Positions 1 to 64,000 of a DNA stretch of 64,000 bases are shown here, one piece after another. The notes under the pieces are model-generated. The model worked only from the letters and a program-made list of their open reading frames with translations. It made no database searches and was not told the DNA's origin. The stretch spans positions 8,348,390 to 8,412,389 of the forward strand of contig CM082580.2 in assembly GCA_040954595.2 (NCBI GenBank), written 5' to 3'. Every line of letters starts with the position of its first letter. The first letter of the stretch is position 1. This DNA is from Balanoglossus misakiensis. Lineage: Eukaryota > Animalia > Hemichordata. The translations under genes and the position numbers were made by a program.

Positions 1-3000
1 TGGCCATGCATCTGATATAATGATTACCGGTCTTTTGTCAGAATGGAACTGATCACTGCTGTATGATCAAATAATCTCGGTTTTCTACACAAAAAAAACA
101 CCGTATCTGATTAACCTCCGTGACTTTGTGCGTCATAATGCTGCTATTTGGTAAATGCATGTATCGGCGAATATCCCGTATTATGAATACTCATTACGAA
201 GTCTTTCATTTTGAAAGAATGAGACGGGAACACAGTATGTCAAACGGGGAAGTGCCCTCCGGTGCTTCAAAGGAATGAACTTCTTATCGGGGCTAATATC
301 AAAAGAAGGTTGCAGCGAGGTCTACTCCTTCGGGATCCGCGTAGACTGGAAAGGGGGAAAATCTGTCCGAGATCGCATGCGGCAAAGTTGTTATCTCAAT
401 TTTCGGAGTTGTCGATTGCCATGAAATGTTGCCACGTGATGGAACGAGGAAATATCAAGATCGCGACGCGTCGCGGCCTCGCCCTGTCAGTTTTCCTTCA
501 CACTTGCAACAGGAGTATCCTCTTGCGTGGGAATGGTAAAGGAAATACGGGAATGGGAATTGTTCTTCATTATCGGGAACAGATCTTTTATTCGAGAGCC
601 AATTCCTCCCCGGGTGTTTCATTTCGCTTCCTTGATCCTAATTAATGTTGTGCATCGAGACCTGAAAAACAGGACGTGCGAAGGTGGCTCAGAAGAACTG
701 CTGGTTCTATTTCATCCCAAAACAAAACAAAGCAAAACAAAACAATTGCAAACGTGTGTCAAATATGCGAATACAAAGAGAATTTGGCACTGTTACATGT
801 CCCGCCATACGGTCAGAAGTCTGCAGAATTAGATTATTATTCCAGAATTGAATTAAATATGCAAATGAGGGATTAATTGAATACAGACTGCAAATTGTCT
901 TCTAATACAGTGTAATCTATGTCAGCACAGTACCCCTGGCAAATTGGTAGTTAATTAAAGTGACGCTAATAAATATCTCAGTCTCTGGCTTGCCTTCTGA
1001 TGTCTATTAAAACGTGTAGCAGGAATAAACTTGGATATGTATCTCAACACAAGATTTGATTAAATATGCAAAGAAACAGAAAATTGACATGGCATTCGTA
1101 GAACTATCACAGCAGTAACAATAGGCTCATCAGGAACTGCTGCTTTTAAGTGGTCACCATGTTAGCAGGTGCGCGGAATATTTAAGCGTGCCCTACAGCA
1201 TGCTGGACCTGAGAAGATTGACCCAAAGTGACAGATTCGGTGTAATTCGGCTAGGCCACCAAAGGCTTTATCAGTCAGTAAATTAGACACTTATCTGATT
1301 GCATGCTGAAGAACACGTTCACATTGGGTTTATGAGCCGTATCTCTCGTGCCTCTGTCCTATTTCAGCGATCAATATAGTGTAATGACAAACCACAGAAC
1401 CGTTACAAAATCAATACTCTTGTAATGTCTTATCAGTGAAGAAAATGAAGTGTTTTCATTAAAATGAACTTAAACCTGCTTTAGACACCATAAAGTTAAT
1501 GAGGTGTGGGTGTTCTATTATAGCCTGGTAGACTCTTTCGTCGTGTATAGAAGCGTTATTAGTAAACACGTATTTTGTTCTGTATGCGTGTTTAAATATG
1601 CAAATGTCTTCTTTATTCCATCAACAAATATGTCGTGTGGACATATGCCCGATGTCCATGTATACGAAAACTGACACTGATGCCGAAATGAAACGACGGG
1701 GTCAGCAAGAGCAAATGATTACATGAATTTCTGCAGCAATGAAAACATGTCGAATGTCTGTCAGCAGTTCATCGATCATTTTAGTGATAAACGCGGCAGA
1801 GCGAGAGCGATCATTCAAATTGAATTGGAAAACAACATTTCAGGGATTTAACGTCGCCATCGAATATTGGTAATATCCAATATTAATAAAATTTCAATAC
1901 TTCTGAGATATATTATAAGATTTTCAAGGCCATTGAAAGTATTAAAAAACCTCCTTATACAAAGCGCTTTATATTTCCCGTAAACGTCACTACATGCATG
2001 CGCAGCAAATAACTGTAGTCTGTACTTTACCAACCCTGACGTAAAGACGATTTGACAAATACTGCCTAATGCAGGAAACACCCGCCGGCAAACTTTAACG
2101 CGGGGAAGAAGACAGTGTTTGGGCAAAACTAAACGCGACAGTGCCGCAACGGGTTTGCTCCATCTACCCGTAAATCATTGGTGACAACAGACACATAGCC
2201 GCTGTTAGCGCTTTTGATGTTCACGTTCTCGCGCGCGGGGGCGGGACACAACGATTCTCCTCGTGCATGGAGGATTCTTGAAGTTTTTCATTAGCTTAAT
2301 GTTCTTTGCTTCGCTTTGATCTGGTTTTGCTCTTGAATACCAAAAACATACACGTTAACGTATACAGGCCTTTAACTACCATAGATTGCATACGTACAGT
2401 ACCTACAAGGTAAAACCTATACATGCACGTGTGTGCTGGCATTCTGCGGATAATTTTTCAGACAATGTCAGCGTTCCCTTGGCACTTTCCCCCTGATCCT
2501 TTCTGGAATTTTATTCGCACAAATGCCAGCGTATCAACAGTAGCATTCCAAACGCCTCAATGTCAACCGATGGCAAAAGTTGCATGCATGGATTAACACC
2601 CCATTCTGCCAGTATATGCAGAACATGTTTGAAAGTGGAAAGAGTAGCTGACGATGCGTTAAGATTATGCTAAAAGCATGCTAAACGGTGTTGGCACACC
2701 GCCAGCATTTCGATTGGTTGTACTGTGATAAGTACACATGTATTTTCTTATCTGTAACTGTAAAGTCGGTATAAACACAGCGAGTATTAATCGGTTCTAA
2801 TTTCTGTGGCATTGTACTATTGACATCTCATACCCCGCGCTCCCACGCGCAAAAGAGTTCAATTTCTGTATCATTCTCTGGTCGTGACATCCGTGGCATA
2901 CACATTTAAGGAGAATAGTCGCATTCGCCATTAAGGAGGAAAGTTAAGTGGATTATTAGGTATAATTCCAGGGCTGGAAAGAAGCCAGATGCATTTGGCA

Positions 3001-4465
3001 AAACAAACGCAACAGTTCCATTACTATCATGGCATCTAATGCCTAAAGGCGAACGGAAACCTGAGCACATATAGCCACTGATAACATGGAACGTTGGTGG
3101 GGGGAGGGGCCGGGATGATAGGTTTTCGTATTAGGAGACATACATGCAGGCAGGCATACGTAAAATAGAGGAACGTGACAGTTGCCCCCCCCCCACCCCC
3201 AATTTGGTTACGGATACTACGACCGCTTTGTTCCGTTCATATGGCATAAAACGTGATTTTTTTTTAATTTTCAGATAATTGGATTTTTTTCCAACTGGAA
3301 AGGGTACATCTGATCATTATCTTCAGAACGTTTGGGAGGGCCCTGAGGTTGCGGACTCTCACCTGCGACCATCCCCCGGTAGTCAACGATGCTAAAAATA
3401 CAGAAGGTTCAGGAAATTAGCAAAACCTTCAAATAATGTCGTTGTAGTATAATTGCTTTGCTTGCTTGTTTTCGCAAGATTGACAGATGAGCACTATTGT
3501 AGAAAAACACACGCAATAGGAATGGTAGTAAAAGGTTTAACTTGATAGAATACAACATGCTCATATATGATTTTGAAGGCGAGTTCGAGTTTGCTAAAGA
3601 ACATGTGGAGGCGCGCTGTTTCCGCGTGGCCAACCAGTGAAAGTCTATGGTTGGCTTGATCTCTCTTTTCCCTGGCAACTGGCCCGTACACCTTTAACTA
3701 TCAAGTGGCGAGAAATGAAAAAAAATGCTCAGCAGCCATGTGATTATTGCATCATGAATGTTATGGCATTGTCTAGACTGTATGGTTACAAGTTACAAGA
3801 ATTTCAGAGGCGGCTCTTTAGAGCAGAAGTATAAGTCGATAAAACATATACAGCCTGTTAAGATAACTACAAATCATACATGTTACTTTATTGAATGACA
3901 ATACTCTCGCGAGAGTGTTGAGCGCCAGACGGCGTCTCCCTAACCAATGACGAGACGTAGCAGGGATCGATGTCCAAAGAGCCATTGACAGCCTTTATGG
4001 ATCTTCGCTTAAATTGTTATATCGCCGTGCCTGCTCTATGTTTGAGAGGGTCAAGCAGAAGGTCAAGAATCAGACAAACAGCATATCTCTTGTTGATTAA
4101 TCGACTGCTACTTGTGTTCAGCGTCGTCCCGCGTCTACGGGTCGCAATAAAAACGGTGTTTCCAACAGGCATACGACCCCCATACGGACAAATTTATGTC
4201 TGGAATCAATCATGTTAGCATAAAGCGAAGTGCCTGCCAATTGCTCTAAATTTTGCAGACGTGGCTCGCCCAGCATGTGGAATCGATGTTCTCCGCGCGC
4301 TAAGAAAAATACGTCATGGGATCGGCGGTTGAAACGACACCTTTTAGCTCCCGTGTTCACGAGTGGTGTTAATGAAACGGCGTAAGCAAATTAATTGTTT
4401 ACGTCAAGCTTACCCTTACAGTTAAGAGTTCCTGACAACTGATATAGCAGCATAACATGCGAACA

Positions 4466-7400
4466 TGACGTCAAAAATCCTGTCAAAAGAGTCGGAAAGC
4501 GATGGCGCATCGCGGAGATGGCGCAGACGCGCGCAATTGTGCCCGGAAGTGACGTAGCCCACACTGGCCAGAACCGAGTGCAAACGCATATCTTGTTTCG
4601 TCCGTCTCGGATTCTAGTACGCCTGACTGGACTAGATATCAAATTTTTCGATTAGTCGCGTTGGTGTAGAAACTGTATTTAATTTACATCAAGGCCCCAC
4701 CGGTGAAATAAAAAAATAACCATATTCCTATAGATTTAATAGATACGTGATGATGAGAATAGCAGCGTAGATTGACGCTTAAAGGAATTATTACACCTAT
4801 TTTTATTTCATTTGAGTGTAAAAGATTCATTTAGTAAAATAACCATTTTATCCAAATCAAGACATTATATTTTGGCTGTGGTTTTCTATAATTAATGATT
4901 CATTAATAAAATCGTCGAAATTCATGTCCCTCAGAAAAAATCTCAATTCGTATTTGCCGCGTATAGACCACGTGACATGACGTCATTGGGGGAAGTCGTT
5001 GCCAGTATGTAAACAGTGATATCGTTGCACAGCTTAGCCCAAAGCGAGAGTCCCGCGTTTCCATCATTATTATCAAACGATGCGTCGTCGGGGGCTGTAA
5101 AAACACTATCCGTAGTGTACATAGTGTACATAGATTTCCGAAAAGCAAAGGACTGAGAGAAAAATGGGAGCGCTTCGTACAAAACGGCCCAAAGGTCACT
5201 ACATCACCGTAAAGGTAATGATGAATGGAACTGTACCGGTGTTATGCCAGTTTTGGGTAACCGGTCGCTTGTGAACAGGGAGTTTATCTGTGATATTTAT
5301 GTATGAAATTTGTCGTCCCATTACGTTTTTTTCACAACTGAGATGTCAGCAATGATGTTTTAGTACGGACCGTGTCGGCATGGCGTAGTGCCGCGCACCG
5401 GGTTCTTAGTGTATATATCGGTGATCAGACGAGCGCAGACCTCCGTATCGGGGAGGCAGATCGGCTACGAGAATATTTGAGTTTCACTGAACCACTCCCT
5501 GAATATTTATTGTAAAATAAAAACAAACAAACAGAAAATGATGCTTATTCACCAATCTATATTTCCCACTCGAGAAGACTCTGGCGAATCTCGACCCGCG
5601 CTTGCAGGCATTTCTTCGCTCGGTACATCGACGGATTCCCCACCAGCCCGAACAGGTTGAGGAGAGACCTCACCTCACGCCTTGCTGGTTCAAATCTATA
5701 CGGCTGTGACAGGAATTTCCTTGAAAGCAGCGACGAAGAGCCCAAAACTCTCCATCGCTACTGTCTGAATCTTATACTCTCCCAACAAAATGCCTCGTCA
5801 CTGACCGTGTTTAACGTTGACGCCATAAAAGTCAAGTAGACGACATGTACGCCTCTCGATGCGTTGAATTGTAGACTAAAAGCGAAGGAGAGCCCCCAAT
5901 GACGTCACACGTAACGGGACCGTTCAGACAGAGATTTTTTTGAAGGGGTGAACATTTATTAGGATAACATTTATTCATCGACGAGAATAAAAAAAAAACG
6001 ACACCAGAATTCAAATCATGAATGCAATTTTAGTTTACAGTCAAACAATGAAAAATATTTTTTGATAGGTGTAATAAACTCTTTAAGGTCCGGTAATATT
6101 ATTCCGAGTGGATTCTCATGGGATGATCTCTGCCGCGATGAAAAGACGGGGCGGTGGAATTGCAGTGCCTCGTGTTCAAGCTGGCCTGATAACGTGATCT
6201 ACAGAAGACAAAAACATCATATTGGCAGCAGAATTCTATACGATTCATCATATTTGTCTTCGGGTATTTTGCGTGCGACGATAAACTCCCTGCTCTTGCA
6301 AGTGTGGCGTACATTGTATCAATACCCTGCATCCGTCAATGTAATCGTTTCTGACAAATATTAGCATAGAACTATCTCTCCGTGTGATTTCTGGGTCTCG
6401 AAGCCTCAGAGCGTATTTGCAGAGCTTCACATCCCGAGGAGAAATTATACAGACTGCGCGCTGATCAGCTTCAGTTCGTGCGCTGTTGAGTATACCAATG
6501 CGCTTATTTCTTGTCATGTCGCAGATTTGGTTTTGACTTGAGCAAACTTATCATTGTCTAACTATGAAGTTATGTTTCGATGAAAAAAGTGTCAGCGAAA
6601 GCAAAGCCAGTCGGGGTGTTGTTTTGTACAGTAGGGTCGTCGACAACATCGCAGAGGTCAGATGTATGCAAAATAACATCCGAAAACCGCTGTTAATAAA
6701 ACTGACAGGTGCGAGAATTTGTAAACATTCATGGGACGTCCAGAAAGTCATTCACGTGTCGAACGATGAAATATTACGGCGCCTCGCCTCGCCGGACTAA
6801 TGGATTTCTTCAGCAACGCAATCATTCACAACAAGCGACGGAGAGAAAAAAAAAGCCCTCAAAATTACATACGACTAAACCAATCCCCGACGAGAATATA
6901 TTGTAGGAGATCTAAGTTGGCAATAATGGAACATTTCAACATCTCCGGGGTGTGACCATGCCTGGCTGAGCTGTTCATCACTGTTATGAGATTCGCATAC
7001 CGAAGTTTCAGGTATTCTTCCCGCCGCGTCTGTTGAGTCGTGAGAATGCCTGGCAACTTTCCGAAATAGAAGATACACTCACCATAGTCAAGTGCACAGG
7101 GCCGCACTGGAGCCTCGTCCAAATCATTTTTTTTTTTCGCGCGCAGCACGTACGGTGCGCGGCAATCTGCTCGTAACCATGACAACCCAAATGACCATGC
7201 AAACCCTCGCTGCACTGCCAACTCAAGTCAACCACAATGGGACTACTTTCAAGTCTGTTACGGCGAAGAACTTTTTTTCGCTTTGTATATATATTTGACA
7301 TACGTCACTGGAACATTGACGGCGTCAAATGCGAAAACGTCTGATGAAAGTTTTCCGTTTCATTTCTCAATTTTACCCACGGATTCATTTGCATAATACA

Positions 7401-10400
7401 TATATTGAAATGTGTACTAAAACTAGTCCAACATAACTGCCCCAAATTTTGTTCAAATCTGATAGATAGTCAGATATCCATGACACAGACCCACTCACAC
7501 GTACAGACAGAAACCTTTTTACCACGGAACACGGAGACGAAAATTGCATATGTTATTTTGTCTATAACCCCCTTGGAATACTATATGACTGATATTACAC
7601 TAATAATGTAACTGCATTGTACTTTACTAATGATGCCATTACCGGCAGCCGGCAGTGACTACTGAGCAACAAAAAGGTCGCATAACCCCAATGATGCAGA
7701 AGATGACAGACAAGCGGATAAGACTAGAGTGTTCGGCTGAAACATTGGGAGGTCGGCGAAAAGGGTCGCAATGACGTTGCGACACGGGTTAAAACAAGAG
7801 ATGCTAGGAAGGTGGAAGCAGTGTTTTTGGACAGAATAGGATCTTTTTGACGAGCCCGGGAATGGAATTAGATGGGCAGTCAAAAATGGTAGACAGCGAT
7901 TGGCCCAGATGTCACACACGTAAACCCCCGGGGGCATGGCGTGTGAGTTTTGGCCGCTTCGACAGTTTCATCTTTATGGACAGTTGATGTGGATCTTAAG
8001 TTACCGTAGCAACGTGTGTGGCATGATTAATTTCGTTGATCGACTTGGCCTCGTGAAGATGAATATATTGATGTAATGATCGACATTGAGCAGCGTTTGT
8101 CTGTGTCATGACATTTTGAAAAAAATATTCAGATCTTAGGGATATTATTTCGATATACCATAACAGTAGAGCTGTTCTCAGTCAAATTATCACACGTCCA
8201 TGCGATATCGTTTTCTTCTTTGTATTGGTGTTGGCGGAATTGGATATGGATGATTATTATGACAGACGAAGCGAAACAAGCTTTTCAGAATCCCATAGAA
8301 AATATTTCTATGCTTTTTTGAGAATAGCACTTGGGTTGCAATGATTAACGTGGGGGAATGTCTATAGATCGTTTATGGTTATTATGATTTTAATGACTCT
8401 AATATTTCGATCTTTCACCCCATCGGAGACCCTATACCCCCTTCGAGCAATTAATGACCACTTTCTTGAGTGGGTGACATAATATGAATAGAACATATCA
8501 CCTGAGGACTGAAAAAAAACAGCGGGACTTGGCAGGCTGTATCGATTTCCAAATGACGAGATTTACTCCAAAAGACACATAATGGCCCCGCTGCGCAATA
8601 TTTCAGTGCATTTGAGTGGACGTGTCGACGAAAACATGAAAAAGAAGCACTAAATCTTCGGCTTTGCGTTTTTAAAGGCGCCACGCGGTGCCGCCGACCG
8701 AATTGGAAGTGTTTTCGAACGTGTGACAACAATGGGAAACGGCTGAACGACGGCTGTGTATCAAGACGATGCAATGAACTAATGTATTTCGCACACTCTC
8801 AGCGGACTGAGCTGCGGCATATCTCCCCCCCCCCCCTCGTCCGAGTTTCTGGTCTCCTGTAGGCGCCGTGACGGCCACAGAGAATATTTTGCGATGAAAG
8901 CTCTCTTTGTTCTACATTCATTCCCGCTTTAAATTTCCGCTGCTCGAGTTGACTTAATGGGCAAGCTTTCCGAAGATTTCGAGTCCACATCTTTAGATTT
9001 CTCTGCGAATCTGCAAGTCCGATGAGACGGTGACGTCAATACGCCTTGTTTCGTAAAGAGGGCGCCCTTGCGAGACGACGCGAAAACGAGGCTAGTAGGT
9101 CACAGAGTAAAAACTTTATCGTCTTTACTGTCGGGTAAGTTTTACACGCAACCTGTATGATATATACAACTAACAAACCGACGAGCTCGGACAGAACTCT
9201 GTGACCTACTGGCCTCGTTTTCGCGTTTATTGCGTGGAGACGGCGCCATTTTTGGACGGGCGCCCTCTTTACGAAACTTGTTCATGCCAATCATCAGCAT
9301 GGCTACACCTGGCAGACGAAGTGATAGCCCAATAAAAGTGCAGAGTCGACAACCTTTCGTCCTTTTCGGGTCCCTCTGCTGCGATATTGGCAAGGTTTAT
9401 CCATGCATACTATATTTCACAATGTGTATGAGCTAAATAACGCGCCCCTTATAGACAGTCAAAGCCAGTCAGCTGACTGAAAATCCCCACTGTCGCGCCG
9501 GCGAGAAGCGAATACTCGCAAACTGATACTTTCCTACTCTTGGGCTTTAGAAGTGGCTTTTCACTTACCCTGAGCGCTCCGCGAATCGTCAGCGCAGACA
9601 AGAAAGCGAAACTTGACCGCGCGGTTTCATCCCCATCTGTGAAGGAATCAGAAGTGGTTCTCCAATTTCCTCAGAGTTTGGAAGGCTTGATTTGCAAACA
9701 AGCGGAGAGTTTTCCCCCGATGATCGCGCACGTTTACACATAAATCTGTAGTCTGCGGGTATCGGGTAATTGAAAGGGGAGCAGCGCGGCGGACTTGATA
9801 TACACGGAGACGCTGAGAAGCTTAGGGCACACGGAGACACACGGAGACGTGATCAATTACAGATAATTCTTGGAGAGGAGAAAGGCCTGCAGTGGCTGAA
9901 CTGCATGCGACGATAAAACAACACGCTCCGAAGAAAGTGATTGAGTATCTGTCGTTATTTTATCGCCAAATATGAGTTTAGAGAATGTTTTGTAGGTTAT
10001 AGGGCGGGAGATATGCATGTAACGTTACACGTCGCAAACCTGATACTCATTTGGCAAAGTTCTGGCGATGACTCATGACGTATCCGAATTAACAACAGAA
10101 ACATTTCTGTTCATTGTGGTTATCATGGTTATTGCGCTTGGTGCTGGGAGCGCCATTACTTCAACAGTTCAGGGACAAGTTTCGCGCCATTTAGAAATGC
10201 CAGCACTCGTGCATATACTTGAAATCGAGAAAGCTACTTTCAAAAATATCCCATTTCAACCACTGCCCCTGGATGTGACATCTGCGACCGCCTGACTGAG
10301 TATACAAGACAAATCTGACCATAGGCTGTTTCTACGCTCTGCTTCATCTCTGAAGACGAGTCCCTGTCTATCAAAATGATGGCCACTGTCTCTGTCAAGT

Positions 10401-10517
10401 ATCTGTGACAGCTATCTGTTACCTGTGCTCACTTTGGTCTCTGCATGGACGCATTAATTTTCACATGCCTATAGCACATCTACGGTCTGCTGGGCGTTTG
10501 CACGGCAGGTGACGTCA
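4466..10517. promoter_or_regulatory. Cluster of perfect CRE palindromes (TGACGTCA)
   Basis: At 4466, 4978, 5900, 9031 and 10510; also ETS-CRE 'ccggaagtgacgt' at ~4543, E-box CACGTG at 4969, and CCAAT abutting the 5900 site. Confidence 0.5.
8000..8013. promoter_or_regulatory. RFX X-box-like motif
   Basis: GTTACCGTAGCAAC matches the GTNRCCNNRGYAAC consensus. Confidence 0.35.
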
Positions 10518-13500
10518 TGAGTGGCATTGCCAAAATCCCCACTTTGAAGACGTGTGCATCGCGTGGGGCTTTTGAGCGTGCGTCTTGGTTTCTGACAGTC
10601 GATTCCCAGCGCATGCCTTTGCTGTGTTTTATCTAGTGAAAACTAAGTTTGTGCGTAAAAGTCACCCATATTTGATATCGGTCACGTAAAACATTGAGTT
10701 TCGAAAAAAAGAACTTTGGCGATATCACGTTATGTTTTTCAAAGATACTATATGTGTGTAAATAGACTGAGATTATTGTCCGGTTTTGCGGAAATATTTT
10801 GCTGGTGGTGTCATTTTGATACGAATGTCTTAAAGGTATACAATGACACTTAATTTACATATGTCCATATATGGTTAAAAGGTCTAAGTCTACGAATGAC
10901 CGGTAACTAGTAATTTGCATAAGAGACAATTTAAGTGAAGGGACTCGATTGTCGATTCAGACGTTTGCGTACAAAACTAAAAATGATGTCGATATAGATA
11001 ATGACTATTTCTCTCTGGGAAGAGATATAACCTGAAATAGATCTGGATGTAATTGGCGTTTGGAGTATACCTCTATTTAGCTTAACTGCATCTGCGACAT
11101 TTGCAAGAAAAGGAGGGTTATTTTACTTTATAGAGAACATCAGCCGCGCAGACGTAATCATAATCACTCCGGGGAGTCATCTTTTCATTTCCGTCTGCAA
11201 ATTATCCATCATCATCATCATAAGGACACCAGACTTTATATGGAATGACATTTTCGTCCTTTCAAGATCGTTTTTTTTTCTCTCTCATTCGGTGATCAAA
11301 TCTTGCTTTCGTGTTCGTCTGTCAATTGTTATGAAACAGAAGTAATTCGTGAAATGCATCGTTCTTGTTCATGTCAACATCAAAACAACCCTTGTCCTTA
11401 GGGGAGAAAATGATTCCAGCCGATGCGCCGCGACCTCCTCCCACGGCCTACCCCGCGCTGGTTATATCGACTTCATTCTGGTATACATCATTATTTAAAT
11501 TTCCAAACTACCCAACTGTACCGGTGATATCTGAGTGAGATGACTTTTCCATTTTGTTGGCAATGGCGTGGAAATGCGAGACCCGAGGAGATGAGGGTCA
11601 TAAGTGGTGCGTTGTACTGAATTTCGCGTAATATTTCCCTGAATTAAGGTTGGTATACCGTTCGGGGTATACGCAGTCTGCATTGCAACCTCCGGCAAAT
11701 TACCTTTAATGCGCTGAGCGAAGAAATGGATGCGTGATATACGCCAACGAGGAAACGCGTTTCTCCGTCAACTGATTGGGAGTAACAAAAACTCATAGTG
11801 AACACGACACAAGCTTACTGCATAATCAAGATATGTGCTAGTGACGCAGTCACTCACAAATGCGGCGAAATAGTTTATCGAGATTGGAAACTAAACGTCT
11901 CTTTGGCCATCTTTGCACGATGTACGCCCGCAAAAATTGCTTCCGCGGCCTCGGGGTTCAAATACACCGAACTTAATTCTGTGATGGCAAAGAGCCTAAT
12001 ACTACAGTTCACTCTATAGGCCCTACAGATGCAGGGCACTGCACTCACTATACGTGCATATGATTGACAAGAGCGACTCGTTACATTGCTGTTGGGGTTG
12101 AATCAAACGATAACAAAACCAGAAGCCTGCAGACACGCTTATTTTTATCAGCCCTGGCTTATCCAATTCTAATCACCGCACAGAGTTTACAACACTCGAA
12201 ACTTTTGCCTCAAAATTTGTTTTCCCTTTGTGTGCGATATAGACAGCGTGGTGATATTGCTTATGGAGAGACCGACATCTTTCGACGCAGTACTTGTAGA
12301 TGCTATTTAAGTCTGGATCATTTGCGTTTTCCTGACATGTGGTTACCATGCACCTACGAGAAATTATTTTCAGTCGCGTGATTAATACCTTGCTGATTCC
12401 AGCCCATAAAGTCAGATAAGTTATATGGAGTCTGCCCGTGGTGATATAACAATGAATACGTATTTTTCACTTTAGGCTCTTTCAGCGGCACCGCATGTTG
12501 CCGTGTTCTTCAAAGCCACATTTGTCATCGAAGATGGTGTGGACAATCTTCCAAGAATGTCCCTTATGGGTTTTCATAGAATTCCGACCTAGCTCCAACT
12601 GAACTCTAAAGGCGCACTGCCTGTAATGTGTTAGCCAATTGAGCGTAGATGTCTGAACGCACTATTTTGCTTTAAAACTTCTTCTTCGACCGTTTGAAAG
12701 TCTGGGGTTCAATCTAATTACGAACAGCAGTTCTCTTAGCAGCGACCATTTTCCTAGTTCAGAAGAAAATTCGAATTTACTCAAATTTCCCCTGATTAAA
12801 AAAAATGACTCAAGATGAGGTTTCTTTCGTTTCATACAAAAGCTCGCACACGCGGGAACAAAATGCACGGTGCCACAAATTCGATTCCATTGGGAAAACG
12901 TCACAAAATGTCCGCATTAACTTCTTTGTTCTGGAAACCACTCTTAAAAACGGATGTGTCGAATTACAACCCTGGGGGCGAGGGAAGAGTTTTGCATCGT
13001 GTGCTGCTTTCTTGCAATGATGAACGACATCCAAATGTTGCAGGCAATATGTACAATTATACAAGACACAGAAACGATCGCTCGGGTATTAAATGTCAGT
13101 ATAGAATATCTTCGGCAATTGCCTCCCAATTCTCGTTTGATGGGTTCTATTCGAAATGACCACCATGTGTTCCCCCACCCCCGCATATTTTAATCCTTTC
13201 ATGCATCGTTGTCTTGGCTATAGAAGACAACATATTAGCAAAAGCAATGTCACCATCTGCGCTCGGGCAGAATCGGTTTTTCGCGTATCCAAAGCAGCTA
13301 TACTTTTGAGTTTAATCCTCTGTGTTAAACATTGGTGCTGCCAGATAAGAGCCACATGGGCTATTTGCGTATAAATTTAGTAAACTCTTGAAACCGATTT
13401 CATCAAAATAATGGAAAATGGCTCTGCGTGGACTGAGTCGTAATGGTTTCTCTCACATCATTCTGCGCGTCGGTAGACAGCAAGGTGCGATTCGCCTGCA

Positions 13501-15710
13501 GACCTATATTTTTGTTTTGCGAATGATTTATTGGGAAGTGTCCCACAGAAAATAGCAAATGACAACGTCGATCCTCACGAAGTCCTTCAATTTTTACCGT
13601 CGCCCCCCGGTTGAAGCTTCCGCTATCGTGTCGTGATCGGCTAAGACAACTTCAGGGACTTCATTTTCTACGAAAGTGTTTTCCTGCAGGGCTGCATTGC
13701 CAAGTGTCAACGACTCGCGCTCACGCGACCTTTTATAAGTCCCCTGTTTACGTGCATACGAAGATTGCCATGGAAACGTGAAAGAACATCACAACAACAG
13801 CAACGAGCGGTGATGCCGGCCGGATGGAAGCTCAACACTCCCGACTTGACAAGTCCCTCATGACTTGTTTTACATTTCTGGAGGATTTCGTCAAATTTCA
13901 CACGAGGTCATTTTAGCGTGGACTAAGTTTCATTCACGTCCTCGGCGATCTAAAAGTACTCTCACATCACTTGATTAAAGTATAGTGTAGCATATTACCA
14001 CCGGTGTAAGATTCTGCCCTTGTATTTTGGCCAAGCTTATGTCCATGGCATAAAAATCCTTTCCTTGGCGACCCAGATCTTAGATCTGACGCCACCTGAA
14101 CCTGCTATCCAATGATAAAGCTTCATATGGTCATGGATACTGGTACATGTAATTATAAAAGTGCAATGTTGCACTCAGTGGCACATTAATAAAAACTTGA
14201 GTTATGCATAGAATTGTTTTGCAGCAAAGACGAGTATTAAGGCTGCGCCTAAAAGGTTTCAGTGAACAATGCAATTTATGGGAAATACTGCGTCATGTTT
14301 GACAGCAGAGGAAAGGAGGACGTGAACTTTTTTAGGTGCAGTGAACTTCCCCTTATGCGCATGCTCACCCACAAGGCAACAACTGTGGTAATAGCAAAAT
14401 TCACACAGCACACGCGGTAAAACTTCACGTCGATCGCAGGGTATGGACGGTGTCATCGCGATCTGCTGGCCTTGATTTCAACCGCTTTTTACGTTTTATT
14501 TACGAAGCAATAGAAAAAAATCAAAGCAACTCATCATTCTTTGAGCGATTTTATGGCGTATGTTTTTGGGTCAATCGGATAGGTCAGGAGGGTATTACCG
14601 CTGTGCTCTGGTAATGTCACCTTTTGCAAAGTGTCACTTTACACATGGGGCGGGGAACTTCTCACATGCTTTGAAACCGGAGGTGAAACAATATCGCCAA
14701 TTGTTTTCGTTAAAAGGCTTTTCCTGTCCAAAACATGAAGCCAAATAAATACATTTCATACTGGATATGAATCTTTGTGCATGCCCTGCTGTGTCCTATA
14801 CTTTTTTTTATCGTGCGAGGATTCTGAATATTGAATATCAAACATATAAGTCTGCTTTCTGAAACAGCTTTTACTGTAACCAAACTACGAATAAAACGCT
14901 ACCGCGTACCGCAGATTTACGTACTCATTTTGAGCACTTTTAAACGGAACAGAAGGTATAAAAACACGGCATGCCTTCGGTACTGTTTCATGTGCTACTT
15001 CTTCAAACAATTAAACATCCAACAAAAACCGACGGCGACTTTCACAACTCGATGCACGTGGAGCATCGCGAATCGTTGCCAACGGCCAGAAAGCGCGCCA
15101 AGCTATCACACACGGTTTTACTGTAGACACAGCACGCTCAGAAGTTTACACATGTCGAAGCGAAACCTCTTGACACTGCCACGCTGGGCAGCAAGTTTCG
15201 GTGATTTTTGACAAACCAGACACTCGATTGTCTTGTTGCTCGCGGGCACCGCATTTGTACGACGTCCAGCGGTCGTTTGCAATAACTTGGCCGTGAGCCA
15301 CTGCGACTGAAGATGAAACCGCACAACGTTACATTACTCGCCCTCCACGGGGGTTTCGTTCAAGGATTTTATTTGTCGTCTTTTTTAACTAGCATATAAC
15401 AACGAAAGGCGCATCAAAGGTAACAGCGTTTTTTTCTGCAGTCTGAGATGAGAGAAAGTTCAAAATTTGAACATGCAACTCCATAGTAACGTCGGTTACT
15501 GGGGTATTTCATAATAACATTATTGTTAACGTACGTGCATGGAGAGAGTTTCCCAGATGGTGCGAGTCACGTATTGTAAGCGCGTATGCATTGGATGGTA
15601 ATTAGGCCTATCATGCCTATGACGTTCAGCAGTGCACGTCGCCAAAAATACATGGACAGTGACGAGTTATCATGAAACTTTTATCGGCTCGAACAACTTG
15701 AACAAATTTG

Positions 15711-16400
15711 TGTTACGTAGGAGAAGTTTTCTTTTCTGAGGGGGGAGGTGTTACGTAGGAGAAGTTTGCTGTTGTTTTGTGACCAGGTGTGTTTTCGCTT
15801 ACTTTCGTAATTTGAATATTTGCGTGACCAGGTGTTGTGCATACATTATTCTTCCCCATGTAAAAAGTCCGCACGTTGTGTTGCGGCGTAGCTGCTAATT
15901 TGGACTTGCCCGTGTGAGCTGTTCCGTTCCTCGCCGGCTTGTAAGCTGTACCGTATTTCATGCTGCCCTGGTCTGGAAACCGCGCCCAGAAGCCGTGCTA
16001 CCTCATGAGGAATTCGTCTGAAAGCCGTGCCGTCTACCGGGGAATTGTGCGAGAACGCTACTCGGACTGAACGTCGCTGTTGGAACTGCCATGGCGTTGG
16101 TCGTGGTCGTCGTGCGCTACGGAGCCTTGGACTTTAGTCTTTCATTTCCCACACCTGGTCACATTTAAGGTAGTCACTTATTTTGTGTGTTTTTTTCCCC
16201 AGTGTACAACCATTTTATATTTACCAATGTTTAGTTGTAGTAATTAAAAGTTTCCATAAGCAAGGAAATAACGTGTGGTGTGCCCATTGTTGACCGTCTT
16301 TGTTGCGTGCTGCGCTGGTTGGTTCACCAAAGCGAGCCATTCAGTAAGTCTGTTTGCTCACTGCCCTGTTTCGTAACTGAACGGCCAGCGTGTCGTAACA
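15711..16400 (+). mobile_element. LTR retrotransposon remnant: 19-bp 5'-LTR stub + polypurine tract + complete ~650 bp LTR
   Basis: Termini TGTTACG (15711) and CGTAACA (16400) are perfect 7-bp inverted repeats with TG...CA ends, flanked by a 4-bp TTTG duplication. 'tgttacgtaggagaagttt' recurs at 15749 directly after the purine run 'gaggggggagg'. Confidence 0.8.
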
Positions 16401-16798
16401 TTTGGTTTTGCGCATTTATTATGTAATTTGATTACATTTAGACGTACAGCCACAATCAGAGGTGCTCAAAGGATCCTAGTGGATCTTTACACGTTTAGAC
16501 CATAAAAAAGACGTACATGTACACTTATCACAAGGTATGTAAAACCCAAACTGCTTATAAGTATCCGCGTACCTTTTTACAAGTAAAAGTGGAGTCCGTA
16601 AACCTTATAAGGATTTTACTTCGGCAGCAAATCACAACCAATAAGGAGTCTGGTACCGTGTCCCATTCCCGTCGCTGGCTGCGCTACGCTAAAAGAAAAA
16701 AAGGCTGAGTCAGACCAAGGTCAGACTGCTGCATGCCAAAGGTCCCGACCGTTGGATCAAAGGAAATTTCGAAGAACTCCGTGTACACGTACTTGAAA

Positions 16799-19126
16799 AT
16801 GGCCAAGACTATCGCAGTGTTCGGTGCTACTGGACTTCAGGGGGGTGCTGTTGCAAGGGCTCTGTTGAAGGAATCTGGTTACGCTGTGCGTGCAGTTACC
16901 AGGAACCCCGACAGTGACAAGGCAAAGGTTTTAAAACAACTCGGTAAGTGAATAGAGCGATCAAGACGTGAACCGGAGTTATGGTTGACGTAAACCTAGC
17001 TTTCAATTATAGAGAGACAATTACAAGGTGACCTACATCGCATCTCTTGGCGTGGCACCCTCAGCCAGATTTGCACGACTTGTGTGTTCATTTCACGCTT
17101 GACCTATCACTTTGCGGAAAGCTCAATCGTGCTGAGTCACTGCAGATTTGCTCACGATCATTTACCATGGCACCTCCCCCCCCCCCCCCCCCCAGCCACG
17201 CCCGGAAGGATTTTACATGAAACACTATTAATGACAACTGACGGACTGAAAAGAATCGAATTAACGGCGAGATTTTTGACTGATGTTAGCAAAAAAACAT
17301 GCCACATCTTGGGAACTATAAACTCGCATAACATAACAGGAACCCCAAGTCCAGAAACACCCTACTTTCCACTCATATTAAATATGTATTTCTGTCCTTT
17401 AAATGAACTAAAAGGAGCCGAAGTTGTTAAAGCCGACACAAACGACAAACCCAGTGTTGTTGCTGCCATGAGTGGTTGCTATGGAGTTTACGGAGTCACT
17501 AACTTTTGGGAGCACGCGGATATGGACAGAGAAATCACCCAGGTGGGATAAATTTACACATGTATTTATCTCTCTTTCAGTAAAATGAAATGGATTGTTT
17601 AGCTGTAACTTTGTTCTGTGTACCAAATGCAATTTCTTGTTCTACTCCAAACAAAGGTGTGTGTTCATCAACAAATAGAATTCGATTCAGGATAAAAACA
17701 AATCACTCGTGTAGTTTACTCTTTGCCAGTCGATTTTTGCCCACGTGAGGGCGCTTTCCATGCCCCTTGAGTGCCTAACATCATAAACAGAAAGTACTAC
17801 AGTTATATGTATACATGAATATGAAAGTCATGTTCTTGTGCAATTGGCCCATGTCTAAGTTTACTCTGACTGCAAAGTCCAAACATTCTGCTGTCAGACA
17901 ATTATATATCTCTTCTTTGCCATCAACATACTTCATGGAGCTATAGATTAAAAGTAAAAAGTGCAGTTATTCACCAGGCAGTGGATATTTGCCTGATTGA
18001 GCAATCTTGCATTGCTTTTGGGGTTTTTCCAGGGGAAAACCTTGGTAGACGCAGCCAAAGCCGCGGGGATCAAACACTTTGTGTACAGCACGTTGGCCAA
18101 TGTGAAAGCTTTGATCGGGAAGCCGTGTCCGCATTTCGACGGTAAAGCTCTGGTCGAAGAATATATGGCTGAATCTTCAGGCGTGCCTTATACGTGCGTC
18201 CGATTTTCTGCATACATGGAGAACTTTCTCGGTGATTTGAAACCTGTGGCTGTGAGTGACAACGTTCGTCTCTTGAGTAAGTACTAGTATACACTGTTGG
18301 TGAAGACAATTATCCACAATAGAATTTGGTGTTTTACCATGATTGAGTATATATATGCACAACTCTCAGTGATTTGAAACAAGTAATAATTTCATCAGTC
18401 TGCACAAGGTATAAACGTTGGTTTTGCAACAAAAATTGCACAGATAAAATAATACGTTAATGAACCCCCTTAAACCTTGATGTGTTGCAGATATTCCCAT
18501 GGGAGATACGCCCTGGGATTTGGTGTGCATGCCAGATGCTGCGGCAATCATCGCAGCCATATTCAACAAGCCCTCCCAGTATCTTGGCAAACGGGTGATA
18601 CTCGTCAGTGAAAGCATCACCCTAAAAAAATGCGCCGAGATCCTGTCCCGACACTTTTCGCCGCTGGTTTTCGAAGCAAGTGATGTAAGTGAAGCTGGGA
18701 ATTCTCCACTTGCACACACAAAAATCTGGAACATCAACAGTAATTTGTTACAGTGTCAATGTGTGGGCTGGGTTCATCCCTTGTCGCACTCCGGTGCAAT
18801 ATCTCATCTCATTCCGACAATGCTTCTGGTTAATGCATGTGCATAACTGTACATACTATGGAAATTCAAAATGGCCGCCAATCTCTGTACTAATGCATCA
18901 TAAGTTAACACTCTTGATGTTAATCTTCCAGATAACACCGGATAAGTTTGCCAAGTTGGGTTTTCCTGGAGCTGAAGATTTGGCTGCTATGTTTGAATTT
19001 TACCAAGCTGAGGATCCCGCAACGAGGGACTACATCGACTCAAGAGGGCCAGATCTTCCCAAGTCGACCACTTTTGAGCAATGGGTCATAGCCAACAGAG
19101 AGGCACTCAAATCGGCGTTCGCTTGA
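16799..19126 (+). CDS. NMRAL1: NmrA-like family domain-containing protein (NMRAL1/HSCARG-like NAD(P)-binding redox sensor), copy 1, 301 aa
   Basis: Exons 16799-16943, 17415-17542, 18033-18276, 18491-18684, 18932-19126 join in frame (906 nt) with GT-AG introns. Rossmann motif VFGATGLQGG, plus VTNFWE, HFDGK and GFPGAEDLAAMF motifs typical of the family. Confidence 0.92.
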
Positions 19127-22100
19127 AAACACGCCAACATCCTTAAAATTAAGGGAGGGCATAGGGTATAGAGTGGATATTGTCTTGTGTCATTAGTGTG
19201 ACCAAGTGCAATTTTTATCTGGTCAAGCGATCAGATGCTTTGGAAAGCACTAAAATTTGATACCATTCGCGCAATCCTGGTCATTGTAGCCTGAATCACT
19301 TTCACAATTAATTGTACTGTAACGGCAGAATATTATAGTTGTTTACTGCCAGATATATAAAAGGAGGAAAACGAATCTCACTAGCAGGGAAGTTTTTGAG
19401 GGTGTGAAATGTCTATAGTGTTATGCAGGAATGTGCTGTTGTAGTGTGTCTGAACAGCTGATTGTTGAGGGCGCTGTAACAAGTGAAAGAGTCCAGACAT
19501 CAGTTACACTGGTTCTTTTTGCAAGTTTTTTTTATTGAACTTCTCTCCAGAAGTTACGGGTCAGTACATAAAGTCTCTAAAATGGTATATAATTTCACAA
19601 TATTTCAAATCCCACAGACAGTGGAGAATAAATACTAACAATCCACCTACTCAAGCGCATCAAAAACGATGCGCTATTAATACCATCGGGCAATAAGTTA
19701 AGATTTTTCTCAAGAGTCTAATCATTTCAGTATTGTGATGAAATTTTTACGGTACCCCTTACTGGAAACAAGGGTGGTGTTTTCTAAGTATGCCCATTAA
19801 ATTGAAAAATAATTTGTTAAACACAGGTTGGGGTAATTCATGCAAATAAACCAGGTTAGATCTGTGAGAGCTCGCCCAAAATTACAGCTACTGACAACTT
19901 CAAAATAGAAAAGCATTGAAGAGAGGTGTTTCAAGAAAAGCAATCTTTGGTGTCCAACAGAAAAAAATTCAATGTCTTTTGACACTTCTTCATTCAATTC
20001 ATACACTCAAAACAGTCTACAGCTTTCATTTCATTTCATGATCACCTTTAAAAATCTTTCTGTTGCAATTCAGACTATACAGTATGATTTACAACATGCA
20101 AATATGATATAGCCCTTCTGTTTAAAGTGCAATATATGTCACATACAGCGACAAAAAAATCAAACTACATTTGCTTTAAAAAGGCAATATGTACAATTAT
20201 ACAAGACACAGAAACGATCGCTCGGGTATTAAATGTCAGTATAGAATATCTTCGGCAATTGCCTCCCAATTCTCGTTTGATGGGTTCTATTCGAAATGAC
20301 CACCATGTGTTCCCCCACCCCCGCATATTTTAATCCTTTCATGCATCGTTGTCTTGGCTATAGAAGACAACATATTAGCAAAAGCAATGTCACCATCTGC
20401 GCTCGGGCAGAATCGGTTTTTCGCGTATCCAAAGCAGCTATACTTTTGAGTTTAATCCTCTGTGTTAAACATTGGTGCTGCCAGATAAGAGCCACATGGG
20501 CTATTTGCGTATAAATTTAGTAAACTCTTGAAACCGATTTCATCAAAATAATGGAAAATGGCTCTGCGTGGACTGAGTCGTAATGGTTTCTCTCACATCA
20601 TTCTGCGCGTCGGTAGACAGCAAGGTGCGATTCGCCTGCAGACCTATATTTTTGTTTTGCGAATGATTTATTGGGAAGTGTCCCACAGAAAATAGCAAAT
20701 GACAACGTCGATCCTCACGAAGTCCTTCAATTTTTACCGTCGCCCCCCGGTTGAAGCTTCCGCTATCGTGTCGTGATCGGCTAAGACAACTTCAGGGACT
20801 TCATTTTCTACGAAAGTGTTTTCCTGCAGGGCTGCATTGCCAAGTGTCAACGACTCGCGCTCACGCGACCTTTTATAAGTCCCCTGTTTACGTGCATACG
20901 AAGATTGCCATGGAAACGTGAAAGAACATCACAACAACAGCAACGAGCGGTGATGCCGGCCGGATGGAAGCTCAACACTCCCGACTTGACAAGTCCCTCA
21001 TGACTTGTTTTACATTTCTGGAGGATTTCGTCAAATTTCACACGAGGTCATTTTAGCGTGGACTAAGTTTCATTCACGTCCTCGGCGATCTAAAAGTACT
21101 CTCACATCACTTGATTAAAGTATAGTGTAGCATATTACCACCGGTGTAAGATTCTGCCCTTGTATTTTGGCCAAGCTTATGTCCATGGCATAAAAATCCT
21201 TTCCTTGGCGACCCAGATCTTAGATCTGACGCCACCTGAACCTGCTATCCAATGATAAAGCTTCATATGGTCATGGATACTGGTACATGTAATTATAAAA
21301 GTGCAATGTTGCACTCAGTGGCACATGAAGAAAAACTTGAGATATGCATAGAATTGTTTTGCAGCAAAGACGAGTATTAAGGCTGCGCCTAAAAGGTTTC
21401 AGTGAACAATGCAATTTATGGGAAATACTGCGTCATGTTTGACAGCAGAGGAAAGGAGGACGTGAACTTTTTTAGGTGCAGTGAACTTCCCCTTATGCGC
21501 ATGCTCACCCACAAGGCAACAACTGTGGTAATAGCAAAATTCACACAGCACACGCGGTAAAACTTCACGTCGATCGCAGGGTATGGACGGTGTCATCGCG
21601 ATCTGCTGGCCTTGATTTCAACCGCTTTTTACGTTTTATTTACGAAGCAATAGAAAAAAATCAAAGCAACTCATCATTCTTTGAGCGATTTTATGGCGTA
21701 TGTTTTTGGGTCAATCGGATAGGTCAGGAGGGTATTACCGCTGTGCTCTGGTAATGTCACCTTTTGCAAAGTGTCACTTTACACATGGGGCGGGGAACTT
21801 CTCACATGCTTTGAAACCGGAGGTGAAACAATATCGCCAATTGTTTTCGTTAAAAGGCTTTTCCTGTCCAAAACATGAAGCCAAATAAATACATTTCATA
21901 CTGGATATGAATCTTTGTGCATGCCCTGCTGTGTCCTATACTTTTTTTTATCGTGCGAGGATTCTGAATATTGAATATCAAACATATAAGTCTGCTTTCT
22001 GAAACAGCTTTTACTGTAACCAAACTACGAATAAAACGCTACCGCGTACCGCAGATTTACGTACTCATTTTGAGCACTTTTAAACGGAACAGAAGGTATA

Positions 22101-22855
22101 AAAACACGGCATGCCTTCGGTACTGTTTCATGTGCTACTTCTTCAAACAATTAAACATCCAACAAAAACCGACGGCGACTTTCACAACTCGATGCACGTG
22201 GAGCATCGCGAATCGTTGCCAACGGCCAGAAAGCGCGCCAAGCTATCACACACGGTTTTACTGTAGACACAGCACGCTCAGAAGTTTACACATGTCGAAG
22301 CGAAACCTCTTGACACTGCCACGCTGGGCAGCAAGTTTCGGTGATTTTTGACAAACCAGACACTCGATTGTCTTGTTGCTCGCGGGCACCGCATTTGTTC
22401 GACGTCCAGCGGTCGTTTGCAATAACTTGGCCGTGAGCCACTGCGACTGAAGATGAAACCGCACAACATTACATTACTCGCCCTCCACGGGGGTTTCGTT
22501 CAAGGATTTTATTTGTCGTCTTTTTTAACTAGCATATAGCAAAGAAAGGCGCATCAAAGGTAACATAGTTTTTTTTCTGCAGTCTGAGATGAGAGAAAGT
22601 TCAAAATTCGAACATGCAACTCCATAGTAACGTCGGTTTCTCGGGTGTTTCATAATAGCATTATTGTTAACGTACGTGCATGGAGAGAGTTTCCCAGATG
22701 GTGCGAGTCACGTATTGTAGGCGCGTATGCATTGGATGGTAATTAGCCCTATCATGCCTATGACGTTCAGCAGCTAGTGTACGTCGCCAAAAATACATGG
22801 ACAGTGACGAGTTATCATGAAACTTTTATCGGCTCGAACAACTTGAACAAATTTG

Positions 22856-23577
22856 TGTTACGTAGGAGAAGTTTTCTTTTCTGAGGGGGGAGGTGTTACG
22901 TAGGACAAGTTTGCTGTTGTTTTGTGACCAGGTTCGTTTTCGCTTACTTTCGTAATTTGAATATTTTGCGTGACCAGGTGTTGTGCATTCATTATTTTTC
23001 CCCATGTAAAAAGTCCGCACGTTGTGTTGCGGCGTAGCTGCTAATTTGGAGCTGTTCCGTTCCTCGCCGGCTTGGAAGCTGTGCCGTATTTCCTGTTGCA
23101 CTGGTCTGGAAACCGCGCCCAGAAGCCGTGTTGTTTCATGCTGTCCTGGTCTGGAAACCGCGCCCCGAAGTCGTGCTACCTCATGAGGAATTCGTCTGAA
23201 AGCCGTGCCGTCTACCGGGGAATTGTGCCAGAACGCTACTCGGACTGAACGTCGCTGTTGGAACTGCCATGGCGTTGGACGCGGTCGTCGTGCGCTACGG
23301 AGCCTTGGTCTTTAGTCTTTCATTTCCCACACCTGGTCACATTTAAGGTAGTCACTTATTTTGTGTGTTTTTCCCCCAGTGTACAACCATTTTATATTTA
23401 CCAATGTTTAGTTGTAGTAATTAAAAGTTTCCATAAGCAAGGAAATAACGTGTGGTGTGCCCATTGTTGACCGTCTTTGTTGCGTGCTGCGCTGGTTGGT
23501 TCACCAAAGCGAGCCATTCAGTAAGTCTGTTTGCTCACTGCCCTGTTTCGTAACTGAACGGCCAGCGTGTCGTAACA
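22856..23577 (+). mobile_element. LTR retrotransposon remnant, duplicated copy
   Basis: Same TTTG-TGTTACG...CGTAACA-TTTG structure, second LTR start at 22894; carries an extra internal repeat unit 'ctggtctggaaaccgcgccc' (23101, ~23146). Confidence 0.8.
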
Positions 23578-23974
23578 TTTGGTTTTGCGCATTTATTATG
23601 TAATTTGATTACATTTAGACGTACAGCCACAATCGGAGGTGCTCAAAGGATCCTAGTGGATCTTTACACGTTTAGACCATAAAAAGACGTACATGTACAC
23701 TTATCACAAGGTATGTAAAACCCAAACTGCTTATAAGTATCCGCGTACCTTTTTACAAGTAAAAGTGGAGTCCGTAAACCTTATAAGGATTTTACTTCGG
23801 CAGCAAATCACAACCAATAAGGAGTCTGGTACCGTGTCCCATTCCCGTCGCTGGCTGCGCTACGCTAAAAGAAAAAAAGGCTGAGTCAGACCAAGGTCAG
23901 ACTGCTGCATGCCAAAGGTCCCGACCGTTGGATCAAAGGAAATTTCGAAGAACTCCGTGTACACGTACTTGAAA

Positions 23975-26296
23975 ATGGCCAAGACTATCGCAGTGTTCGG
24001 TGCTACTGGACTTCAGGGGGGTGCTGTTGCAAGGGCTCTGTTGAAGGAATCTGGTTACGCTGTGCGTGCAGTTACCAGGAACCCCGACAGTGACAAGGCA
24101 AAGGTTTTAAAACAACTCGGTAAGTGAATAGAGCGATCAAGACGTGAACCGGAGTAATGGTTGACGTAAACCTAGCTTTCAATTATAGAGAGACAATTAC
24201 AAGGTGACCTACAACGCTTCTCTTGGCGTGGCACCCTCACCCAGATTTGCACGACTTGTGTGTTCATTTCACGCTTGACCTATCACTTTGCGGAAAGCTC
24301 AATTGTGCTGAGTCACTGCAGATTTGCTCACGATCATTTACCGTGGCACCTCCCCCCCAGCCGCGCCCGGAAGGATTTTACATGAAACACTATTAATGAC
24401 AACTGACGGACAGAAAAGAATCGAATTAACGGCGAGATGTTTGACTGATGTTAGCCTGAATGTTAGCAAAAAAACATGCCACATCTTGGGAACTATAAAC
24501 TCGCATAAAATAACAGGAACCCCAAGTCCAGAAACACCCTACTTTCCACTCATATTAAATATGTATTTCTGTCCTTTAAATGAACTGAAAGGAGCCGAAG
24601 TTGTTAAAGCCGACACAAACGACAAACCCAGTGTTGTTGCTGCCATGGGTGGTTGCTATGGAGTTTACGGAGTCACTAACTTTTGGGAGCACGCGGATAT
24701 GGACAGAGAAATCACCCAGGTGGGAGAAATTTACACATGTATTTATCTCTCTCTCAGTAAAAATGAAATGGATTGTTTAGCTGTAACTTTGTTCTGTTTA
24801 CCAAATGCAATTTCTTGTTCTACTCCAAACAAAGGTGTGTGTTCATCAACAAGTAGCATTCGATTCAGGATAAAAACAAATCACTCGGGTAGTTTATACT
24901 CTTTGCATATAGCCAGTCGAGTTTTGCCCACGTGAGGGCGCTTTCCATGCCCCTTGAGTGCCTGACATATAGAAACGGAAAGTTGTACAGTTATATGTAT
25001 ACATGTATATGAAAGTCATGACCTTGTGCAATTGGCCCATGTCTAAGTTTACTCTGACTGCAAAGTCCAAACATTCTGCCGTCAGACAATTATATATCTC
25101 TTCTTTGCCATCAACATACTTCATGGAGATATAGATTACAAGTAAACAGCTCAGTTGTTCACCAGGCCGGCAGAGGATATTTGTTTCCGCCCTCGCCTGA
25201 TTGAGCAATCTTGCATTGCTTTTGGGGTTTTTCCAGGGGAAAACTTTGGTAGACGCAGCCAAAGCCGCTGGGATCAAACACTTTGTGTACAGCACGTTGG
25301 CCAATGTGAAAGCTTTGATCGGGAAGCCGTGTCCGCATTTCGACGGTAAAGCTCTGGTCGAAGAATATATGGCTGAATCTGCAGGCGTGCCTTATACGTG
25401 CGTCCGATTTTCTGCATACATGGAGAACTTTCTTGGTGATTTGAAACCTGTGGCTGTGAGTGACAACGTTCGTCTCTTGAGTAAGTATACACTGTTGGTG
25501 AAGACAATTATCCACAATAGAATTTGGTGTTTTACCATGATTGAGAATATATATGCACAACCCTCGGTGATTTGAAACAAGTAATAATTTCATCAGTCTG
25601 TACAAGGTATAAACGTTGGTTTTGCAACAAAAATTGCACAGATCAAATAATACGTTAATGAACCCCTTTAAACCTTGATGTGTTGCAGATATTCCCATGG
25701 GAGATACGCCCTGGGAGTTGGTGTGCATGCCAGACGCTGCAGCAAGCATCGCAGCCATATTCAACAAGCCCTCCGAGTATGTTGGCAAACGGGTGATACT
25801 CATCAGCGAACGCATCACCCTCAAAAAGTGCGCCGAGATCCTGTCCCAGCACTTTTCGCCGCTGGTTTTTGAAGCAAGTGATGTAAGTCTTAACCCTTTT
25901 TCTCATATTTTGCTCACAACAACTTCAGATTAGTCTCTCTTCAAAGTTACAATTAAGATTGGGGGTCACCATATCAAAATGTTGAATGACGGAGTAAAAT
26001 TGTCGCAAATGTGAAATTCAAAATGGCCGCCAATCTCCATGGAGAAAAATTTGAGCGTGTACTACTAATGCATCACAACACTCTTGATGTTAATCTTCCA
26101 GATAACACCAGATAAGTTTGCCAAGTTGGGGTTTCCTGGAGCTGAAGATTTAGCTGCTATGTTTGAATTTTACCAAGCTGAGGATCCCGCAACGAGGGAC
26201 TACATCGACTCAAGAGGGCCAGATTTTCCCAAGTCGACCACTTTTGAGCAATGGGTCATAGCCAACAGAGAGGCACTCAAATCGGCGTTTGCTTGA
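23975..26296 (+). CDS. NMRAL1: NmrA-like family domain-containing protein, copy 2, 301 aa
   Basis: Exons 23975-24119, 24592-24719, 25237-25480, 25689-25882, 26102-26296; intact frame; about 10 amino-acid differences from copy 1. Confidence 0.92.
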
Positions 26297-28018
26297 TTTA
26301 AAGCACTACAGCATCCAAAAAGGTTTTTACTGTCTGGTTCATAATCGGTAAAACCAATTTGTGTATTTTTATCTAGTCAAGCGATCAGCATTCACGCAAT
26401 CCTGGTCATTGTAGTCTGAATCACCTTCACAATTAATTGTACTGTAACGGCAGAATATTATAGTTGTTTACTGCCAGAAATATAAAAGGAGGAAAACGAA
26501 TCTCACTAGCAGGGAAGTTTTTGAGGATATGTACGTGATGTTATGTCTATAGTGCCACACAGGAATGTGCTGTTGTAGTGTGTGTGAACAGCTGAATGTT
26601 GAGGGCGCTGTAACAAGTGACAGAGTCCAGACATCAGTTACACTGGTTCTTTTCGCAAGTTTTTTTTATTGAACTTCTCTCCAGAAGTTACAGGTCAGTA
26701 CATAAAGTCTCTAAAATGGTATATAATTACACAATATTTCAAATCCCACAGACAGTGGAGAATAAATACTAACAATCCACCTACTCAAGCGCATCAAAAA
26801 CGATGCGCTATTAATACCGTCGGGCAATAAGTTAAGATTTTTCTCAAGAGTCTAATCATTTCAGTATTGTGATGAAATTTTAACAGTACCCCTTACTGGA
26901 AGCAAGGGTGGTGTTTTCTAAGTATGCCCATTAAATTGAAAAAGAATTTGTTAAACACAGGTTGGGGTAATTCATGCAAATAACCAGGTTAGATCTGTGG
27001 GAGCTCGCCCAAAATTACAGCTACTGACAACTTCAAAATAGAAAAGCATTGAAGAGGGGTGTTTTTAGAAAAGCAATCTTTGGTGTCCAACAGAAAAAAA
27101 TCAATGCCTTTTGACACTTCTTCATTCAATTCATACACTCAAAACAGTCTACAGCTTTCATTTCATTTCATGATCAGCTTTAAAAATCTTTCTGTTGCAA
27201 TTCAGATTTTACAGTATGATTTGCAACATGCAAATATGATAGAGTCATCCTGTTTAAAGTGCAATATATGTCGCATACAGCGACAAAAAATCAACCTACA
27301 TTTGCTTAAAACTTCTCGCAAAGTGTTACAACTTGGAATCATTAAGTTTTATTTCACGGCCTTCTGTTAGACAAACACACTGCAAAGGCATAGTATTTTT
27401 CATTGCATGAAATACACAAAATGTTTCAGCACAAGTTTTGGATGGATATGTATACAGTCACTTAGTCATGGCTTTCAAGGGAAAGTTCCACACAACTTTT
27501 AAGAACTCGGTCACTACACATACTTTTCAGATGTTTTCTACATTTCTGGAAGGGGAGTTATCGGAAAAAGACAAAACAACAAGAAAAGCAAAAAAATCTA
27601 CATTATTATAAATAATTCAAAGGCTAGAGCCTAAGGAGGTAGAAGTTCCAAATTGCATTGGCATTCTGAATAACTTCTGATGCACTGGCTGTTACCGACA
27701 AACAAGTTGCTCTTGGAGCCTTCATTCGAACACTCCAACCTGAAAATTGCATTTTTGCTCACGCAAAATTTGTTGGCACTGGACTTAGTCATTTGCTCTC
27801 TCAGTAAAAAATAAGTGAATTCTAAAAAGACTTCCGCACACTCAATGTCCGATAATCCAGCCAGCATGTTGCATTCTCCTTGTCAATGTGACAAAAAATG
27901 TGGGCACGGCGCAATTCTCAATGTGGAATCTTTTCTCAGCAAAGTTGAGATTTCATTCTGTGCCTGCCCGTCTCTCATCTTCCCGATCTTCCCAGTGTTG
28001 TAAATGAAAGACCAGTCT

Positions 28019-31000
28019 TTATTTGCTGCTGTTCTCTTTAATGATTCGCTCGCGCAGCCGGTCCTTGTACGCCATGATGTCGCCCTGCCATTTGGTTATC
28101 TTCTTCTTCTCGCACACCCAGATCTCTTCAGCCACCTGTCCTATAAGACGGAAGTCGTGACTGACAAGAACCAAGCCGCCGTCGAAGTTGTTGATGGCAT
28201 CAGCTAAGGAGTCGATGGTCTCGATGTCCAAATGATTGGTCGGTTCGTCAAGCAGCAACATGTGTGGCGTCTGCCAGGATATCCAGGCGAATATAACTCT
28301 GCAGCGCTGACCGTCGGATAAATTGCGCATTGGACAAACCTGCAAATGAGGAGCAGATACTGTATCAACTAAACTGTCTCAGTGGCTGGGTGCCTTTTAC
28401 GAAGAATAGAGTTTCACAGAAACTGTATTGTAGTGTTGCCAAAAATTCTTTTTCCTGGTAAACTTGGCCTCAAAGACACAGAGCCAGCTTGACAAAGATT
28501 CCATTTACATAGTGTATTGGAGTAAGTTGTCCAACGGGTAGTAAACTGTCTCAGAACCATGTTTTCCCATAAATGAAACTTACCTGTTGTTTTCCAGACA
28601 ATCCGTATCTGCCGATGATTTTCCTCATGTCTTCCTTTTCCTTGATTTCCGGGAAGCACTTCATCATGTACTCCAAGGCACTGAGACTCAGATCCAGGGC
28701 TTCAGTTAAATGCTGGGGGAAAACAAATACATTAGGAGATCAGATAAGTCCAACTGACACTATCGCTACGGTCATCACACCAGTAATAAAACTCCAATCT
28801 AAAGCTCAGGAATATTATACTTATGTCATGTAGAAAATATTTTTGAAGATATTCACTGTGAGAATTGCAACTTGTACTAACCTGGTGAAATCTTCCTATC
28901 CTGAGATGGGGATGCTTCCGTATGAGTCCGTCAGTCGGATGCAGTTCTCCCAGCAGAAGCTTGATCAGCGTCGACTTTCCGGCACCGTTAGGACCGACCA
29001 GGGCCACCCTAGAGTCCAGATCGAGTCCAAACTCTATGTTTTTGTAAATTAGAGGCTGTAGGGAAAAATAGTACAGAATACCAATGGTGTGTTTGTATGA
29101 CGGGATGGATTGAAAAATAGCTTGCAAAAAAAATCACCATCCCCTGTCTTAACAATCAATCTATAGTGGTGCTGTGCATATAACTATTTATTTTCAAATT
29201 CTAAGCCAGTAATTTCCTGTTGATTGCCACTGTAGCTGTAGAGAATTTACTGGCATTAAGACTGCCTTATATAATGGGTGACCACGAGGTTACTGTAATT
29301 TCTACAAGAAAAGTAGAAGTACCTTGTCATCGGCATATTTAAAGCTGACATTCTGTACCATCAACACAGGGGGTGGGAGAGTGCCGCATTCTGGGAAATA
29401 AAACGACAGTGTCTGGAAAAAAAAAACGGATGTTTGGTAAAATGTATTGAATAATCAATCAATCAAGATATCTCTCGTGTTGTCAGCAAGCCCCCTGTGG
29501 GTACTTGTAATAAGGATTATTGAACCCCACATTTCTCTCATTGTAATCTTGTGTGATTATGAAACTGTCCTGTATTTCACACACCTTATCCGCCACAACT
29601 TTATCCGTGAGTCCGCCAGCAACCATTTTCCCCAGCGTCTTCTCTTTACTCTGGGCTTGCCTGGCAAGCTTGGCACTACCATGCCCAAACCTTGCAATGT
29701 AGTCCTGTAAGTAAAACAGATTTATATATGTGTTAAACTGTAGATATTAGATGCAACATTGTGTCGCCTAGTGACATCACAAATTTTGTGGCATCCCTGA
29801 AGAACTTTGGGACCTGCCACTATTTCTGGATCATCCTTTTTAAGAGAGTGAGAACAAGCAGCCATTGAGCCATAATCACATGAAACTGCATCGGTCAGTC
29901 TGTGCTTGAAGTCAGAACAAGAAATCGCTCTCAGGTGTTTTTTATCACTACCTCCAGGGACCGTAGTCCCGGTGACTATAATTCGGCCTTTTGATGTCAT
30001 CATTCTACAAGCACAGCATATTGTGTCCCCCTCCCTCATGTGTGTAATCAGGTGTCTAGGCAGTGTTGTCGGAAGTGCAGGTTTGGGTCCAGTCGTTGGA
30101 CTGGCGAAAATGCCTACCTTCATGTGTGCAATCTGTGCCTGCTCCCAGTTGTATCTTTTCATCTGATTCTCTTCCAGTTCATACCGGGTCCTCACGTAAG
30201 CGTCGTAGTTACCCTGGAAAGCCAGACACAAAGAGAGTCATCACATTGACACTAGGTTGTGGGATGGATATGGCAGGTTGAGTTAACTGCAGTTTTGCTA
30301 TTCAATGTACCATGATCACTGCACAGAAATCAGGAATACTGGCATTGTCTGTGTGCTTGAAGTCAGAGAAAATGAAAATCGCTTCAAGGTGTCTTTAGCA
30401 TTATCACCAGGACTGACGTCCGGTGACTGTAATTCGGCCTTTCGATGTCATCATTCTTCAAGCCACACAGTGATGCCCTCTTTTGTAATTTTTTATTGTA
30501 GGGGTTGCTTTTGATGTTGGAAAGCAAAATAGCCAAAATTTGAAAGTTGGTTGAGTGAATAATAGATGAATGAGGCAGTGTCTACTTACACCGTAGTAGT
30601 TCAGTGCTGCATTGTGTAAATGAATAATATTCGTACAGACTCCGTTGAGAAAATCTTGCGAGTGTGATATCAGCACCAATATACGTTTATACCTGGATGT
30701 GACAAAAAGAAAAACAGAATTGGAATGGAGTTCTTCAGTGTTACGGGGTTGAACGGGTGATTCTCGTATCTGACAACAAGGGCAATGTGGGGCCCCTTCA
30801 CAGAGTAACGGAAAGCAAAATGTCATGCATCGCAACTCACTGTTTCAGTTCCTCCTCTAACCACACGCAAGCTTCTAGATCCAAGTGATTTGTCGGTTCG
30901 TCCAGGATCAGTAAGTGCGGCCGGATGAACAGCGCCCTGGCCAGGGCTATCCTCATTCGCCACCCACCGGAGAAGTTCTTGCACGCTCTGTTCTGCATCT

Positions 31001-32048
31001 CGTGGTCGAAGCCCAGACCGTGGAGAATGCGAGCGGCCGAACTTTCCGCCTTGTCGGCATCCAGCTCCTCCAGGCGTTCGAAGACCTCCATTAGTCTCTC
31101 GGCCTCGGCTGTGATTGGAGAGAATGGACAGTACTTAGAGCAAGGTAAAATCAGCAAACCCAGTACATGTACTTCTTTAACCTCACTTCGTGAATTTACA
31201 CACCGGAAAAGCACAGGAAGCCACAGATCCGAATACTTACATTCCAGATGTCCGATTTCCTCAGATTCCTTCTCCAGTCGATTCCTCTCCTCGTCGACGT
31301 CCATGACACACTCCAAGGCAGTCTTGTCACTTGCCGCCATCTCCCGACTCAGGTGGAAAATGTCGATGTGATCCGGGATCGGCACTTCACGGTTACCCAT
31401 CACGTGAAGGAATGTGGATTTTCCTGTTGAATAGACAGACATGTAGTGAACATGTAGTGAACATCTACACGAGCCACGTATTCAATGCTCTGGCAGTACA
31501 CTAACAACAGTACATGTACATGTATAAAGCAAAAAATCACGTTCAAACACCTACCAGATCCGTTGAGTCCCACAAGACCGTATCTCCTGCCGCAGTTCAG
31601 TTCGATCTTGGTGTCGGCCAGCAGCTCCACACCGTGGAATGTGACGGAGAAGTTGTAAATCTTGATGTCTCTGCTGCTGGGATGCGAGGCGAGCACCCCC
31701 GTGCAAGACCGACCGCTGCTCAGTTTGAGATCGTCCAAGGCACTTGCCGCTCCGTCCACTGCACCATTGCTAGCACCTGGAAGAGTGGGGGAAAAACACA
31801 TTTTCAAGAACAATGAATGCACAAAAATCCTTCACTCTTAATTTATCTATCTGTGTGCCAAAACCTCAGCAAGAAATTAAGACAAGTGGTCACATGGGTT
31901 TCTTACCATTATTAACCCCATTTGAAGCGCTTGCACCATTCTGTTGCTCTTCTTGGACTTCTGTCTTGGCAGCAGCCCCTTTCCTCTGTCTCTGCTTGGC
32001 AGCTTCCTTCTTCTTAGCTTGACGCTTCTTGGCTGCTTCGGAAGGCAT
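28019..32048 (-). CDS. ABCF2: ATP-binding cassette subfamily F member 2, ~615 aa
   Basis: 11 coding exons (32048-31907, 31776-31555, 31423-31241, 31108-30841, 30692-30590, 30213-30118, 29704-29585, 29412-29323, 29055-28882, 28712-28584, 28339-28019) total 1848 nt in frame. N-terminus [18 protein letters not shown]; two NBDs ([26 protein letters not shown]; [17 protein letters not shown]); no TM domain. Confidence 0.96.
29901..30015 (-). ncRNA. Intronic box C/D snoRNA, U2-antisense (SNORD89-like), copy A
   Basis: On the ABCF2 sense strand: box C ATGATGA (30003-29997), box D CTGA (29915-29912), terminal stem tgtgcttg/caagcaca, C'-like GTGATAA. CAAAAGGCCGA is complementary to U2 nt 9-19 and AGCGAT to U2 nt 1-6. 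SNORD89 resemblance is from memory, not a search. Confidence 0.8.
30355..30463 (-). ncRNA. Intronic box C/D snoRNA, U2-antisense (SNORD89-like), copy B
   Basis: Box C ATGATGA (30454-30448), box D CTGA (30366-30363), stem gcttgaag/cttcaagc extendable to ~30341/30477. CGAAAGGCCGA pairs with U2 9-19 (one G-U) and GAAGCGAT with U2 1-8. Paralogous to copy A in the adjacent intron. Confidence 0.8.
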
Positions 32049-34339
32049 TATTTCTTGGTTTCTGTTTTATTTGACTTTGAGAAGTACAGTTACCAAGACA
32101 AGCCGGTGTTGGGTTGTGTGATCTAGTTTTGTGTTCTGTATGTTGGGGGGGGGGGGATAAAACAAAACAAAACATTTTTCTGATTGCGAAATTATTACTT
32201 CATAGCATAGAGTCTATGGATTCCTATACCACAGGCTACAGTAAGTTACTAACTTAGCCCATGGAGGTGGCTGAGTGAGAATTTTAGCTACAGCAAGGTA
32301 AACGCTATGAAATTGACATATGCCATGTTTCTTTTAATACAGGTCTTCCTACCTGTCTTGTGGATAACACAGCTACCCTCTAACACACAAATACATAGAC
32401 AATATGGAAATATCTCCACCGCTCACGATCAAATTCCGACAATGGGAGTTCTGAATCATAGTTCTGAATGGCGGGCAACAATCAATGAACCACACGTCGA
32501 GCGCGTCATACGTAACCATTTCACATCAGTTCGGTATGGTATCTCGGTCGGCCCCATTCAACAATAATGCCGTGATCGGATCTTTTTCCAATGTGAACTT
32601 AATATTCGTAGGGATTTCGGGCCAAAACGTTGACATTCAACAGAGATCGTTTTACAGCCGGCTAGCGGACGTCATCACGAAAGCCAAGACGCAGACTCGC
32701 CAATGGCCATGGCAAATCAAAATGGGAAAATCGCGGGGTTAACGCCACTGGTATCACAAAAAAATCGCCATATGGAAAGTTTTTCACGGTATTTTAAAAT
32801 ACATACCTTTCAAACCAACAGTTTTTCTCTAGATTGGTTAATACGCGACAACAGCCAGACGACAACGCTTTTGTACATGTGCCTTTACTTGTTCAGTTGC
32901 TAGCTGCTGTGGCAATGACGAAATGCCGGTTCCTGTTTACTATATAAGGACATTCTCGGTGATTCTCGGAATAGTTCGGAATCAACCCGATCCCTACTTG
33001 CATATGCAAATAAGTTGTGTCGTGACGTCCCACATCATGCATTTCAGCATTTCAAAACAAACTTATGGATGGCTTCATCCAGCTTTAGACAAGCAATTCT
33101 CGAGCCAATACATTTTTTCCAGATATAAGCTCATATGATCAAAATTATAAGATCAGACATTCACATACATGCCTATATACATATATTCATACATACACAC
33201 ACTCACATATACAGACAGACAGACATGTAAATAAAAACATAGCATGGACAGCATGTATGATCACTGTACAAAAATGCTTTTTATTCAGTCTAATTTCTTC
33301 TAAAGCGTATAATACATAGGTTGGTTGGAACTTCCATCAAACACGTAGGTTATTGCATAACATTATTTGGCAGATGGCCAACAGAGATAGATATACAGCT
33401 TGTTTCAGAAACTGAAGCATCCATAATTTGGTTTGTGACATGTGTGTATGTCTGTCTGTGTAGGGGTTCAGATCATGTATTTTGTGTGTGCATAGACACA
33501 TTTGTGTGTGTGCGTGTGCACAAAGGTTTATTGAAGACAAAGTTGTTAATTGGCAAAGCTGATGGTATTTTTCTGTCCCGTTCACTTGAATTGTCTGACT
33601 GACAAATTTTCTGTCAAAAGAAGCATGTTCAAAACCAGTTGTCATCCAAAAAAATAAAACATTCACAGAAATTCTTCAACTGGAAAACGTTACAACAAAC
33701 TTTCTTTTCAACAACTCTCTCTGGGGGAAAATTAAAACAATGCTCTGCTTTCAAACAATTTCACTTTTGTTTTCAATTTCTGACATGAAAAATTGTAAGA
33801 AGGATTTCGTATGTCCATGTAGAAAATATTAAAATTGGCAATGCCCCTTGAATTTGCTGATGCATATTTCACTCAAAAGATTCAGATATTCACATGTGAT
33901 CCACAGCAAATTCTCAACTTCAAGAACAATTTTATGCTGACAGAAGAATCGAGAAAATGATGCTTTTGAGAAGTTCTGATTCCAACAAATACCAACAATA
34001 TTACACTTCCTTGTATATAAACAGTTTATATATATATAAAAAGAAAACTTATCATTTACATTATTATGGAACACTGATCAATTTTACAACAAAAAAATAT
34101 CAAACCGAGGTGAGGTGAAGTGCAGAAAGAACAAGAAAGAGAGTTTTTGTTTGAGATAAAAACTTTGGAAAATTTAGGAAGGGGAGAAGTTGCTCTCCTC
34201 GTTACATATACACATACTTGGAAATCCCTATTTTTCAAAAAAATATACACATCTCTTGCCGAGAAACATTTTTTTCTGTACATTTCACTTGTAAAGCGAA
34301 AAAGAAGTGATTTCACACAGTTTTCGATCAAAACAAAAC

Positions 34340-37300
34340 TCATTTCAAGACAAGCGATGGATCTGTTGTCAGATTCTCCATGTGCGTGATCTTGCTCTGC
34401 ACCCTTTCACCGAGACGGTTGTATCGCTTTTTCAAGAACATCTCAAGCTCTCGTTCCCTCTTCTCCCTGAAGACAACAAAAACGTGACATTTATTTGAGG
34501 GTTTTTAAATATTTTCCCCTCAGTCAATTCTGGTTCATCACAAAAAAAAAGAATTTAAACCAAAATGCCATTCTCTGAAATACACATTATCACAATAAAT
34601 AGTGTAGTTGTCCTTCCTTCTCCTTGTGTCATTTCAGACAACAATATGAACGTTTGTGTCTTGTACATACCTGGGCACAGGTCCAACACTTGATACAGGA
34701 TTGTTATGCACAGGAAGTTTGGGACCATGAGGAAACTCCTCACTGGAAAAAAGAAAAAATTAAATACATAAATACAATAATAAACATTCCATTTACCGAA
34801 AGAATTTTACTTGTTCCTCTTTTTCACAGTGAAAATTTTAACTTCCCGGGCAATGCTGTTCATATAGAGTCCAGCTACACAGCTTGATCTCAAAGATACC
34901 ATAGAAAACAATGGGTTAGAATCAAACCATTATGGCGAAAGGGTTAAACAACCTGCAAATGGCTTCATGAAAGTGGTGTGATCTACACTGTCAAAGCATG
35001 CGACTGAAGTTTGCTTATATTGGAGTTTACCTCGCTTGACCTTCTGGGACCGGTGTTGGACTCAGAGGCTGTTCCACCAATGGGAACTGCGCATTGACCA
35101 TCTGTGGCGTCAGCATAATGTCTTCAGCGACCGACTTGTCGGTGTCCTCCGTCTTACTCACGTCATCGCCATCGCCTTCATCATCCCTGTACATGTATTT
35201 GAAATCAATGTCAGCTGTTATGATGCGTTATGTCACAATGTGCCAAAAAGGCATGAGGTACATCATTCCTAATGCCCCAGACACTGTCTTTTTACGGAGA
35301 CCATCAAACATCTCATGCCATGTAATTGTAAGGTTCATTAATACCGCCACAGTTCACTAACAACATCCCTATCTCTCCAAAGTGTGGGTTAGATTTCGTG
35401 CTGGAACTTACGAATTATCACTGTAGGTCATTTCCACCCTGTCATCTGGCGGCAAGCCATCCAGGAGAGCCGGCACATCACTGGGCAGGATGTCTTCACT
35501 GAACGGATCAGTCCTGCAACAAACAACACTCTGGTAGTTAGGAACAAGGTGACATTGCCAGGCACTCCCAGAACTGGGACAACAAATTGTGAGAGTCCTC
35601 CTTATTTTATACCAAAGAACTGAGTACGCCAACATAATCTTCTGCTGGGAAATGGTAGTAGCATACACATATTATTTCAGGGATACACTTACCATCTTGG
35701 CACCCAAACGTTGGTAAGTGTTGGGGTGTTGGACAGTGACACTAAACCTTGTGATGGGAATTTCTTCCATTGCATTACTCCTCTAATAACATCCTACAAA
35801 GTGAACAAAGGCAAAATAACATGTAAATTGAGGAAAAGTCTTGATATAATTTACATCCCAAAAATTTCACCACAGTAAGATCTTCATGTTTAGTTGTATA
35901 ATCCATTCAAAGAGGGAGTTGGCCTGTCAGAACTGTATCCATAAGTTCATTGGAAGGAAGGTTTCATGAATCCATGCAAACACTCACCTCTCTGTCGAGG
36001 AACTTCTTCAGGGTAGCTGCATGTTTGTTGGTTGAGTCTTTGTGAGTGTAACGCGGTAGTGGGCAGAGGTGGAAATCCGGATCTACTTCAGCGTACGGCA
36101 ACGGTGGTAAAAACACTTGCAAGCCGGGTGCTGGATTCTGTAAGGGGGGGGGGGGGATAAACAGAGATCAGGAGTGTTCACAGATATTGCTTGTTTTGCA
36201 CACAAAATGCCAATTCAATTTTCCTTCATTGAACCGACACATGGAAAACAATTTTTTTAGTAGACACATTCACAACTGGCATGCACTACTGGTTCAAATT
36301 TTTTTCTATATATTTCTTTCTACTCACAAAAATGTGCAATGATGGATATTCAATGGGTTTGAAGAGTGCCGCTGGTGGTGCCAATGCCATGGCTTCTTCT
36401 CCTTCCTGTGCTCGCTCATAGACTTCTTCACCCAGGCTACCGGCTTCATCTCCCTGAGTCCATGCTGAGCCTGGAGGAGCCGGCGGTGCTGATAGAGTGA
36501 TGATTTCGTCCTGTTGGAAAGGTGACAAGACGTAGAAGCTGATAAATTTGACTGACTTTTACCTATACATAGGTAGCAAATTTCATAAACTTGGCATCAA
36601 CTTTGAAGTTTTTGCATCGTTTTGGGAAAAAAAGTGTAAGAAAAGTGTACAAACCAAAATGTTTGTGAAAATTATCCAAACAAAGCCTTTTTTTTTACCC
36701 ACCTCTGCCCCAGCTCTCAGTGGTCTCACCAACTTGGGCGCCACATAGCCACTCGACGAATCATGGATGTTGTGTGCTTTGTATCCCATCGACCTGTATT
36801 GCTGCGGAACCTGCGAGAAACAGACACAGGTCATTCATATCGGTGTCATATAAAACCAACGGCATATTACCATGTCATTAGTCTCGGAAATTGACAATAA
36901 ACACTAACAATGTTAGTTTCAAAACAGTCTGGTGTGTTAACCTCTGCTCACACACATGTCATTTACAGTCCCCAGTCAATGCAGATATAAGGTTTTGCAA
37001 GTCAGTTTTTATGGCTGCATAAAAAGACTGGACTGTGTAAATGCACTATAATATTCCTGAAATATGTCATGGTAGACATGATTATACATGATAGTTTCCC
37101 CTTTGTATTGGTGAAGGACATGACCCTCTTTTCCTAAATAGCTCAAATTCTTTTTAATTTATGCTGCGACTATTTCTGGAGGAAGTAGCTGACAGCAGCT
37201 GTTCCATGATTTATGGAGATAACGTGAAAAAAAAATTATGCGTGAAACTGTGGTAGAATGCAATGGGTTGTTGCGGTAGATTTCAATAATTTTCTTTGTG

Positions 37301-40300
37301 CATACGTTACCTTGAGATTTGTGTACGGAACTTTCCTCTTCACAAAGATTTCTGTCGGCTTGTAGGGTACCATGCCCAAAGCATCAGGTGCCTGGAAGGT
37401 CAAACAAACACATAATCCCATGAAACTCTTGGGTAATTTTATGAGATAACGATTACAGGAATACATTTTTGGGTCAATATATCACTGTCTTTTCCATTTT
37501 CCAGTACAGTCGCTGGATGAAAGACAACTTTCAGACGGATAAAACCTTACCATGTCATCTTTGACATCTGGTGGTGTGTAAGCAGGGAAGGCGTGTGGCA
37601 AGACTCTCTCCGATGTTATTTCAATGGCCACATCCTTCACGTTGGCGTCTTTGTTATCGCCGTAAGTAGCTGTGGTTAAAGAGAGAGTGAGTGAATAAGC
37701 CATACCAAGTGACTGGCGGGGTGAGATGAACGATTTTTTCTGTGATAAGATGAAAATGAAAACTCTGAATGACTTTTCGTGAACAGAGAAGACGCATCTT
37801 AATCAACTCACCTGACGGTTCCCTGCCTGCACGCCCGGCCCTGTAGTCTTCCACCAGCTTCTTGATCAGCCGCAACCTCTGATTGACCCTCAACCGCACG
37901 ATCACCTTCCAGGCCGCCTGCTGAAACCTGCTGGTGGCCCGATGCCTCAGCGCCCAGGGGTCGTTGGTGTAGGTGTCGAACTTGGCCTGGGTGCTGGGCG
38001 TGTAGTCCGCCCGACGGTGCGTCCGCCTCTGCGTGCAGGCCGTGCAGGCTCTGTTGAACTCGATGTCCGGGAGAGGGTCGCCTCGCTGAAACTGTATGTT
38101 GCCAAAACAGATTCAGAAACATGATCAGCACACAGAGAATATAATTCTGGCATTTGACATGGCGAGTTGTACGGTGACAAAAATACAAAATTCTCTCCAA
38201 GGATCTTTCTCACTCACATGATATTCTCTCTCTGCTTCTCGCCTCGCTTCAATGATTTCCACTCTTTGACTAGCTGTGATCTGTTCACGTCCCAAATGAA
38301 CTTGCCTGTTGAGAAAAAAAAATATACACACGAAAATACATATGGTAAGTAATGGATATAAATTTTGACATTTCAGAGCTAGTACAACCTTCAGTTATCA
38401 TGTCAGGGGTAGTAAACACTGCAATTTTCTTCACAACACTATGCTCATTTGTGGGATTTTGGAACCCGTATCAGTCACTCACCATCTGAGTTGGTTTCTC
38501 CTCTCCGATAACACATCCTGTTTCACTTCATGCTCAAACAGCGCCTCTTTCATCTGTCGCGTGCTTGGACCGGACTCCTTTTTGGCTAGCACAGCTGTTG
38601 TGGCAAAGAAACAGAGATAGAGGAAGAGGATGTAATTGATATCCGAGTGATTGGCCGTACCCAACAATTTGACAGATAAAGGGTTATAAAAGAGATGTTT
38701 TAGTATTGCATCCATGTAGGGGGGTCAGCAAGGGTCACATAACGCACACCTCTGAACCAGATATTATTTTGTGTTACTTGTAGTACTAGTACCACCACTG
38801 TTCAAGTGACAATCACATGACACCAGGGTTCAAATACCACTGCTAAACCTCCTTCTAGTTACCCTTAAAAATCTTTGGACCAAGACATACCATATTTGTG
38901 GCTTTCAAAGGTGAGTAAGCAGTTAGGATTTTAATACTTTCAGGCATGCAGCAGCAAATCAAACCATGCAGGAAAAAGGCAGAAAGCACCGTCAGAGAAA
39001 AAGGGTGTCATTTTAAATATCCAGCTCTCTGTTCCTTTTTTTTTTGATAAGCAACTTGTAAGATTCGGCATGCAAAAGAAATAGATGTCACACCACACTT
39101 GTGATTTCAAGCTCTGTCGACCACACAACTACTGCCCAGCATAAGGAATTTGATTTGCTTTGTGATGAGAGAATTTCAGCAGAGAAACATGATTGATTGC
39201 AGATTGTGGGTTTGCAGAGCCAAAAAGTGCAAGCAGAGATACAGCAAATCAATAATTCTGCCACCAAAAACAATGCAAGCACACAATGCAGCTACAATAC
39301 CTTGCACAACTGTGAAGCAAAACATTTGAAGAAAGCAATAAAAAAAAATAGAGAGAGAAAATAAAACAGGCAATGTAAGCGAAAACAAGCTCTTGCAAAA
39401 GCAGCTAGAACAAAATGCATCATACATGTTTAAGAGGCATGTCAGTTGCAGGCTCATTGATAGTATGCATGCAGCAAATAATTGTGCGAAATTGATAATG
39501 CATAGATCTATCATCACATCTTAAGTGTTCTCCAGCACTTTCCCGTTCTAAAGATAAAGCGATTTATAAATTCAGTATGCACAACTCCATGTATAAATTA
39601 ATATGCAACTACATTCATCGATGCTATCGTCAATTCTGGAATAATCACAGCGCACAAAATGTTAATGCACTCCTTGTAAAGCTACTGATAAGCAAACTTT
39701 TCATCATTCCATTTTTTCCACATTCATCTCTGACTTCAACTTAAGTCAGAGAACACGCGACTCACCATCTCTCAGGTCCTTGGCTCTCATTTTCCCTTGC
39801 TCCTGATTAAGTACATAACTGACTGCGTGTGTGCTGTTGAGGTTTGTGGGGAACCTGAAGCCGGCATAGTCGATTTCCTGCGGTGGCACCTTGGGTTTGC
39901 TCTTGCTTCGCCTCTTCTTCCTGGCCATGTTGACCGGCGAGATGGAGTGAGGATCCAGCATGGGGCCGTCATCGGTGCCCTCGTCGAAGGTGTCCTCTCT
40001 CATCCGCTCTTCAGCGTCCGCTCTGAGGGGGAAGGAGACTGTATTAGATTGGCGTATTATCCGTCACTACGGTACTCAGAGATATAAAACCAGATCAGGG
40101 TGCAGATACAAGAAAGAGTTAGTAGCCATCTATGATCCACTTTGCCTTTTTTTGCCTTTGTGTCTACATTTAAAGTCTTTTCCACACTTACCTTGCGAGG
40201 CCTGGGTGCGACACCCCTGTGATTGAGCAGACCAGCGGCTTTGAATTGAACTGGGATATGTTCAGCTGTAATTTCATGTGAGCTGTGCTGAAGTCGGTCG

Positions 40301-42846
40301 GTGCAAACGTGACAGATATTCCCAGTTCCCCGTTGGCCGGTACGATGCCAGTCAACGGAGTGATACTGAACGCTGGATGGGGCTGTAGGTAGGTCAGCTG
40401 GAACTCAAAGTCAATGGGAGCGTTGCAGCGTAGAGGGATCACTTTCGTAGACCTACATTTCAAGAGAAAAGATGTGAAGTCGCATCTGGTTAAGTAGCTG
40501 CTCAGTTACAGATGGCACCGACTTCTGTTGTCGATCAATAATATGAAAATATCAGAAGAGAACCACGCAGATGGCTTGCCTTCCTCTGTAAATTGAATCC
40601 AAGCACACGGTTGCAAGAGCATGAAGATGTGGAAAGCTGCACTTACGTCTGTGAAACCGGTGTCGGCTGGAAATAAATGATCTCCGGGAAATCAGCCGTG
40701 TTCATCACAGGGTATGCATGGATCGGTATGATGAGATTCTCATCTTCCTGCAAAATGAAAAACACTGTCATCAGCTTCACCGATCTCAAATAGCACGATA
40801 ACAACATCTTCATCACCATCGGGCCGAGTGTGCAGAGGGAAATCCGATAGTCTTTCGGACGGGTGGCACATGTGGTTAGCTGTCATCAACACTAACGTTA
40901 CGTGCTCAATAATCTGCTGACCAAAATGAATTTCAAATCCTGCTCACACACTAGATGTTTTCCAGAATTTACAACACAGTAAAAGTTAAATCTTTAATCT
41001 AATATTAGTACTTCAACACCGAAAGGCCTGTGACATCGATCATCACTTTACCTGATTTTCCCACAAAGGTACTGATAATTCCACTTGGATGACACAATTA
41101 CCGAGTTTCCCTACTGGCAGTCTGTGTTACACTAACGCGTTTCCACACACACACAGGATTTGACAGATGTAATAGAATGAAATGTCTCACCCGGGAAGGG
41201 TCAGATGCCATGCAATGAAATTTACAACAGAGAGGGCAAGAAGTCTGTATAGCAATATGCACATTGGTATGTGTCACATTGTTTCTCAATTCAGCAGTTA
41301 TTTTCTTCCTGTTTATGACCCTGCGCACAAATGTTTGCTGCAGTTAAATCTTTGGGTGTCTGTCTTTCTCTCTCTCTGACATTTGCCCCTCGCACCACTT
41401 CTGCTTATCAGGGGCAAAGTTCCTGCAGAGGTCAGTGACACTATGCCTGAGCTGACTCCTTTGGTTGAACTGAACTATGGACCTGAAAAACAGCTCATCC
41501 ACTAGAGCCTGTTGTACAAACTATCTTCATCTCATTAACCTATCACACTTATAATTATCTAACTCTGCATTGGGCAGTGAGTCAGTGAAATTGCAATAAC
41601 TTTCATCACTCTACTTAACTTTAAAACAACATTCTTGCTTGACGTATGCAGTATGGAAACATGCAGACAAGATGTGAGAGTTGTTAGAATTTCACTGATT
41701 CCCATGAGATGGAAGAAAACCATCGGCATTTGCAAAAGACTACATGCCATTGCCAGTACAGAGGATTTCCATCCAAGTTAGCTGTGGTGCTTACCTTGCA
41801 GTGTATTCTGATGCAGTCATAGTAGTACCTCCATTCATCTGGTACAAACTCAACAATGACATCCATGGTTAATCCAGGCACCAGCCTGTCATGCTTCTTG
41901 TACCTGATCCTGAAGTAGGCCGTGGATGGAGGTACTATGTGCATCTGTAAACATTCTGGCGAGATATTTGCAACCCTCTGCAAAGTGCACAAAACACACA
42001 AACATTTTCAGAATATCAAAAATATGTGATTTGCAAGAGTATTTTGTAAAAATATACATTTTTCACTGTTGTACAGTTATTTCAATCACCAAAGAAATAT
42101 CAGATACTGGATTGGCTAATATGCGTATAGTAATGCGATTACTTTTTAAGAGTAGAAATTGGTGTTTTTGGTGTCAGTGTACAGATACATGTACATACCA
42201 ATGTTTGTTTGTGAATGACTCCAAGCTCGTATCCCCCGAAGTGAATGACTCCTGGTCTTGCTTGGACAACATCATTCTGATTCACTTTATGGAAGATTTC
42301 TGTTGAGAGATAAAGTTAAGTGAATAAATATCACGGTACTGGTAGACAATCACATACATGTACCGGTACATAGATAAAGCACAAACAAACACTAGCACAG
42401 AGTACATGTACATCTTGTGTCAACAATAGTCTCATCTCTAAAGCAAAAATTGTTCGGAAACTGTTTTCATTACTCAAATTTCGCCTGATTCTATCCTTGC
42501 TCGAATTAACACGTTTTATTTTACATGTAAATCACTAAAAAGGTCATGGTCAAATTGAAGATGATGATCAGGATCAATTACACTGCAATCGACAATTTCC
42601 CACTTTCTGTAAATAGTCTTGCGCTTTAATACCTTCATATGGTGTTTATCCCGAACTGTTAAAACAAAACCACTGAAAGCACTAAAAGATCTTATAGTAA
42701 CTAAATACATTGATGTACTTACTCGTATCGAGCAGATGATTAGGAACAGGTATGTTTTTCTTTGGGGCCACCAGAGTGTCTGGCAACACTATTCCATTTG
42801 TACGTATCCCATTTGTGCCCTTGTTAATTGGCCTAGAAACAGCCAT
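34340..42846 (-). CDS. CFAP221: Cilia- and flagella-associated protein 221 (PCDP1)
   Basis: About 19 exons; the first six read 42846-42723, 42299-42199, 41977-41795, 40747-40647, 40452-40192, 40022-39766, and the last ends at TGA 34340. Characteristic peptides VPNHLL, LVPGL..FVPDEWRYYYDCIRIHCK, IPIHAYPVMN, IPLRCNAPIDFEFQ, SQFNSKP, NQLRWQVHLG. Internal exon boundaries are approximate. Confidence 0.9.
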
Positions 42847-45469
42847 CGTGCAACGTTTGACAGTCAAAAGTCAACACACAAGTAAATATTTCCCCTGTCC
42901 ACAGCGTGGTATATTAAGTTCCGCGTATGTGCGATATTAAATTAGTGGCTGAAAAAAAGTAGGTTGGTGTCTCCGTCTGCGAGGCCCAGGGTAACGGGCC
43001 TCGAGACGAGCACAGCTACTCAGGGATGCAAGACCTCAACAAGGACATGGTTCATCGACGAATTCGAAGAGAAAAACACAGACACGAATATTATATCCAG
43101 AATAATTCCTCACGGAACGCTTGTCTTGAAGGATCGATGAGCAACAAGCCAAAAACTTCTTGCCAAATCTTAATATTTTGACACCATAACAAATTTGTCA
43201 GTACGTCGCCATCTTGAACTGGAGTGCATTACATTGAACTATGTTTCCAATATATCCATCCGCTAGTCGAAACAATTCAATGTTTGTGCTTTGTTTAATA
43301 TAATTATTAAACTTCGATGGGACAAAATGATGAGAAAAATAAACCATAAACTATAATCGCAAATGAAAACTATGAAGTTCTGAGAATATTTAATATCATG
43401 GCATTTCTGCGGAACGATCGTGATCACCAAGGAGTAAAGCGTCCACGGCCTGAATGTTTCTATGACGACTTTGCATTACTGGAGAAAAGATTTAACACTA
43501 GCGGATTTCTCGGAGCTCAACGTTGGTGTCAGCATCAGAAACAGAATCGTGCGTTTTAGGAGGTCGCGCAAAAAGTGATTCCGACTTTGACAAACTTTGT
43601 TTCTTGTTTGTTTGTTTTTCACACTGAGAACGGGAACCTTCAGTGGGATTTCCCTGGTCTGGTGCGTGCCTTACCTGTTCAAATTTTGAAAAAAATAATC
43701 ATACATTATTTATTGCTAACACGATTGGTAAAATTGAACTTAGCTTTTTTCCTAATAGAAAAAAGGTATAATTCAATACTTATACTGTAGACCCGGAGTC
43801 AAACGATGAAATTTGAAAACAAAATGCATCTATTTGCTTCAGATTTTCAGCATGTGTTCCGTACATGATGTGTTTTTTTCTTCAAAGAAACCGCTCACAA
43901 ATGGCGCATGTCGACACACTTCGTCTTTTATGAGTCTGCACGTAATGGAGCACAACTACATGTATTCTATTTTAAATATAGCTGTGTAAACTGTGATGGA
44001 AAACGTCTTTCCCCTAATGCGATACTTCTAAACAGTCTAAAGTTAAAAATTAAGAGCCTACCCGTCAGTTTTGGCGAGTGTTGCTAACACGGTACGCTAA
44101 CTCGCTATTTCCCCGGCCCATTTCGGACACCTGGTGGTACAAGACGATCAAATATATATAGTAATCGTCACTTTAATCAATTGTTTGTGGGGTTTTTTTA
44201 CTTGGTAATTTCTTACCGTGTATGATAATGATATTAAACCCGATTTGATATCACATTTCTTCACTCGGGCCCGTATATAGCTTCCTCTGGTAGGTGCGTT
44301 ATTTTGGTAGGCATACGAAAAAAATCTTAGTGTTTTGTGTACGTTGTCCATTGTGTTCAAACCCTTTTAACTTCTTAACAAAGTCGGAGCAAAACGGAAC
44401 CTAAAGCAGCAGCGACGCGTACTGCAGTTCGAATTTTACGACATTGCATATAAATCACCTCTTTTTCATTTATATAATTATGGAATACATGTATGTCAAA
44501 GTGTGAGGCTGGATTTCATAAAGTAGTCGCTTGCTAATTTTGCGTAACAGTGCCACCACCGGGCTCGAGAGGTAAATTCTTTCGATTACAATTTGTCATT
44601 CTTTTCAATTTACAATTCTTTTGATTGATTGCTTGTATTACAAGTAGACGAACACGCAGGTGGGGTTTGGGTTTGGGACCTCAGTCCGTTGCTCACTACT
44701 GTTTCGGCTTTGCTGCCGTTTTCTTCAAAGAGCTGGTTCCCAGGTCTGGCGAACAATCAGAATCAGCCAGGGAGTCCATTCGAAAGCGAAAGTGACCGCG
44801 ATTCTGATTCCGAAGCCAACTTTTCTTGCGTATAGCCTTGAGCGGCTCACTGAATGTAAGGTCATACATGATTGTATATTGATTACTACCCGGATCCGCT
44901 GATCATCTTGTATAAGGTAAGTTGCGCTTTCCCCTTGACAATTTCCTTCAAGTTGATCGGCTACTATTGGTTCTATTAGTTGTAAACCTAGATATTAAAA
45001 GCACATTCACGTGTAACCAAATTACAGGCTTGAGTTTCTGGTAACACGGTTTTGCTTTTGTGCTGCTGGCTTGCGATGCGAGACCATCCGTGATGAGAGC
45101 GATACCATAATGTTTTCTTAGCGATTGTCTACCAAAGCAGAGAGCAGTATTTCGAACGTCAACACGTTACAAAAGAACTGATTCTGTAGTTTTACATTTT
45201 TCTGCTTGATATCTCATTCGAAGGTCAGCAGCTACATGAGTAGCCATGAATAATGATATGATGATTTCTCATAAAGCCTTGGGTCGCAGTACACCCATCA
45301 TAGCCGGACACTCGCACGGCGTTATGGGGCCACAGGGTGTTCTGCTGGTTGCTTTTATATATTGTTCATGTTGTAGTGTACAATTATGAACGAAGAGTTG
45401 TGTTAGTGTTTGTGTTTATCAATAGACGCAACATCTTGCTTACTGATCATGTGATGTAACAAAATGAGA

Positions 45470-45565
45470 TAGCTGCAGTTCAGTAGCTCGAGGTTTTCAG
45501 TGCCTAGGTTTGTGTGTTCGCATTGGCAAACCAAGGCAAAACCTCGAGCTACTGAACTGCAACTA
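45470..45565. repeat. ~96-bp near-perfect inverted repeat (hairpin), MITE-like or pre-miRNA-like
   Basis: Arms 'tagctgcagttcagtagctcgaggtttt' and 'aaaacctcgagctactgaactgcaacta' (1 mismatch in 28), with an inner stem gcctaggtttg/caaaccaaggc. Confidence 0.85.
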
Positions 45566-45917
45566 GGAAAAGACAGTTGTTGGAAACTGTAGGACCCTGA
45601 AAAAATGTCTCACTTTCACATTTGCTTCATGCAATTCACGTACCAGTATCATCGGATGGATCAAAAATAAATAGCTGGAATGAATACTACGGTGAAACTG
45701 ACATGTTTTACTAAAGGAAAACCTGACTAAATGTGCTTTTAATTACATGTGTCAGTCATGAAGTCACCTAACAGGAGGGAGCTGGCTCTTTGCCATCCCT
45801 TCAAAAGCAGGGAGATGGGTCAGTTGTGTGATATGCAAATTTTAGTTGTCACCATAGTGACCCAGGCTGGGGCATTTTTTATTCCCATCTCACAGATGTG
45901 AAGAATGACAATCCGTC

Positions 45918-48900
45918 ATGTTTGGCCGCCGTACACCCCGCCGGTGCTGCCTGTCGGCCTGCGTCGTTTCCGCAGGAACGTTTATGCTGCTCATCAGTGT
46001 GTACAACTCTGAGACGTTTCAAGGGTGGGTCCTGAACATGGGGCCGTCGCAAGACGCCGTGCGAAAGCAGTTCAGCGTGGCGCCTCCGGAGAGGCCAAGG
46101 CCTGGAGGGATTAACGCAAGGTAGGTCCATGATCTTCAACAGTGTATGTCACTTCCTAAAAGACAATATAAGATTTGAAACAAAACAGCCCCGCTTCTAA
46201 AAGGAAGCTGTTGGTTGCTGTTAACTGTTAAGACTGACTGGCTGTATTACATGGTCAGATGAAAAACACAATGATCACAGATGTAGTGATTAAAAAAATA
46301 ACACATTAAAGAATAAACAAAACCAAAAATATGAAAAAAGTTAATGTAATTATCATATTGGTGTCATATTTCATAATTTTGGCAACCAATATCTTTTTTT
46401 TTTCAATTTTTCAGAAGAAAAAAACATGGAAGTGATATATGTTGAAAATTGAAGCAAATCTATTAAAATTTGATTATTATCATGCTGGGAATGAATCTTA
46501 TCAAAATTAGGGTTCAATTGTATTCAACCACCTTAAAAGATAACTGTTATACTCAGCAAGGGGTACTGCTTTGTTTGATCTGGCAACATGAATTTTTAAC
46601 AATGCAAACAGTGAACGTCTGTTCTGAATTGTCAGAATATGTTATATATTATGGCTAATGACCTGGTTTACATCTTTCGTTATCAATATTCTGATAGCCT
46701 CTTCTGGACCCAGAAAATGTAAAAAAATGTAACACTGGTTAAAGATTAATTGAGAAACTAGATTATGTTTCACAGCTCAAGCCGTAGGCCTACTCTGTGG
46801 CTGAAAAATTAGAATGAGAATTTTTGTTGTTGAAATAATGACCAGAAAGGTCTTCAGATGTAGTATTTTCATTTAGCAGATCACTCACATATGATGTGTA
46901 TGAAATTATGACTAATGAGTTTGTTACTACAGATTATTGCATTCTGTAGATTTTTTTTTTGAATCAACATGTACGTTTAATGCTGTACACAAGAATCATA
47001 CATTAGATGATTTGTTTCGTTGAAATGTGCTCATCATCTGTCACAATCCATGAAAGTGAAAAGGGTTGTCATTGCTTATATGCACATTTTCTAGTTTCAT
47101 TTTATCAACATTCAAAATTTCATTTCATGTTTAATATGTAACTTGTAAGCAGTTTTGTTTCAAAGTTCAAGTAGCTACATCTGATTTACAAGGGATTTGC
47201 TTAGAAAGGTAGTATGTGCCTTGAAAATCAGCATCTTGAACTACCGGACATAACAGCTAAAACCAAAAGATGATATGCAAATTGCACGCTAAACTACATC
47301 TGCTGCAGAGTGGCTGAACACAGAAGCTGTGAAAATTACTCACATAATAGTAATTGCATAGATCTTATTAGAAGACAGACCATTCCATAATTTTTGTACA
47401 AAAGTGCAGCAACTGTTTAGCATGGTAAATACATGTATAATGCTTTTTAATTTAGTGTCGCTGAAATCCAGATCTTGGATCAATACAAAGCAGTGCATCT
47501 CAGCTTAAGCTACCGGTAAATTCCAGGAGTGTCAATAGATACTTGTATCATAAATCATGTGTAAACTACGTGCCAACGTTATCTTACTTCCAATAAAATT
47601 TTGTTCATTATTAAATACACAGCTTTTCTGTCAGTGGTGGTCAGACTTTTTCATCCATCCGATCACGAAAGTCAATATGACCTGATTTGCAGAGAGGCCA
47701 ACCTGACACGAACTTGTGTATTTGCGGAAAAAAAACTTTTTGTTTGATGCAGCCTAACATGACACAGGTCAACTTGCATGTCACCAGTCAGCCTGACAGG
47801 TGACAAAGTCAGGATGACTCATTGCCTTCTGGATTCATGAGATGACCTGACAATATTTAATGCAAATAGAGGTGCATTGAAATGTCACAACCCCACGCTA
47901 TTTGTACAAGAAGCAGCCTTTTGTCAGACAAACCCTTTAGATAAGAATATGATATATGCCTTTATTACTTAGTATTATTTTTTTCTTCTTTTTTTCTCCA
48001 GATTGTCACCACCATACTTAGACAAACATCCTATCAGGTATGTCTTCAAGCCCCTGTGAAAATAAACAGATTGACCAAAATATAATGTATGTATAAATTT
48101 ATGAATGATGAAAATACGTTTTCATATAAAATGTTTTCAACATTCTTAAATTTACACATAGTGTACATGTATATCATATATGTTCGAAAATGATTTCATA
48201 AAATTGTACATATAATTAAAATTTCATAAGTTATATATGTGGATTTCCCGCCGAAAAATGATTAGAAATCCACGGCAGACCCAGATACTTGTGTAGAATT
48301 AGTGAAATTGACCCTGCAAAAAAGTTCTTAGGCTCCAGCAGATCAGTGCCTGTATCGGGGTTGTTGTGTGTTTTTCTGAAGTAATACAAATCATGCATGC
48401 CCTTGAAATTGGTCATAAACATCGGTCTTCAAATGATTGGGATGAGGCCAGATAAAGAGGGAAAATGCTGCTAGGAGGTGGTAGACCTACTTTGCTGTAA
48501 CTTGTGTGTTTGGTGACCGTGGCGCGTGGGCGTTCCTGCCAACAATGTCCAGTGTGCTGGTATTTCACAAGTTCTGTCAGCTGCAGGGTTGTCGACAAAT
48601 AGTGCGGCAGGAATTTGCTATGGCAGACCAAAAATGTTTCCAAAATGTTCTCTTCACAAATAGTGTTAACTTTTACAGTTGAGAATAGACTTTTGACAAT
48701 GACTCAAATTTCAAAAGAATAAAAATGCTAAAAATATCCAAAATTACTGTGTCCAGAGCTCCCAATATAATTATAGTGGTACAAGAATTGTGTGTTTATT
48801 GATACATGTATATTTACAAAAGTTTTGTCATATGTGTCGATCATTTCACCTATACATGTACACAAGTTTTGAAATTTATCGAGCAATATATGTTGTGAAA

Positions 48901-51665
48901 TGCATTGAAAACAGTCAGTCATGCGGCTAAGATTACAATGATGGTATTTGACCATGTGTTGTGTTTGTCCATATGGCAAGCAAAAGCACAGTGGGGAAGT
49001 TGTGTCTGTGTGTTAATATCATGCCAAAAGCTGATCATGTACAACTGAGTAATTGTTCACTAATTATTTTTCCACATATACACATTTTAAAATTAAATGC
49101 ATGCATGTGGTATTTTTTGAAAGGATATTGACTCTTGGCCCATTGGTTAAGTGAAAGTACAGTTTTTGCTGTTCTTCTCCCTTCAATGAAAGTAATGTTC
49201 TGCTTTGTCTATTTTCAGACCTTTCAACAGCAACAATTCTGCAAATGGAAAATGTGTACGTGGTTATGTTCAGTCAGCCATGGCAGAATTTATACCATCG
49301 TAAGTTAAACATCCATTGCATATATCATGCATGAATGCAAATATTGTCAAGAAGGTTTATATTGTTGAAGAAATATTTCATCTCTTTTCAGTGTCAAAAT
49401 TCTCTGTATATGTGGATTCACAGACAAAACAAAATTCAAATGACCAGTTTTTATCGCTTTATGTCAATTTATCAATGCTGCTGGTCATTTGGACAATTTA
49501 CAACATTTACCAGTTCACATAAGTGTGTTTCCATGTCAGCTATTTATGTTGCAGTGACTCTATCGGACCTCTCACGTACTTCCTTGTGGTTTTTTTTGGT
49601 GATAACTTAACAGTGCCTTCTGTCCATTCTCGTTTGTGTAGATTCAACCCTGATGAACACCTGTTTTTGAACAGCACTTACAAATCATGGCAGTATACAG
49701 GAGACTCGCTTCACGCTTTGAATTTCCCACTGGGGTTGGGCGTGGGAAATGGTAAGTGTGTGTGTGTGTCTGGGATTAAGTCTGTGTTTACTCACAGGCT
49801 GTGTCTTGGAAAGCCCTTTAGATCCATGACCTGCTACCCACAAAAGACACGTCCAGGGAACATACCTGCTTGATCGCACGTCAGAAACCACAGCTGGTGA
49901 CTTGACTTCTGATTTCTCTTAAATCTGAAAATTAAACTAAAGCTGCAATACATGTATATGTATCCATAATATTAATAGTGTTTATTTTTTTTTCCATTGT
50001 TTACAGAGGCAATTTTAGATAGTATCCTTGAAAAAATTTCTAATCATGACAAAGTCAGAAAAAACAGGTAAGCTTTACTTTGTTTTCAGCCCCAGCTTCA
50101 CAAGGCCTTGGTATGGGACTATCAGGCTAATGATTTGGGCTTTTCGTGTCTGTCCGTATGCATGAGTGTGTATCTGAAATCCCATCTTTGACTTGAATGG
50201 TAACTCTTTATCTGTTTTCTCTCCACCGTTGTAGAAATGAATGTAAAACGTGTATATTGGTCGGCAGCTCAGGGGTCAGTCTGGGTCAAAAACTTGGCAA
50301 GGTTATCGACTCCTATGATGTCGTCATCAGGTGAGGAAATATTTCGCTCATCACAAACAACCTTTATACACACTGTCAGAACAGGAGCAGTATTGTTCAA
50401 GCTCCATTAGCTGTACATTTTCGCTATGATATTTTCAGTACATGTAGTTCTGTCTTGTGTATTTTTCTGCAGTTTCTTGTTCAAATCCCCGAAGCACCCC
50501 TTTAGAAGTCCAACTTTACCATAGAAAACAATAGAGTTAGATGCGACCATGGTGATGAAAGTGTTAATTAAGACTTTGCTTAGCAACTTCATGTTGAGAA
50601 ACCTTTTATTTTTACAGAATGAACAATGCTCCAATCAAGGGCTTTGAAGAGTACATTGGTAGCAAGACCACATTTCGGTTTCAGTACCCGGAATCTGCCT
50701 TTCCTACCCCAGAGGATCTTGAGGCTGACTGTGAAGTTGTCTTCGTCGCGTACAAGAGAGCTGATCTCTATTGGTTAAATGCAACTATAAATAGTGTAAG
50801 TGGCGTAGCAGTTGTGGTCTTATACAGAGTCTAAACTTGAAGGTTTTCAGAATTTGCACAAGAGCAAATTGCATGCTGAGGTGTAGTAGCAAGTCGTGTT
50901 AAATGGATAGTGTGCGATTGATGATGACCTAGCTGTCCCCTAAAGATGCTTTTCATGACACATTTCAGTTCATATGCGTTAGAGTATTGCTTTCAGTGTG
51001 CCACAAATTTTGCTTTTCGGGGACTTAGATCAACCACAGTGAGTCTTCAATTTCATCACAGTTGTCTTTCTCACACAGGAAACACCAACTATTGCCAAAC
51101 TACCCATTGGCTCTGGGATAAATCACCTCTACTGGAAGTCCGTCCCCCCAAGACTGGCCAAGCCCCCTCAGAAAATCAGACTGGTTAACCCCCACATTGT
51201 TTTATTGACAGCTTATGAACATGTGGGCTCACGGGTAAGTGTATGTGTGTGTGTTGGTCGCCACACTTGATTATTTCTGCTGGTGAGTTTTGGGGTAAAT
51301 TTGCTAACGTTTGAGTGTGGTAAGACTTTTGCTTGTCCGAATGAAACAGCCATGGGAAATTTTAGTGTTACCGACAACCGTTGCCTTTCTCTTTTGACCG
51401 CACGCAGTACGTACCGACCCTGGGCATGATCTCCATGGTGACCACTCTGTACTTCTGCGACCAGGTTCACATCACCGGCTACGGCGTCGATCCCAAATTC
51501 CCTTTCCACTACTACAGCTCTGACATGGCGGAAATGCCGAACACGGTGCACGACTGGAATCACGAGAAAAGTTATATCATGAACCTGCTCAGATACGGAA
51601 TCATTGAGAAAGACTTGACTGGTGTGTTTGCGGAGGAGGTCCGGGAGAGATGGAAGGACTCGTAG
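45918..51665 (+). CDS. Sialyltransferase (GT29), beta-galactoside alpha-2,3-sialyltransferase-like, ~392 aa
   Basis: Exons 45918-46120, 48002-48037, 49219-49299, 49642-49751, 50007-50067, 50235-50330, 50618-50795, 51079-51234, 51408-51665 join in frame (1179 nt). N-terminal hydrophobic anchor; sialylmotif L (CKTCILVGSSG...IDSYDVVIRMNNAP...GSKTTFR), S (PTLGMISMVTTLYFCDQVHITGYG), III (HYY) and VS (HDWNHE). Subfamily not resolved. Confidence 0.92.
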
Positions 51666-53415
51666 AAGTTGCTATCTTGCCATAGTGTTTTATCTGCTGT
51701 ATTTTGCCATATGCCATATTGCATACTGATACATGCTGAATTATGCTAGGTGAAAAATTTTACGTGAAAACATTTTTTTTAAACTGAAAAGGAGACAGGG
51801 TTACAGTATTGTCCTGAAATGCAATATTTCAATTTTAAAAAAATCTTTAGAATGACGCACAGCAAAAATGGTGACTTGTACTTTTTAGTGCATGAACTAT
51901 TTATGACATGCAGAGTTCTTTTTAGGCTTAGGGAAATAGTACCTGTCACATCGTCCACATTATTGTAACATGTAAAGTGATAAAGTTTGTCAAATGCGAT
52001 ATTAACTTGCCATTTTCAGTAATGTTTCCAAACTTGCCTACCATAACTATCGCTGATTGTTGTTTTTCTTTAACTGCCGTATGTTGGTATTTTTCAGTTT
52101 CGGTTCCTACTGTGCCGTTTGTGGGTGATGTTGCGTTTATTTAACTATTTTGTCTTAAAATATGATTTTGAGTAGACACTGTTAAACAGATATTATAAAT
52201 GTATGTTAGTAATTTGTGGATGCATTATAAAATGTAAACTTTTTAATATTTTTTAAATAATACATTTGAGTGTGTAAAGAAAAGCAAGTTTTACCTCCAA
52301 GTTGACATTTTGCTGCAAGTTTTGCTCCTTCCTCCATGGTATTACACACCTATTGTCCTAACCTGTGGCAGTCAATCGTGTGCTACATTTAGAAACATGT
52401 GTACAATGCGCAGAGTTGAAATACCTGGGATGATGTGCAGATGCCAATTCAATTGCATACTTCGTGAAAGTTTTTTGCAGTTTCATTTTATGCCAAGCAA
52501 CACTTCTCTGAAACGAAATTTGCCACAAAATGAAGCTTTATAAAACTCGGGCAAGAGTTACACCAAGTATCCACTTCAATCTTCAAGATTGTGATAACAA
52601 AGGAAGCTGTGGAAGACACAACTGTATTGTCACCAAGTGTTACCTTTTGTGTGAAATGCAAAAGCTGCAATATTTTAATACAATAGGAATATAACTTTTT
52701 TAAACCCCAAAACACTGACTTGTACACTATTCTCTGAATATCACAAATGTGGTCATTTCCATTTGGAAAACAGTGGGTTGAATTTGTTGTGTCAAGTGTG
52801 AATGAAACGAGTCTGACCAGTATTTTCAGGTCTCTGATTGTGTCATCTAGCATTGGCATGTTGTATTCTACACTAGGTGTGTCGCCAAACATTAATTTTT
52901 ATTTTGTGACACGAGTTTAAAAGTGCAAAGTCTCTCTTACTGATGTCAGAATCCATTAACTGTTTACTACAATACCCCATTGTACTCCAAATCAATTAGT
53001 AACTCGTATGATGACCACTCATGGCTTGAAGAATACTGTGAACTCTGATTTTGCCCTCTACGCTAAGTTTTGAACCATCCGCCATTTTGAACCCAGCTCA
53101 GTAACAAGCGATGTAAAATCCCCTAGTGAGGTGTGACTTGAAGCATCAGTATTACTATTCGTCTAGTTCTCACATAATTTTGACAAAAAACACTGGTACA
53201 GCCAACAGAGATGGTTATAGTCTGTTTATTTCACAGGACAGTAATTGTGTACAGCACAGCTTTCACAGGAAAAGTTGCTGACAGATGATTATGACAGTTT
53301 TAAACTAACCCTACCCAAAACTGCACTCAAAAGGCAATTGTTAACTCTCATCAACCTTCTACTCTGAACGACAAACAGCAGACAAACTATTGCCTTCAAA
53401 TGTAGTGGTTGAAAA

Positions 53416-56400
53416 TCAGAAGTCTGCAAATAGTTCATCCTCTTCAATACCTTCAAGCAGTGCATCAAGATTTTCTGAAACGGAAAAGTGAAAAGTTGTT
53501 AACTAATCATATTTCAATTTCTTCTTGAAAATATCACAGAATGATCGCACAAGTTCAGATGGCAAGAGTGTGCCACCCAAGGAACAGCTACAAGTTCATA
53601 TTTACCCGTCTCAAACACATCAGCTGTTTTCTCCAATGTAAAATTTCCAGACTTCGTTTCCACACCACCATTGTCATTGGGACATGCCACACTTCCACTA
53701 CTGGCACTGTGTTCATTGTTACTGTTCTGTTGTTTGACTGGCAGACGGTTCTGTTTCCCCGACTTCCCAGTCACAGTGAAATCAGCACACACAATTCCAT
53801 CTCCGGGTCCATGCTGCCCTGGTGGCCCTCCGGACGCTTGCACAAACATGCCTCGTCTCTCAGACTGAACCTCACTTTCTCCACAATGACGAACACTGTT
53901 TCCGAACCGTTCATTGGCCTGTGGTTGCTTGTCCCTTATCCGTCCACTCCTATCCTCGCAGCTGCTTGCAGGGCCTCTCGAAGTCTCCACAGCCGTGACG
54001 GGGACGGTCTGACTGGATGACAGGCTGGCGTTGCAATCCACGGCAGAGTAGACTTGAATCAGGTTGGACGGAGTAACGTTCAGGTAGTGATTCCTCAGAC
54101 ACGGACTCAACACGCTCACCTGAAAAGGTTTGAAAGGGAAACATTTTTCTGGTATGCATGTCTCTACAAGGCTTGGTTGTACAAGAACTGGCTTTTGTCA
54201 TATGTTCATCTTTCAGCGTATGAAGCCATCATGCTCAGTGGTGCGAACATTGACTTCACTGCTTACCTGTCTCAGAACCAAAGCTGCACCAGGTTTCAGA
54301 TCACTCTGATGTTCCTCCAACAGTTTCTTGTGCAATGTGCCCTGCATCTCACCCGAGGGATCTCTGAACACAGCGCTGGCATCGCAGAAGTTGACAGATT
54401 TGATGAGGACACACAGATGAGGAACTTTTCCCTTGGGAAGCTGCTTCAGACTGGCCTGCACAAACAATAATTGTGATGTAAAATCTTAGACACAACAAGC
54501 TGCCAAGAATGGACCAGGAGTAGGCCATTTTATTCCAGCTGTATATCAGGCAATGTTTTGCAAACCAGTTTACCTGGCATCTTCTACTCCAATCTGAAAT
54601 AAATACACGGTTTCCTCCCAAGAATTTACCAAGACCGACTTCAGTTAACCCAGATAAATAAAATCTGGTGTGGCTAAATGTGATTCACTTGCCTTTCTCA
54701 TGACCATAGCTATGTTACACTGCGAGAGTATACAGTGGGGATCTTTTTCATCCAATCCCATGTCAAGCTTCATGTTCATCCAGGCACCACGGCCGAACTC
54801 ATCCTCTGTGTCTTGTGAACTGGCAACCACCTTACAGACAAAAAAGGGGAAAATCAGATGGCAGTAGATATTACTGTTATGGCATCATAATATTTACCAC
54901 TAGGTCTGATGTCTTGTGTTATTGTTAGACTTCACTGCAAGAGTGGAAAAAGCACAACAAGGCCATAAAAAGATAAGCTTTCACTTACATGTACCACACT
55001 ATCATTCAGTTTCTTCCCACTGCCATTCTCTTCTTTTTTAGGTGCAGCATTCAGGTCTGCTTCAGTGACCCTCTGACCTGAAGTCTGGGCAAAACAATAG
55101 GGTAAAGGGTTCAACTGATATTTATGGTACCGTTTGTGGTCTATTTCAAGTTACACTAATGCATTTATAATCATCTCATCTTCTTTGGCAGGATTTTTAT
55201 AGCATGTAACAAAGATTATGCGGTTGACTCATGAAAATGTGACACTTGTGTCTTTCAAGACCTACCAATTTAGGCAGGAGACCAGCTGGTCCTGGGAACT
55301 TCCTTGTTTTTGATTTGGCCGTGCCACTTCCAGAGGTGACTGGGGTCTGGCAAAGCTGGGCTATCCGGGATGTAAGTAAAGGAGTCTGAGGGGTTACAGC
55401 TCTTTGCCCAGTGAGCATGTTTTGGTTCGGCAAGGCAGCCGGTGAGACGCTCTGTCTGTGATTTGATCCGAGGGGTGGTCTTGGGGCAGCAGCCTGGTGT
55501 GGCGAGATGTTTGGTCTTGGTGACTGATGCTGATTTGCACTTTGTGGGGGCCTTGTGAACTGTCCACTCCCTGTTCTTTGGAAACTTGGGGTGATCATTG
55601 CAGACGATGTGGGTGAAGGTGAGGAAGCGCTGCTTGGCGTAAATTGCTGCCTCGCTGGTTGCATTGGGGAATTTCTTTGATTTGGAGTTGATAATGGAAA
55701 GGAGTTCCTTCTCATTGGATTAGGGTTGGAGTGTTGTTTCTGAGATGGTCCCATATTTCCTGACACTGGAGATTTACTGAATTGCGAAGAAACTGTCCGG
55801 GCCATCATTCTGGGCCCCCTTTGCTCATTTGCCGTACCAGGTATCTGTGGACCAGTACCTGGCATATTTGTGCTGGTATACGAGAGAGGTTTCTTGAGAT
55901 TTTGCGGACTTTGTTCTCTTGATGATTGGGTCGTTGATGCGTGCAACCTGGACAGGTCCTTTGAAGGTGTCCCTGTTGGTCTGAATGGCACAGAATTATC
56001 ACTGATCTGCTTGAAGTTGGTTTGACCTGAGATGGACGTTGTCGGCCCCTGGGTACAACTGCCAGTTTTTCCTTGGACGTGTTTGAATCTGAACTGCCTC
56101 GGTGACGACGGAACTCCAGAACCACCATTGTGGGAACCTCTCCCTTGACCAATCGGTGGCTGATCAAACTTTGCGAGTTTTCTTGGTGGCTCACACTCTG
56201 TAACCGTGCGCGTAATCCTGTTAATCTGATTTCGATGTCCATGACCTTCGACCCCCAACCCACCAATTCTGTGCTGTGAAGTTCCGGCATTCGGAGCAGA
56301 CTGCCTCTGTTCAAATCCCCGGTTATTCAATGATGACGACTGCAATGGAGTCCTGTTCGTAAACTGGAAATTCTTAGCCTTGCTGCTGTCAGTATTATGT

Positions 56401-56864
56401 CCACACGTTCCTCCGCTACTTGTTCCCTGTTTATTGTTATTGTTATTCACGTGTGAGCTGCTTGGAATACTTGGTAAAAAGAAATCCTGTGAACAAAATT
56501 GTTGGAGAATGGGAAGGTACGTGTATTATTGTCAGTTGCAAGAATCAATGTCGAATACATTTAATTAATCTTAGAAGATGTTAATAAATGCCCTTACCTC
56601 TTCAGAAAATGATAACTCATCTTCCCCAATGTGAAACAAACTAAAGTTGCTCCCCTCCTGTATCGAAACAAAAGAAAAAAAATTGTTACTGTTTCTACTC
56701 TATAATAGGGTACTTGTATACAATGTATTACATGTACAATGGTCTCTAAATTTGCAAATGAATAAAGATATCCCACAAAGTTTACTACAATGGCCCTTTG
56801 CTGTGTTTACCTGTGGCGCTCCCATAGACATGATGAAGGGATACACTCGACTGACAGACTGCAT
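53416..56864 (-). CDS. HROB: Homologous recombination OB-fold protein (C17orf53/MCM8IP)
   Basis: Exons ~56864-56811, 56657-56598, 56486-55266, ~55084-54989, ~54830-54693, 54455-54267, 54119-53606, 53474-53416. Long disordered N-terminus, RKFPGPAGLLP motif, OB fold (KQLPKGKVP...FRDPSGEMQGTLHK...PGAALVLRQVSVLSP...HYLNVTPSNL), acidic C-terminal LDALLEGIEEDELF. Start codon uncertain (56864 or ~56831). Confidence 0.88.
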
Positions 56865-57400
56865 GCAGTACGCCAGTACAGTAGGGACTGAATCAGCCTT
56901 CCGTTTTGGTTACATCATTTACTTCTCTTTAAGAGGCCTTGGCCTTTTGTACAGTAAATTAGCTGGAGATGCGAGTTTCAAGACTGATGATGAGCACTCG
57001 AATGAACTCCAACTCTCTTCTTTTTAAAATGGCCGCGCTCAAGATCTCGTGTTAGGCGAGATTTGTAGTTTTCGGTTTTATTCCTCGTAAGAACGGTTTT
57101 ATTGTTTCCTATCATTCCTGGTAGCTCCTTCTTATCGTCTTAGTTTTGAATTAAAACCCTACGGAGAAAGATAGTTTTGCTATTAGCGAATAATTCTTGG
57201 ACCGTCGCAAGTCCCGTGACCTTTTGCGAGAATGCATAGTTGAACTCAAAACAAACATGGCTGACAGTGTGAATAGTTTAGATTGAACTGATTGGCATTT
57301 ATATAAACAGAACTGTACGTAGCAATACCTTGTCGGAATCTGTCGACGTATACTATGGTATCATTGTTTATTGTCGAGTTCATTTGAAATCGCGACGAAA
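56865..57400. promoter_or_regulatory. Bidirectional promoter between HROB and the RING gene
   Basis: Divergent start codons ~540 bp apart; YY1-like AAAATGGCCGC at ~57026. Confidence 0.55.
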
Positions 57401-60024
57401 ATGTCGAAGCCAAGCAAGAATCATAAGAAGGGTTCGGACACTGCCGAGAAGGTATGTGATGTGTAGGTGCAATGATTGTAGCAGGTGCTGCTAGGTTGAC
57501 CATGGGTTGACTGGTGTGTTCGCACGTTGTCAATGTAAGATTGGGACATTTTCATTATTCAGCTTTAATATTTTTTAAAATTTATTTATATTTATTTCAA
57601 AGCTGCGTGAAATCAAGCAAATGCAGGCCAATTGGATGGCACAGAGAGGCAGACATCAAGAGTCTGGTGGTAGTGGTGTGTTTGATAAACAAGAAGTACA
57701 TGTACCCTCAAAGAAGCCTGCTAACTCAACACCAGGAAAGAAAACTGAGAAGAAGAAAGGTACTTAGGAATTCAGTGTTGTCACTAGATTTAAACCTGTT
57801 GTCACTTCCATGTAGGGAGTGAGTCTAGTAACTTGGGCAAATATGGGGTGTGTTGGGCTATGGGGTGTGGTAAAGGCAGCTCTGTCCCTTCCTGAGCTTT
57901 CATTGTTGATGTTTGGGTCAGCTACAGTAATGCCAGGCTTCATTGCTAGAAGAGGATAGTTCTAGTTGTGTCAGCCTTATTGACACCCTTATTTCACTGC
58001 AGAACCAGATCCATTTGTGTGGATCATTGGCAGCGGTCAGAGCACCAAGAAGAAATCCAGCGTCAGAGCGAGGTCTGCATCGCCGGCTGGTAGGAAAAGC
58101 AGCAGCAGCAGTAGTACAGGCAGCGGCAGCCGAACTTCCAGCAGACAGAACAGCAGTAGAACCCCGACGACGCAAGGGAAACCGCCAACACCAAAGACTA
58201 CCTCATCAGTGACCAATGCAAGTCACAGAAAGGAGCATACGTCGCATGTGCAGAGTGGGAGAGGCAGGAAAATTTACAGCTCGGAGCCCGATTTGAATGG
58301 TGTGGATTCAAAACTTTCCAACTTGTACGGCTCGGAAAGTAGTGAAAGAAATAGTGAAAGAAACTCTCTTGACAAGGGAGCTACTTACAAACTTGCTGAT
58401 ACTGACGCGAGGACAAAAATCAGTACCCACGATGCACAGACTGCAAGTGACTCAGATCTGAGAGACAGGGTTGTTGGTTCGTCGGGAGGGCTGATGGCCC
58501 CGGAGATGTTCGACAGACTCGCCGATCAGATCGCCAACAGGGTGAAGGCGGAAATAGAACAAGAGAGGGAAAAAGAGCAGTATTCAAGACCGAGGCAGAT
58601 GAGCTATGATGGCAGCGAGGGTGATGATGCCATTTCTAGTCATAAGTGTAGCAGGTGTAAACAGTTGATGGTGAGTTCATTGTGACGTCATATCTCATCT
58701 TTGCAGACTTTGTGGAGAAGGTGAACCTGTAACTAACTACCATAACTTGGCCAGTCCAGGCATAAAATGATAAAGTTAATTTGATATACCGTACTAGTAA
58801 CCAAGACTCAATTTCAACTACTTCATATTCAGGTCCCTCCAGATCACACACCCACACTCCTGATACCCTGTGGCCACACCATGTGTGAAGCTTGTGCAGA
58901 AGACCGAATCAAGTGCCCCACCTGTAGGACTAAAGGCAAGTTTGTCTCTTGATTCTACTGAAAGTGAAAGTATCAGTGGATTGAAACAATGTTTTCATCA
59001 TTTTTGTGGCAGAAAGGGTATGTAAATGCCAGAGCAAACTTTCTTATATTTCTCTTATTTTCATGAACCCCAACAGTTGCCTCCCTCACCTGCAACACCA
59101 CCCTCCAATCCATCATCCAAGACTTTGTGGAGAAGCGGAAACCAGGTTATTCCCTCCAGAATTCAACGTCGACGTCATCACAGAGGCGCCAGTCCAACCA
59201 ACAGTACAGCCCTGCAAATTACACGGACGGGACACACAGGCCCAGGCAAGGGGAAGATCACAGTGTTCAAAGGCAGGCACCGAACAACACAGAACAAGGG
59301 AAGCACTATGCCGATGAGTACCAAAGTCTGATGATAAGGTCAGAAGCCTTGCAAAACGAAGAAGAGACAATCAGGGAAAACTTGGAAGGAGTCTCGCAGA
59401 AACTGGAAAGACAGAAGGTACAGATGACATTTATCTTGCTCCCTTTAGAGAAATGGTGTTCTTTCTGTATTTTTTACCTCTAAACGTTGGACCAGTCCGG
59501 CTGTTTTCATAGGTATACTATGGTCGGGTCCGTATACCAGGTAGAAGGGGTTCAACACGTCCCATATTCACATTAGTGATACCTGACTGTCGCATGTATT
59601 ATCCGTTCGTATACACAGAAACAGATAGATAACATAGACAGAGAGGAAGAGAAGTTGCAGAGCCAAATAGCAGAGCTTCAGGAGAGACTGGAGACACTGC
59701 AGACTCACAAAAAGGAGTACCAAGACAAGTTCAAAGATCTTGAAGACACCCAAGAGCAGGAGACGAGGAGATTGTCCATGGTGAAGGACACACTTAGGAC
59801 AATCAATAACAGTATTGAGAAGGTAAAGTTATCATTTCTTGTTTTTGTCATCAGTCATTTCTATTGGCCTGATATTTTTTTTGAATACTCAACACCAGCA
59901 TATCTTTAATTATGCTTACTGATGGACAATTTATCATGCAAACCCAATTTCCAACATTATCACTTTTATACTGTAGGTGAAGATGTTGGCACGCAACTTC
60001 AATGTTTACATCGGCGATGATTGA
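57401..60024 (+). CDS. Uncharacterised C3HC4 RING finger protein with C-terminal coiled coil, ~523 aa
   Basis: Exons 57401-57451, 57603-57759, 58003-58670, 58833-58935 (GC donor), 59077-59417, 59619-59822, 59977-60024 join in frame (1572 nt). RING CSRC...IPCGHTMCEAC...KCPTC; Ser/Lys-rich N-terminus; E/Q/K heptad-rich tail. Confidence 0.85.
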
Positions 60025-60129
60025 GCAGTACAAAAGGTGTAGTGTACGTAATGCTCATGGCTCTCATCAGATGGGCTGGTGTGGAGGGCGCCCTCAAGCG
60101 ATTCACACTGACATTCGCTGATAATCAAC

Positions 60130-60167
60130 TGATTGATTGATTGATTGATTGATTAATTGATTGATTG
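60130..60167 (+). repeat. (TGAT)n microsatellite in the 3' UTR of the RING gene
   Basis: tgattgattgattgattgattgattaattgattgattg. Confidence 0.9.
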
Positions 60168-61496
60168 ACATCTATCCTAACTTCAAAGAACTTTGTGTTC
60201 TGTGACTTGTTTTATATTGCTCGTTGAGCAAAATGAACTGCAGTTGTACTTATTTACATTCCTGTTTGTATCTCTGTACATTCTGTAAAATAATTAAGGT
60301 AGTGTAAATGTTTATAAATGATCTTATTATTCTATGTAATAAATATTTGATACATTTTGTATAAAATTGTTATGCATTATGTTTTATCTCCAAATATACA
60401 AATACTTACCCATTTCATATCACAAATGAACGTTATTATAACATAAAGTACTAATAAAGACATCTGTGAAAATTGAAGGTAAAAAGTTATAGGAATACAA
60501 TTTATTTAATTCTCATTTAATGTAGAATGCAAAAGTAGAGCTGGGGTAGATAATTTGTCTATTCGCAAAGAAGACGAAGGTGTCACTGATTGGAGGCTTT
60601 GTTGAGGCACCGGCTGACCTCGCTTTGTACAGCGCCCTCATACTGTACAAGTGCCGTTGTTAAGTAGAGACCCACCCTTCCGCTTTGCAGACGCGTTGGC
60701 CCCTGTGATTTCGGTACTAATAATTTCAGGTTTTCAAACAATTGGTTTTACCTTCAGATTACTGTTTTGCTCAACACGTGCGGATATGATGCATGTATGA
60801 CCGACGGGACCGCACGCTTAACGAAATCCAAGTGACGGCTTTGTTGCCACGATATTTTCGTCGAGCGACAGACTCCAGGGGCTTCTCATATATATATACA
60901 TAGGACGAGTTAAGGTACTGTATTCATGATATTTATTGCACCAAATTTTGATTTATTGGCATGTTTGTTTGAAGGGGAACGACGTTGCTATCGTGACTTG
61001 CTCCACGATGACCACATTGTCAAGCTTTGGGTGTATATGCACAGGATACAAAAGCCCCAGTCCCGGGCCCCACTACCCAAGGGCCTGGTCTTGGGAGGTT
61101 GGGAACCACTTAAAATTTGCAGACGTCTGTCATGGAATGCACGTAGTGTATTATTGCAATGCATACCCCATGTATATGTCATTTAATATTATGTAACCAG
61201 TTTTGAACCCATCAACACTGGCACAGTGATTAAATTATAGTTGCCTGGCCTTATTTTAGTGTTGACTCGAAAACTGTTGTGTTCCTCAATGCATGCTTAT
61301 TGCCTTGCTCACAGCCTCTCAGGGGTTGCATTTGTTCTGTAGGGACTGGTCTAGCTGCTAGGACATAGTCTAGTACATGTACCTATAAACGTAGACGGGG
61401 AGGAACACACGTCTTGGTACGAGACTACGAGGACTAGCATAATATACATGTATTCGATTAATCTTTTGCTACTTTCTATTCAACAGGATATGTAGC

Positions 61497-62683
61497 ATGG
61501 CGGAGAAAATAAATTTCTTTCGCCGAGGTAAGTTAATATTTACTCACTTTTGCAAGACGATAGGAACTTGTTAAAGCAGAAATCGTAGCTCGCTACTAAC
61601 ACGATGGCCATCTTTACATTTCCAGCCGTTTGTCTCCGAAATCTTCCCTGCCACTGAAGTGTTCTATGATGCTTCCTCTTTTAGAATATTACGAGTACAA
61701 GAATTTTAAGTTCATCAAACTCAAAGCCAAGTTGCCGGGAATCACCGAGAAGCGCGTGAAGAAAGGTGAAATCAAGGTGGACGTGACGTTTAAAGATCGG
61801 TAAGTTACCCGGATGTTGAAAACCAGTGACGGATAACGTATGTTGCATCACGTAGACAGTAGTATGAAACGTGTAGAATAGTTTCAAGTTCATGAAGGAA
61901 TCAGGAGGAAGACCTAGATAGAGTGCGGATCCAGGGGACGTTCTAATTTTGAACGATGTCGTTTGTACATGCCGTCTACGCTATGCCTATCACTGTTTTC
62001 CTTTGATCATTTCTTGTTGTTTCGCTGTGTTATTTTCAGGTCCATCAGCCTTGTGGCCACTGGTTTACTGGGACACTATGAATTGCTATTCAACGGGAAG
62101 ATGCTCCACGCTCCGATTGAACCCGAACAGTGTTACTGGGAGGTAGATGAAAGATTGCTATTATTAAAAAAATTCCCGGCAAACTGATTAACAGTTATTT
62201 AGGAAACCGCATTTTGATCGCCTGTTACGCAGAGCGCGTTCTCCGCACACGGTGAAGTGCGCACGAACCGAGAAACTAACAGAAATACAACTCTTAAATT
62301 TGATGTGAGATTTTATAACTTTCCCCAGTTTCATACAGTCATGAAACTAGCGAATGTCATAAAACGGCCTGAATGAAATGACATGCCTTTGCAACGGGAA
62401 GTGTGTTTGTGTCGTATATGTTATATTAGCAAGTTGTATTGGCCGAGAAAATTCGCTGTTTGATATGTTGGCCTCGATTGTCCAATCATCAATCGTGTCC
62501 CTCCTTCACTTACCGGGCCACCGCCATCTGCGTCTGTCTTAACAGGTTGAGAAAGACTGGATCAAAGTGTACCTGAAAAAGAAAGTGGCGCAGAAATGGG
62601 CAGATGCCAGGGGCGAGATTGTGCTGCTCGCTCCAGAACCGGATGACGAAGATGATGACGACAAAAAGGAGGAAGGCGATTGA
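61497..62683 (+). CDS. Small CS (CHORD/SGT1, p23-like) domain protein with acidic tail, 128 aa
   Basis: Exons 61497-61527, 61685-61799, 62040-62142, 62546-62683 have clean GT-AG junctions and join in frame (387 nt). 'VDVTFKDRSISLVA...LHAPIEPEQCYWEVEKDWIKVYLKKKVAQKW' fits the CS-domain pattern; ends PDDEDDDDKKEEGD. Confidence 0.75.
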
Positions 62684-64000
62684 CCGACGCGACGATCCTT
62701 TGCCTATAGGGCCTACATGTAGTATAGTTACACACATCCAACCGGGGCTACCGTTATAAATTAATGAAAATACTTCTGCGGTAGTCATTAGGATTAACCA
62801 ATTTATCTTTAGAAGCACTGACTGTAGTGGTAAGAGAAACATTAGTGGTGGGAGTATCGGAGATCGAGTCTAAGCAACGTCCCCTGAGGGGCGTCGGCGC
62901 TTGCAGGAAGGCGACGGCCGGGAGGAAGCCGGGCGACAAGACCCGCATCGTGGTTGACGTACACTTACTGGTGATTTTACATGGGAATTAAAATAGAATG
63001 CGGTGTTGAAACAGTAGCCCTCTTGAGATATTTGTCAGCAAATATCGACACATGACCCAATTTGTTTTCTGTAGTACCATGCCCGGACTTGCCAGTGAGC
63101 AATATTTCACACGCAGAACCAAACTTCCAGACGAAACAAAAACGAATAGTTGATGTTTTCCCCATGATGAGGCGATTGAAAGGGCGAACCTACAGGAAGC
63201 AAATTATTTTATTGTGCGGTATAGGATATGGTTTACCTATGAATGATTTTAGATCGTTTTAATTTAAAAGTAATAATAAATTAATTATATCTTGTGTTTT
63301 AACACCATGGACGGATATTGTGCATACAGCCGACTAGTGAATATTTGTTGCGGAAAAATCTGAAATAAAATGAATTATTTGTATAAAAAATGTCGTAAAT
63401 TTCGATAACCATCAATTTCTTCGTGACGCCGTTTTGTGCATATTCATACCATTGTACTTTTCCGTCACAATGCGACCGAAACTCAATTGGTATCACACAA
63501 CAACAGTGAGCAGTGCCAGTCGCACGTGAACCGAATGCATGTATTCACCCATTCCGATTTGGTCACGGTGGCCACCTCGAGTTCACTATTCATTAGACTT
63601 TCGTTTTAGTTTCATTCATCACAGAATGTCACACCAATACAGCATTGCTAATGGTTACAGCCGAAGCATGGAGTGTCGAACCCGTTTTATATTCAACCGC
63701 ACAACTATTGTGGTGATGCATATGGGTGTTAGAACTGATCTCGAGCTCCACAAATTCAAAAAAATGTTGTCTGTCGACTATGGATAAGGATAAGGAGTAG
63801 ATCGAAGTATTTTATCGATTTATAAGTGACAGCTATTGGGGCTGTAATCGAAATGAATCCTTTTTCCATTGGCCTATACAGCATCACCATCCTGCAAGGA
63901 ATGCTTTATCGGTCATAGAAATCTGATAGACGACCAGGCGGTTTACTGCTTTTTGATAGCAGGAATAAACTACCATGGAAAAGCTGCCACCTGTCACGCA

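What the first reader, a model, noticed from the sequence alone, without database searches (positions are those of the whole stretch)
29901..30463. Two paralogous U2-targeting box C/D RNAs hidden in consecutive ABCF2 introns
Seen: two ~110-nt homologous blocks in adjacent introns (29705-30117 and 30214-30589), on the host sense strand, one per intron. Each has box C ATGATGA, box D CTGA and a terminal stem, while flanking intron sequence is unrelated. Both keep 11 nt antisense to U2 snRNA nt 9-19 (U2 starts AUCGCUUCUCGGCCUUUUGG). Knowledge: this layout resembles vertebrate SNORD89 as I recall it, which has been proposed to guide U2 Gm12 and sits in a different host gene in human. Inference: a duplicated spliceosomal-RNA modification guide in an invertebrate, hosted by a translation-associated ATPase gene and likely unannotated.
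Basis: partly seen in the sequence, partly recalled or inferred. Interest (0 to 1): 0.8.

Follow-up and report, generated by a model that had tools for sequence, protein, structure and literature searches.

The report
Two U2-methylation guide RNAs in ABCF2
Two copies of a small RNA related to mammalian SNORD89 sit in neighbouring introns of the ABCF2 gene of an acorn-worm-like animal, where they are predicted to guide methylation of the splicing RNA U2; the family is known, but both copies keep a second U2-matching stretch that may help the guide work.

Summary
Confirmed, and mostly known biology. Two 107-nt minus-strand blocks (30356-30462, 29905-30011) lie in introns 5 and 6 of an intact 11-exon ABCF2 gene (90% identical to Ptychodera flava, so hemichordate-like). 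Both match Rfam SNORD89 end to end (34.3 and 31.1 bits, below the cut-off of 41). They have box C, box D, a terminal stem and a 12-nt guide to U2 nt 9-20 in the register that gives Gm12 in vertebrates. SNORD89-guided U2 G11/G12 methylation is published, and a 2016 table already lists the family as conserved in deuterostomes. Two additions. (1) An echinoderm-like contig also carries the RNA in ABCF2, but in intron 8, whereas the human host is RNF149. It is a likely accessory guide, as in yeast snR13, and could explain the two-site methylation seen in mouse cells. Expression, this animal's own U2 and the exact methylated base are untested.

The parts
28019..32048 (-). Host gene ABCF2: 11 coding exons, 615 aa, 10 GT-AG introns
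   Evidence: Open spliced frame; 89.7% identity over 613 aa to Ptychodera flava ABCF2-like P0016
30214..30589 (-). Intron 5 (376 nt), host of copy A; second longest of the 10 introns
30356..30462 (-). Copy A, SNORD89-like box C/D RNA; terminal stem of 8 or more bp; ends 142 nt before the 3' splice site
   Evidence: Rfam 31.1 bits, E 6.3e-4; fold
30448..30454 (-). Copy A box C (AUGAUGA)
30434..30445 (-). Copy A guide: 12 nt complementary to U2 nt 9-20 (2 G.U pairs)
   Evidence: against the U2 24-mer printed in the PMC6984369 supplement
30429..30432 (-). Copy A degenerate D' box (UUAC), same register as human UUGC; predicts G12
30404..30426 (-). Copy A internal hairpin (10 bp, Watson-Crick); its 3' strand overlaps the C' candidate GUGAUAA at 30407-30401
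   Evidence: z -3.65
30378..30385 (-). Copy A second element GAAGCGAU, complementary to U2 nt 1-8; candidate accessory guide
   Evidence: 7 of 5000 shuffles
30363..30366 (-). Copy A box D (CUGA)
29705..30117 (-). Intron 6 (413 nt), host of copy B; longest of the 10 introns
29905..30011 (-). Copy B, SNORD89-like box C/D RNA; ends 200 nt before the 3' splice site
   Evidence: Rfam 34.3 bits, E 9.4e-5; fold
29997..30003 (-). Copy B box C (AUGAUGA)
29983..29994 (-). Copy B guide: 12 nt complementary to U2 nt 9-20 (1 G.U pair)
29978..29981 (-). Copy B degenerate D' box (UUAU)
29942..29948 (-). Copy B C' box (GUGAUAA, 6 of 7 consensus positions)
29924..29930 (-). Copy B second element GAGCGAU, complementary to U2 nt 1-7 (1 G.U pair)
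   Evidence: 205 of 5000 shuffles
29912..29915 (-). Copy B box D (CUGA)

Best explanation
These are two paralogous, intron-encoded homologues of SNORD89 that are likely cut out of ABCF2 introns 5 and 6 after splicing and are predicted to guide fibrillarin to 2'-O-methylate U2 snRNA at G12, possibly G11 too. Shown in sequence: the boxes, the stem, the guide, the host and the homology. Inferred from established box C/D biology: exonucleolytic trimming of the intron, assembly with SNU13/NOP56/NOP58/fibrillarin, and the D'+5 rule. The 5' guide would pair with U2 nt 9-20. A second element before box D would pair with U2 nt 1-8, so that the RNA could grip the first 20 nt of U2 without a gap and help open the hairpin in which G12 lies (inferred). 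The two copies likely arose by an intron-to-intron duplication inside ABCF2 after the split from the lineage of L012.
For: Full-length RF00578 hits. Guide, spacer and D' register are the same as in human, whose D' is listed as TTGC at position 31. G12 guidance was shown in yeast (PMC6984369). Snord89 knock-down in mouse cells lowers U2 G11 by 72% and G12 by 37% (PMC11863803). In a 4-sequence alignment the terminal stem has 31 of 32 cells paired and 4 of 8 pairs changed on both sides. An independent homologue lies in an ABCF2 intron of another animal (L012, 38.5 bits). In a second allele, one contig spanning 29977-30142 has 13 differences, all listed, none in box C, guide or D' of copy B; the one inside the RNA turns a stem mismatch into an A-U pair. 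The second element is present in all 4 aligned sequences and in the human sequence printed. Its core lies 9 nt before box D in 3 of 4 (12 nt in copy A). Precedent for such extra pairing: PMC3116282 and snR13 (PMC5389607).
Against: Both copies score below Rfam's cut-off of 41 bits. D' matches CUGA at only 1 of 4 positions in the G12 register, and the neighbouring register AUUA (2 of 4) would point at C13. The U2 used is the vertebrate-type 24-mer from a paper, not this animal's own. The second element alone is short: copy B 205 and L051 121 of 5000 shuffles. The four sequences are related, so these tests are not independent. The second allele of copy B also loses one hairpin G-C pair while gaining an A-U pair, and the table of differences was cut short. 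Covariation rests on only 4 sequences.
Confidence: 0.85

Rival explanations
1. Same family, different or shifted target: the invertebrate D' region (AUUAY) is read as AUUA and places the methyl group on U2 C13, or on G11; or the guide serves an rRNA site.
For: In copies A and B and in L012 the AUUA register matches CUGA at 2 of 4 positions and the G12 register at 1 of 4. Unusual D' boxes shift targets in yeast (PMC5389607). Arabidopsis SnoR113, now assigned to U2 G13, had earlier been assigned to a 25S site.
Against: Guide and spacer are invariant relative to vertebrate SNORD89, whose G12 activity was shown in yeast. The 25S site of SnoR113 was found unmethylated. The second element also points at U2.
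Confidence: 0.12
2. Only one copy is active; the other is a young duplicate that is decaying.
For: Copy A has a G.U pair in the guide, a displaced C' box and a 12-nt rather than 9-nt gap to box D. Copy B has a stem mismatch and a weaker second element.
Against: The flanks have diverged to chance level while both cores keep every box, the guide and a hairpin. The second allele shows no listed difference in copy A (at most 2 unlisted substitutions and no indel on the spanning contig), against 7 substitutions and 2 indels in its 5' flank.
Confidence: 0.1
3. A chance duplication or small repeat family with no RNA function.
For: Scores are below the Rfam cut-off. The short search motif also occurs in unrelated DNA: 104 of 106 metagenome loci are not SNORD89.
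Against: Only 2 copies in 64 kb by a custom model. Boxes, stem, covariation, sense-strand intronic position and a homologue in the same host gene of another animal all agree. The whole genome was not available, so dispersed copies elsewhere are not excluded.
Confidence: 0.02

Closest known systems
SNORD89 / HBII-289 (Rfam RF00578), vertebrate guide for U2 Gm12 and Gm11
   Same: Box C, guide AAAGGCCGA, one-base spacer, degenerate D' in the same register, AGCGA element and box D, terminal stem, intronic location.
   Different: Host is ABCF2, not RNF149; two copies in adjacent introns; D' is UUAC/UUAU, not UUGC; different internal hairpin; 58-60% identity to the vertebrate copy L051; below the gathering score.
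Yeast snR13 and other box C/D snoRNAs with extra base-pairing (accessory guides)
   Same: Unusual D' box plus a conserved second element complementary to the sequence beside the target; in snR13 both are needed for two-site methylation.
   Different: Those act on rRNA and were tested by mutation. Here the substrate is U2 snRNA and the accessory role is inferred only.
Arabidopsis SnoR113, guide assigned to U2 Gm13
   Same: A box C/D guide for what appears to be the equivalent U2 position (offset of one, my inference from the table).
   Different: Sequence homology to SNORD89 was not tested; no Rfam plant family matched the copies.
Box C/D scaRNAs (vertebrate G.U/U.G wobble stem; Drosophila long CAB box)
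   Same: They modify spliceosomal RNA; PMC6984369 asks to reclassify SNORD89 as a scaRNA.
   Different: No GU/UG-repeat wobble stem here; only a 2-mismatch likeness to the Drosophila motif, overlapping the guide and D'.

Membership tests
Box C/D guide RNA | Box C (RUGAUGA) near the 5' end and box D (CUGA) near the 3' end | tested here: met
   Both copies, 92 nt from C to D
Box C/D guide RNA | Terminal stem closing boxes C and D | tested here: met
   Folds; 4 of 8 pairs covary across 4 sequences
Box C/D guide RNA | Antisense element of 10 nt or more directly upstream of D or D' | tested here: met
   12 nt to U2 nt 9-20, tested against the published vertebrate-type U2 5' end
Box C/D guide RNA | Internal C'/D' pair | tested here: inconclusive
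   C' 6 of 7 in both copies; D' 1 of 4 in the homologous register, 2 of 4 in the next. Human D' is also degenerate
Box C/D guide RNA | Stable RNA bound by fibrillarin and guiding methylation | not testable with these tools
   Needs RNA data or bench work
SNORD89 (RF00578) | End-to-end match to the family model as best family | tested here: met
   Model positions 1-114, E 9.4e-5 and 6.3e-4; next family E about 8
SNORD89 (RF00578) | Score at Rfam's curated gathering cut-off of 41 bits (formal database membership) | tested here: not met
   34.3 and 31.1 bits; hence reported as homologues, not as Rfam-annotated members
SNORD89 (RF00578) | Guide, spacer and D' register that place U2 G12 five nt upstream of D' | tested here: met
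SNORD89 (RF00578) | Complementarity to this organism's own U2 | not testable with these tools
   No U2 gene in the window and no genome held
Box C/D scaRNA (considered, not filed) | G.U/U.G wobble stem in the apical hairpin (vertebrate type) | tested here: not met
   Hairpins are Watson-Crick; definition from PMC4041459
Box C/D scaRNA (considered, not filed) | Drosophila-type long CAB box | tested here: inconclusive
   Best site has 2 mismatches and overlaps the guide and D'
ABCF2 (host) | Full-length similarity to named ABCF2 proteins with an intact frame | tested here: met

The most novel reading that the evidence does not exclude
SNORD89 is a bipartite guide: across deuterostomes, human included, a second element before box D pairs with U2 nt 1-8 while the 5' guide pairs with nt 9-20, unwinding the 5' hairpin of U2; together with the degenerate D' box this produces the G11+G12 double methylation, as in yeast snR13. 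ABCF2 is an old host of the RNA in hemichordates and echinoderms, where it has moved and duplicated between introns, while vertebrates carry it in RNF149.
Probability: 0.5. Interest if true: 0.5.

Novelty: new member of a known kind. Interest (0 to 1): 0.3.

Why it matters
As a gene call it is modest: a correct annotation of two RNAs that Rfam's cut-off misses. The comparison across phyla is worth more. Methylation of U2 G12 is reported as essential for splicing in vitro (review PMC7960923), and SNORD89 loss changes hundreds of splice events (PMC11863803), whose authors leave open how one guide affects two neighbouring bases. The distant copies strip the RNA down to what selection kept: the boxes, the guide and one more short element complementary to U2 nt 1-8. 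That gives a single-mutation test in human cells or yeast. The ABCF2 copies also give a clean case of a snoRNA sitting in different introns of one host gene and in a different host in vertebrates.

Tried and rejected
No whole genome was held, so dispersed copies and this animal's U2 could not be searched. The sequencing-run search listed 3 DNA runs of one sample and no RNA holder; this says nothing about expression. The second-allele comparison covers only 29420-30830, run X3 laid nothing, and the tables left out 28 substitutions and 24 indels, so no formal test of constraint was made; contig depth was not used as copy number. Pattern scan of metagenome contigs: 106 loci, of which 2 are SNORD89 (L051, L012). 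Rfam was run on 6 of the 106 and my model R1 on all 106. L004 (25.7 bits), L103 (22.1) and L060 (21.2) were set aside as background selected by the pattern. Viral contigs: 12 loci, none above 15.3 bits. R1 scores of the four training sequences are circular and were not used as evidence. The weak Rfam hits TtnuCD6, AbsR11 and three microRNA families were rejected as chance. No remnant of the RNA in the other 8 introns, including intron 8 (local scores 12-23 against 53-214). The second element is not a canonical D-box guide, because it ends 9-12 nt before box D. A Cajal-body signal was not established. One Pfam query of an ABCF2 exon was out of frame and gave nothing; the ORF upstream in L051 had no Pfam hit, and its likeness to RNF149 is recalled, not tested. 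Two look-ups of earlier findings returned nothing.

Full report
Observation. The minus strand of 29300-31000 holds two related blocks, found independently as direct repeats 451 nt apart. They align over 107 nt each, 30356-30462 (copy A) and 29905-30011 (copy B), with 77% identity over 116 columns. The core alignment score was reached by 0 of 500 shuffles, while the intron flanks were at chance level (5' flank 44 and 32 of 500, 3' flank 362 and 436 of 500). Each has box C AUGAUGA, box D CUGA 92 nt on, a terminal stem and an internal hairpin; folding z-scores are -2.8 and -3.7. A model built from the two copies and two homologues finds no third copy in the window (next hit E 0.24).

Host and organism. 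Eleven exons from 32048 to 28019 splice through ten GT-AG introns to an open 615-residue frame. Among the 120 proteins listed, the best match is the Ptychodera flava ABCF2-like protein (89.7% over 613 aa), then Glandiceps and Saccoglossus (84-85%) and echinoderms (71-77%). The animal is therefore hemichordate-like. The two RNA-bearing introns, 5 and 6, are the longest of the ten (376 and 413 nt against 130-267). The RNAs end 142 and 200 nt before the 3' splice sites, close to the medians of 109 and 168 nt reported for human ribosomal-protein and translation hosts (PMC13736004, passages).

Family. Rfam at gathering threshold gives 0 hits in the window. By E-value both copies match RF00578 SNORD89 over model positions 1-114 at 34.3 and 31.1 bits (cut-off 41), far ahead of any other family. 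They are homologues that automatic annotation would miss.

Target. Against the U2 5' 24-mer used as the SNORD89 substrate in PMC6984369 (supplement rows), both copies pair over 12 nt with U2 nt 9-20, with two G.U pairs in A and one in B. One unpaired A follows, then UUAC or UUAU where human has the D' box UUGC (PMC4914119 supplement; PMC11863803 Discussion). In that register the fifth base upstream faces G12. The register is ambiguous by consensus alone: AUUA would give C13. G12 guidance by vertebrate SNORD89 was shown in yeast (PMC6984369, section 6), and knock-down in mouse cells cut G11 methylation by 72% and G12 by 37% (PMC11863803, passages). This animal's own U2 was not available; that its 5' end equals the vertebrate one is assumed from general knowledge.

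A second element. Between C' and D, copy A carries GAAGCGAU, complementary to U2 nt 1-8, and copy B carries GAGCGAU, complementary to nt 1-7. The two elements together would cover U2 nt 1-20 without overlap, and the joint fold of copy A with the 24-mer forms both helices; that of copy B forms only the first. The AGCGA core is invariant in the 4 aligned sequences while its neighbours vary; it is in the Rfam consensus and in the human sequence printed. It ends 9 nt before box D in B, L012 and L051 and 12 nt in A, too far to be a canonical D guide. Shuffles reached the observed run in 7, 205, 21 and 121 of 5000 for A, B, L012 and L051; these are not independent. Extra pairing beside the target raises methylation up to five-fold in yeast (PMC3116282, passages), and in snR13 an unusual D' plus extra pairing is needed for two-site methylation (PMC5389607, abstract and section 12). 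I infer the same for SNORD89. The passages and Discussion of PMC11863803 that I read ascribe the two sites to the weak D' and do not mention a second element. A search for SNORD89 with extra-pairing terms listed 20 of 43 papers; I saw these as listings and opened only the two yeast papers. Figures were not visible, so earlier notice is not excluded.

Relatives. A pattern scan of metagenome contigs gave 106 loci, 2 of them real. L051 is a vertebrate-type SNORD89 (101.7 bits). L012:193-326 scores 38.5 bits and lies upstream of an ABCF2 exon with the same 58-codon limits as window exon 9, so in the intron equal to window intron 8. That exon is closest to echinoderm proteins (Patiria 93%, Diadema 91%, Lytechinus 90%, Ptychodera 81%), but only the 120 proteins were compared, so the clade is tentative. 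L012 has D' UUAC and a full 8-nt second element. Window intron 8 has no remnant. A and B are closer to each other (77%) than to L012 (68% and 63%), which points to a duplication within the hemichordate line. Across the four sequences the terminal stem keeps 31 of 32 cells paired, with 4 of 8 pairs changed on both sides.

Second allele. Contigs of the same sample show another haplotype. Of the listed differences, the four intron flanks carry 27 substitutions and 7 indels in 575 nt, copy A none, and copy B 3 substitutions and 1 indel. In B one change mends a stem mismatch, one adds an A-U pair and one removes a G-C pair in the hairpin; none listed touches a box or either U2-matching element. The tables were cut short, so this is suggestive only.

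What is known. The PMC4914119 supplement lists SNORD89 with host RNF149, conservation level 'Deuterostomes' (one step beyond vertebrates in that paper's scale) and a predicted U2 position 12 target. So homologues outside vertebrates had been detected. Arabidopsis has a guide for U2 G13 (PMC8053127, passages). A Drosophila S2 survey names neither Gm12 nor SNORD89 (PMC13228274, passages). No paper held ABCF2, snoRNA and 'host gene' together; SNORD89 with 'invertebrate' was held by 5 papers, 3 listed; a search on snoRNA host genes in hemichordates and echinoderms listed 15 papers, none on this by title or abstract start. The library lacks most subscription papers. PMC6984369 calls SNORD89 a scaRNA, but the copies lack the vertebrate G.U/U.G stem of PMC4041459 (passages), so I do not file them as scaRNAs. 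Also seen as passages only: PMC7960923, PMC12152556, PMC3273799, PMC3177221.

Verdict. A real feature, correctly read by the first stage: new members of a known family with a known job. Interest 0.3, carried by the accessory element and by the shared ABCF2 host.

Noticed in passing
L060:1745-1848 (+): Box C/D-like sequence with the same U2 guide and spacer, on a contig that looks like a ciliate nanochromosome (C4A4 repeat at its end, a ribosomal protein L13-family gene open under code 6). It has no Rfam hit at E up to 1, does not beat pattern-selected background with my model, and lacks the second element. Possibly a ciliate U2 G12 guide; the guide motif is not in the text of PMC3177221.
   Followed up: partly
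L012:193-326 (+), exon 486-659: SNORD89 homologue with a longer internal hairpin in the ABCF2 intron equal to window intron 8, in an echinoderm-like contig.
   Followed up: yes
window 13042-18690 / 20182-25888 and 19264-20181 / 26389-27311: Tandem duplication with a period of about 7.1 kb at 95-97% identity, each unit holding an NmrA-like gene; a recent duplication or two alleles assembled in a row.
   Followed up: partly
window 29085-29262 (-), ABCF2 intron 8: Two or three hairpins followed by an ACA triplet, loosely like an H/ACA RNA; folding z only -1.8 and no Rfam hit. Probably chance.
   Followed up: partly
window 28735-28780 (-), ABCF2 intron 9: A box C-like GUGAUGA and a CUGA about 40 nt apart, very close to the 3' splice site; too short for a typical snoRNA and no Rfam hit.
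   Followed up: no
window 29420-30830: The two haplotypes in the contigs differ strongly in introns (for example 12 listed substitutions in the 106 nt of 30012-30117), which makes the conserved RNA blocks stand out.
   Followed up: partly
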